The notes beneath the pieces were generated by a model, which was not told where the DNA came from, ran no database searches, and saw nothing but the letters and a program-made list of their open reading frames with translations. Source: Botryllus schlosseri (taxonomy: Eukaryota). Taken from it: 64,000 nucleotides of DNA. Below are positions 1 through 64,000 of the stretch, piece after piece. The DNA lies in the NCBI GenBank assembly GCA_051294905.1, contig CM119384.1, positions 15,748,001 through 15,812,000 on the forward strand, written 5' to 3'. Each line of letters opens with the position of its first letter. The stretch's first letter is position 1. Made by a program: the position numbers and the translations under genes.

Positions 1-468
1 CTCTACAAATTATGTGGTCTTAAATTGAAGGGCAAAACGAAAGAAAAATTTTGGCCGCAGCCGTTTTCTTCAGAACGCCACCGTAATGGAGCTGCAATGT
101 ATTGAAATTTCCATAGGGGCAAAACGCTCCAGCAGTCACGCAGAGATCAAACTTTATATAGTTATAGGCCGATGTTATGAAGGAAATAGAATACACTAGG
201 CCCGATCTTGACATAAATCTCCTTATCTGACATCTTCCAATGAATAAACCACCTTGGCGTGTACAACATATTTCCTTCATAACATCGGATGACAACTATG
301 TAAAGTTCGATTTCTGCGTGACTGCTGGAGCGTTTTGCCCCTATGGAAATTTCAATACATTGCAGCTCCATTACGGTGGCGTTCTGAAGAAAACGGCTGC
401 CGCCAAAATTTTTCTTTCGTTTTGCCCTTCAATTTGAGACCACATCATTTTTAGAGTGCAGTGCCCCT
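1..468. mobile_element. Kolobok-like palindromic MITE (left tip just outside the window)
   Basis: Positions 1 to about 190 are the reverse complement of about 265-456. The right end is GTGCCCCT followed by TTAA at 469-472. Confidence 0.8.
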
Positions 469-740
469 TTAAGGGTGTGGGTCTCCATGAGAAATGAATC
501 GCAATACCAGACCCTTGAACTTTGATATGTATTGCCTGATTTTCGCTCGTAATCCTAACAGGTAGCACCTGACATATTATATTATGTCAATATTAACATG
601 ATCATAAAATTGACTCCCCCGCCACCCATGATTCGTGCAGCCACCATTTGTGAAACGTTATTTGGCCATCACTGACATCCGCTTTGCGTATTTCTCAAAT
701 AGACTTCTATATATATAGCGGTTTCTCTATTCCTATATAG

Positions 741-775
741 ACAGCTATAAGCCGATCAACAGCAAACGTTGCAAG
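741..775 (+). CDS. Tentative upstream HECTD2 micro-exon (TAISRSTANVA-R)
   Basis: Pyrimidine-rich acceptor gtttctctattcctatatag and donor AAG|GTTTCG. The phase-2 end joins exon 919 in frame. No convincing protein similarity. Confidence 0.25.
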
Positions 776-918
776 GTTTCGCCTGTGACCATACAAATGC
801 AATTTTGTGCATTGCTGTTGGCAATTGTTCTATTAGGAAAATTTGCAAAACGTTTAGTGGTAATTTTTTCACCCTAGACATGCTGCAACCCAATCCTTGA
901 CGTCTATATGCATTGCAG

Positions 919-1041
919 GCTGGAATTACAGAAGTGTAAGAAGTCCGGTACTGGTGCCGCAAAGTCTACAAAGCGAATCCAAGAATTCTACAAATCCACT
1001 TTCGACTCGTTCGCCTCCATCAATGACACTTTCAAAAAGAG
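919..1041 (+). CDS. HECTD2: HECTD2 exon (LELQKCKKSG...IQEFYKSTFDSFASINDTFKK)
   Basis: cattgcag acceptor, AG|GTATTG donor; resembles human VHDFYLTTFDSFPELNAAFKK. Confidence 0.85.
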
Positions 1042-4000
1042 GTATTGCTAAAGGGCTCGGCGTGTGATAAAAATGATTTTCGCAAATCTGTTGGTTTAGC
1101 TGCTGCGACAAATGGATATCAACGCCACTTCCGTGATTGTCGAGCACACTGAAATGGTATTGGTCGCGATGATGTTTTGACAATATTTCCTGATTTTACC
1201 CTCAATTTTATATCAAATGAATAGAATACTATACCCCGAGGAATAAATAGATTATGAGTAATAATAGAAGGAAAAGCTTTTGTAGTTAGTCTCCCATGTT
1301 TGAAGTGGGATTTCTACTAGCCGATTGATAGGGATGTATTGTGGCAATGTTGCATAGGTGTAGATACAACTGTTTCGCCTTGTGTCAACACTAGTCGGGT
1401 GATAGGCCATTGTTGATTTTTGGGAGGACCGTGGTTGCTGCAACACACCTCTCCTCAGTTCCGTGATTGACATATTTTATGGTTTACCTTCAATAACAAA
1501 TGTGGTTTGAGCAGAGTGCTGTGTTAACTCTTTCGACAGATACCCCACGCCTGTGTTGAGTGCGCAATATGGCATGAATTTGGAGTTTTAGATCGTCAAG
1601 TGCATTCTTGCGTTGTATATCTTGGGTGGTCTGTCAAGAGGTATTTTTATTGTCGTACTGCCGAGACCAACCTTGTTAAGTCCTTGTGGATATGACTTTG
1701 GCAGTACTGTTGAATTGGTGCTTGCCGAGTAGACATCAAACATGACATTGCATAACAATGGAAAGCGGTATTCAATTGTACATTCCCCAGTGCCAATGAA
1801 CCACTCCTTCAATATGAGTACAGTGGGTCTGCGGTTGTGAAAAGCTATTTGATGTTATGTAAAACAAAGTTTTGACCTAGGTAGAAAGTGCCAGTATTAT
1901 GTCAAAGGTGTGTTCAAGATTTCTAAATTCGCGGCCGCACACTAGCTATGATCGCAAAAATCGTTTTTGTAGAAACGACGGCCAGAAATCGTCTTCGCAG
2001 CCGAACAGAACTTCTTCGGCGCAACACCTGCCGGATCATCTCGTCGATCAAAAATTTGTCGGGCTCATGTACGAAGTTCTTTCGGAACTGGTAAGGTAGC
2101 AACTTGTTTCAAAGTAAGCCTACGCAATTAATTTGAACTGACGCTCATCGATTTTGAAAATTTCATAAAAAAATTCCATGTCGTGCCCCTGTCATGCTCA
2201 GCTACATGCATTTTTGAAAATTTTGGATTAAGTTAAAAGAGGCCGTAATACATGCAGTTTTACAGTAGTTTTCGACATGTACTGCCATATTCCAAACAAT
2301 GACATGTAGCAATGTCTGGTTGGTTCTTATGATTCCGTCCTGAACTGAATAGCTAAAACAGCTACTATTATTCAAGTTTGGCAGACTCTGCTTGAAATAT
2401 TTTAATCTAAATATTCGTTCAATTGCTCACTTGCAGCATCTCGGTGTGTTTTTCGTGTGAATTATTAACAGAAATTTGATTGCCGCAGCGTACTGATGCA
2501 ATGGCTTGTGAGTTGTAATCAAACCGATCTACATTTGAGCCAATGATATTGAATGTGAATTTCACAATATAAACGTTCGCGCAATCTATCTATTTTTGGA
2601 TTGTTTGCAAGCAAAAGAGGAATCAATAGGATATATTTGTTATATCTTCTGGCTATGCTATGTTCCTTACATTGTCAGTTTAGTGTAGAAAATTTTACAT
2701 CAATGGATTATTATTGGCGAGCATGTCGGCCAATGAGACTAGGTGAGATCAATCGTCAAACCGTTTTGTTTTGAGGCGAGTGCTGATTGGCGATTCGTGT
2801 GCCACACACGGATAGCCGCATGTTCTGGTGAAACACATTTAAATCTGTACATATTATGCACAATGCTACAAATAGGTTTGAATATATATTCTGTTGTCAG
2901 GATACAGAGTCTCTTTCGTCGAGTTGTCGCGGCAATATCACACATGAAAGTGATGGAAGCATATCCCAGAATTGCATTCCACTTAACAAAATTGCAATAT
3001 GTAATAGTAGTTTTTCTCCCCCAAAAAACAACCCCTCGAGTGCTTGGAAAAACGCAGAAACGCTTTTCTTGGTTTTTGTCTTTGTCTTCCAATAATTATC
3101 ACTTGATAAAAGTTTATACTTTTCTATGCATTCAAATTTTGTCATGATAGCGTAGATATAGTCCAGGCTTGAATGTAGCTTGTTTTTAGCCGCAAGAAAC
3201 TCAAAAGATTGTTCTGAAAGGTATTATCAACTGTCTACTCAAGGAATGGCAAGGGTAGGTAATTTCCTTATGAATTATAGATGCGTAATAATGTCGGCCG
3301 ATTGTCCGCGTATCTCAAGGTGTGCACCCGTCAGAATCGTCCCACCAAAACACCATGAAATATTTAATGTATCCCTATGAATATTCCATCGGCGTGCGTG
3401 TAATTTGATGTGTGTTTTCCTTTGTTTAGAACAAAATCGAACAATGAGATACGCGCGTACTTTATCCTTCTGCAATGTCCGTTATTTGTGAAATCGTCTA
3501 CCTACGTGATATACGCCCATCTGTTGAGGCAGATTGCGACCCTGCACGATAAAGAACAGGCCCTGCTTACCCAGTGGCTGAGAAGGTATGGGATATGGCA
3601 TCAGGGTAACTTTTTAGGGAAGCGCTCAGTGGTGGAATACTCTACCTTCTGGAGTACTGGTACTTGGTACGTTTTGGTTCCGTGGACAGTGCCCCCCTCG
3701 GAAACGAACCAGATAACAACCGCCCCTAGCCCCGACAGAAACTACGTTGGCGCTAATCGTTTTTTAGGTTCATAGACAACACGATACACTTTATTTCAGT
3801 TACAACTATGTAGAACTTTCAGGACAGACACAATCAAGGAATAAAATGAAATAAATGACAATTTTTCTTCCAAAGACAACATACCATGTTGTGGTAAGCA
3901 CATAAAACTCCATCCTCATTGTACCTGCGTTCAAGAACTGGGTTCAAGAGACCTCTCTGATTAATAATTATGTTCGTTGATTGATGGATTGGTTGGTTAG

Positions 4001-7000
4001 AATAACAACAATCAAAGTTGACAGAGAGCGTTGGTAACATTGCCGATTGGATGTGCCTTGCACAACTGCGAACGATGTGACATATATCTGTTCTTAGTGC
4101 ACAGACAGAGCTATCAATTTACGGAATTTCCAAAAATATATCTATCTTGCATGACGCCCACTTCTATTCTCATAGGCCCCAACTCATGACCACAGGTGGT
4201 CAGTAAGGATATAGTGCTGATTTTTTCTATCACTCAAGAAGGCTTAGTCTACTTGTTCTACTAAAGTAGTTGTCTTGTGACTGTGAGACTGCTCTCACTT
4301 CAATTGAACATTTTTTAGGAAAAACTACTTATTTTTACAATATCGATTTGGTAAAGTGCAAAGTATTTTTGGGGTATTTTTTTCATCGTTTAGAAGGGAA
4401 ATTATCAATAAAACCGGGTGAAAGAGCCCTGTATCACATTAACTTACTACGATATATTCTCTATAGTAATTGATAGATACACCCTCAAATTTTGAAAGTG
4501 CTCACCTCCGATGAACCGCTAATAGTACGCCACCCATGGACCTAATCTACTTTTTGATGCTATGTACTTGAGTACTTTTCATCCCTTCATATACTACTTC
4601 TGAATGAATTTGTTTTGACATGTCTTTGAAATTTCTTCTACTATTCTACTTGTAATTATGAAGAAATTTGAGGAATTCTACTTTTGCAATAGTAGGCTAC
4701 CACCACCACGCATGAAAATCTTTTACCTGCAGTTTGAATATATTGGCTGCCGAAATGCTTTTCAGACGTTGAACTTCAATTTGAGACCGCATCATATTTA
4801 GAGCGTAGTGCTCCTAATGGTCACTATTTTTTATTCACGAAGGCTTTCCACTCCGCGCTTTCGGCCGATCGTGGAGCGAATTCACCAATTCATCACTCTG
4901 CGGCTGTTCCCGGACAAAGGCTCAAAGCAGCCGGATCTCCCGCCGATGAGCAAATGTCCGTGGTGGATTCCGTCTGCGATGAAGGTCTTAACTCTCGCTC
5001 GTAAGTGCCACCCGTACGCCATCTGAAATGCGCAGGTCCTTGCTTTTCACCTGTTATTACTCATGAACGAGTCTCGAAAGCCCGTAGCGGATTCCGAGAC
5101 CCTTGAAAAGTTTCCAGACTGTCCAGCAAGTATATTTCAGTTTTGTTCTGAATCGCAAAATGTATGAGACTGAAGGCCTATCTGTTAATCAGAGCAACAA
5201 AACGCAAAATTTTGAACGTGGGAATGTACAATGTAATTTAGAACACTTCCTGGTGTGATTTAGAGCAGTGCTTTTCAATCTTTTCTGGAATGGTGCTCCC
5301 TTCTGCGCACCCCTGTCAGGTCAAGCTACATAAACTGTGTGAGACAACTAACAAGGAAGATCATTAGTTACACTTGTCAAATTGTATGATATCGGCGTTC
5401 AATATATGTGCACCGACTAAAAATAAAGGTTCTCACTTTCATCAACTGTCAAATATTGGTCCATTACAGAGGTTGATTATTGAAATTACGTTGACAAAAT
5501 CACGAGCTTACCCACAGGATATGAACCGCCGATTTCAAGTGTAATGTTACTCATGTTCGCTTTCGTACAGGTGCAATCCATGCAGATTTTCATGCACCAT
5601 GGTGTGCACCGTGCACACCAGTTGAACTGATATAGAGTTCACGGTATATTTTTGACTTACCCTATGTCACAATGCCTGAAGTCTTGTAACAAAATGTTTA
5701 AAGTAGTCTACAACTGGTTGAAAGCTGTAAAGAATTTTTGCAGAAAATTTTACAAAATTTGATAGTACAATTTAGCAATATATGACTGTATAATAGAATC
5801 TAGCCAACAGCGAAGTCGTTAGTTAAAGTTACAGACTTTTGAAAGTTCACTGGTCCACGACATTTATTTTGAAATTTTACCGATCTACAAGCTGAAAAAA
5901 TTAAGAGCCACTAGACTAAACATGTCCTTGTCATGCATATTTTATTAGTCTCACTGTCACATAGCCCTGGTACGTGGATGCGAAGGATCAGACACTGGTA
6001 CTTATTGGTACACATATGCTCCGCGAGTTTGTTACGTATGCCCTCTAGTCTCATTTTATAAATACTTTATACTAGGCTTGACGCGTAACGTAGATCGATT
6101 TCCAACAGACAACGCTAACAACCTCATCAAGCCGCGGCTGATATCGTACAGGGAGTTTTACAACGTGAGCCTCGATCATATTGATGTCATGGCGGAATTC
6201 AAGCAATGGCAGAGTCAAGCCAGTCATCCCGGGTAAGACAGGGCTTTTATATTATGCTCAAACCTATACACCCGGTTGCTATCCGGTTGAAAACGCAGTG
6301 GTAACAGATATGACGGGCACAAATGCGTGGGATATAATATCGTTATATCGACCAGCGTTTGTTTGTTGTTTTTGCCCAAACCACGAAATTGCAGTAAGAC
6401 CACACTGAAGTAACCTGTCACTAAAACTGAGTAACAGGTTACTCACTATTTTCAGATTCACGTTTTGTCAATATCCGTATATTCTGAGCTTGTCGGCAAA
6501 GCGACACATCTTGAGACGAGACCAGGAACGGCAGATGATAAGAACCGCCAGAGACGAACTTGTGACCAGCGTTCGAAGGTGTTGTGTGGACGACTTTTTT
6601 TCTATTTTCTGGGCGTTTTCCATTTTTTGTATAACTAAGTAAGTAAAAACCCACGTTTAGGAGTGAAATTGTCGTACTCTCGGGTGAAATAGCCCCTGTA
6701 TCAAGGTACTGAATATATTTTGGAAGATTTGGACAATTTTCAGTGTCATCGGTCATTTTGCGTCAGTCGGGGTGATCTGTCTAGCAATTACGAAAGTAGC
6801 CACCTACGATCGGCTCCTGAAAGTATGTGACGTCTCGACCAAATCTACTTTTGAAACTGCTTACTTTAAGTACTTTCATATCGTCATTTTCTACTTCTGC
6901 TTGAAGTAGTTTTTACATGTCTGAGAAATCACTACTTTGTAATTGAGTAGAAGTTTCCGTCACCACCTCTATATCTACTCGAGTACCAACGTCGGGTACT

Positions 7001-10000
7001 TTGACCACCTCTGATGTGCACCAGGGGGCATTTGCTCTTGTAATGGACATGGACATGAAGTATTCGTTTACAAATGTCTATAGAGTACTACAGATGGATT
7101 ACGATGTGTTGTGGCATGTGTTTCAAAAGCTGCAAAAATATGTGTTTGTAGTCTTTTTGTGATGTCACTATTCTGTTGTGACATCACCAAGACCATAATG
7201 CAAATTTTGAATGCCCACTGGCCATGCCCCTACGTCTTGTACTACAAATATCTAAGTTTAAATTCGCAGTTCACAGTACAGAACTTCAAAATTGCTTTCA
7301 TCACAAAATCAATTGCAATACTACATTTATCATAACGCAAAGACTTTTTGGGTGTGTCTTATCAAGAACTTTTTGTTCACAAAAGGATTCAAACGGATTC
7401 AAAAGTGCAACCAACAAGGCAAAGTATGACATACCATAAAATTCCTGTTGTAATTGTTACGGCAACAAAATTTAAAATGAAGCAAACTAATCGAAGCTCA
7501 ATTTTTCATGAGTACCTGACTCAATCTCACGTATTTAAAGGTATCAATATACATATTCATAACCATGTTCCTGTCGGCATGTAAGAGCTAAATTCCATCC
7601 ACTAGTGGGCATTGTAGAGTAAATTTTTGTTACTGAATCGGATTGCCGTTTGCAACGTGTCTGATGCTGTGAAAAGTAAGTAAGGACTGACCCCAATTCA
7701 TAAATTCAGGAGACCAACGAGACCGCCGGACGTTAATCAGCTGTTTTTGAATATCAAAGTCAAACGTCAGAATCTACTGCAGGACTCCCTGTCGCAAATA
7801 TACGGGTAAATTATGCTGCAAGCTTATGTTAAATTGCACTACGCTATAAATATGATGTGGTCTCAAAGTAAAGATAGAAGGGTGAAATAGATTTTGGCAG
7901 CAGCCATTCTCCTGAGAATTCCACCGTATACAAAGTGCAGGTCACGATTTACACGAATGTTGCACTCCACCGTAGCTGATCTCTGTGGTGCCGTTATCCA
8001 GGGTTGTTACCTTGTCAGAAGGTTCCGAGTCACAAGCCAATTTGACTTCTATAGTTTTGACCCAAGTCGAGTCATTTTCAATTCAACACCAAGTCAAGTC
8101 TGAGTCCGAGTCAAGGAGAAACGGGTCGAGCCCGAGTCATAGTCTCATGACTCGAGTCCGAGTTCACGTCAGGCTCAAGTCACTTCTGTGAAACACTTGG
8201 GTGATATCGAAGGTCTCAGATTCATCATGTACTCATTGTCGCACTATGAACATGATTATTCAAACAAACAAAAAACAGTTTCCTGGCCTAATTTTCAATT
8301 ATTATCGGACTCTAATATGTTGTGCAACGAGTCGCGTGCTATGACTCGACTACAAGTCGACTCAACACACAAATTGACTCGAGTCAAGTCAAGCCATTTT
8401 CCATTTTTAAGCGAATGACTCAAGTCAAGTTGAGTCAACGAAAAATTACGACTCGAGTCATTACAACCCTGGCTGTAACCCTTTGCGAAAGTTCTGGCAC
8501 ACATCTCATCTCTATATTATCAAGTCGGGAATTTGAGATAGTTGGTGACATTATGTCAGCCAATTTGATGAAGGAAATGTGTTGAGCTGCCAAAGGCAGC
8601 ATAGCAAGGGCGCAGTCTCTCCGCAAATGAATCCGCCAGATTCCTTGTCAGAGTTTTAAGAGAATGTATCATATATGATGCAAAACAATTTAGTTACTAA
8701 AAGACATTCTGGTGTTTTACAATAGGATCTTCCTCGGTAAGATGTCATAGGCGGGCTTGACCCTACCGGCAAGAATTCAAATATTGGACGTTTTGGGTGG
8801 ATATCATGTAACATAAAATCTGGAAGCATAGTCGATAGAATGTTAAGAGTAGGACAAGTTTTTGTTGCAGGTAAATCCGTGGAAAGTTGCATTTATTTTT
8901 GAAAAAAGTTGCAGAAGTTGCATTTTGACCACATTTTGCTTGGTTGCCAAAAAAAGGTCAATTTTCCGGCTCAGCTCCCGAAATACCCGTAAAAGCGTTA
9001 CTTCAGTGCTGATTTACGGTGTTTCAGTCGAATTTGGCCGTGTATTTCACCAAAATCGAAAATACTTTCATGAAAAATTTGAAAAAGTTGCAAAAAGTTG
9101 CATGAAAAATATGGACAAAAGCTGCAAAAAGTTGCACTATAAGATTCCTTCAAACAGCCTAAAACAGCACTCTACATATCTTAAGAGTATTTAGGAAGCT
9201 GCCGGAAGCTGTAAAAAAAAGTTGCAAAAGTTGCAAAAACTTGCCCTAGTAATGAGGTGAATTTCAATATATACTGATTGTAATTAGAGCAATAATCATG
9301 TAGCATGAAATATGGAAACGTAGCAGATAGAATGTTAAGAGTGACGAAGTAAATTATAATACATTCTGGATGCGATTGAAGGAATAATCTCACTAGTTGT
9401 AGAAAAAAGTGTACGGAACAAGTAAGCGAAGATAAGTAATATGGTACCATGAATGTGACTCGGTCCAAAGCAACTCTACCATAGCACCTCACGTCGTCAT
9501 GGGTAATAAAGGTGTGGGCAGGGCATCAGCCATTCCTTTTCTGTAGCAAATACAGTCTTATCTTTCATTTGAGACCACATCATTGTTAGAGAGCAGAGCA
9601 CATCCAACCAATGTGTTACGCAGAATACATCATGGTACTTCTTGATGTGGGTCTAACAACTTACATGTGACCGTGCGTGTGAGCTCTTGAAAACTCTAAA
9701 ATATCCAATTTGCAAAACTTGATTACGAGCCGTCATGTATTGAGCAGGATTAAGATGAACACTGACCGCCGTAAGTTCGCTACATGTGTTTTAAAAGACG
9801 TCTTAATCAGGTTTACTACTATCGTGTTGATTTATCATGCCTTAGCGCACACCTACCGTTTGTCGCAGAGTCTCAATTATAAGGTAGTTGCACTGATGCA
9901 CAGTGTGATCTATTTCTGGCATATTTTTGTCGTAAACAGTCGTCGCTACACTTGGTGATGCGGCGGCTCTGGCACGTGTGTGCCGTGTATGTTGTTGCGA

Positions 10001-13000
10001 AAAGTACGGTGCGTCTTTACTTGCAATGCCGCACGATTGATCATATGACAGGCTGTTACGTTGCCAAAATTTGTAATTTGAATATAGTATTTGTTTGTTT
10101 GTTGCTGTGAGCTCTAGCTGAGATGATGTTGGAAAAATTCGGAAACAGGAAAACTTCCGCTACTTTTTTGAAATCCCGGCGCAATGCTTTTGGTTTGATG
10201 ACAGATTGAGTTCACGTCTGAGCAGTGCCACTCGATAAGTAATTCATTAAAAAAATTACCAAATCTTGTGCGCTCTTACAAGATTTATAAAATGAGAAAT
10301 CACTATCTTGTCCTTGGAAGCTGTGAAAGCAAAATTAGTTGAATACTCGAGTGGTGGTGTGAGTACCGCAAGTACCTTTTTTTTAGTCAATTCGCCAGCG
10401 ATCAGAGTTGGGCGAATGAATTTCCCGTTTATATGTCCTCTTTTTTGGCCCGTAAATATGGGGCGTGAAAATTTGTGTAGAGCTTGTTAACGGGGCGATG
10501 TGTTTATGAGGTTAGGAACCACTGTGCTAGAGTATTTGGAAAAAGTTGAAGTTTCTTATCACCGATCCCCTATGTCAGTGCAGTTCCCAATTGGGATCTC
10601 ACTAAAGCTAACGCATCCCGCATGTTTAGAAACCGTCATCATCTGAAGAAGAAACTTCGCGTCGAGTTTATCGGCGAACCTGGCTACGACATGGGTGGCC
10701 TCACCAAGGAATGGTTCCTGCTACTTTTGAGACAGGTGACTTCTAAGCCGTCTGTGACATTTAACTACTCAACTGTTTTTTTGTTGTTGGTATGTTGCAT
10801 AATGTTAGTTTTTTTTTCAAGTTTCAAGTTTGAATGCTCCAGCATTTGGCTTCAACAGAGGCGGACAGTAACAAGTACTTCTACTTTTTCAGAGCACTCT
10901 ACTGTTTTTTCTATTTGCACTGCTTAACTCACATGGTTATGATTTTCAGAATACTTCCGCTTTCCCTGACAGTTTTTGTTAACTTCGGTCATATATATCC
11001 ATTAACAGCAACAAGGATATATGCCAATGTTAAAGCAGATACAATAAAGTAACGGCTGCTTGGTTCTTAAATCAAATATCAAATTGACGAAAAAATAGCG
11101 GTTGTCTGCAAGCAGCTTATCTCAGAGAAAAGTGCATAACACGGCCTTCACTCCAAGTAGACTGCGTTTCGAAATATTTTAATCTGGAATTATCCGCGTC
11201 AAGCCATGAATTATTGATCAGCGCGCGGCGTGCAGGCAAGTTTTTGCGTCTCTCAATTAGTAATTTATTGGAATATGAAGCTATGATCCAAAACAGGGTG
11301 ATTGTAATTAATCATTCATGTACATTGTACATTTTCCATGAATTCTGTCTGCGTCATGGAAATGTGAATCTTGTGCGCTTACTGTGACAATGTCCAATAA
11401 TGTCTAAAAGTATGAGAGCGGTAATTTTATTTGCTCACCCCGTTCCTGCGTGTTTGAGCCAAATTTGAATAAAAGAAAGAAATTGTGATACTGCTTTCGA
11501 ATCCGCAATCGTATTGCAAATTCCAAGGCTATGTCACGGCAGTACCTTGAACTTGTGATCCTGTACAAGTGTGTCTCTTAATTCTGGTGTGATTAGAAGT
11601 TTATCACATCAGAAGCAGTCCGAATTCACATTCAAACCTAGTCGGTCACATGACATGACGCATTATAATCACAGCTATTTGATGCGTCAAGGGAAGTTTT
11701 ATGTGAATATTCTGACACGGTCGCTCATTTGATTACATTTTGTATTCTAAGGAAGTATGTTCCGTTTGGAAGTGCTGTGAGGAGAAACGTAACGATTAAC
11801 CCCTTGATTGTTGTCGAAATTTGATTTTTTTTTGTAGTTTCGGCTGAAAATCTTTCAGTTATTCTAATTCCACCAATCACTTTTTTTTTGGTTTTAAGTT
11901 CCCATTGAAATTTTCACTTTACCATGCGATTTTGAGTCCTTGCAGACATTCGCCATTCGTCGAAGCAAAATTTGTATGCCAAATATCTGTACTTCTGTAC
12001 ACTAAACACCACGGGAGTTTATGCTTCTTCGAAATATCCAGTGTTGGTATTTCTCAAAGTGATAAAGTGAAGCATTTGCACCTTGCCAAATTTGGTTTTG
12101 ATAGCGAGAGATTTGACTTATGAATCCTAACTGAGTGTAGGCTTATCTGCTCATTCATTTTCTGATAAAAGTCATTTCCACTTGACAAATGAAGTATGCA
12201 AAAATTATTATTTCTGCATGAAAACTGTGGAGGTAGAAGTAGTATACAAACAAGAATACTTCAGTAAGCATCGTAAGTATATAAAAACTTCTAAACTACT
12301 CTGTCACAATAGATTTACCTTGTTACTAATGACATCTGGCCTGTGTGGGATAAAGAGTTCGTTAATGGAGCGATTACTGAAAAAAGTTTGAGAACCACAG
12401 TCTAATCTGTGTTGTTTATCTACTGGTAGAGGGTTAATTAAATGTTATGTAACCAGTATTGATCCATACTTTGATTGCGTAACAATTCTCTTGAGAACAT
12501 GTTTCCACACACTTGAGCTGACATATGGTCTTTGCGTTGAGATACGCAAAGTCATGTTCCAGTATCTCGCCACGGGCGAGCCGTCGTACGGCGACATCTG
12601 TGCTGTGTGGATTATACCGAACCTGTTTCAGAAGTAATATGGGCTCCCGTAATTATTTGTTGCCAATATTGCAATTCTTGGAACAATCAATACATGACTC
12701 ATTAAGAATTGCTGTTATTCTCGAGCCTTGTTTGGTACTTGAGCAATACAAATGTATATTATGGTAATTAAAATGTGAACAATGTTCATAGTGTAATCCA
12801 GAGCTCCTAGTATAAGACCTTGTTTGGACCTAAAATGTTCAAATCCTTCCTTGACGGGCATATCATTATATATAGGTATATATCAATGGTACAGTGCCTG
12901 TACTGCAGATAAATAGCAAAATTATTAAGTAGTTAACTAAATCAAGACAAAGCTGATATAGAGAATGATTCAATGTGCACCGCTATAGTAATTATTTTTA

Positions 13001-16000
13001 CAGTGACATAACAATGCATGACTTTTGAATATCCACTTTATAATCGGTATTTAATGGAAATGAGTAGAGCTTAGCAGCTCATTTGGCTGAGTGTGTCATG
13101 CATAAAATTGCAAATAATGCATATTTGTGTTATGCAAGTGTGCCATCACAGTATGATTGATGCGTTGAAAAATTACTCATTGCTAACTTGAGTAAAACTG
13201 CATGAGGAAGTGTATGTCGTGTTCAGTGACTGATTTCATCTATTTGGTATCCGAATGCAGCGTTGACTGTTTTTCAAATGTGACCGGATTGCAATTGTAC
13301 TGCTACTGCAGTAATGATCACATGATATTGTCCAGACTCGATGCATTCATTGCATATTGTATTGCTGCGTTGACCTTTGTCGACTTATGACTTTGCCCGC
13401 CTTTCTGCTGACTGAGATGGTGACAATACTTCGGTCGCTGGCAAAGGAGAAATGGCCGGTCCAGTCACAGTGTGTCAGTGTGTTCTCTTTGTGAATTTTA
13501 TAGTTAATATAGTGTAGTATAGTTATATATAGTTTATAGTTCATGCTTCCTATTGACTGAGAGGTTCTGTACCCACTACCCACTTATCTGGACACGTTCA
13601 TTTTGTTAGAAGGTTATTTCAGCACACCACACATACGATTGACTCACTCGCATAGACTGTATCACTGTAGCATTATTACTCCGCTCTTTTTAACTGTTAA
13701 CTGTGAAAACATGAAGAATAAAGTGTACTTTGTGCTATATCATCCCTCAGTCGCACCTTCAAGCATCTTTTTTGAAAGTCCCGATTGGAAATGGGCAGCA
13801 TCAAATCAAACTCAAATATTCAAACGCAAATGAAAGCGAATCACTTTTTAAAAATATTTTTCAACGGAAATAAAAAGAGCAGTAGTACTAAAAAAATACC
13901 GGTGTCTGGCACGGATCATCACTTTTGAGTTTTGGGGTATCTTTGATCAATTCGGTCACATGGTTATTGACAGATGTTTATCAAAACTGCTTGGCCTGAT
14001 GAGAAGATGTGAAGAACCCGCAACTGTTCCTGTTGATTCGAACTACGAAATTTCTGATTCAAATCGACACCATATAAAATTATTCGAATTGATTTTGAGT
14101 CGCCTCTGATGTTGATACCACTTCGTAATTATTACTTCTATTTCAAAAAATTGTGATTCTTTGTCTTTCTCTAGGTGCTGTCACCAGACTATGGGACGTT
14201 TGTTCACAACGAAAAGACAAGGACTTATTGGTTTGCGACTAGTGAAACGGAAAGCTTCTCAGACTATTTCCTCGTTGGGGTTGTATCCTTTTTAATAGCC
14301 ATCAGCATTGGAGGTCAGATTAGGAACTGCCATGGCATTTAACGCGTTGCATCGTATGTATTTTTGCTTGTTGATGACTTCTGTGAGGAGCGTTGCTGTC
14401 AGCGTTTCTTCCAGACAATCGACTTCTCGTGACTTGTAACGTGCATCCTTGTAAACTCATATGATTCGGTCTCAATTTCCTGTGCTGGCATTACTTGTAA
14501 ATGACGATCGAATTGAATTAACTTGTGTGTGACACATCAACCATCAGCCGGTTTGCGTCACCTTGAAGCCAAACTGTATTATTGAAATCGTTTTACTTAA
14601 TTCGGGCAGGATTTTTATAAAATCTTGATGCAAAGCTAAGTGTTGTACACAGTACACTTGCCAAAATAACATTAATATTACTGTCTTTATTCACATTAAA
14701 ACTGATAAATACACAAACACACAACCGGGGAGCAACTTGGCTCCTAAGGAAGGAAACTTCTAAAATTTCAGTGACAGAATCAAATTGTTATTCCTATGCA
14801 ATACTTAGACCGCGGTAGATCAAGAATTGGAAGTTCTCACAGGTAGATTTAATTGAAAATGAAGAGTCGAAATTACAGAAGTTATGCCATCATTTTGAGC
14901 CCTAGTGTGTTAGTATTAATGTTATTATAGTGATACTCAGAGTTTCATAAGGATTTGTAAATTCAGTAAAAGACGTTCGGTTGCAACCTGTGAATTGACC
15001 CGGTCACGGTGTGAGTGTTGCGATTCGAATATAACCCGTATCAAGGAAATTTCACGATTTCGATTCATTTCAACGTCGCAATGTCTAGCATTGCGAAATC
15101 GCTCGCGTCTTCAACATCAACACACAATCGATTGCCGTTTTAGATACGTGCTATTTACGTCTAGTTTAGGAGAAAAGTTATCGATTGTCAGATCCAATGA
15201 TTCACATTTCCTCAACTGTCTACCTGGTATAGCTCATGGGCCTCGCAGTCTACAACTGCATCACTCTGGATTTGAGGTTTCCGCTGGTGCTGTACCGGAA
15301 ACTTCTCAGCGTGCCGGTGTCTGCCCGGGGCCAGGGCGCCCAGTCGAACCCGCCGCCGAATCCTGTGGGCGTCGTACCGATTTGTTTGGACGACCTGAAA
15401 GATGTTGATCCTGTGAGATATTTACATTTGTGTTGTTGACGCTTTGCCGTTAATATGGGATTAGTTGCCGCGCTGTAGTCTTCAGTATAAATATATATGC
15501 AGAGGTGCTCGGTAACAATGTGATTTTTTGGAGTGCTTTACTCAAGTACTCTACTTGAATAGTTTTTCTGGCTCAACTATTTAATTTTTAAAATTGAATA
15601 GTATATTCATATTGAAATGAACCCGAATATTTTCGGCTGACACTCGTCAGGGGTAATCGTCAGCAACTAGTAGAGAATTGGAAAGAACATTGTATATCAA
15701 CAATCGTATCACAAAATATGACGTCACCAGCATGAAATTTCGTGAATAAGAGAGCGTTCAATGTACTATTTTTAGGTGGTACACAAACTCCTTTTGTTGC
15801 GAATAATTATCGAGACGACCGATTTCGAATCGTTGGGCGAGGCCGTTCACAATTCCATTTGTGTGCCTTGGAGTCGACTTTTATCAAAATACACCAACCA
15901 AAACTCTATCAACAAAAGGAGTTCGTGTACCACCTAAAAATAGTACATTGAACGCTCTCTCATTCGAAATTTCATGCTGGTGACGTCATATTTTGTGATA

Positions 16001-19000
16001 CGATTGTTGATATACAATGTTCTTTCCAATTCTCTACTAGTTGCTGACGATTACCCCTGACGAGTGTCAGCCGAAAATATTAGGGTTCATTTCAATATGA
16101 ATATAATATTCAATTGTATATTGAAGTTCTGTACCTCCAAGAAGCTATTTAATTTTTAAAGTGCAAAGTAGTTTTGCATCAATTTTATGGTTGAAAATCT
16201 CTTAACAACCAGGCGAAGTTAGCCTGTGTCGCAGTGTCTGAGTATATTTTTTTTGAAAATTGCACCTATTTGTAAGGTTATTTGTCATTCTATGTTAGTC
16301 GCAAAGAGAACCCTGCGCATAGCCAACTCAAATTTACTGCTAAAAGTATGTGATCCCTCGACCTAATCTACTACTGGAGCACTTCTCATAAATACATTTT
16401 CTACTCTCAATATTGGCATGTTCTGCAATTTACTATTTGTACTTATAATTGAATATAATTTTTTGTCGTTACTTCTATTTAGTACCAACATTGATTACTT
16501 TTACTACATCTATATATAGTCATTTCAAACCTGTTGCCGGTAAATATCTGTAATGCTTTAAGACTCTTTTTTATCCTATTCAAACAGAATGTAGCTTATT
16601 ATACAGTCCTCGTTTTTGCATAGAGCCTGACCATGACACTAATCCTACATCTAAACGACTTGTGAATTACAAATTTGTAAATATGCATTTGCTCAGCTGT
16701 CGGTAACAACAGATTTGTTACTTGGTATGTCTTTTGAGCAAAGTCACCACATGCTTATCCCTCTAAATATTTCGTCCAAGACACTGCGTACTCATTTTTA
16801 TGACGACTTTGGCTTCATAATCCACATCGGGTAAGCTGGCCCATTCCCATTTCAGTAACAGCACAAACACAGGGAACCTACTTAGGGGCTTGGCATCAAG
16901 TAGAACCGATTTGGCAGAGGTCGTCAGTAAAGAAGAACTTATATTTTTTCTCAGTATTCAAGTCGCTTTTTCCTTCTTGTACTACTTCCCCGCAATTGGC
17001 TACGATTTCAGACTACTGTTACTTCTAATCTACAGTTTTTAGCTTTTATGCAAAACCACTCCTAGAATACTAACTTGGAAATCGCTCATTTAACACGTAT
17101 TTGGCTAGAAATGTACCATGTTTCTTCTACTTCTTGAGCACTTGATTTGAGCGCCTCCGCGCATTAGGTACTGCGGCTACTTACGCCTAAAGTTGAGGTC
17201 CATATCTTTCACAGTGTCACAATTGCGAATCACATGGTCCAGATATCTTCAGACATATTGTGAACTGTGCACAAAACGATTAAGAAGTGTGGACAAAATG
17301 TGTTTTAACGGGGCAAATTCACAAGCCCAACTAATGCGTGATGATTTTTACGGTTATATTACTGACCAAGCGAAAACTTTCCATTCTGCATTATCCATGA
17401 AGCGTGGTCTGGGTTGGTTGAATGTAATTAGCCCGCACTGCGTATGACCATTGTATGACTGTCAGCAAGTTCCTCAACATGGTGTGACGCTGTGCGATAG
17501 AATGTTTTCTTACTGCAAGAGATTTTAAATCAATGGTTTGGTAGCACGTGCTAGGCCAGTCTGAAGCTAACGAACCGTGGTCGTAATGCAATCAGCTTGA
17601 GCATATTTGTCAGACAAACAAGTCGCGTTTGCCATAGTGTAAAGTCTAGTTGTGTTTCCAACTTTAGTTCCAGCACAATATTGATTGTTATCTCGCCCTT
17701 TGTTCCACTCCGGCGCAGAACTGCTCTCTTATAATAGTTACATTGTCTGATTGTCGCAAACACAAACTCCCACCGCGATTGTCGACTCATTGCGAGCCCT
17801 GCGCGGTAATGAAATAGTCACGCTCGATAGCGCGCAGATGAAGTGAGCAATGAGCAGATTTGATATCTTTCTGTTTTGGAGTTCTTCTACAAAATCACCA
17901 TAGTTGATGACTAGTCACTATAGAAGTACATCTATTTTTTTGAGCACTCAAGTAGGTTTAACGTGCTTCTACTACTCGAGTGGTTTTGTTTCAGACTACT
18001 CCCACCCAATGTTCCCTCTAAGCTGCGTGCGTGCGCAAATGTGCAGTGCTGACACGGTCTCTGCGCACAGAAAATCTAAGTTACGCACAAAAAATCCGAA
18101 GTGATGACCTTTTTTTTAGTCGTTACGCACTGTTGTCCAAGTGTCTGCGCAGTATGTTGGTGAGTGTGCGCAGACTCGTCAAAATTAGAGGGAACATGGC
18201 TTCCACCTATACTTCACAGTTTTGCAGGCAAAACTTCTTACTTTTCATGTTTTGGATTTTTGTCAAGTAGAAATTTATTTTGGGGTATACGTGGAACACT
18301 TTTTTGAGTCATGGCTAGGGCGATTTTTTTTACCTTAACATCTGAAGATTTTGACCTAAAAAATCAAAAATTTTTTGACATTAAAAAACTCCATTTTGAC
18401 CTCATGTACGTAAATTTGGTGTTTTCCCACATAATGTTAGAATTGTACTACTTATTTTCATTTCTGGTTGGAACTGTCTGTCATTACGAAGTAGTTTGGC
18501 CTGGAAAAACTTTTTTGACCTAAAAATTGACCTAATTTTTACATGAAAAACTTTATTGCAACGAAATCTGAGCCTATGAAGAATCCCGTAGTTACATCAC
18601 GCATTATGGTAGAAATAATTAAAAATTTGTTGTAGTACAACGAAAGATAGTTTCGTACATTCTCGGGTAGAAAGTTTCCGTCCTTATTAAGTAGCTTGCC
18701 AAGAATTGAGAAAGTACATTCAACAGCAGCAGTTGTGGGCTGGCAACACTGAAGTTATGCGTACACTGCTGGTGACACACCGTGTGGCTTCATTCTGACA
18801 ATGTTGCCTACATCACAGTTCTTCATCATGCGCTTCTTGATAGATGAACCGATGCCCACGCAGCCTTTCTTCAGTTAGCATAGTGTGGTACGTTGAGCAT
18901 AACACCATGTCAAACTATTTGTTTCGTTTGACCGTTTGTGATTCACAGTGAGCAGACAATGGTCTGCAACGGCAGGCCTGTAAAGTAGGCTGCAAGCTGT

Positions 19001-22000
19001 AAAATGTAAAATGTTAAGTTCTTCCATAGCCTTTATATAGGCTATGGTTGATCTACAGTGCAAACATCTACGATCAAAACGAAATGCAGGTTGCAAAAAA
19101 AAATTGACTTGGCAGAAAATTTTGACTTATTTTGACATGTCAAAAAAATCGCCCTAGTCATGACAACTGTGTGAATTAGCCCCTGTATGATGGATCATCA
19201 TTGATGATAATAATTGAATGTATTTTTTAAAGTTGCACCTATACCCGTGGTCATTCATTACTCAGTTTTTGTTAGTGGCGAAGCTTCACCCTGCGAAATC
19301 GACAATGGCCGGTTCCGATTAACTGTCGAAATATGCGACCTGTCGACAGAATCTACTTTTTGAAACTACATGAGTACTTTTCATATCTTCATATTCTACA
19401 TCCACTTGTGGATACTACATGTCTTGGCAATCGTTACTTCGACTTCACGGCGTTGCTTCCGCTTATGCTTGAGTACCGACTGCTTTGAACACCTCAACGT
19501 GATACGGAGTATGGAATAGGTTGGGATTTGCGTTTACAGGACCTCAAATCCACGCATGTGTGCCGGTGTCCTGCAGCATATCTCTTGTCTCCTCGCGTTG
19601 CACGTTTGTTGCACGCTCGCGTTTGTTTGCTCTCTGTCGGTCAAACGCATTCGTGTGCGCTCGCTTTTTCTGCGTGACTGTGTACAGAGAGGTTTTTGCT
19701 TGTGTGCGCCTTGCACACAAGTCGACGCAATTTCACCAACCGCGGCTACGCGGGTAATTTTTCGGTTTTCCGCTCGCGAATTCCGGCAGAAACGGAACGC
19801 GTACGCGGTAGCGCATCATCCGATTTCCACGCCAGTTCGCTGTAAGGTTATGTCATGATCGGCCTGCCAAGTCGGCTCACTGCCAACCATGAACACCGCA
19901 CGCCTTTCGCATTATCGACCAGTAAACATACTTCTGCCGCACGTAATTCGCTTATACTGCTTTTAGTAAATATTCATGATAAGTATTCAATAACTTATGA
20001 GCAGCGCGGCGCTAATAAATCATTATAAATACGTGTTGTACATCTGTACTATGTGTGACAACTGTCTGCTTTGTACTTTGTTACGTTGATGTAGCGCAGA
20101 TGTATTGCACGTATGTAAAAGATCGGGAAATTGTGAAATAATGGTTCGCCAGTAATATAATCGATCGGTGTTGCGAAACTGCAACCTTTGACATATCGAC
20201 AGTCTTGATTGTCGGGTGGTGTTTGTTCGCTGTGACGAAATAATGAATGGAAGGTCTATTTTTATTGGTCGCACACGCAGATATATCGCATGCATGGTGA
20301 GCTATGCCATACACAATTACTATCGATGAAACTGACCTATTTACGGAGGCACGGAGTAGGCTTACTTTTTCGTAGTACTGGAGTAGGTTGGGACTACTTC
20401 CAAATCCGTACTTAAGAATTGTAAGGTTTTTGCGTAAATCTAGGCCTTGAATACTTATATCTTTACTAAAGCTATTTCTTCATAAATATGTATACTTGTC
20501 ACGTGGAGAGGACTTATACTGAAGTAGCTCCGCAATGACTTATTATATTATTAGTTGCAGTATTTGCTTACCCTTTTTTGTGTAATATGTATAACTGATG
20601 TATTGTGTCAAATACCGTTCTCCCGTTGATATATAATATGTACACGAATAAAGCAAATATTATGGTGACCTCACCTCATTACATCATCATTATCCGGACT
20701 GTGCCAAATAGAAGCATATATGATATTGCAGTTTTTGTCGTTTCTAATAGAAGCCCTTCCTAGTTTCGTTAAAGAAATGTTTCACACCGTTACTTTTGGC
20801 AACCCACAACATCGGTAATTCGCAAAGCAAATGTACAACACGGCCGGATGAAAGAAACAGCCTTCAGAACTTAGCAGTGTACGGCCCCGTTTGAAGTTGT
20901 GGGGTAAACATGTCGCTTATGTGTTTCCCATTCGATTGTGAGCAATACGATACGTCTCACTAGGAGACAAAGCGATACAGTGCAGCTGCTGTTACAGCCG
21001 TGCTAGGGTGGTATTTAAACGGTCATATTTTATGCCTTTGCGAGTATTTTCGGAACGTTTTCACCACAGCGCCGTGCTGTGCGTAAACCGTTAAATTGTT
21101 ATTACTGAAAATATTGAAATCTGGCAATAAAATCAAGGCTTTCGCAATGTCGTCATTTCCTCGCGCTCTACAAATGTCGAGTATGGGACGCATGCGTTTA
21201 TGGCGCGGGTTGTATGGGTTGTAAATTCAAGTACTGTGTCAACGGCATTAACCCAATTCCTCAATACAAAACGCTTCATAAGCCTAATTGTACACGTGAT
21301 AAGGAAGTAGTTCATTGGCGAAGGTGTTGCCGGATAAACAACGATTAGACCGATTTTCCAAGACAATTAGCACTAATTCGTTGTGCAGAGAGTTCTGTAT
21401 ACTGCTATTAACCTTATTGTCTGATTTAGAAAGTGTGACGTCGATTTGATTACAATGTCGGGTGTAAACAATAGACATCTTAGGGGTTTTATTTGTAACC
21501 GCGGCGCCGAATCGAACCCCTTAATTACCGAAACATTGGTCCATCCTTCCCAAGGATTAGGCACTGTACTTTGGGAGCGAGTGCTTATTAGGTCTGGACA
21601 AAACGGAACACCTGGAGCACCACCCACACGATTACTCACATGACATTTATTTTTGCTTCTTAGAACTTGAGCATTGAATACGCATATTGGAAGACCATAT
21701 AGCGATTGCCTAAGGAGAGAAACATTAATATACATATACACATTAATAATAATATCGCACTATCCCTTGTTCACGAATGCTCAGATTATGTCATAGCACG
21801 TGTACAAGTAAAAAGTAATCGTTTTATTACAAAGAAATCGAGTAGATGTATGAAATGATCGTTTGTGATTACGGTTTTTTCGAATCGACTTGGTTACGAT
21901 AACGATTACTTTAAAATGCTGTAATCGTCGTCATCGATTACGATTACAAATCACGATGGCCCGTGTCTGCTTCCTATCGATTTTGCGACCGCAATCAATT

Positions 22001-25000
22001 GACTTTTGAATCCTGACCGACGCCTACCGTTAGTATTCATATTTCTTCGTCGTAATGATAATACACGCGCGACTTCTTGACGAAACTTCCCTTACTCTGT
22101 CCGCAGGCTTTACGTGTGGATAGTTTTTGACCGCAAATTACGATTTCGCCTCATCGTAACACCGTGCCGTTTGCCAGTGATGGCGAGATTTGAGCACAAG
22201 CGGTCAGTAACGATTAACGAAGTCCTCCTTTGTCAGAGTAGATAAGTAGCTTTTGGCAGCTTTGCCGACAGACAGCGTAATGGTGGAGCGTCCGTCTTCT
22301 TGGTCGGTAGGTCGTGGATTCAATCCCCGGCTGGGTCAGACCAAAGACCTGATTAGTAACACTGGTATTCATGACTTCACCGCTTGTCGCTCAGCATTAC
22401 CAGAATAGCATGGTGGGGCTGTGAAAGACTTACAAATCCTTACAAGGCTATATCTGCAGCTTTCTTGTCCAGCGACATATGCTTATGCACTCGCGTGTAT
22501 GTATATCATGAGTCAGTATATGTGCCACAAAATATACTATGCCCTATTCCTATTTTTGCCTCCTTACTGTAGCTATTTAGTCTATGGAACGCTCAAATGT
22601 CGGGCAACCATCGCCGGCGCCAGTTTTAAGCCCCGTCGATAACTTCCGATTTTGAATTTCCAGGACATGGTCCACGGCCTGGAAGAGCTGCTCTCGTACG
22701 AAGGCGACGTGGAGGCCGATCTGGGAATCACGTTCCAGGCCGCGAAGCAAGAATTCGGAATAGTGCGCAGCCACCCTTTGAAAGCGGCCGGCGACAAAAT
22801 CGCGGTCACCAACGCCAACAGGAAGGAATACGTGCAATGCTACGTCAACTGGATTCTCAACAAGGCCGTGTACAGGTGCGATGTCCTTTTTGGAACGTGA
22901 ATAGCCGGATCCAAACTCCTGTCATGTAAATGGTGCGAATATTCAAATGACAAAATGACTGACCCACAACTTTGTCGCAAAGTGCAATGAAATCGGCATC
23001 GTCGAAAAAATACCAAATTATCTTTAACGTTTCAGAGTCGATTCAGTCACGCTCTTGATTTTGCTTCGCCCTAGTCATGTGATCAAGTCAACACTGAATC
23101 TTTCCATTCGCTTTAAAAAAAATACAACTTCTAATCCTTTTTCAACTCAGCTGAAAATTTGCATATTTGACAGCACGTAATTGACGCTAGGTTTCTTTGC
23201 CCGTCCATAAATTTTCATCCCTGTCACGGCCATGCATGCAGTTACCTAATGCTATTTAGGTCTCTCAAGTACTACAAACCACGCTTGTTATGTAATTATT
23301 ATATCTATGGGGCAGTGGCCAGCCAGGTATTTGCAGTTTCAGTGCCTCGCAAACGAATTGGATCGTAAAATTGCCGCGGATGGAGTGATATGTAATCTAT
23401 TTGCGTGATTGTGTTTACCCGTTGTCTCGCAGTACTTCCCAGAAGCCATCGTTTGTACTGTATAGTCCCCGCGGGACCGGCTATTAATACTTCCGATTTA
23501 TGAGAATACCGGGTACAGCGCTGTGAGGAGTACCTAGGAAACTGACGCGTTGTATAATCGGTATATTTCCACGACCCCGCCGATTAGAACACTTTCGAGG
23601 ACTCAATGCAGACTTGTACAAGGGTTGCTCAAAAGAATTTCACTGGCTACGTGATGAAATTGTTAGGTTGACTAAAACAACGCTCTTCGCCTAATTTAGC
23701 TCTCAATTCCAACCAGTAGAAGCGAAGTTCTCGCAGTATAAAATTTTGAATTTATTATTTAGAAAATGAATTGAAATAACAAAAAAATTTCTGCTCACCC
23801 CATAATATTTTCACGCTGCCAGTAGTGACGTTGCGCACCAAATTTGGCTCAATTCCAACCAGTGGAAGCCGAGTTATTGCAGTAGAAAACTTTGGATGTG
23901 AATAAAATAGTATTTACTGTGGCTCACGCATTCATTTAACCATAGAATTAGAATTCTTTCAACTGCAATAACTTCGCTTCTATTGGCTGGAATTGAATCG
24001 AATTTGGTGTGCATCATCTCCACTGACAGCCCAACTATTTTACGGGAAAGACAGAAAAGTTTGAATTTTTATTTTTTATATAATAAACCCAAATTTTTCT
24101 ACTGCATGAATTTCGCTTCTACCGGTTGGAATTTAGCCAAATTTGGTGTGCAGCGTTTTTTTACCCAACCCAACAATTTCACTGGTGAAATTTGAAGGAC
24201 AAGGTTTTTTTGAACAGCCGTCTACCAACTACTGGATTTTGAAAATGCACTAGAAGTAGAACTACTCGAAAAGCCTGTAGTTAATTGATCGTTAACTAAA
24301 CTAGATTGGTACTTTCTACAAGCCTAGGCTAAGCCGAACCTGTTGAGGCATTCATTGTTCATACTCGAGTAGAAGTAGAAGTGACTTCATAAATTTCTAC
24401 TCAAGTACAAGTAGCCGACCGAGATTTCCAAGTAAGGTCTAGTTTTACGTTAGGCTGCAAACTGCAATCTACAATTGAAGTAGTCTATACGAGTAGGCCG
24501 TCTCACTAGAGTAAGTAGTGCTACAAGGTAAAACATACTTTAGTACTCCGTAAAAGTATGAGATATTTCGTTACTCTTTCTGACCACCACCTGATCGTAA
24601 GTTGGAGACGTTTTTGTGCAACCGCTCATTAAACCGTCTTATCTTTACAATAGGATTTGCGCGCGCAATTATTCTCTTAATGGGTCGCGGGAAGAATCGT
24701 TTTTCACGGTGCGTAATTACTTGTTTTCCAGGCAATTCAGCGCGTTTTCGGAAGGGTTCCACACCGTGTGCGATTCAAGCGCTCTGTCGCTGCTCTGCGC
24801 GGAAGAAGTGGAGACTCTGGCTTGCGGCAATTCCGTGTTCGACATGAAGGACTTGAAGAAATTCACTACCTACGAGGTGAGAACAACACCGCGGCACGCG
24901 CATATGAAGCAATATATCGCTCCGAGAAAGTGTATGGGCGAGGCGAGCGTATTGACGCGGCCAGAGGTGGTCACTGATCATTAGCGGTGTACTTTTACTT

Positions 25001-28000
25001 ATTTTGGACCACACAAGTGGATTATACCCGCTTGCACCACTTATCAATGGGTTATATTTACAGACTATTTCCACCTTGACTTTGGGAAGCCGTTGCGGTA
25101 CATCGCAAGCATACAACTACATATATCGGTTGTTTTAGATTGACTACTGTCACCCATATAGACCAGCTGCAAATGCATCATATTTGTACAGCGTAAGGCA
25201 TATGTCGTCATTTGACAACTCTTCGTTGATCCTTATGCACAGAGTGCAAGTTTGCGGGGGATATAAACCGAGTGATAGTGCACTTATTGTGATTTGTGCT
25301 TGACTAGTTGCCATTATTTTGGTATTAGTAAACTCGTATAGGCACGCGCTCTTCGCAGAAACAATCTACGAATGTCTATCACCAGTTGAACTCGAGAGAT
25401 GTCTCGATGTGTGATGGGTATTCATTCGTCCATGCGTTTGCCGCTAGTGGGGTAGTATGCAAGCATTTTCTTTTCAGTAATTCTCTTCGGATTTTTAAAA
25501 GTATAAAGATCATTTGGGATGAGTTTGTATCGCTTTTATGACTGAAGTTGTGATAAAACCCGCGCAAAACAGCCCCAGCACCTTTGTCACGGGAGCACAA
25601 TATATTTTCAAAGATTGCACCTGTTTGTATCGTCATCATTCACTTTTACTTCAGTCACGAAGATACATCTTTCAATTTCGTAAGTATAGAATGATAAATC
25701 GCTAAAATGATGCGACCCCTGGACCAAATATACCCCTTCGAACAACATACCCGAGTGGTTTAATACTTTCACTTGAGTAGGGATGTTTTGTACTTTGATC
25801 ACGTCGGGACACGGTCTGGTCTTACGATTCAACATAGAATCACGGAGTCTCTTCTCTGCCGATTGCGCCGTCTAATGCACATATGGCGAAATCGGTGTTT
25901 GCTCTACAGCCAGCGAAAGTGTGAACAGCCGAGACTTGTATTTGTCTAATCGGCGGATTAGGTGGGTTTCTGCGCCGATCGCGCAAAATATTATCGCGGC
26001 TTCGAATCCGCTGTTTTTCGATGCGCGCGCAAATACGAAAATATCCATTGTCTTGGCCTCAGCCGATTTCGAAATTAGCCTTATCGCACAAAGGAGGAAA
26101 AGGCTTGCCGGAAACTTTCGATGTGCGACTCGGTTTTGTGTTAGCGTTAATTGTGTTTGTGTCAGCATGAATTACAAGAGCTATTACAAGGTATTACAAG
26201 TTCTATGTCGAACAGCATTTCAATCCAAATATATAGATAACTAACCTACGGATCAGAGATCAGCGTATTTAATATTTACAAATCCGGATTTAAGTTTCAA
26301 ATCCAAGCCCATATCCGGTAATGACTGAAATTTCGCGAAAGAGTCGCATGAAGACCGTAAACTGTAAGAAATTTATATCCGAATCCAAGTCCAGCATCAC
26401 AAAAATTGTAAATTCAAATTCGATCTAATTCGACCCAAATCCTTAAATCTGATTTTCTAAAATCCAAATTCATGCTCGTCTCTGCTACGGACAGAGACGA
26501 ATCACGTGACAGCAGGATTGGACAATCTGAGACGGCTAGCGATTTCTCGTAGCTTCGTAAACAAACATGGTGATATCTTACAGCTTCGACCCGCAAAATG
26601 TATTGAGCTGGTCTTTCTACCTTTTCGTTGTATCGCAATCTTCTGGTGTTTGAAATTGATGTAATTATCGCAAAAGCTTACGCTGATGGGGAAAATGTAT
26701 CTTTTTAGCGGCCACAAGCAAGGCATTGTCAATTACACGTTGTGGGAGACCTCCTAACAGTGCTAAAGACAAAAAAAAATACGCAGTTGTTTTCAAAGAT
26801 TTTTATTCTCGGATTTCTCTTTCAACTTGAACAAATGAATGTATGGCTGAAAATTAGTGTCACGGCACCTGCTCTGACGGCATACGATATCGGATCTTTG
26901 TGCTGACCATGAGTAACGCCCCATCGGGCGCGACCGGACACGCTCCGTTGACTTGTTAGCCTTCGGCGCTTTGTTTGTTATTGCTCGCCGTTCGCTTGAT
27001 TGCGAAACCTTGCTTGGTCCAGCGGCTGGCACTTTCGGTTGTGAATTGTTTTGGATTACATACCCCGATTTTTTTTTGTTCGCTGTGAAATCGGCGATTC
27101 AATTGTGCTGAGAAAGCTCACCAGCGTTTGTATAGTCGGAACTTTGTCCAATTACAAATATTTCTTTATTTTTTGAATTTTGGTTCATTGTTCCCTGTAA
27201 GATCCGCGATTTGATTCTACTGAGAAAGCTCGCCAGCGTTCGTCTAATCGGAACTTAGTCGGATTGTAAATATTTCTTTGTATCGTTGAATTCTCGGTAT
27301 TTAGCTGGCAATTGGCAAATGGCGTGATTATCGATTTGGCGATTAGGCCGTACTGTGCTAATACGCGTGTCCCCTTCGAATACGGTATAATAAAATATAT
27401 TGTCGGTACTATAGTTTCCTCGGAGATATATATTCCCACCAACTAACGTGGTACACTGTGAATAGTCAAGCATCAGACTACCTATGTGACTGTATTGACG
27501 GGTTAACGTAGCCTGAGACTATCGAATAGATAGCCTGGCATAAGACCTTAGCCTGGCATAAGACCTTAGTTGAGAAGATACATCAGATAATGTCAGTCGC
27601 ACGGGAAACTAGTGCAGACCTGGAAAATGACATGCATTTGCATATGCCCCCCCCCCCATATTTACGAATACGAAAAAGAGGACATATAAACCGGAAATTT
27701 ATTCACTCAACTCTGATCGTTGATGAACTGACTAAAAAAAGGTCCTTTTTCCGAGACGGTGCGAATAGGCCGTCTTCACGTGCATTTTTGGATGTGGTAA
27801 TTAAAGATATCTCACTGAGCATTCTAATATTTTCGCCCGCCAATCGCCCCCTTGTTTCTCAAAAGCACCCACGTTGGGAACCACCACTCTAGCACATGCA
27901 ATAAGCATGTAATTCCCTGTCACTGGTTTATATTCGTCCGCCGAATTTGTCGGGAAAGCTAAATACTTTCGATTCAAAACCTGCTCAGTGCTCATTTCCT

Positions 28001-31000
28001 ATTAGTGGCTCTAATTCCTGTTAGTGGAAGCGTATTCAGTAAAATCGTGACCGCGGAAACGCGTCATCGTACGACCATGGCGCGACCGACAATACATTGG
28101 AAATTTGTATCGTCAAGGAAAATAACGGCTTCTCTTAAAAACCAGCACCGGTCGCTACACGAAACGCACGGATTCTCAGAACTGGGAGCATGCGACTCTA
28201 ATTAACATTATTCGACAAGCTTTATTTAAACACTACACCCATCAAAATCGGCGGCATCACATAGGAGAAATTAGGAAACGCACACTGATATTTCGTACGA
28301 AATGACTTTACACGGAGCAGAGATTTCCCGAAAATCTGGCGATCGCAGGTTTTCCCGGATTAAATTAGGTTTGCTATTCGCGACGCTTGGCTCGAACTCT
28401 TTGCGTCAGTGACCAAATTTTACTGCAGTCTCACAGTTAAAGTCAATGCAAACAAATGCAGCTGATCATAGTTTGAGCATGATGACTCGGTTGGGAATTT
28501 TGTCCGTTAGAATTGACAGAATGATTCGATTGTGTGCTGAAGAAATGTAAGCATGCGCCACTAGGCGATGCAGTTCATCTCTTTGCCTCACTAAGGACAA
28601 ACGTACGGATTTTCGTTATAGATTTTGTCAGATTTTTTCGCAATCATCAATCCTACTTTTCGGAGTCGTATATACATAAGCATGATACCTGCACCTACAG
28701 AGATTTGACTTGGTAGTTGAGATAGGCTTTCTGCAATGCAGTGGGAAATACACATCAACTCGTAGGACCTGTGTCTCCATAAGAACCGGGCAAAATAGAT
28801 TACTTGGAGTATTCGAGTAACACTCATTATGACGTCGTAACGGTAATAATGACTTGAAAAGTTCAAATATCGATCCTTTCTGCGGCCACAAGGACAATGA
28901 TGCCGTTTACGCGTCATCCGAAACAATTTTGCGTTTCTGCACCATTACTATTTCGTAGTGCTTTGGGTCCATTGTGAGGGCCGATCACTGCTTGACAGCA
29001 GACTTGTACAATTAGATAGTTCTAGTTGACTAATTAAGAGTTAAATACCGGTAATACAATTTACGAAACGTTTCCAGGCTCTAATTTTAATTCCAATCGA
29101 TTTTTTTCATGCACCATAGTCTAAATTTCGGAGTTTTGGCGGTAGCTTATTCCAAATATGTGTATCAAGCTGCGTGTTGTTTATTATAATTCCACTGCGG
29201 CTCACTTGTATATGAAAAACGTGAGTTTTGGTTTTGGAGGCATGGAGCATAAGTTGGTTGGATGCCATCCATTTTGACACTGGCGACAGCTTAGTGTCAA
29301 CGTTGTGAAATGCATCAGATAAAATCGGGAACTGTACTTCTAATTCTAATCTAATCTAGTTGCCCAAGTCAGCTTGGCAGAAATCGCCGTTTCACGAATC
29401 TTGACGGCCTTGCGCCACATGTTTTTCGATGCTAAACTGTAACTCTTGGTGTGAAGGCGTATATTTTCGAAGCTCGAAAATGTCGACTTACATTGCCCGA
29501 CTCCCAATCATTGCAATCGATAGCTGATACTTGACACAAATCGTTGTATAGACCAAAAATGATATTTGCAAGTCCTTGCGCCGAACACGCTGAATCTGCT
29601 ACCTGCAGCGTGTAATTATATTTAGTTATATCTGAGCAGATTAGCAGTTGAAGTGTTGGCTGCGGCGGGATTTCATTGGATAAGGCATCGACGCCTGCGC
29701 GATTCCATTGGTCGATATCCGCACCCACCTACCTATCGTTATTAAGCGAGGACCGCTTACCACATTGCGTAAGCTAGCCAGCCAGGAATGCGCAGTCGAT
29801 TCTTGCCAAATTGGTTGTATAACTTCCGATGTTGTCGATTAAAATGCGTCCGTTTTCTCCTGCGGCGCAATCCAAGCATGATACATGCTTTTGTTTTTGG
29901 CGCAGTATTTGATCGGTCATGGCATTATCATATCTACTAGAAATCAGGCTACGGTATGGTTACATGCGTACACGCGCATCCCAATAAGTAAAAATTAGTC
30001 AAAATCACCGATTCTTACGCGGAAACAGATCCCGCTCCACCCGTGGGATATATCTCCATATTAATTGGTGTGCTTATCAGTACAGAACCTCATAACACGT
30101 TTGAATAATGTGTTCATATTTATTACGGGCTGACACTCACCACGGTTTACCCTTCGAGTAATACATATCAATATTTGAAGTTCTTTTTAGAGGTACAGAA
30201 CTTCAATATACAATTGAGTAGTCCATTCATCTTGAAATGAACCCGAATATTTCCGGTTGACACTCGTCAGCAACTAGTTGAGAATTGGAAATAACATTGT
30301 ATAGCAACAATCGTATCACAAAATATGACGTCACCGACATGAAATCTCGAATATGAATATGGAATATATTATTGAATTATATTGTATTTCACTCGTTTTC
30401 GTCTTACACCCATTCGAATGAGTGTAAAAGCAAAATGTTGTACCAAAATGTTCAGTTAGACTAAGTTGCGCCCGTTGCTGTCGCAGAAATAGGTGAGATA
30501 CGCGATTTTCGTTCACACAGTGTAGGGTACATTTACACCGTGACAGAGCGAATATTCGCACACATCATAATAGAAGATAATGTACATCGTAAATGTCAGA
30601 GAGGTGGATAATTCTGATGCGCGTCGGTTTGTGACATTTAACCCGCCTCTGCTTCATTTATTTGTCCGGCCTGCCAGAATGTCAAAATGATATGCTGTCC
30701 CGTCGACCACTTAGAAATCTCCGTCCGCGCTAATCCGCGTTTTGCGTCACTAAAACGTGATAGAAGAATTTAAACAGGCTGGTTTCGACAGGCGACAACC
30801 GTCTTTAATGTGTGAATTTTAATGCGGATTGGCTGTAAGCGGAAACCTCATTGTCGTCGATTGCATTGGAGTTGAACCGGGATAGTGAGGTTGGGCGTAC
30901 AATACACGTACGGTAGATAAGTCACACTATGGGCAGCGGGCACGCATGGTAGGCCTATACAGAATACGCGTATGTTTATGTACTTATGAGTGGCCCGACT

Positions 31001-34000
31001 TGAAAACATCGACTTCACCCGCTTCCATTCGATAAAACTCTGAGATTAGCGGGTTTAGTATTTCGTATCCAAACGTGGTGCCGGATTCGACCCCGCAACC
31101 ACAACCCGGAAAGTTCTGGTCCTGTAGTGCCTTGAATCTACTGAAAAGTCATAATAGTTCAAAAAATTTACGCAAAAGTTACGTTGGTGCTCAAGATAGA
31201 CTTGTCCAAACTGCAGATGTAGTTTGTTGAAGGTCACTAACTGGGATACTTCCAGTTCTAGTTGCATATTTTGAAAATCCAGTAGTTTTACAAGTCTGTA
31301 TCTAGATCGATCGAAATTCGTTGTTACAAACGGAATGGAATCCGGATAGTAAGCTTTAAGCAGGATCGAATCCGGGACTGCGTTTTCTCAAAATCTGCGG
31401 GTCCGGATCAGGGTTCTGAAATTTCAATTTACGAAATTCGTTATTTGCCCACTTACTTCAGAGGTTTTATATCGATTTTTGAATATTTTCGAGTGTGTGC
31501 CAAGGGTTCGGACACGGAAACGGGGCCCGGATTCGAATTTTACTTAACCGGGTCTGTTCCGGAGCCCGAAAAACAGCCGTACATGCAGTCCAGACACGCA
31601 GAGCCGCCAGCAAAAAAATGTTTCGCGCAAGACACTTAGCTACGCGAACCGCACGCAATTTCCACTCCGATGTCACGTCATAATTGCAAAAGTGGCACCA
31701 CAATCGCATCAGCTGTTTTTATACACGGTCGGATCCGACCGGTTCGTGCCGGCCACCAAAATCAGCGGCACGTTTTCGGTGTTATTGCAACGCGCTGCAA
31801 CTATACGCCGGCTGATGCGTTTGTGCTGCAAAATCGATATACTTGCAAGCGTATCTTGCAGCAAGCGACCAGCGGACCTCGCTCGCTGACTGAATTACTA
31901 TTAATAAAGATATTTATTATACGCTCAATGTATCTTGTTGCAGGGCTTCAGCGCTAACGACCCCACCATACTTCATTTCTGGGACGTGACGCTCTCGATG
32001 CATCGCGACCTACAGAAGAAGCTGTTGCATTTCTGCACGGGCAGCGACCGGGTGCCGGTCGGCGGGATGCAGGACTTGAAATTCAAAATCATTCGCGCGC
32101 CCACCGCGCAAAACATGTAGGTACCTTTGCGATGACTTCCCGTGGATTTCCCGAGAAGAGCTTGCTGAGTATTTCATTCCGCGTTGTATAGTCGTGCACC
32201 GCCTTTTGAGATTTATGACACGCCCTTTCTGTGCTGTGCTCTGCTTAGAGATGCACGGATCATAGTTTTTTCAGGATACAGATCCAACCCTTCGTAAGAC
32301 ACAGTTCCTTTTTCAAATCGGCTGAAAACTATCTCAATATCATTCATTCATTTAACGCAGGGGTGGCCAACCTTTTCAGTCAAAGGGCCACATTCGATTG
32401 ACGAACTATTGCGCGGGCCACTAGCCGCGCTAAGCGCGAAAATTTTTTGAAGCTTATAGGTCAATAATATCGTCACTTGACTGTGTTGCGGGCCTGCTGT
32501 ATATCGCTGGGCTCAGCTTGCAATGACTGGAATATTCGGCGCCTGAACATATTAATATCGAAAGCTTCGACCAACTTGCGTCAATCGTTTTGTGCCTATA
32601 GGTTTCATAGTCGACGGTCTTTCTGCAAGCGCAAACGTAAGGTCGCATATGCTGAACGACTTTGTCTCGTAATCGCGAATATATAGTTAGACTCAATCTG
32701 ATACATTAGGAGCTCTTTCATTTTCACAAAGGGGTAACAATATTAAAAGCAAGAAATCAAGTGACAACATGTTGCGCGAAGCGTGTAGAACATTTTTACT
32801 TTTGATAAATCCATCGCAAATTATTCTGCTTTATCGTAGTGTAGGAAGATCTACCAAAATGTGACCGGTTCATGGATCTGCCAATGCGTCGGAACTGATA
32901 TTTTAGTCATCACATTTTAAGTGTTGCGGCCAGACTAATCAAATTTTTGGTTGGCGTTGCAAGTTCACAATCTGTGCAATCCATTTTTGATAATATCACT
33001 AATTTCGGAAATTACCTCGCGGGCCACTCAAAACCTTGTCGCGGGCCACATGTGGCCCGCGGGCCACGGGTTGGCCGGCCCTGATTTAACGAATGCGTGC
33101 CACAGATAACGCGTGACCTCGGTACCACAGAGATATCTAGGTTGTAGTGGCGCCTTTCGTGAAATCTTCTAGCTGTGGTTCGGATGCAGTGACTTTCTGA
33201 GGAAAACGGCTGCCGCCGAAATGTTTACACATATTCAACTTTACTTTGAGACCATATGATATTTAGAGCACAGTACCCCTATAAAACTAAAACCAGTTAT
33301 GTCCGTCATACTGGGGCAGGGTCATAATGAGTGATTTTATACACTCGGCTCGGAATCGAATCACTCAAGCCTGTCTGAGGCACTCGATTTTGATCGCCTC
33401 TAGTAAAGGTAAGGAACACGCCATTGAGACTCAATTAGGGATGCAGCACATGAATCACCCATTCGAAATCAATTCTAATCATTTTTGAGGCAGTACCATT
33501 CGAATGGAATAAGGTAGAATAATCACATTGCGGGTACACTGTAGTTTCTCCCATCCCAATAGCCATATTAATTGAGCTGAAGGGATGCCGCATCTAAACA
33601 TACACATTCACAGTAGAATTATGTGCGCACTGCACTCGACCATTCAAGACACTGATATTTTGAGGTACGACTGGTATCTTATTTCAGTAATTACAGAAGC
33701 GGTGATTCGAATTTGACCATTGCCACATTTGACCTTTTGCTTGAGTTGGTAGGTATTTGGTGTAGGCGGTATATGCGTCAACCATAAATGAATCGGGTCA
33801 AATGTTGAGCAATTGCTGTCCGTTGCGCTGCGGCGCGCGCTTCATATCCAGCGTAAATTTGCGTTAATTCCTGTTATATTTCGTCACAAGTAGCGGTAGG
33901 CGGCAGAATCAACCGGTACGCCACGGAGCCGTAGCGCGCGGATTGCTGCTGTTTCGAATCGTGAATCGATATTTGGTTGCTGTTCAAAAGTTGCGATAAA

Positions 34001-37000
34001 TTGTGTTATACAACGAATTACGGCGATTATGCCTTTGTTTGCTTGGGTCCTGTTGGCAATACACAACCCGAATCTGAAACTACGTAGGTTTAGGCTTGCT
34101 CCTCGTTGGCTAGATTACAGCTTTCGTGTCTTCGTTAGTCGCAGTGTATCTGTTCGCGGATTTTTTTGCGGATTCCGGAGATTTACTGATAATATTGTTG
34201 CCTAAAAACACTGCACACCAAATTTGGCTTGATTCCAGCTAGTAGATGTGAATGCACAGGAATTTAAAGACGTTTAATTTATTATAAAAGAATTAAAACA
34301 AAAAGTTATAATTCTTATGTTGACCCCAAGAAATTGTCAAGTTGTCTAAAAGAACGATGTTTAACCATTTTTGCTCACTTCCAGCCGATAGAAGCGGAGT
34401 TACTGCAGTTGTAAATTTTGGATTCGCAAAATAGCCTAGACGTTGGTTGATCCCAGAATTACTAATGAAAAACTCAATTAATTTCGCTTCCACGGATTGG
34501 AATTGCGTCAAATTTGTTTTGCGTCGTTTCTATAGACGGATTACAATTTCATGGGGTTGACAGTAAAATTTGAGATTTATTTTTTATAAATTCACGATTT
34601 TCAAACTCCTGTGCGTTCGCATCTACCGGTTGCAATTGAGCCAAATCAGGTGTACAGCGTCTTTAGGTAACCTAACAATTTGATCAGTGAATCTACGGAA
34701 TCCGGAAAAATGAGTTATTTTTGGACAACCCTAATGTACATTAGCTAAATGAATACTAAACCTGATGTAAAATCAAGATTGTGTTCAGCGTAGCCCCGTC
34801 CAATTACAGAATATTTTGTCGAAGATTCTACCAATAGTGTGCGTAATCAGTCAATTCACGCTAGTCGCAAAGATCTTGCAATAAGAAACGTAGCCGCCTG
34901 CGCTAATAACTTGAATTGGTTTTGACGTGTCTTGGGAATTTTCACTTCTACTTGTAATTGAGCGCAAATATACGGATCTATTTCTACTTGAGTAGCGACG
35001 CCGACTGCTTTGATCACCTCTTCTACTGCGTTGTTTTATAGCTTTGGGACTGTTGCTATTTGTCGATCATTCATCTTAGGCAGCGCATGACCAATGGGCA
35101 CGAACAATGCATCATGTTTATGTCGATTATCACGCTAATCTCATTCGATCTATGTATGCTTATGTACGTCACATCGCGACCTTTAGTGGAATTTCGCAAA
35201 AGCAGCTTTTGATTCCCGTACACATTCGTGATATTTGACATTTCAAAGCAGTTTGCAGTACTAAGAATTGAAATTAAGTGTAGTGTTCGGTATCGCTCGC
35301 GTTTCGAGTTCCATTTATATCAGTTGGGAAGTCGGTTAAAAATTGTTCATAGTAGCACCAACTATGAAATCCGTTTAAATTCGACATTCAAACGTAGATT
35401 TTGCCCACTCCCTATTCAATGGTTTTGTTTCAAACCAGCTCCATTTCTACTTGACAGTTTTTGACGCAAAACTGGCTACCTTTGACACTTTTTGAAGTAG
35501 AATGTAGTTTTTGGCAATGGTTTGTATCAACCCCGGTGTGCTATTAATGTAAACGCGCCCCTCTGCAACCAATACGTTGTCCGATTACTCGGAATAGCGT
35601 GCATAAGGTCTTGTTTCGCTATCAAACACTCCTCATCGCTTGATGTGGGTTGCATTATCAGTCTTGCGCCGCATTCGCCTGGTTCCGTATTAGAACGCGT
35701 GCAAACCGCAGTCCGCTTCTATGCTTAGCGTTAGCTGGCTTGGCTGCAATGCACAGTTGATTGTCCGGCCGGAAATGAACAATTGAAAATTCATATCACG
35801 CTCAACAGCTGATTTCGTCAATGCTCTTCGAGAGGCTCATACTGTATTGACAAGTACGCATGTGTGTGTCGAGTGGTTCGTGCTGACCCATATAGAGTGT
35901 TGTTTGAACTTGTATCCATGTCTGGTGCTCGGTGTTTTCGAACGATGCTATTTGCTCTCGCCTGTGAAGCGTCAACATATGTAGCATTGAGCTTGTGGCC
36001 ATAAGCTTGTTGATTATTCCGCCGAAAATTTTGCACGTTTGAAGGGCTATTTTCATTAACCTCACCAATCACGCATACACTGTCGCTTCCGAACGTTACA
36101 GGATTGAGAGACTTTGTAAAGTTAGGTCCGGTAATTGGGTCACCATTTAGGCTCGCTATTGTTTTTAAAAAAGCGGCGTGCACAATGAATTCTTGGAAGA
36201 TGAGTAATTAGATGCAATACATTCTAGTATCTGCCGACCATTTGTATTTCTTCCGTTTTGTACTGCATTCATAATGGCTGCACGAGTGCACTTGCTGCAT
36301 ACGCGTTGCGCAGCAATCAGATATCCAGCCGATTTTTCCTGGCCCTTCACAATACAGGGCCAGCTCGCTACTGCTCTATGGTATACCGGTTAATGCAACG
36401 GTGCTGAATCATTCAAGCGAATGCGATGGACTAGCCGCGCACTGTTAATAATTATAATAACAATTGTGCATGGGATCATAAATTTTCACCCCCTCAAGAC
36501 ACACAGTGTGCAATGCAATACACAAGACACAATGCGATGTATGCCCTGCCCACTGCCCATAGTCAGTTAGTTGCTTGCTTGCATTCTGTTCGTGCTCAAC
36601 GGAAAGAACTTGTTTTTATTATGTTTTGAAGCGGTCGGTATCCCGGCTACATGAAATGACAAGCCTATGGTTCTATACGCGAAACGAACAAAGGAATACA
36701 CTCGCCGGGGTGAAATGGCGAATGTGTGGTCACGTGACGAAATCGTCCAATCGCATGCGGGCGCTCTATCGCCCGCGAGTTCGCGTTATCGGCGATTCTC
36801 AGTAATCAACATGCGATGCTACTTGCTCCCTTGTCAGATAGGATTCAAACCGGAAAACCGCAATGTCGATTACGACCTACCTTTATAGTTAACAACTGTG
36901 GTTAACTATTGGAAAGGGATTGGCAGTTTTCCGATCGTATATGCTACTCAAGTTATAAAGATGATTATTAATTGCACGTTGATGATGGCTCTCATGTTTA

Positions 37001-37823
37001 TGATCTCCAACGATTTGAACAGATGTGCGATTTGCAGTATTGTAGAATAGTTTTTGAGGTTTTCCTTTTTGGGCTTGTGGCCTGCATTTTATCGATGTCG
37101 GCAGACCAGGCCTATAGTGCGTTCTATTGAAAACTGCTTGCTTATTCAGATTAAGTGGGCTTGAGTTGAAGCAAACTGCATCCAAGTGTGTTACTATGTT
37201 GGGATCATATCGTAATGGTAATGCTACTGTTGTTCTGTCGATATCACTATATTTGTCGCTAGTTACCGCTCGGTGAAAACCGTTTATGCAAAATTTAATG
37301 AACACTGCACACTCCACTCCACACAACTGAAGTATGATCAATTAGTCAGCGCAGAGCTTACTCAACTGACTAATACGAAAAGCAGCGTAGAGTCGACGTA
37401 GTAAAAACACTGTGACGTAAAGAGAAAATATGACGTCACAGAGCTAAACTAATATTTTGGGAAACAACGTGATACCGCCCTCTCTGATCTCGCCACCGCT
37501 ATAGGTAGAAGTGGTCAGTAACGACGTATTTCTACATTAATACGTAATAGGTTGCCGTATATCACAATTTACGCTCATATTCAGTAAAACATTCATTTTC
37601 CGATGTATTAACATCATATTGATGTATTGCAATATTCCTTGTTATTATAGTGGTAACGTCAAATTCACCACTGATAACAGTTGTTTCGATGCTCTTTTGC
37701 AGGCTGCCGATGGCCCACACTTGCTTCAACCAGCTGCTGTTGCCGCCTTACGGGAGCAGAACGCAGCTAGAGCAAAAACTGATTATAGCCGTCAGCAACG
37801 CAGAAGGCTTCGGCTTGGAGTGA
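919..37823 (+). CDS. HECTD2: HECTD2-like HECT-domain E3 ubiquitin ligase, 5'-partial; join(919-1041,1973-2090,3190-3254,3430-3585,4843-5000,6109-6232,6456-6578,7710-7805,10630-10735,14175-14282,15233-15412,22664-22875,24732-24876,31944-32116,37703-37823)
   Basis: All 14 introns are GT-AG and phases are compatible. Exon lengths sum to 2008 nt (1+669x3), ending at TGA. The peptide follows human HECTD2 as remembered (RAYFILLQ, STYVIYAHLLRQIATL, WWIPSA, FxFCQYP, [31 protein letters not shown], SNxEGFGLE-stop). Confidence 0.95.
1973..2090 (+). CDS. HECTD2: HECTD2 exon (NDGQKSS...VDQKFVGLMYEVLSEL)
   Basis: tttttgtag acceptor, CTG|GTAAGG donor; C-terminal half resembles human INAKFVNAVYDTLL; phases fit both neighbours. 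Confidence 0.8.
3190..3254 (+). CDS. HECTD2: HECTD2 exon (PQETQKIVLKGIINCLLKEWQG)
   Basis: tttttag / GG|GTAGGT; near-identical to human PQDVQKTVLKGIINSLLREWKG. Too short for the ORF track. Confidence 0.92.
3430..3585 (+). CDS. HECTD2: HECTD2 exon (TKSNNEIRAYFILLQ...LLTQWLRR)
   Basis: Inside ORF 3410-3775; tttgtttag / AG|GTATGG. Confidence 0.95.
4843..5000 (+). CDS. HECTD2: HECTD2 exon (LSTPRFRPIVERIHQFITLRLFP...WWIPSAMKVLTLA)
   Basis: Inside ORF 4808-5026; cacgaag / C|GTAAGT. Confidence 0.95.
5266..5629. mobile_element. hAT (Charlie/Buster-like) MITE
   Basis: Ends CAGTGCTTTTCAA / gttgaactg (degenerate); 8-bp flanks atttagag / atatagag (7/8). Confidence 0.6.
6109..6232 (+). CDS. HECTD2: HECTD2 exon (NANNLIKPRLISYREFYNVSLDHIDVMAEFKQWQ)
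   Basis: tccaacag / GG|GTAAGA; resembles human ANNLVHPPLIPYTDFYNSTLDHIDLM. Confidence 0.95.
6456..6578 (+). CDS. HECTD2: HECTD2 exon (FTFCQYPYILSLSAKRHILRRDQERQMIRTAR)
   Basis: attttcag / AG|GTGTTG (weak donor); resembles human FSFCQYPFVISVAAKKIIIQRDSEQQM. Confidence 0.9.
7710..7805 (+). CDS. HECTD2: HECTD2 exon (RPTRPPDVNQLFLNIKVKRQNLLQDSLSQIY)
   Basis: aaattcag / GG|GTAAAT; resembles human RQRPDMNILFLNMKVRRTHLVSDSL. Confidence 0.93.
7999..8471. mobile_element. hAT-like MITE with GAGTC/GACTC subterminal repeats
   Basis: TIR CAGGGTTGT / ACAACCCTG; many GACTCGAGTC and AAGTC motifs; TSD poorly preserved. Confidence 0.6.
8850..9248. mobile_element. hAT MITE with AAAGTTGC repeats
   Basis: TIR TAGGACAAGTTTTTG / CAAAAACTTGCCCTA; flanks gttaagag / gtaatgag (6/8). 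Confidence 0.7.
10630..10735 (+). CDS. HECTD2: HECTD2 exon, start of HECT domain ([31 protein letters not shown])
   Basis: HECT N-lobe signature; atgtttag / CAG|GTGACT. Confidence 0.96.
14175..14282 (+). CDS. HECTD2: HECTD2 exon (VLSPDYGTFVHNEKTRTYWF...DYFLVGV)
   Basis: ctttctctag acceptor; donor GTATCCTTT; 108 nt, phase 0-0. Confidence 0.93.
14283..15232 (+). other. U12-type (minor spliceosome) GT-AG intron
   Basis: The 5' splice site GTATCCTTT matches the U12 consensus. TTCCTCAAC at 15208-15216 is 8/9 to the U12 branch consensus TTCCTTAAC and ends 16 nt before the intron end. There is no polypyrimidine tract before the AG. Confidence 0.85.
15233..15412 (+). CDS. HECTD2: HECTD2 exon (LMGLAVYNCITLDLRFP...DDLKDVDP)
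   Basis: ORF 15236-15439; 180 nt; CCT|GTGAGA donor. Confidence 0.96.
15500..16512. mobile_element. Element of the abundant CAGAGGTG / AGTA-TACT motif family, interrupted by nested DNA
   Basis: Starts CAGAGGTG; degenerate end ctacatcta; flanks tatatatg / tatatagt. Related fragments were seen by eye near 4490-4700, 6780-7013, 16880-17160, 17880-18250, 19340-19500, 20340-20540, 24225-24560, 34920-35020 and 43880-44309. Confidence 0.55.
15592..16136. mobile_element. Palindromic MITE with about 210-bp arms, each carrying a perfect CRE; Kolobok-like end
   Basis: 15592 to about 15800 is a near-perfect reverse complement of about 15911-16115. The right tip is CTGTACCT; the left tip lacks about 20 bp. 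TGACGTCA at 15719 and 15981. Confidence 0.85.
18007..18199. mobile_element. hAT MITE (TIR CAATGTTCCCTCTAA), GCGCA-rich
   Basis: TSD ctcccacc / cttccacc (7/8); second copy at 58911-59093 in the opposite orientation. Confidence 0.85.
18316..19156. mobile_element. hAT non-autonomous element (TIR TAGGGCGATTTTTTT)
   Basis: TSD gtcatggc / gtcatgac (7/8); TTTTGACC subterminal repeats. Confidence 0.85.
22262..22520 (+). mobile_element. tRNA-derived SINE with a Meta-domain-like body
   Basis: A-box-like CAGCGTAATGG at 22273 and B-box-like GGATTCAATCCC at 22316. The body TCAGACCAAAGAC...TGGTATT...CTTC.CCGCT...GCTCAGCATT resembles my recollection of the MetaSINE central domain. Short GTAT-type tail. 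Confidence 0.65.
22664..22875 (+). CDS. HECTD2: HECTD2 exon (DMVHGLEELLSYEGDVE...NKAVYR)
   Basis: ORF 22652-22900; aatttccag / AG|GTGCGA. Confidence 0.96.
23620..24222. mobile_element. Degenerate fold-back element with internally duplicated arms, related to 45209-45363
   Basis: gctcaattccaaccagt(a/g)gaagc occurs twice forward and twice inverted. It shares cactggctac.tgat.aaattgttaggtt with the 155-bp MITE. Confidence 0.6.
24732..24876 (+). CDS. HECTD2: HECTD2 exon (QFSAFSEGFHTVC...KKFTTYE)
   Basis: Inside ORF 24616-24984; ttgttttccag / GAG|GTGAGA. Confidence 0.96.
27080..27300. repeat. Diverged about 113-bp tandem duplication
   Basis: ctgagaaagctc.ccagcgtt.gt...tcggaactt.gtc..att..aaatatttcttt occurs twice. 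Confidence 0.75.
27531..27566. repeat. Perfect 18-bp tandem duplication
   Basis: (tagcctggcataagacct)x2. Confidence 0.9.
30191..30355 (+). mobile_element. Solo left arm of the CRE-bearing palindromic MITE family
   Basis: AGGTACAGAACTTCAATATACAATTG...aaatatgacgtcacc; preceded by TTAG; a more decayed arm lies at about 30079-30140. Confidence 0.75.
31944..32116 (+). CDS. HECTD2: HECTD2 exon, C-lobe (GFSANDPTILHFW...[11 protein letters not shown]...)
   Basis: ORF 31935-32120; ttgttgcag / AT|GTAGGT. Confidence 0.96.
32358..33083. mobile_element. hAT-Charlie/Buster-like MITE
   Basis: TIR CAGGGGTGGCCAACC / GGTTGGCCGGCCCTG; perfect TSD atttaacg; cgcgggccacatgtggcccgcg palindrome near the right end. 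Confidence 0.9.
33195..33280 (+). mobile_element. Right-end fragment of the Kolobok-like family of 1-468
   Basis: gaaaacggctgccgcc.aaa...tttgagacca.at.at.tttagag..cagtacccct followed by ATAA. Confidence 0.65.
34145..34733. mobile_element. Degenerate fold-back element of the 23620/45209 family
   Basis: Arms about 34160-34270 and 34600-34710 are reverse complements; right tip tttttggacaacccta. Confidence 0.6.
37703..37823 (+). CDS. HECTD2: HECTD2 last coding exon with catalytic Cys (LPMAHTCFNQLLLPPY...SNAEGFGLE*)
   Basis: ctcttttgcag acceptor; catalytic TGC at 37722-37724; TGA at 37821-37823. Missed by the ORF track. Confidence 0.96.
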
Positions 37824-38131
37824 TCCGCCGTAGAAAACCGCTATCTGCCAACATCCGGGACTCCCGCCGCCCGGCGATAACGCCCGATATACGTAACAAA
37901 GGGAGACCCGCGGTCGGCCCGTATGAACTGTGTTCGCCGCCGAGGTCAGTCTCCCGCGAGGCGCGCGCGCATTCGTAGACAGATAACGGGCGTTTGATTT
38001 TCGACGCCTGTTCGAGCCGGGTGGTTACGCGGGCTTGACACTGCGCCGGGGGTTGACCTTTACTGACGCCGAGTGATGTTGGGGCTGTCTGCGGCGCGAG
38101 AAATTGGGAAATCCCTTACCTCGGTACTAGG

Positions 38132-38360
38132 AAGATGAGCGGGTTCAATATTTTCAGATCTTATTCCGGATTTTAGATGCAAATCCTAGTTCAAGTCGTT
38201 GGTATCATGTCTAAACCCGAGTTCAAACCCGGTGATGGCTGAAATTTGTTCAAAAGTCTTGTGAGAATTGAAAACGGTTAAAAATTTCAAGTCCAAGTCC
38301 TAAAATACGTATTTGATAAAATCAAACCAGAATCATCAAACCCAAACCCACGCTCGTCTA
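38132..38360. mobile_element. Small TIR element with AACCCG/ATCCG motifs in the HECTD2 3' region
   Basis: Ends AGATGAGCGGGTT / AACCCACGCTCGTCT; TSD ambiguous. Confidence 0.45.
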
Positions 38361-41300
38361 TGGTACTCGGGCCTTGGTCCACCACCGGCCCGGAGTATGT
38401 CTTTGCACACTGTTATTTTTATTCTGTGAATGTGTGACAGTATTTTCGTGCCGTGCGTTATGTAACTCGAAAAACACAGTTTTACTCACCGCGCCATCTT
38501 CTTTAAAACACAGTCCATCGGACCGTTCAGTACAAAACTTGCCGTATTTACACTACCTATACTTTATTTACTTGCCTGCGTTAGCTCAGTATTAAACGAC
38601 CAGGGTTTTTTTAAACTCCAACAGACGCGTCTACTAATCGCTGTTTTTGTAGTTCCACGATTCGCACAGATACTGTATTGTGACATTTCTTGTTTTCGTA
38701 ATGTTACTCTTTGATTCATACAGCACTTTTATTTGCGCATTTCCTGTTTGAAGTTCGCCGACCTTGTTTTTGATTCGATTATTCCGTCGCTACGCAGAAC
38801 GTAGCACTGTTTGCTCTGCGGCCCAGACGCACATTGATTTACCAATCACCCAGCACCTGTTGGTGATCAGTGTGTGCCGCCGACGTTTGCGCTGCGAACC
38901 GGCCCCTATTCTGTCAATTATCCTGCGAAAAAACGCCGGAATGCTCTTACCGTAATCTTCCAGTTTAGATTGATTGCTTGTTGCTATTTTAGTTCTGATC
39001 GCCTATGCTGACTTTAAACGCGATAGTGTTACAGTTAGATTGTAAACCCACTATTGGTATCTTGCGTTAATTCAACACAAACCCTCTCTCTGCGATAGAA
39101 TATCGGGTTGGTTAAATTTTAATACGCGCAGTCGCGCATATGGTGTGGAGGTACGGTGTATAAAATCAATCATCGTACAGGTTTTGTAGGCCTACCAGCC
39201 GACAGAGTTGAAGTAAGACTATTAACACGCAACCGCGCGCACGCAATGAACTTACACGACCTCACGCTCCAATTGATGCCTCGAATCGACCAACTAGCTG
39301 CCCAAATTACTATATAACTGGCTTTGTATTTCTTTAAGTTAAGTGTTACGAGCAACGGCGCATGCAAATCAAAATCCGCGTTTACGAGGCCGCTTGTATT
39401 TGATCAGGCTGATTTTGATTCGCTGGCCGTTATTACTGTTAAATAACTGGTACGTTCGCACTCAGTTCAAACGCTTCTTGGTGGCGGTTGATTCGCAGTT
39501 GTGCTGCGAAAGTGACGACCAACCTCGAACAGACCGCGTCCGTTGCCCCTTGCCTACTATGCGATTTCTAGGAAAAGGTCAACGAACCCATGAATTGTGC
39601 TGATATTTGGAAATTATTATATCGGCGTAAAATACTGCTAATCTCCTAATAGCCGCCGAGCCCTCAAGTTTTGTATGCGAGTTGTGGTTGGAGTGCCCGC
39701 TGCGTTAAACTATTATGAAATTTGGTAACGTTTCGACCTCGCTGACTTTTCGTATCTTTTTTGAATCAATTCTCCGTAATTACGACACAACTACCCGCCG
39801 ATGAATATGTGCTATTAGCGTGTTGATTGCCGCACCGTGTAATTGGGACGGTACATATATTTACGGTACCGCTCCCAATTTCAAATAAGGGAATGTTTAC
39901 TATATTACGTAGCGCATTCTTTTGCGGCCTTGTTGATTGGCGTATAAGCTTAATGGTTACTATTTTTTTCAATAATGTACATTGTACAATGTACAGACTC
40001 GCGTTCCAGTGTCTCTGTTGGCATAATGCGGTTGACGTAATGTTCTATTATACTTCAATTCGTTTTGATTTTTACCTTGTCGATATGCGCATGCGCGTGA
40101 TGTCATGTGCCCCGTATGGGTCTTTGAAAGATCTGATGTTAGGTATCGGGAAACTTAGCGGTGACAGGCAATGAAATACAACTCCTTTACAGCGAAAAAT
40201 GGCCCCGCACGCGTTGAGTGGCGAGTAATCTAACCACGTAAACAAGCCCTTAATGTTGCCGTAGGCTTATTTCGACTCTCATATACGCTCCGAACGGAGA
40301 TATTATCACTTGAACACTGTTCTAACCCATAGCGGTCAATCTCTTTGTGCCGTAATATTTTCTTTCGATTGATTTCAATGCATTTCTTGTTTGCGTACTG
40401 ACTTCATGTACACATAGCATCAGTATTGTTACATTACGGTTAGCCGTGTTCTTGTACCTCTTCGGATATATGTTCTATCCGTTATCGCTATTTGTCCTGT
40501 GTACTGCTCGTCACTGTGACATGTTACTCCGACTTCAAAATCTATATACTGGATGTGTAACACTTTTTAAGCGCGAACCCTTTTGGGTGGTTGCGTGGAC
40601 CCCATAACCGCTGTATTTAGGAAGCTGATAACTAGGAAAATTTCATCACTTTCCCCTAATCACGTGAATATAACAGAATATAACACAAAATAACGACAAA
40701 TGGTAAAACAGCGACTGCCCTTATATGGACAATGCAGAATTTATTGTTGTAATTTCAACATTGGCCTTTCATGGACCCCTTGAAACTAGTTCGTGGCCTC
40801 CAGGGGACCCAAAGTTAAGGGTATTTGACAATCCTATGGGTGTTTTAGAATCTCCATTGGAAATTAGGGACATTGCGGTGATCCGTGCGTCATATCGCTA
40901 CACCAAGTGAATCGGAACGCGTGTTTGCCGACTGTGTAGACCTGGCCTGTTTGTCTTTGTGCGCGGTTGGTATCCAAGGTGCGACATCTGGTACACGGGC
41001 AGATGTACTGATTAATCAGATCCAATCTCGTCTGTAATCACCGCGCACTTCCTGCTAGTCAGTCACGTTAACTGTACAGTGTACATTGTACAAAGGGTAG
41101 CGCCAGTTTTCACACATTTTGACGGCCTCGTTGGCACGGCATCCCGCTAACAATTTCCGTGTTAACAACCGGAAATTAGGCCAATAACGAAAGTCGCACT
41201 AGTGTCGGCACGATGGAGGTAATTATCTTTTCCATCTCCGGCTCCGGATGCTGTTTGCTCGACAGCGTGCTATTTCCAGCGCGTTGTTGAGTTTGAGAGG

Positions 41301-41849
41301 TGAATGGGGTGTTTGTTTGACAGCCACAAATGCGAAGTGTAAAGCTTCATGTTTGCTTCTGCGGGAGTGCCTTCGATTTGATACTATTGCTACAGCCCGA
41401 ATGATAACGCCGGTGTTTAATTGAAAGCGGCGCGACCGCCGAATGAATATGTTAGCTCGATATGATGCACCCGGTGTTATTAATCTTCGCTCGGTTGATA
41501 AATTCGCGAATCGCTTGGGTAAATAAACACCCGGTTGGCTGTTTTGTGAGTTTTTAACGGCGGTGCGTGCCGTTTGCGTCAGTGGTTCAGATGCATCGAT
41601 GCGTGTTGCTTCGTTACTGAGTCGAGTGTAAGCTAAACGCCGGCACAGGCAATCTGTCATGAATTTACGTTTCGGATATTGTCACGTCACACTGATAAAA
41701 ATTTATGTGTCTTTCGTTTTCCGCACGACCCGCGCTGCTCTCGTCTGAGTACATAGCGAAATTGTGGTGTTGGCTGATTTTAAACTGAATACCGCAAGCC
41801 AATTTTAACGCGCAAATGGTTTTTACCCCGTCGAATATAGGCGCGCGGG

Positions 41850-41992
41850 TATGATTTTTTACAAAAAAAGGAAAATTTTGATCTAAAAAATCAAAATTTT
41901 GACCTTTTTTGAACTTGAAAACCTAATTTTGACCTAACGCTCAATTTTTACAAAATTTTGATTTTTTTTGACTTGTCAAAAAAATCGCCCTA
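41850..41992 (+). mobile_element. Short copy of the TAGGGCGATTTTTT hAT family
   Basis: Right end gtcaaaaaaatcgcccta is identical to that at about 19139-19156; TTTTGACC repeats. Confidence 0.65.
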
Positions 41993-43879
41993 CTGATTAC
42001 ACCTCGAATTGTAAAATCAGTGAAACACCCATAACTGCAATCTGTCGGAAATTTGGACTCAGGGTGCTTTGGTGGAGACCCCAACGTTGGCGAAAATTTG
42101 GTGCGAAATGGTCGGCTTTGATCAAAAAAAAACTTGCGTGATTTTTGAAACTAGTCTTCTGCAGGCGTTTTCACGGTACATCGCTTTATGACGTCACATC
42201 AAAACAGAGGCATATGTTGATTGCCAAATGCGTCAGACCCGTCGCCAGTTATTTGTCTTGTAGCCGGCGCACCGCTATCGTAAATTTTAATTGATCGGAT
42301 TTAAGCGGTCCCGGTACGACCCGCAGTCTTCTGTTATTCTATTTCCGATATCGATCGCCCTATTCTTAGTCTTGTTTATCGGTTCAAGTCGCTGTGACGC
42401 CTTACGCTACGTCAGCGAATCGCTACCCATCTTATCTCCTCCATAGGCGCGTTCTTCTCCTTAGCTCTCGACGCGCACCTCTGGGTTGTTTTGTCGGGAT
42501 GATAAATGTATTACGGGTGTGTCTTCACAGTATTGTCGAAACGGCGCGGGTGGATCGCTGTTGCCTTAGTGCGTTACGAACGCATTTCGACCAGCGACAG
42601 TGAAAACATGTTTTCATTGCGCGACTCTCAACCTTGCCTTTATAATAAGCGATACCTTTGAATTCATAGGACCGTGGCGGCGTAGTGTAGTGTAGAAAAT
42701 ACCTGTAGCATTTTTTAGGCGTATCGCATGGGTAGTCGCCCTAGAATTCGGTAGCGCTCGCGGATAAACCGGCTTTGAACTGACGCCTTCGCTGTTGTAA
42801 ATTTACCCGTCGGCGGGTTACGGCGACTGCGTATTGCCGGCGGAGGGATTAATTTTTGAAACGTGACTGTGTGATTTGCCCACGAAAACCTATTGTTATC
42901 GCACTGTCAGGTGTGCGGTTCGTGTTATAATGATCGGAATGTTCTGTGTGTCGGCGTTTCGCGAGGCGGTTGCGAATCTACGTAATGGCGATCGATTTTG
43001 CTCCGTAAATGACTGTTTGGACATCATTTCCCTTGCTGCACCCGACGACTACCTTTTTGTACTGGATTGTCGGTAGGAATACACGATACAAGCCGATTTC
43101 GAAAGTGTCCCGTGCTTTAGTCGTAAACCGGATTTGACTACTTTCGGAATAACTTGATACACATTCGCGACGGTGCAAAATCACTGATGACACTACAGAT
43201 GGAGCAATTTTAAAAAATATATTTTGCTGCCATCACACAGGGACGATTTCGGCGAGTTGATATGATAATCTCTCTAACAAGACCGATACAAATCGATCAC
43301 AAAATTTCTTTCCACTTTACAATAGCCAAGGCGTATAAAGTAAACAGTTTTGCGTCAAACACTTTAGTGGAAAATGATGCAGTCTAAAAGCATAGCAACT
43401 TGAGCAATTGGTGCTTATAGGCGAAACCTATACTTGATTAATCTGAAAATGTGGAAGTATTTTATCACTGGTCGCCTTTAGAAGCCGCTGTGATTGTTTC
43501 AAGGTTGTTTCGCACGCTGTCGATAACGCAAACTGTTGTTGTTGTTGCTGCCGTTCCGTACAGAATTACCGAACCGTTATCCGAATCGGTCATCCACAAA
43601 TTATTTATTATCGTGGTATTCCGGTGAGATTTAGCGCTATTTCTCAATACCGACGCGAACCCTTTAAGCGCAATTAGCCGAATTCGCTCCTCGTATAGAA
43701 AAACAACTTAAACACCGAACAGCGCAATGTATTTTCGGCACCGTATCGGAACCAAGATACTCCGCCGATTCGATATTCGGATTACATCATTCGGGATGGG
43801 AACAAGATGCTATTCGATTCTAATCTAATTGAGCAATAACTCGGATTTTACGGGCTTACGCACCGCACTTATGTTTCTC

Positions 43880-44309
43880 CAGGGATGGGTAATTTAGTAA
43901 GACATGCTACTCAAGTAGAACTAACACCGTCAATTTCTACTTGATTACCAGTGGGAGTAAAAATCGAAAGGTCCGAAAAGTAGTTTCAAAGAGTAGATTT
44001 CGTCAATAGGTCCCATACTTTTAGCAGTTGATTGGAGGTTCCGCAAACAGGTACAATCTTCGACCATATATTCAGTAACCGTGATACAGGGACTATTTCA
44101 CGCCGTTCCTGTAACAACTGCACTCCCGAAAGTTACGCAAACATGTCACAAGACTGCTTTCTACTCTCATATTCCAAAGTGTAAAAAGTGACTATCTTTT
44201 CTCCCACAAAATGTTAAGTAGAGGTGGAGGTAGCCAATGCCTGCCCGAGTAATCCCAAAAGTAGAAGTAACTCGTTACTGAGTTACCAAGTGACCAGTGA
44301 CCAGCCCTG
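43880..44309. mobile_element. AGTA-motif family hAT-like element
   Basis: Ends CAGGGATGGGTAA / accagccctg; actcaagtag and aagtag motifs; no clear TSD. Confidence 0.5.
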
Positions 44310-45208
44310 GATGTTGACTGGAGCGAGTCTTGCGATCCAATGAAAGGTTTGCTAATTAAGGCCTGGAGAAGTCGACTTTAACTCGCACGCAAACGCAGTG
44401 ACCAGCGTAATCCAGACGATGAAATTCCGGAATATAAGCCCGACGCCGTCATCTTGTGAGATGTGCGATGACTCGATCTGGCCTGGATAAGCTCATTGCG
44501 CGGATGACGTTTTATTGGTTGCGTTGATCCGTCACGGTTTGACTGATCAGCCGGGGTTATTAAATCGCCTGGTTTCTTATCAGGTTATTACCGCGCGCAA
44601 CTGTGACGATGTTTTATGACTCGCATCGACAGAAAGGAATATCTCTGTTCGTTTAAGAATTCAATATGATTATGATATTGGAAATACGCCACTCTGGAAC
44701 ACTATTGGATACTTGTGTTTGGACTTTGAAGCTAAAGCAATCTTCAGTGATACGCTCGTTTCTGATCCGGTGTGTACACTGACACTATAAACCGGCCTTT
44801 ACGTAGATTACCTGTCTTCCCATTATTCTGACAACCTATAGTCCAAAACATTTCCCGAATTGATAACGTTTGCAAACCTTGCTGCATTACATAATTCCGC
44901 GCGGATTGCAAACGCCGCGCCTACTCGGATGGATTCCACTCGTAAACGTCATAACCGACGCGCATGTCAAAATATTGTCATTGCTCGAGCACTCGCGCCA
45001 CACTTCATGGCCGTGTTGCCGTAATTCCAGGCAAACTGCCAACTTTTTAGTAATTGTTTACCTCGATCGCGCCATCTCATGCTCTGTCACGTTGAATACC
45101 ATATTTGCACTCCAATCGCACAATTCGGCCGTGCTTGGCAATGTCACAAGTGTACACCGGACAGGTACACTCATGACCATGGTACACTGTAGAGTGTACA
45201 GTGTACAC

Positions 45209-45363
45209 TAGGGCTCTTCAAAAATGACTTTTTTTCTCAAATCGCACTGGCTACTTGATAAAATTGTTAGGTTACCTAATTTAAGCCTACACAATTTTAA
45301 CATAACAATTTTATGAAGTAGCCAGTGCGATTTGAGAAAAAAAGTCATTTTTGAAGAGCCCTA
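45209..45363. mobile_element. 155-bp near-perfect hairpin hAT MITE
   Basis: About 60-bp TIR TAGGGCTCTTCAAAAATGAC... with 1 mismatch; perfect palindromic TSD gtgtacac. Confidence 0.92.
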
Positions 45364-48300
45364 GTGTACACCGTATCTGCTCACAGTGCAGTGCAGCATA
45401 TATTGCTATATATTGATTTATGACTTTGGTTCTGTCGTGCCGAAATTACGAAAATGCTCAAAAATAGGAATTGATTTTGGTCCTAATATAAAGTAACTTA
45501 TTCGCGCAACTAGATTATTCTAGTTGTGTGTTAAAATTACACTAATTATAGCGAAATGCCGGTTGTCGCTTATCTAATTTGTGAAATGTTTATATTCTCT
45601 AATTCTAATTCGAATCCAATTTGTGATATGCTCAATTGCTCATGCTCATATGTCCACAATGTTTCCTTGCTCTAATTTTGATCTAGCTGAATTTCTTGTT
45701 TTCCTGAAAATTCTACATGAGAACTGTAAAGTGCGAAACAAGCCAAGATTTGTGTACACTGTACAGACACTTGCCACCGTCAATTGTCATGCTTATGAGA
45801 ATAACTCTGATTTTGAATTAGTTTTCCATCTAGTTCAGTTTGATACGAACTGAGCTCTATTTTTGTTATACTTCTTCTTTCTTTCCAAGCTTTTGCAACC
45901 CATCGTTGTAGCTGCGACCCATCGTTGCGGCTGTACCCGCTGTCCATCCACTTCTGACAGATTTGTCACACCCGCGATAACAGCTCTTGAATAGCAATGC
46001 AATCTGTCCGACCGGTTCCGATTCCTCGTTACATATGGGATGTTCGCGCAATGATTTATCACAGATTATGTTATCGCGCGTCGTGATCGATGGATTCCAG
46101 ATATTCTAATGTAACCTCTGACCCTGAAATAATTTCGCGGACTATGGCAGAGCCATTATAACGTGATCACTGATCATTGAACAGTGTGATCGCTGACCTG
46201 TAATTACGAAACTGACTTCTGGGAAAATGATAGATATGTATTTCGTCATGACTGCGCTGCAGCACGTACGTTTGTTGCCAGCCAACTTTTATTGGTCTGC
46301 CAATTATCTGCGGACCGCACGCTGACATATTTAGTGACTTTAAAAAGCTAATAACCAATCGTATGTGATGACATGCAAGCTTTTTATTTGGCTTGCCCCC
46401 GATTTTTCAGGGCAATCAGAGATAGCACAGCATATTTCAATTTGGATTGAAGACATTCACTTTACCTAGAAGTTTGACGACTGACAATCGGCCCACACAG
46501 GCTGAGCAACTTACTAAATGGCCATTGGTTTAGTTGAGCCACAATTCTCATAATTCCGCCAGTATAAAAACCCAAGTCATACACGTTACTTGCGATTTAC
46601 CCAATTTTGTTTCAAAATGATGTGATATATTGTTGATCTCTATCGCATGTTATCGTAGTTCAATCTGGATTAGCATATTTTCGTAATGTATTTGATGTGT
46701 GCCTGGACCTTTTCCGAGTGCTGTACACTGTGTGTAATAAATGGGCATATTTTCCTGCACTACGGGATGGCTGTTTTCAGTATTTTGCTAGCTTGCTGGA
46801 GACTTACAAGGGGCGTGTTTAAGTACGTTGTTTTGATGGCGTGTCGACCAACGCTATTGGACGCTTTACTTTCCGCATTCTTTATGACATCACAAACGAC
46901 GTCACAGGGTGAATACGTAAACAGAAGAAATTTCGTGAGATTGCACACTGCGCTGTGTTGGGTTATGCAATTGATTTGGAGGTTTTCTTATCCGATGACA
47001 TGAATGTATTTGGTACACGCCTATCCGATTTTACATTTTCCGCCATAGCGAGCGAGCGCAGCGTCGCAAGTCCATAGAATTGCAGCATAGAACCACCTCC
47101 TTGAGCTGTTTTTGTGAAATGTTATTCAGACTTTCTCGACGTTACGTTCGGTCACTGGATTCGAGAGAGGCCTCAAGATCTCGCCACTTCGCTCGAAATG
47201 TCAAACACCATCCCGGCGCTACAATTGCGCTATGCAAGAAGCGATTTCGTTTACCTCAGTTCTTATGAGATTATACCATAGGTTAATAGGGATTCGCCAG
47301 CAAAATATAAGGCAGTCGCAAGCTCACTATCCTGTTGTGCGGAGGCTCTATCAAAATGCAGAGTAGATTAGTAGGGCGAAAGTGTTATTATCATTCACAC
47401 TCAACTTCTGCTACTATTGACGTCACAATGGTAAGTTGAAGAGCAAATGGAAAGTTTCATGTATTTACTGGACTTGAAGTGTAACCTCATAACATCAAGC
47501 GAGCATCACTATCTCTCGAGTGGGGTGCTTTCGATCTCTTGTCGTAAGATAGATTTAAATCACGACAGCCCGTATCGAGTTTCAATTGTTTGAGAATGGT
47601 CTATTCGACTCACTGGTAATGTTAACTCCAAATCTTATCTTTTGCCGCAGGATTTTCACATCGTCCTGCAAGGCTACATACCTTGAGGCTGTACGTTGCT
47701 GGTGAAAAAATACGAAATGCCGTCGTCATGCTACCACGCTCGTAATCTCACATAACTTGCAACTCACCGCGTATCGATTTCATTCTTTAAGCGAGCTTGG
47801 CAGACGCAGAATTGAGGCCAGGATGCAGTCACGTGTATAGCGCATCAAGAAGTCGACCCCAATTATGTGGCCCGGTGGTAACATTATCAAAGAAGTCGTT
47901 CGTTATCTGTCTTTCTCAAAAGGGCTCTAAAGCAAACACAAGACTACGGCCTTGATTCCATTCCGCTTAATGAAGACTTATCGCCGGCGTTTCGTAGTGC
48001 ATTAGTTAACAGTATTTTATCTGAAGTGCAAGCCGCCATGACCCAAATTTTCGCGCTGACATGTTACTCTTGGCTATAAAAATCTTACATTACAATGTCC
48101 CGCGGGAATTTGTCTTTCTGACGGGAAGTCAGCATTATGTTTGTGATTAAGATTAGTATAGGTCTGAGAATATTGATTTTATTGCAAGGTCATTGATTTG
48201 TTACTCACGCCTTCATACCAGAGGTTTTTCCCCAGCTGCAGTTTCATTCATTGTGCTGCGACAAATTTTCAGGCAATACAGCGGTGTAAAAGCTGTGTCG

Positions 48301-50902
48301 GACATATTACGTAGATGTTGGCATTGATCGGGATTGCGATTTGTCTCATTGCAGTGCTGAAGTGATGTTGTCTGTGTAATTGGCGCTTTCGACAGCAAAT
48401 TCAGAGTGCATTTAACGGTAGAGATGTGTGTGAGCGGAAGTAAGTCACGTAACAAAAGCCACCATTGCTTGTTATCGGGTCATCTTATTTCTTATTGTTG
48501 CGTCACTTTCGTTTGTCACGACGTAGTGACGTCACTTCATTGCGGAAAGCCGTTTATGGCCGTTTTGAATCGTGGCGCGAGGCATGGTTCTTCCTACTAA
48601 ACCTTTATTTTATCTAGTTTCGCACCCGAAATTAATACCATCACTTCTGCGAAAAATAGATTACATAACAATGAATTGGATCACAAAATGCCTCGGGCAT
48701 TACTGAATATCTTTGACATGTTTTCCCGTATTGCAATTACGATACGAAAATATAGAACTAATTTCTCCTCGAACAGCACACCCTAATGTTGATTGATCAT
48801 TGAATCATAAATCCTGTCACGACAATCGTAATTGCTTTCCTGCTATTTCCTATCGCTGTCATTTCGTCACGCCCGCCACTCGATCGTGCGCAAACTCGTT
48901 TGGGTTCATGGGAATAAATAGCTCGTTAATGGGAGTTCACAGCGAATGGCCCATTTCTAACAGGTTAATTTCTCCTGGGTATCTAACGTGTGCTTTTTGT
49001 TCGGTATTCATGTTAATGTTACGTGCCACTATTTATTCCCATTCACGATGTACATTGGGGTAGTATGCTTATTGATTTTGTTACATCCGGCCTCTCTAAT
49101 CGTGATTTGTGTCTTGACTTCTGTAGGACGGCTGATATCTCCCAGCACAAAAATTTATGCTGTGCGTCTCAGTGATTCTGTTGCATTACAAAAAGTTGCG
49201 ATTCCTCGCAAACAGTACAGAAGCTACGTAAGTTTTGTCGTCGACTGTTAGTGTTTACCTGACGTAAGATATGCACGATTTCGAGGTCACTGGCCCCGAG
49301 GCAAGGCTGCGGCACAATCAAGTCGAGGCTTGATCCTGAGCAATCGCAATCACTTCACGTTGAAATGTTTCTTTGTCCGATTCGGACAAATTGTGAACAG
49401 TTCATTACGCAGTGCAACTTCGTGCCTGTTTTATATCGCAGATTATCCCATAAATTCCCTAATACGTATACAGCATAGCGGATGGCTATTACACTCCAGC
49501 CAACATATATGTATCTATCGCCTAAATTACTTCATTTGAAAGTAAGCCCGTTGATCTAACACTGTGGCCTCTCAGTTTTCCCTCAGTCGCGCTGGGAGTA
49601 TTATTTATTAGCCTCTGTCGCTTAATAACTTACAATGTATTAATTTCCCGACATTTTATCACTCTGTAGCAGAGTGGGTTAACGTTCAGACCGTTCAACT
49701 CGATTATTTGCAGTGCCGTTGGCAAAACATATTTGTATTTTGTTGTGATGGCCCCGGGGTATGGTCGGAAACTGAGAAATTCAGCTCGGAAGCGATGTCG
49801 AGATTTTTATGTACACAACTTCGAGCAATTAGTACAGTGGGAGTTCGAGGAAGGGCTACTAACTAGTAACGAGACGCGTTCACTTTGTCGGTAATTTGTG
49901 ATTCGCGTATTTCGCTGAAACAACTTTTTGTAACGCGAAACATATGCACTGCACTGCGAAAATGTGTCAGAAAGGTCTTGTAAGTCTTAAAGCGTAAATA
50001 TGGCCGTAAATATTCAAGTGCTTTTCACTGCATACGTTACTTATACACATTGTAGTCTACTTCCGCTTTGACTGTCGAAGTCAGATCAGTTGTTTCTCTC
50101 GAAATTCCGTCCAGTGAAAAGGGGATTGTGGATAGGTTTGCAGAATTTGCGAAATCTTCCTTCCCTATACCACTACCGATACGGTATTCTTCTCAAAATC
50201 CCAGCCCATTCTGGCAAACGTCCATCCGATGTAATCCGTCTTGTAATTTTGGATAGGGTTCTGGTACCTGCAGATTCACGAATAACAACAAATGACTCAT
50301 CGCCACATATATATTCCAAAAGATAGTAACGTCTAACTAAGTTGTGACTATTGTGCAACTACTTTTGGAAAGTCACTCTTTGCACTTGACAACCGTCAAA
50401 GGTATTACTTCGGTTATCTCAATGGACTTATCGAGGAGGGAATAAAAGGCGTCTTCGCCCCCCTCCCCCAAAAAAAAATGCAATTCGTTTTCACTGCGTC
50501 CCCGCAGAATTTCTCCACCGTCAAATCTTGTATTTCCCATCCCAAATTTCATCCCTGATAACAATGTGTCCTCTCCCATTCACCGGGGAATATGATATGC
50601 AGTGCTGCTAATTTTCGTACGATTACATTGCATATGCGTACTATCTGCACTGCATAGGTGTAATGTAATTTTGACGAAATGCGAGCGTGTCGAATTCCTA
50701 GGTAAGAAGCACTTATCATTGCCGAGATTTTGGTATGATATCGCCTCGCCGTCGAGCTTGTTTATGTTGGAGAATGATTGCCGATACGTCACACGAGGCT
50801 CACTTATGTATTTTGCCGGTACACAAAAGCAGGCAAATCCCACTCGAAAATTTCGCTGCTCCAAAACAACTCATTGCTATTGAACAGGGAAGGATACTCG
50901 CC

Positions 50903-50925
50903 GGGCATGTGCGCCGGGCATGCTC
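50903..50925. promoter_or_regulatory. Candidate p53-family response element
   Basis: GGGCATGTGC (9/10) + 3-bp spacer + GGGCATGCTC (10/10) versus RRRCWWGYYY; 1.66 kb upstream of the Sestrin ATG. Confidence 0.4.
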
Positions 50926-52085
50926 TCACCAATGCTATTGCACGGCTTGCCATCGTGATCGCAGCGGCAGTACGTCACGCTCTGTACAGTGGCAGTGCCG
51001 ATAAATAACAACTCTCCGAGAATTGGTTTCCAGTTTTCCCGTAATTTCTGTGAGCGTGGCGTCGCATTTGATTCTCTAGAAACAAAAAAAAGTGAATCGT
51101 AAGGAAAGTATTACGCCACAGGGCTACAACAGCCACAATTTTTGTTTCCAAAATACCTTCTCACGTGTTTCAACGTGCCTCGACACGCCTGGATAGGCCG
51201 GACTATTACTCAACTAACTCTGTTCGATCGCTACCGGCCATCTCGAGATGTCGCAATGGTATCGGTACGATTGCGAAATAACACAGTGTCTGATATGTCT
51301 GGACCTGGAGCCCGTTCAATACCCATCAGTCTGAGTCAACATTTTGTTCTTTATATTTCAACGCCGGCTCGCCGCCGGCTTATTCGCGATCTTCAAAGCA
51401 CTTGAATGACCTTTGGAGTGCGTTTACGCTGCGTCGTTAGGGGAAATAGCTCTTCTAAATGTTCCAAAAATCGATCAGCTGTTGCTAACTGGAGAGGGGT
51501 TTCAAGATTTTCGAGCACGGTGAACCTCACACTTGTAACTGTCTCCTCTCAGTTTGTGAGCTACCACAGAGGATTACGGGGCATTGCCGACGCAATTGTA
51601 AAATACAGCCCATTGGTTATTTCGCAATGCGGTTTTGATCTCAGATTTTGAAGTCTTCGGCTCACAACTCGATGTGTAATTACTGGGTCAAGCAGTCGTT
51701 GCATTATTCATCTCGGCGGGGAGTGAAAAGTGCGTTTTTTTGCGGGTCAGCATTTTTTTAATCTCCCGCGATTGCACGACCGCGATGCCTATAGTATGAC
51801 CGAAGGGCATGTACTATTGTACTTAGACAGCATTCGGCTAACGTTGCTTTCCGCTATACTGATTCGAAAATACCTCTGAGGATTTTAGTTAAATCTCTCC
51901 GCGGTTAACAGTGACGAATCGATGTTATCGGGAATAGCCGAATAATGTAAAATGTAAATACGTAGATAGTCAATTCTGAGATTTTATCACATAGCGAATG
52001 GGAACTATCAACTTTAGAACATAACTCAAGTAGGTTTTGGAAAATTACCTCTCTGCCGCATACTGACTACATTTTTGTGGTGCTG

Positions 52086-52131
52086 TGACGTCTTGATATT
52101 GCATCACACGGATTGCTGCGGATGATGCAAT
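52086..52131. promoter_or_regulatory. Two perfect C/EBP-ATF response elements (CARE/AARE) plus a near-CRE upstream of Sestrin
   Basis: ATTGCATCA at 52098-52106, TGATGCAAT at 52123-52131, TGACGTCT at 52086-52093; about 450-490 bp upstream of the ATG. Confidence 0.6.
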
Positions 52132-52304
52132 TCTGTATAATGTATCGGCGCGCGGCTATGCGCTTTTTTCGATGAAACGTCACATCGAAAGTTCTGAATG
52201 AGCGGTCAATATGACTAACGCTCCTACGTAAATTTGTTAGAAGCATATTCTGATTTTGGAGTCTTACTGCAAAATCCCAACAGCTGATCAGAAGCCAAGC
52301 GGGG

Positions 52305-52325
52305 TTGTTTCTTTCTCATTTTAAG
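52305..52325 (+). other. Candidate 3' splice (or trans-splice) acceptor in the Sestrin leader
   Basis: ttgtttctttctcattttaAG, with a ctgat branch-like motif near 52284. Possible donor C|GTAAAT near 52228. Confidence 0.35.
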
Positions 52326-52583
52326 CACTGAAACCAGCGGCGCGTGGCAGGAAAAGTACAGCTGGGCTTCCGCTCGTTTGCCTTCCTCTCTTCTTTTCTC
52401 TTCCAGTGTTACTGTCGGTCAACAAATTCGCTGGCTCTGCCTGCAAACATGTTATTCGACAAAGGAAATGGCGGCGTGCGGCCGACAGCGGGCATGCAGC
52501 GTACTTGTAATATAACATATACTCTTTATTGATTGCCAGATATTGCTAGCCGGGTGTACTTCAATAATAGAACTACTGTATAA

Positions 52584-54422
52584 ATGTCGTGTGTCACGTT
52601 CTGCAATACGGTCGGGAGTGACATATCACGTACCGTCATGATGCCTGCCGGCGTAGCGGAAGATGATGAAATATCTGACGTCGGCGCGTCATCTTTTCTA
52701 CCGACGTACGAAGACACCCAAAGACAATTCATTCTGCTAACCAGCACCGATCGAGCGACACGAGAAACCGCTTTGGATACTCTACGAGAGGATATTTGGA
52801 GTTTGGTCGAGTTTTTGAAACAAAAGAATGGAATAAGCCTTGAAAACGCCAACGCTTCAAACGGCCAACAAAAATCATGTGTCTTAACGGCAAGCAACTC
52901 GCGAAACCCAAGCGGCGACCTCGGTACATTCGGGACTCCGAAGCAAGTATTGAATCATCTATTAGGATCATTTTTGAGACTCAGCATGTGGTGTCCATAC
53001 GAGGACGTGCGGTTGGGGTGTAAAGAAACTCTGATGTATTTGAAACAGAGCGGTATTAACGTGCCAAAAGCTTTGGTGAAAGAGCCAAGCTCTTTTATTC
53101 CGCATAGCCATATTCCACCTGTCGATACGGATGACGAAGAAATATCCTCCTTATATGTCGAGAGTTACGCACAGACTTGCAGACTTGAACATATGGTTTT
53201 AGTAATGGGCATGCATCCTCAGTATTTGAAGGAATTTCTTGCCGTGAACATGCATCTTCTCAAAAGCGACGGTGCCTTGCCTTACTGCTACAGAAGCTAC
53301 ATTGGTATTCTTGCCGCCGCCCGGCATAAATGCAAATATTTAGTGCGCTTGATGGAAACGGACTTTGTGGTAGCTGGAGGCGACCCGCAATGGCTGTGTG
53401 GTATCAAACATGCCTGTCCCAAATTAAGAGCGCTGTCGGACTTGAATAAGTTACTTGCCCATCGACCGTGGCTTGTCAACGAAACACATATCGAAAGACT
53501 CTGCAAAGGAGGGAATGGCTGGCAATGGTCTCAATCCGAACTTGTGCAAGCCATTATTCTGCTCTGTCATTTTCATAGTTTGTCCATATTTTGCCACGGC
53601 ACAGGCGTCAACCTTGAATTGGACCATGTGAAGTCCAATTTCTACGATTGTGCAATAAGCCCAAATGGCAACCGATCGCCTCCGAGTTTCGATTTCGACG
53701 GTGATAATTCTTCAAACGATGGTAATGAACAAGGAAACGACAACGATATTGAGGCCTTGATGCAAAAGATGCGACAAATCGATGAGAACGACTCTGAAAT
53801 CATGACCAAAGAAGAATTATCCCGACTGTTTGAGTCACAGAAACTAGAAGCATACAGCCACAATCTTGGCGAAAATATGTATGACAACAACAAAACTGAT
53901 AAGTCATACTGTCTAAAATACATTGACGATGCCGAGTTTAGTTACGAAGAGTTTGCAAAACGCAGTGACAGTAACGAAATCCCCACATTCAAAGCAATGG
54001 ACTTCAACTGGCAGGATCATGCGTATTCATTGGTGAATACGTATTACCATCCTGTCGGTGACATGCTCGACTCGAAATTCCATACCGCTTACAATATGAC
54101 TTATAATACTCTTGCCACCAAGGAGCACGTTGACACCTCCAAACTGCGCCGCGCCATCTGGATGTACATACATTGCACTTGCGGAATCATGTTTGACGAT
54201 TACAATTATGGTGAAGTTAACGAGCTATTAGAAAGATCATTGAAAAATTTTATTAAAACCGCATCATGTTACCCAGAATGTACAACTAAGCAAATCTATG
54301 ATGAATTTTGGAGGCACTTTCGCCATTCCGAGAAAGTACACGTGAATATCGTTTTGTTAGAGGGACGGTTTCAGGTTGAGTTATTATATGCCCTGCGTGC
54401 GGTAACTGAATATATAAAATGA
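52584..54422 (+). CDS. SESN: Sestrin (PA26 family), 612 aa, single uninterrupted ORF with SESN1-long-isoform-like N-terminus
   Basis: Motifs TRETAL, LRLSxxCPYEDVR, PSSFIP, YIGILAAARHKCKYL, LAHRPWL, WSQSEL, YNTL, DTSKLRRAIW, FDDYNYGEVN, FWRHFRHSEKVHVN, LLYALRAV. An in-frame TAA lies immediately before the ATG. An alternative start is possible at ATGATG near 52638. Confidence 0.97.
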   Translation: MSCVTFCNTVGSDISRTVMMPAGVAEDDEISDVGASSFLPTYEDTQRQFILLTSTDRATRETALDTLREDIWSLVEFLKQKNGISLENANASNGQQKSCVLTASNSRNPSGDLGTFGTPKQVLNHLLGSFLRLSMWCPYEDVRLGCKETLMYLKQSGINVPKALVKEPSSFIPHSHIPPVDTDDEEISSLYVESYAQTCRLEHMVLVMGMHPQYLKEFLAVNMHLLKSDGALPYCYRSYIGILAAARHKCKYLVRLMETDFVVAGGDPQWLCGIKHACPKLRALSDLNKLLAHRPWLVNETHIERLCKGGNGWQWSQSELVQAIILLCHFHSLSIFCHGTGVNLELDHVKSNFYDCAISPNGNRSPPSFDFDGDNSSNDGNEQGNDNDIEALMQKMRQIDENDSEIMTKEELSRLFESQKLEAYSHNLGENMYDNNKTDKSYCLKYIDDAEFSYEEFAKRSDSNEIPTFKAMDFNWQDHAYSLVNTYYHPVGDMLDSKFHTAYNMTYNTLATKEHVDTSKLRRAIWMYIHCTCGIMFDDYNYGEVNELLERSLKNFIKTASCYPECTTKQIYDEFWRHFRHSEKVHVNIVLLEGRFQVELLYALRAVTEYIK

Positions 54423-54779
54423 ATTGTTTTACTATGTTTAGCGAATACCCTATTTATCGGCATCAAAATGCTAAATTCTTGACATTTTAACACTGTTCTC
54501 GTTTATCTTTGGTATACCTGTCTAGGAAATGTCAGCCCAAAGAGCTGCTGATACCTGTTGTTTTCCGAAATATTATTGAGGTTTCCAGTGCTGAGTGTTT
54601 TAGGCAAGATTTTGTCATGAATCCAGGAGTCGGGCAGTGTCTAGTTTTTCTACTGCTGTTACTCATCGTTTGCTTGGCGAAACCACTTTGTAATACTTGT
54701 ATACTTAATTGTACTGTGATTTGTGTACTCTGGCATTGCCTTTCAAGCAATGAAACTCTCTAGTTTTCTTATTCTCGAT

Positions 54780-54785
54780 AATAAA
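54780..54785 (+). terminator. Putative Sestrin polyadenylation signal AATAAA
   Basis: Canonical hexamer about 360 nt after the stop, followed by GT/T-rich sequence. Confidence 0.45.
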
Positions 54786-54913
54786 CCTGCTACAAAACCG
54801 AACACCTTTTGTAAAGTACGTGTTGTTTATATCCCAGGAATCGATTTAGTTGGCTGGCAAATCCGCGCAAAACGCTCGTAATTAGACAATGAATTATGCA
54901 GCTCCGTTGTAGG

Positions 54914-55317
54914 CAGTGGTGGCTTTTGTGGTGGGCGGTCGAAGGGGGCCCCCCCTATTCGGGTTATGCGCTTTTTTTAAGGATAATAACGAATAAACAT
55001 GGAAATCCGTGTACCAAGCAAGAATATGATTTCGTTGGGATGTGTCCATCATCATCAAATCTCTGCATTAGTTAAAAAAGTCCCGTATCCCGATGATCAT
55101 CACGTCTCTGCATGCGGTAGAATTACTTAGTCTTGATGCAATCTATCCTTGGACACATACAATAATAGACATAGCCGAATCCAGCAGCTAAACCTTACCG
55201 CGGGAAAAGGGGGGTCTGGGGGGCGGAAGTTACGGTTAGATACTTATAGGGCCCCCCCCCGGTAAGTCTCGCCCAGCCCCCCCCCCCCCCCCCCCCCCGT
55301 TCGTAAGGCCACCACTG
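54914..55317. mobile_element. hAT (Tip100-like) MITE with a 22-nt poly-C tract
   Basis: TIR CAGTGGTGGC / GCCACCACTG; perfect TSD gttgtagg. Confidence 0.9.
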
Positions 55318-56210
55318 GTTGTAGGTCAGTCTTAACTAGAACGAATGGCGATAGAGTTCACGTGGCTTGACAAAGAACTAGCCATTTCTGAAGGTGTGGT
55401 ATCAAAACAGCCATTGGAGTTCGGAGGACATACGCTATCATCCTTGTGATTTTACTGTCACTGTAAAGTTGGATTGGCATTGTATATAACACGCAAGTGC
55501 GTTCGCCGTGACGCCAGATTGCACTACTGTTTAACTGAAATTGAGTCGTTTTGTTGTCGCAATGCGAAACAATGTCAACGAACCGCGCATTTCTAGAAGG
55601 TACATATTGATAAATGCGAACAGCGTTATCCGGCGCCTATAAGTCTCGGGGATCGAAGAATTCAATTTTATTGCGACTGCAGTTACGCCAGTCGGCCGGC
55701 TGCCGGAAGCTTTGCGAGCAGCCGTACAAGCAGACACTTGTCAGGGATTGCCGCACAGCAAAGCATAGAAAGTGCGGAGCGCTCAAATTACTTCACGCTT
55801 CCTTTCTCTCGATAGCTGTCGCAAAATTCGCTCTTGTTGGTAGTTCCATGGCTTTTGCCACGTCTTTGTGGAGTTATACGCACAGTACAAGCTCAATTGA
55901 GCAACGAATAGGGGAGAAACTTGCACCGTGACTCACCTCCGATGAGAATCATGATGACAATGTCGACATCACACAGGTAGCAAAGGTACCACGGGTGCGT
56001 GGTACATTCGACAGTATTTGATGTCAACAATCAAACCTTACTCGAAACCGCATTTCATGTTGACGAAATCTCTCCGGACTCCGGAGTGGATACATGTTTG
56101 CTGCATATCTTTTGAACTTCGACGAATGCGTTACTTTTCAATTCATGGTATGTATGATGAAACAGAACATAGGATGATTACGATGCGTTCTCAAGAAGGG
56201 ATATGGGCAT

Positions 56211-56290
56211 CATTGGGCATGGCTATGAGTTATGACCAATAAAGATGGCATTGGGCATGGCTATGAGGCTATGAGCTTATGACCAATAAA
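56211..56290. repeat. Short tandem duplication with an internal expansion
   Basis: cattgggcatggctatgag...ttatgaccaataaa occurs twice. Confidence 0.85.
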
Positions 56291-58047
56291 TATGCTCGGC
56301 CTATATTGAGTCTGTTCCATTATAGAACTTTTGGCTGGCAAGTAGGCCTATGTAATTGGTAAGTGTAGACACTTCCGCTAGGATCACGTGGTCTTATATC
56401 ATTTTCATTTCAAATATCGCAAGATGACCGATTGCCCAACTGTCATGGGCAATGAGCGTTGATAATAATTGATCATGATATTGATTTGCTAGTTAGCCAA
56501 TCTATTCGTTCACGTTACCATTCACGCCCGAATTCGAACCACCGGCATATTATCTTGCGTTGTATATACCCAGCCTTTACGTGTTTGAATTATACTTACA
56601 TTTCCCTGTCACATCGTCTTAGTACTTCATCGATACAGACGTAATAATTTCGCCAAGAGGATTTTGGTTACGTCCTATATCAGCTGTTACCACACTTCAT
56701 TCGTATTGTCTACCGACTCACATGAATAGGAGCGCTATCATGTTTCTTTTAGTTAGGAAATTTGCAGAGCCGCTCCAAAGAAGCACTTGTCTCGATAGAC
56801 CCGTGGAGTCGTCGTGGGTCGCAAAGCGAAGTCACGTGTCGGCAATCGTCTTCCCACATCTACCGTTTTGTGGTGTTGATAAAATATACGTCCCGTTATA
56901 GCGCGCGGGCTGTAGGACGTAGGTGTACGTACAAAGTTCTACAGAAAAGACTGGCATGATTCAATAAACATATTTAGGTTTTCAGCGAATCATTAAAACG
57001 AAACATAATTTTTAACCTCAGTTGTAGCCTAATTGATAGTAACGCATCGAACTACCCGTCTCGTACCAAGATTAGAGGAATTTTTGGGATTTCGGGTTCA
57101 GCCGCGTTGTAGTTGAACCATCTCTCAAGTCCTTGGACAATGGACGCTTGGGCAGTGTCGGAATCATATTTGTTCCATCCTATTTTCAGTCTGAGATCTT
57201 GAGTGGAATTTCCGACGGGTTAGGCAGGAAACGGATCTGACAATGAGCGAGATTCGACATGGCAGTCGGATACGGATTAGGCTACCCTCTTTGCGGCGGA
57301 AGTCTGAATATTCCTCTGGGCATGGCTTTTTAGCGCCCCCTACCAACAAAAATGATGAAATACGAAAAGTCTATAGACACTTAGACCAGTGGTTCTCAAC
57401 CGCCAGTCCGTGACGACTTTTCTGCCGGTTCACGAGGTATATTAGGATTTTATACCTTAATTTAAAGGTGCAAGAGGATGAAGGCTTGTCCATTGGTAAA
57501 ATAAATAAAACGCCAACTTTTAAACTGATGCAGAACTTCGTGAGGTAAGATTAGACCCGGAAACGTGTCAGATTTGACTTAAAGTTCAAGCTGTCTCCGG
57601 TGACGATTCGATTCAATAATTTAGTGGATGGCCAGGTATCGCTGTTGCCTGGTGTTTTCGTGCACCTCATTAAACTCGTAGTAGGCTACGTCTGGTAATA
57701 GTGGGGAATGAGCCAGATAGCTCGACAAGGTGCTTGGTCCTACTCCAAAGCGCTTCATTTCTAGATATTGTCGAAGAGAAGAATATTATGTGAGTTGGCG
57801 CGTAAGTTAATCCACGGCCTCGATCGGCACGGAATTAGCCTATGTCTCTCTGGGCAAGTCGATTTTACCTCGACTCAGCACAAACTACCTTAAAATCACA
57901 TGAATACGACCATAAACATATTTAATTACGAACAAAGCCATCAGAATGTCACTCTCTAGTACAGGGGTGACCTCTCTACGGCCGAAGAACGAAATTTTTG
58001 CGGCCGTTATTTAATTAGTAAGTGTTGTCGGCAGTCGACATGTAAAT

Positions 58048-58436
58048 TAGGGTTACGATACGTCCTCTCTTCTAAGAGGATTTGTCCTCTTTTTTGAAAG
58101 TGTCCTCGAAGGACGCCGTTTTGTCCACTTTTTTGAGGATTTTGGTTCATATTAATAGCGAAATTCGAGTGACATGCCGTAAATCAGCACCGAAATGAGG
58201 CCCCGGCGGGTATTTCTGGAGCTGATTGGAAAGTTGACCTTTTTTAGCCAACCACCTGATAATGTGAAGGAAAAAACTATTTTTGGGGCTGAGCGAGAAA
58301 GCTGACCTATTTTTAATCAACCTACCACAAAGAGGAAAGATTTACCATTTTTTGAGAATTGTCTTCCGGTTTTGCAAGTCTGAAAATTCTGAAAAAATGT
58401 CCTCTTTTCAGATTTCCAAAATATGGTAACCCCCTA
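58048..58436. mobile_element. hAT-Blackjack-like MITE nested in A
   Basis: TIR TAGGGTTAC.ATA / TATGGTAACCCCCTA; GTCC subterminal motifs; perfect TSD atgtaaat. Confidence 0.88.
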
Positions 58437-58910
58437 ATGTAAATTGAATTCACGAATTGACTCCAGAGTTTGTGATATATTTTATTTAATCTTGAAATTT
58501 TCTTCGCGCCATGCGCGATTCAATGCGACTTCATTTTACCATTTTACCATGGTCGTAGCGTCCTTTGCAATTTGAGCCTCACAGTACAGATGTGAACAGC
58601 GGAGGAAATTGATGCACCAAATATAGAAATACCAACTTGGAATCGTGCGCTCCTCACTAATGAAATTTGTTTCTGGTACGTTTGGGAGATTCCAATATCT
58701 CTCGACTGTACCGACAATCCTGATGGGAGGTCAAGAAATAACAACACGCAGTGACTATTAAGTGACGATTCATAACAATTGGCCTACCCGAAGATGCCTC
58801 GATCATCATTTATGTCTTGCCGTAACTTTTTGAAAACACTCCCTCCACCAACTCTGCCGACGAATCTAATCGCATTAGCTGAGAACAGATGAATATTTGA
58901 TAGTGATATG

Positions 58911-59093
58911 CAATGTTCCCTCTAATTTTTCACGAGTCTGCGCGCACTCACCAACTCATTGCGCGGTCCCTTGAACAACAGTGCGTAACGACTAAAAAAG
59001 GCCATCCCTTCGGATTTTTTGTGCGCAGCTTAGATTTTCTGTGCGCAGAGACCGTGTCAGCATTGCGCACGTGCGCAGCTTATAGGAACATTG
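58911..59093. mobile_element. CAATGTTCCCTCTAA hAT MITE nested in A
   Basis: Perfect TSD gtgatatg; homologous to 18007-18199. Confidence 0.9.
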
Positions 59094-59416
59094 GTGATAT
59101 GTGAGACTACGTATATCAATGACGAAATTCATTCGTGAATCGGAGAAAATGCTCGCGCTTCGTGCGACCATAACAGATCCTAGTACTTACTTATAATATG
59201 ACCAGTGACCACTATCTAGCCATTTCGGTGCGTATAGCAATATGATATGAAAAAGTAGAATAGTCCGTGGTTCACCGGAAATGAACAGTTTAGCATGGGT
59301 ATTTTGCGTCTAGTTAGCTCATTACGACTATGTCCTCGAATGCGGCCGTAGGCCATATGAGTAATCGAAATGCGGCCGTGAATATAGCAAAACGATTGGC
59401 CACCCTTGCTCTAGTA

Positions 59417-60750
59417 CAGTGGTTCCCAACCTTTTTCCACCCACGTACCATTTTGAGGTTTTATGCAGTGCTCGCGTACCACCTATAAAGTTACTCGCGT
59501 TTCCACCACTTATGACGTCATATTCACGTATTTGACCTATGCGAGGTGTGTTAACACACTCTATTGAACTAGGCCAAGGATGTCAAATATACGCCCCGCC
59601 AGACGATTTTATCCTGCCCGCATAGCAATTCTGAGTACATTGAAAAAAGATTATATTATCCATCACATCCACAGTAATAAACCAAATTACAACGTCCGCG
59701 TTGACAGTTAAATATTTTGTATTCATCACAACGCATACGCAGGGCTAACGCCAGATTATGACTAAAGCAGCCGGGTAACTAACCTTTTTGCCATTCACGG
59801 CCGCATTTCGACTACTCGTGTAACCTACGTCCGCATTTCGGGGCATAGTCGTAATGAACGAGCTGCTGGATGCCAAATACCCAGGTTAAAGTGTTTATGT
59901 CCATTTCTGGTGAACTGCGGACTAATGTATTTAATGATCGGCTTACTATGCGCACCAAAATCGCGAGTGGTCACTGGTAATGTTAAGGAAGGAAGTTCGC
60001 ATAGTCGCGCGAAGCGCGAAAAAATTCAGATTCCCCAATGGATTTCGTCATTTATATTAGTAGTTTATTTACATATTACCCTCAAACATTTATCCTTTCT
60101 CATCCCGTGTGATCAGATTCACTGGCATAGAGTTGATGTAAGGGTGTTTACGAAAATTTAAAGCAAGTTATAAATTATGATTCATCTTCGGGTGAACCAA
60201 TTGGTATTAGTCACTTTGTAGCGTGCTGTTATTTCTTGACCTCCCATCAGGATTTTTAGTATAGTGACGAGCACACGATTCCGAGCTGATATTTCCATGT
60301 AAGTCGCATCATTTTCCACTGATGTTCGCATCTGTATTGTGGGGCTCTGATTGCAAAGGGTGCTACTATATTAAAATCGAAAAATGTAATCGCATTGAAT
60401 CGCGCGCAGCCCAAAGAAAATTCCAAGATTAATCAAAATCTTCCAAGAAATGGGAGTCAATTCGTGAATTCGAGTTGCAAGTCGACGACCACCAACACAT
60501 ACTAATTGAATTGCGTGTCTACGGCCTCACAAATTCCCTCTTACGGCCGCAGGTTGGCCACCCCTGGACTGAAGCAAAGGGAACACTTAAATATGTTTAC
60601 TTGTATCGCCGGTAATGCCATTGTTTTCGCGGTTCTTAACCTGAACTAATAACTCCCTTCGATCGAAAAAAGACAGAATCGACTCGCGTACCACCTGGAA
60701 GACCTTCGCGTACCACTAGTGGTACGCGTACCACAGGTTGGGAACCACTG
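59417..60750. mobile_element. hAT-Charlie-like element B abutting A at the same target site
   Basis: TIR CAGTGGTTCCCAACCT / AGGTTGGGAACCACTG; flanks ctctagta / ctcta(ta)gta. Confidence 0.82.
59768..60566 (-). mobile_element. Second copy of family A (A'), inverted, nested in B
   Basis: 60370-60566 and 59785-59870 are reverse-complement homologues of the ends of A; TSD gactaaag / gactgaag (7/8). Confidence 0.82.
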
Positions 60751-60984
60751 CTCTATAGTACCATACGTATAGAAAAACGCATGCATACATTACATTTTGG
60801 GTTGGTTGCAATTTTTTAAGGTCCACCGGTCCTCCAAATATCGTATGAAATTTTACCGGTCCGCGAGGTGAAAAAGGTTGAGAACCACTGACTTGGACAG
60901 TCTTATTCGACCAATCAAATATGTCGCACTCAAAAAAAAAAATGGAGAGAAGGCAATCTGGGATGTATTTTCCAAATGTATCGA

Positions 60985-61130
60985 TATACGCCTGCACGCA
61001 GATATCGAACTTTATATAGTTGTCAGCCGATGCTATGAATGGAATGTGTCGCACACGCCCTAAGTCCTAAAGAAATAGAATGCACTAAAGGCCTGATTTT
61101 GACATAAATCTCCTGACTGAACATGCTCCG
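60985..61130 (+). mobile_element. Internal fragment of the Kolobok-like family of 1-468
   Basis: cacgcaga.atc.aactttatatagtt...ccgatg.tatgaa...gaaatagaat.cacta...tgacataaatctcct. Confidence 0.7.
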
Positions 61131-61151
61131 TTGAACGCGGTATCTATAAAC

Positions 61152-62450
61152 CAGTGGTTCTCTACGACGACATCCCTGCCGGTCCGCCAGATATTTCACA
61201 AATTTTACCGTAACTTCGAGATGCAATGTTGAAGGCTTGTTCATTGATAAAATAAATGAAACATCCAATTTTAAACTGATTCAGAAATTCCTGAGCTAAC
61301 ATTAGGGCTGGAAACATATACGATTTGACTTTAAGTTTAATGCGTGTCATATGACGACATGCGAGCGATAAGTACAGAACAGATAAGAGCGGACTCTTTG
61401 CTAAACAGCGCAGTTTGCGCGACTATATTCGTTTTCGATTCATTCATTTTGTGGAGGACCGTAATTGGGGCACCCTAAACCTCCCAATTGGAGAGGGGCC
61501 GAGCTTAAAAGGGGCTCCAAAATTATTTTACAAATTAACATAAATCATAACGTATTTTTATTCTCCAACATTCCTCAATTTCCTTTCGCGCTTTGCGCGA
61601 TTTAGTGTCACTAGCTGTGTTGCTTATTTGGCGTCCTTCTACTAGAAATAGCCTATACGCATGATTTATATAAATAGGCATTTCTGCATCAGCCATTACT
61701 GCGCCACGACATACCAACACATAATGAAGTTCAGGCTAACATGGGACTCGGAAAGGTGTGCCAATAATTCGGCAGCGAGAAAAGTGATTCAGTCATGAAT
61801 GATCGAAAATCTTCGCTATTGGCGCGATTAAGCTGCATAAACTCTCTGCTTACATTGAATAGAATGAATGTGCTCAAAAGTAGGCTACAGATGAAAACAA
61901 CCACCCAACTGGGGGGTTCGGGGGAGATGCCCCCGGAAGTTTTGCTTAACGCCCTGTGGGGGCCCAATACCACCGTGTTAGGGGTGGGCTATCGAAGTGC
62001 TTTTCGGCCCGGATTTGCGCGTGCCGATATAGCTGCTGTAAGGTGTTTTCGTGCGGCACATTGTATTCGTAGTTGCCAGAGTAGCCTGCGTCTGGTGGTA
62101 GTGGGTAATGAGCAAGGTAGCACGACAAGATGCTGGGTTCGACTCCGAAACGCTTCTTCTGCCGATATTGAGAAAAGAATAGAATATTTGAGTTGGCAGT
62201 GACGGTTAAATCTACGACTTTCGGCGCGAAAGACTGTAAACTATTCTCGGCGGTAGCACGTTAATCTAGACAAGACAATTTTACCTCGACTTTACCTTCT
62301 ACATGTCACTCTCTAGCCCCATATAATTGCAAAAAATCCGTTGCATACTTTAAATTTTGACATCATTCCAATTTTTGAAAGTCCATCGGTCCGCCAGACA
62401 TATTTTGAAATTTTACCGGTCCGCGAGATGAAAAATTTTGAATACCACTG
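61152..62450 (+). mobile_element. Second copy of family C, with additional inserted DNA
   Basis: Starts CAGTGGTTCTC; ends ttttaccggtccgcgag.tgaaaa...accactg; 61170-61340 aligns with 57420-57590; TSD only 5/8. Confidence 0.7.
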
Positions 62451-63925
62451 CCTTATACCACAGACGTGCTATCGTTCGTGATGGTACTTGTATAGTTTAC
62501 CAATATCATCGATGGTATGGCAAATGCCTGGTAACATTGTGCTCATGAGATGTGTCGTTGAGGTGTTGACGAATAAATGCAAATATGTATTTTGGAGCAG
62601 CATAACTTTCTTGCAACAGTGTAATGTACTCTCCAATTTCGAGCCATAAAGTATAGACAACTTCGACTATACAGATATATTAAAATATGTAGTAGGCCAT
62701 ACATGGGAAACAGATGCGACTGAGGAATATTGCGGGATCGACGATCCTATTGTATAATCCGTGGATTCAGGGAAATCTGGAAATGATAAAGTCTTGAAAA
62801 CATCGTGCATATGATTTATCATCTAATAACTACGGGAAATTAGCTTTGCATGGCTTTGCACTGTGTCTATGGGAAACATCTTGTGAAAGAAATCATCGGA
62901 TGATATTGCGTATATGGCGCAGGCAGAAATTACATTTATCGCAAATTTGCTTGAACTTAAATATGGCACCGACTCCTGTACTCGTATTTGCAAATGTCGA
63001 CCATAAATATTTGGTCAGGGGCAGGAAAACCAATATATGCTCATTGGTCACTTGAAACAGTTGCACACGGCAAGACTTCATCTCATTGTGCGGTGAGTCT
63101 GGCTGCGGCGCTACGTAACCTCGAGCGAGGATTGTTATACAGAGGATTACTCTAATCGGTTTTTCCAGGTTACAAGGTTGCTGTTGTTGTTGTTGTCGAC
63201 GACTAAATTTGACATTTATACGAACCCGGTGCTCTTGATTGCTAAGATATCAAGATTTTTGAACGAATAATGATGAGGTCGAATAAAAACACTTGTACAT
63301 GAATTCAGGAAGCTGCTGTCTTCCGTTATTCTACCCTCATAGGGTGCATAGAAGAGCAGACATAGCATTCTGATATAATCCACGTTCGTTTTGTAAGACA
63401 CAGCTTCCTCAGATCGGATTGCACGGAGGAGCCTATATAGATTTCATTCCGTCCTTTCGGTAGGCATGTGCCCATTTCTGGAGTAGGCCTTGACCGAACT
63501 TGAACTGGCATCGCCGTTGCTGGTGCAGTAGTAAAACGTATCACTACGTCACCTCTCTATTGTCAGGCTATGGCTGTAATGATTGGTTGCAGGCAGAAAA
63601 ATTACTCGGCGACTGCAATTTGACTGGGCAAACTTCCAACAATTAATTTAGTTTCAACCACTATTAGTTATTGGAATCCAAATTTAAGGGCATATCTAGC
63701 TGAATGTTGAATTATTCGCGATTATGCGGGAGGGTAGGCGTATAACATCCGGTATCATCACTGTTTTTATAGGGAGATTTCGCGGAGACAAGGTATAACC
63801 AAGAGTTTTGATACGACATCCTGGTTTAAGAACCAAGGAAAATGCCGTGTTACGTTAACCTCGTCAGGTCCTATGGTGGATGAGAAGTAGGTATATACCA
63901 TTCGGAATAATCAGTATCTCTACAG

Positions 63926-64000
63926 CACGGGTCGGCAACGGCCGATACTCGTGTTATTTGCGGCACGCGAGATGATTTGGCACACATAAGATATTATAAC
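63926..64000 (+). mobile_element. Left end of a Charlie-like MITE, cut by the window edge
   Basis: CACGGGTCGGCAAC preceded by ctctacag (NNNTANNN-type target). Confidence 0.5.

What the first reader, a model, noticed from the sequence alone, without database searches (positions are those of the whole stretch)
52086..52140. Paired perfect ATF4 CARE sites at the Sestrin promoter: a compact amino-acid-stress module
Seen: ATTGCATCA and TGATGCAAT lie 16 bp apart in opposite orientation, next to TGACGTCT and followed by tgtataat. The only other copies of this 9-mer I noticed are at 2494 and 55134. Known: TGATGCAAT is the ATF4-C/EBP element of CHOP-type promoters, and mammalian SESN2 is ATF4-induced and inhibits mTORC1 via GATOR2. 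Inferred: a GCN2-ATF4-Sestrin-mTORC1 loop in an invertebrate, driving a single gene that combines SESN1-like structure with SESN2-like regulation.
Basis: partly seen in the sequence, partly recalled or inferred. Interest (0 to 1): 0.72.

Follow-up and report, generated by a model that had tools for sequence, protein, structure and literature searches.

The report
Paired stress-response sites upstream of Sestrin
Two perfect copies of the DNA motif that the stress factor ATF4 uses in mammals sit head-to-head about 430 bases upstream of a sea-squirt Sestrin gene, unlikely by chance, so ATF4 probably switches this growth-brake gene on under stress, but that is a prediction because the true transcription start is hidden by trans-splicing and close-relative genomes could not be compared.

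Summary
ATTGCATCA (52098-52106) and TGATGCAAT (52123-52131) lie 16 bp apart. TGACGTCT precedes them, tgtataat follows, and the only other window copies are at 2494 and 55134.

The gene downstream is a real Sestrin: one 612-aa ORF at 52584-54422 in a stolidobranch ascidian. Two perfect 9-mers within 600-1000 bp have P of about 7e-5 to 2e-4 at the genome-wide rate. The DNA is single copy, and identity stops at the motif edges.

New here: the mRNA is spliced-leader trans-spliced at 52539|52540, so the mature 5' end does not show the TSS. The pair sits 409-442 bp upstream of that acceptor. A Ciona outron of 459 nt makes a TSS just after the TATA-like box plausible, but it is unmapped.

The genome encodes ATF4, C/EBP, GCN2-type and Mios-type proteins. 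Perfect CAREs also lie upstream of ATF4 itself and of one ChaC gene.

Conservation is weak: a near-CARE cluster in one distant orthologue and none in another. Stress induction is untested.

Verdict: a credible predicted CARE-type promoter module, a new member of a known kind, of modest interest.

The parts
52087..52094 (.). CRE-like site TGACGTCT (7 of 8 positions of the palindrome TGACGTCA), 3 bp before the first CARE
   Evidence: Sequence. A CRE plus CARE pairing is the functional ATF4-responsive grammar of the mammalian ATF3 promoter (PMC10448979).
52098..52106 (-). CARE 1: TGATGCAAT on the minus strand. The C/EBP half (ATTGC) is on the outside and the ATF half faces inward.
52123..52131 (+). 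CARE 2: TGATGCAAT with the extended flank GGATGATGCAATT. The ATF half faces inward and the C/EBP half outward.
52134..52141 (+). TATA-like tgtataat, 2 bp after CARE 2. This is the candidate core promoter and is inferred only.
   Evidence: Sequence. The TATA-driven, trans-spliced Ciona TnI promoter is a precedent (PMC3074122).
52178..52183 (-). A further CRE half-site (ACGTCA on the plus strand)
52165..52539 (+). Putative outron of about 375 nt if the TSS follows the TATA-like box. It is 54% A+T, contains 6 ATGs, and ends in the acceptor ttattgattgccAG.
   Evidence: Inferred. There is no RNA depth over 51964-52357 and only 0.22 over 52358-52554. The Ciona TnI outron is 459 nt.
52540..52583 (+). 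44-nt 5'UTR that follows the spliced leader in mature mRNA
   Evidence: Contigs from two studies (X1, X4) both begin at 52538. X4 carries GTTGTATTA in front of it, which is the 3' end of the SL ATTGGAGTATTTGGTTGTATTAAG.
52584..54422 (+). Sestrin coding sequence: a single ORF of 612 aa with no coding introns
   Evidence: The start MSCVT is shared with the 70%-identical orthologue L007.
54423..55008 (+). 3'UTR. Transcript contigs end at 54800/54801 or at 55008.
   Evidence: table 8.
55134..55142 (+). Third perfect TGATGCAAT, 130-330 bp beyond the mRNA 3' end. Whether it belongs to Sestrin or to the next transcription unit is unresolved.
   Evidence: Three perfect sites in 3.2 kb has P = 3.7e-5.

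Best explanation
The two 9-mers are functional C/EBP-ATF composite sites (CAREs). Together with the adjacent CRE-like TGACGTCT and the TATA-like tgtataat, they form the proximal stress-responsive promoter of the single Sestrin gene of this ascidian.

Proposed mechanism:
1. Stress kinases such as GCN2 or PERK phosphorylate eIF2-alpha, and ATF4 protein rises.
2. ATF4, as a heterodimer with C/EBP, occupies the two inward-facing CAREs and perhaps the CRE.
3. Transcription starts a few tens of bp downstream of 52141.
4. The outron of about 375 nt, which contains 6 ATGs, is discarded by spliced-leader trans-splicing at 52539|52540.
5. The resulting mRNA (SL + 44-nt UTR + 612-aa ORF) yields a Sestrin that keeps the leucine-pocket and GATOR2-contact residues and can therefore restrain TORC1.

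Shown: the sites, their improbability, single-copy context, trans-splicing, and the presence of ATF4, C/EBP, GCN2-type and Mios-type genes.

Inferred: the TSS position, ATF4 occupancy, stress induction and the TORC1 effect.
For: - The sites are exact.
- P(2 or more perfect sites in 600-1000 bp) is 6.6e-5 to 1.8e-4 at the genome-wide rate. That rate is inflated by repeat-borne copies, so the estimate is conservative.
- Arm identity ends at the motif edges, and the DNA is single copy.
[quoted passage not shown] That is the same scale as the mapped Ciona TnI outron: acceptor at -64, TSS at -523, with a TATA element (PMC3074122).
- The nearest upstream coding gene (HECT, + strand) ends about 14 kb away, and ORFs in between have no Pfam match, so an operon or a shared promoter is unlikely.
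- An ATF4 orthologue exists: basic region NKSAATRYREKKR, best PDB hit the ATF-4 chain of 1CI6, E 2e-12. C/EBP orthologues exist too.
- Perfect 9-mers also lie within 2 kb upstream of the ATF4 gene (flanked by TGACGTAG and GACGTCA, with three more relaxed CAREs) and of one ChaC gene. That is 2 of 4 other ISR-type genes, P = 0.011, against 0 sites in 74 kb of unrelated loci.
- Direct pairs of the perfect CARE are over-represented genome-wide: 17 places against 3.3 expected.
- Mammalian SESN2 is ATF4-dependent, and ATF3 uses a proximal CRE + CARE pair (PMC10448979; PMC6904332).
- The Sestrin protein keeps the SESN2 key residues.
Against: - The TSS is not mapped, and no outron reads were seen in about 6% of one RNA run.
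- CpG observed/expected gives no promoter signature; the whole window is about 1.1.
- The TATA-like box is a weak match, and the nearest CATC motif is 48 bp away.
- No orthologous promoter retains a perfect CARE. L006 (61% identity) has only TGATGCAAG at -1.1 kb, and Clavelina has none in 5 kb.
- 4E-BP and the second ChaC gene have no CARE within 2 kb.
- Inward pairs and CRE + CARE combinations are not enriched genome-wide once repeats and base rates are considered.
- Another inward pair sits beside a Med15-like gene, which is not a classical ATF4 target.
- There are no expression data under stress.
Confidence: 0.5

Rival explanations
1. The sites are functional bZIP sites but are used mainly by C/EBP homo- or heterodimers, or by other ATF/CREB-family dimers. 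Such regulation could be tissue-specific, metabolic or immune, or general ER-stress control through C/EBP, and would not form a GCN2-ATF4 amino-acid-stress loop.
For: - Each 9-mer contains a C/EBP half-site (GCAAT).
- At least two C/EBP-type genes are encoded.
- The orthologous upstream region in L006 is richer in C/EBP-type sites (TTGCACAAT, GTTGCGCAAT) than in CAREs.
- The region also carries CRE-type sites.
- From my own knowledge, C/EBP-beta drives mammalian SESN2 under ER stress.
Against: The exact 9-mer is the composite site rather than the C/EBP palindrome. The right-hand copy has the extended GGATGATGCAAT flank that I recall, from memory and unchecked, as the SELEX-derived ATF4 motif. 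The same 9-mer marks the ATF4 and ChaC upstream regions.
Confidence: 0.2
2. The pair is a chance co-occurrence with no regulatory function. The first reader found it because it looked for motifs of known Sestrin regulators.
For: - About 1.6 such inward pairs are expected genome-wide and 3 are seen.
- With relaxed motifs the cluster is not exceptional in the window.
- No perfect site is conserved in L006 or Clavelina.
- No functional data exist.
Against: The probability that a chance pair falls in the 600-1000 bp upstream of this particular gene is about 1e-4. Even allowing for half a dozen candidate regulators it stays under 1e-3. A third perfect copy lies just 3' of the gene.
Confidence: 0.15
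3. The element is a real regulatory module, but it belongs to another transcription unit, or it acts as a distal enhancer. The other unit could be an unannotated upstream or antisense RNA around 49.7-51.4 kb.
For: Low-depth contigs of run X2 cover 49764-51347, and a few X23 reads lie at 49994-50584. The Sestrin TSS is unmapped.
Against: - X2 also shows low-depth contigs downstream of the gene, so this may be background DNA or nascent RNA.
- No ORF in 38-52 kb has a Pfam match.
- The pair is much closer to the Sestrin acceptor (about 0.4 kb) than to those contigs (about 0.75 kb), and it is followed by a TATA-like box oriented toward Sestrin.
Confidence: 0.1
4. The inverted repeat acts as an RNA or DNA hairpin, for example within a longer outron, rather than as protein-binding sites.
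For: A 9-bp stem with a 16-nt loop folds at -16.6 kcal/mol in a 61-nt context.
Against: The z-score is only -1.56, and 16 of 200 shuffles fold as well. The arms coincide exactly with a known protein-binding 9-mer. No RNA coverage is seen there.
Confidence: 0.02

Closest known systems
Mammalian C/EBP-ATF response elements (CAREs/AAREs) of ATF4 target promoters, e.g. the ATF3 promoter with CRE at -90/-82 and CARE at -21/-13 (PMC10448979)
   Same: It has the same core consensus TGATGXAAX. A CRE-type site sits next to the CARE, and the position is promoter-proximal just upstream of a TATA-like box. The cognate factors ATF4 and C/EBP are encoded.
   Different: Here there are two perfect copies in inverted orientation 16 bp apart. 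The gene is SL trans-spliced, so the element lies about 0.4 kb from the mature mRNA 5' end. Binding and inducibility are untested.
ATF4-dependent induction of mammalian SESN2 (PMC10448979, PMC6904332, PMC12339033)
   Same: The target gene family is the same (Sestrin/PA26). The protein retains all residues aligned to the SESN2 leucine-pocket and GATOR2-contact positions.
   Different: This is the single pre-duplication-type Sestrin of a tunicate. It has no coding introns and carries an N-terminal extension of about 165 aa. No expression evidence exists. In the library searched I found no paper showing ATF4 control of Sestrin in an ascidian.
Ciona intestinalis troponin I promoter/outron (PMC3074122)
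   Same: It is a TATA-type promoter of an SL trans-spliced ascidian gene. The acceptor lies a few tens of nt before the ATG (-64 there, -45 here), and the outron is of several hundred nt (459 nt mapped there, about 375 nt predicted here).
   Different: The TnI TSS was mapped experimentally; here it is only predicted. The putative outron here is less A+T-rich (54% against 68%).

Membership tests
CARE (C/EBP-ATF composite response element) | Sequence matches TGATGXAAX | tested here: met
   Both copies are TGATGCAAT. The consensus is as quoted in PMC10448979.
CARE (C/EBP-ATF composite response element) | Occurrence beyond chance at the locus | tested here: met
   P = 6.6e-5 to 1.8e-4 for two or more sites in 600-1000 bp. 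The DNA is single copy.
CARE (C/EBP-ATF composite response element) | Lies in the promoter or other regulatory DNA of the responding gene | tested here: inconclusive
   [quoted passage not shown] The TSS is hidden by SL trans-splicing, and there are no outron reads.
CARE (C/EBP-ATF composite response element) | Cognate factors ATF4 and C/EBP encoded by the organism | tested here: met
   ATF4: L033:1444-2250:-, matching the ATF-4 chain of 1CI6 at E 2e-12. C/EBP: L024 and L028.
CARE (C/EBP-ATF composite response element) | Bound by ATF4-containing dimers and needed for induction by amino-acid or ER stress | not testable with these tools
   Needs ChIP or EMSA and reporter mutagenesis.
CARE (C/EBP-ATF composite response element) | Conserved in orthologous promoters | tested here: inconclusive
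   L006 (61% identity) has TGATGCAAG plus TTGCACAAT at -1.1 kb, within the densest bZIP-site cluster of that 16-kb contig. Clavelina L044 has none in 5 kb. Closer relatives could not be fetched.
ATF4-inducible Sestrin (SESN2-type regulation) | The gene is a Sestrin with intact leucine-pocket and GATOR2-contact residues | tested here: met
   PA26 E 4e-162. The alignment to 5DJ4 keeps T374, T377, T386, R390, DD406-407, W444 and E451. The roles of these residues are from my own knowledge.
ATF4-inducible Sestrin (SESN2-type regulation) | mRNA rises under ISR-activating stress in an ATF4-dependent way | not tested
SL trans-spliced ascidian gene | Non-genomic leader at the mRNA 5' end joined at an AG acceptor, with matching SL copies (SL exon followed by a GT donor) in the genome | tested here: met
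   X1 and X4 contigs start at 52538 after ...ccAG, and X4 carries GTTGTATTA. GTTGTATTAAG|GT occurs 255 times against 32 for the control, and 9 of 12 sampled copies share ATTGGAGTATTTGGTTGTATTAAG|GT.

The most novel reading that the evidence does not exclude
Sestrin lost all its coding introns in stolidobranch ascidians: it is intronless here and in L006, but intron-containing in Clavelina. On this reading the gene is a retrocopy-derived locus whose new promoter acquired a CARE-pair/CRE/TATA stress module afresh. ATF4 control of Sestrin would then be old enough or valuable enough to be re-created after gene relocation. The module would be one of a small set of homotypic perfect-CARE clusters, including one at the ATF4 gene itself, that mark the integrated-stress-response regulon of this tunicate.
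Probability: 0.2. Interest if true: 0.5.

Novelty: new member of a known kind. Interest (0 to 1): 0.33.

Why it matters
If it is confirmed, the ATF4-to-Sestrin link between the integrated stress response and TORC1 would not be a SESN2-specific vertebrate feature. It would already operate on the single Sestrin of the closest invertebrate relatives of vertebrates. That would give a compact promoter of about 60 bp that can be tested by electroporation for ISR studies in ascidians.

It also has a practical consequence for annotation. Because this gene is SL trans-spliced, the mRNA 5' end must not be read as the TSS in this genome.

Tried and rejected
- Transposon or duplication origin: rejected. 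The 300-bp, 1.18-kb and 1.7-kb upstream stretches are single copy, and arm identity stops at the motif edges.
- Hairpin: z = -1.56, unremarkable.
- CpG observed/expected as a promoter mark: uninformative, about 1.1 across the whole window.
- Genome-wide enrichment of the inward pair: none (3 against 1.64 expected). Outward pairs: 2 against 1.64.
- CRE-half + CARE within 40 bp: 143 against a control of 30. After scaling for the 3.3-fold commoner 9-mer, about 90-100 are expected, and many hits are repeat families, so there is no clear enrichment.
- Canonical targets: 4E-BP and ChaC-a have no CARE within 2 kb. ASNS gave only one weak exon hit. DDIT4 and PPP1R15 were not detected by Pfam.
- Target gene of the L021 three-CARE cluster: unresolved, lying between an Aa_trans gene and a Med15-like gene. 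No gene was recognised beside the L020 pair or the C8 cluster.
- Orthologue promoters: contigs for P0001 and P0002 (96% and 75% identity) gave no DNA. Styela clava and Ciona proteins are not on record. L007, L045, L046, L047 and L048 have 240 bp or less upstream.
- Literature: I could not open Gu et al. 2022. I found no paper in the library showing ATF4 control of Sestrin in flies, worms or ascidians.
- uORF check of the ATF4 leader: inconclusive, because its 5' exon structure is unknown.

Full report
**Observation.**
- TGACGTCT lies at 52087-52094.
- ATTGCATCA lies at 52098-52106, and TGATGCAAT at 52123-52131, with 16 bp between them.
- tgtataat lies at 52134-52141.
- The 9-mer has four copies in the window (2494, 52098 on the minus strand, 52123, 55134) against 1.22 expected.
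- In the pair, the ATF-type halves (TGAT) face inward and the C/EBP-type halves (GCAAT) face outward.
- Identity between the arms ends exactly at the 9-mer.

**What lies around it.**
- A single uninterrupted ORF at 52584-54422 (+) encodes a 612-aa Sestrin (PA26, E 4e-162). It is the only PA26 match in the 495.5-Mb genome.
- Its relatives place the organism among stolidobranch ascidians: Styela clava 70%, Ciona 48-54%, vertebrate sestrin-1 42-46%.
- The start MSCVT is shared with a 70%-identical orthologue.
- The protein aligns with human SESN2 (5DJ4, E 3e-124) and keeps the residues aligned to T374, T377, T386, R390, D406-D407, W444 and E451. That these form the leucine pocket and the GATOR2 contact is from my own knowledge.
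- The nearest upstream coding gene is a HECT ligase on the + strand whose last HECT exon is at 37701-37817. ORFs between 38 and 52 kb have no Pfam match.
- The 2.9 kb upstream of the gene is single-copy DNA.

**The 5' end: trans-splicing.** I laid one raw RNA-seq run and transcript contigs from three other studies on 49600-55500.
- Contigs from two studies begin at exactly 52538, directly at the acceptor ...ttgattgccAG|atattg. One carries nine non-genomic letters, GTTGTATTA, in front.
- GTTGTATTAAG followed by GT occurs 255 times in the genome against 32 for the reversed control.
- Nine of twelve sampled copies share ATTGGAGTATTTGGTTGTATTAAG|GT.
- The Sestrin mRNA is therefore SL trans-spliced at 52539|52540, 44 nt before the ATG, and the mature 5' end says nothing about the TSS.
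- No reads cover 51964-52357, as expected for a discarded outron at this sampling depth (about 6% of the run).
- The pair lies 409-442 bp upstream of the acceptor.
- In the one ascidian gene where this was mapped experimentally (Ciona troponin I), the acceptor is at -64, the TSS at -523 and the outron is 459 nt, behind a TATA element (PMC3074122).
- A TSS shortly after the TATA-like box at 52134-52141 would give an outron of about 375 nt with six ATGs. This is plausible but inferred. CpG content does not help.

**More than chance?**
- Genome-wide the 9-mer occurs 9504 times on both strands, or 1.92e-5 per bp.
- Two or more copies in a pre-defined 600-1000 bp upstream interval has P = 6.6e-5 to 1.8e-4. 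Three copies in the 3.2-kb locus has P = 3.7e-5.
- The background includes repeat-borne copies, so these figures are conservative.
- The inverted geometry itself is not special: 3 inward and 2 outward pairs at 5-40 bp, against 1.64 expected each.
- Direct pairs are over-represented, 17 against 3.3 expected, so homotypic clusters of the perfect CARE do exist in this genome.
- A hairpin reading is not supported (z = -1.56).

**Is the machinery there, and is the motif used elsewhere?**
- The genome encodes an ATF4-type bZIP (NKSAATRYREKKR). Its best solved relative is the ATF-4 chain of the ATF4-C/EBP-beta heterodimer 1CI6, E 2e-12.
- It also encodes C/EBP-type bZIPs, a GCN2-type HGTP_anticodon2 domain and a Mios-type zinc ribbon.
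- Among four other ISR-type genes, two carry a perfect 9-mer within 2 kb upstream.
  - One is the ATF4 gene itself. Its site is flanked by TGACGTAG and GACGTCA, with three more relaxed CAREs nearby.
  - The other is one of the two ChaC genes.
  - 4E-BP and the other ChaC gene have none.
  - The expected number is 0.15, giving P = 0.011. Unrelated loci totalling 74 kb contain no perfect site.
- A second inward pair (C14:648592) has very similar flanks and a third perfect copy 330 bp away. It lies between an amino-acid transporter gene and a Med15-like gene, and its target is unresolved.
- The CRE + CARE grammar matches the mammalian ATF3 promoter, where both sites support ATF4-dependent induction (PMC10448979).

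**Conservation.** Only two orthologous genomic loci could be read.
- In L006 (61% identity, also intronless) the only TGATGCAA in 16 kb is TGATGCAAG, 1.1 kb upstream of the gene. A C/EBP-like TTGCACAAT lies 21 bp before it, within the densest bZIP-motif cluster of the contig. The second densest cluster is also upstream. This is suggestive, but it has a chance probability of roughly 0.04-0.2.
- Clavelina (intron-containing gene) has no CARE in 5 kb upstream.
- Closer relatives could not be fetched.

**Literature.**
- ATF4-dependent induction of SESN2 is established in mammals (PMC10448979, PMC6904332, PMC12339033).
- I found no paper in the searchable library showing ATF4 control of Sestrin in an ascidian, and none that documents it in flies or worms. 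One key fly paper could not be opened.

**Verdict.**
This is a statistically credible, well-placed CARE-type module next to a Sestrin gene, in an organism that has all the parts of the proposed loop. Promoter status, ATF4 binding, stress induction and conservation remain untested or weak.
- It is a new member of a known kind of element and link.
- The most useful new fact is that the gene is SL trans-spliced. This changes how the 'map the TSS' test must be done.

Noticed in passing
window 52526-52583: The Sestrin mRNA is spliced-leader trans-spliced at 52539|52540. The SL of this species reads ATTGGAGTATTTGGTTGTATTAAG, and GTTGTATTAAG|GT occurs about 255 times in dispersed copies across the genome.
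   Followed up: yes
window 55134-55142: A third perfect TGATGCAAT lies 130-330 bp beyond the Sestrin mRNA 3' end, and about 180 bp before an X2 contig that begins at 55318. It may be a downstream element of Sestrin or the promoter of the next transcription unit.
   Followed up: partly
L021 8281-8640 (G000:C14:648281-648640): Three perfect CARE 9-mers plus TGACGTTA lie within 360 bp. Their flanks resemble the Sestrin pair (gaTGATGCAATTgtat..ggcgc). The cluster sits between an intronless Aa_trans transporter ORF (L021 2714-4171) and a Med15-like gene (L023).
   Followed up: partly
L049 1490-1690 (G000:C8:8140462-8140662): A dense bZIP-site array: TAACGTAATGACGTAGGT-TGATGCAAT-gcgaa-TGATGCAAT, followed by three more TGACGT/ACGTCA halves. 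No gene was recognised within 1.5 kb on either side.
   Followed up: partly
L043 (G000:C7:13314200-13321700), upstream of the ATF4 ORF: The ATF4 gene's own upstream region carries TGACGTAG..TGATGCAAT..GACGTCA, plus TGATGCAAC and two relaxed CAREs within about 700 bp, which may indicate autoregulation. A likely first coding exon (MDLSFGDYD...) lies 223 bp before the ORF used here, and several short uORFs lie further upstream.
   Followed up: partly
genome-wide: Repeat families carry CRE + C/EBP + CARE combinations. TGACGTATTGCGCACAGTGATGCAAT has at least 25 copies, and TGACGTCATATTT[GT]GTGATGCAAT is another. These are mobile or repeated DNA bearing bZIP sites.
   Followed up: no
window 52584-54422; L006 4443-6293; L044 10001-14662: The Sestrin CDS is intronless here and in a 61%-identical relative's genomic contig. 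It is split over 4.6 kb in Clavelina. This is consistent with intron loss or retroposition within stolidobranchs.
   Followed up: partly
G000:C11:26080390-26080725 and L021 2714-4171: Other nutrient-sensing or transport genes appear as long open frames without introns: a Mios-type hit inside a 900-aa open frame, and a 485-aa Aa_trans ORF.
   Followed up: no
window 49764-51347: Low-depth contigs of one run (X2) and a few raw reads cover unique, ORF-poor DNA 0.75-2.3 kb upstream of the pair. This could be an unannotated RNA, nascent transcription or DNA carry-over.
   Followed up: partly
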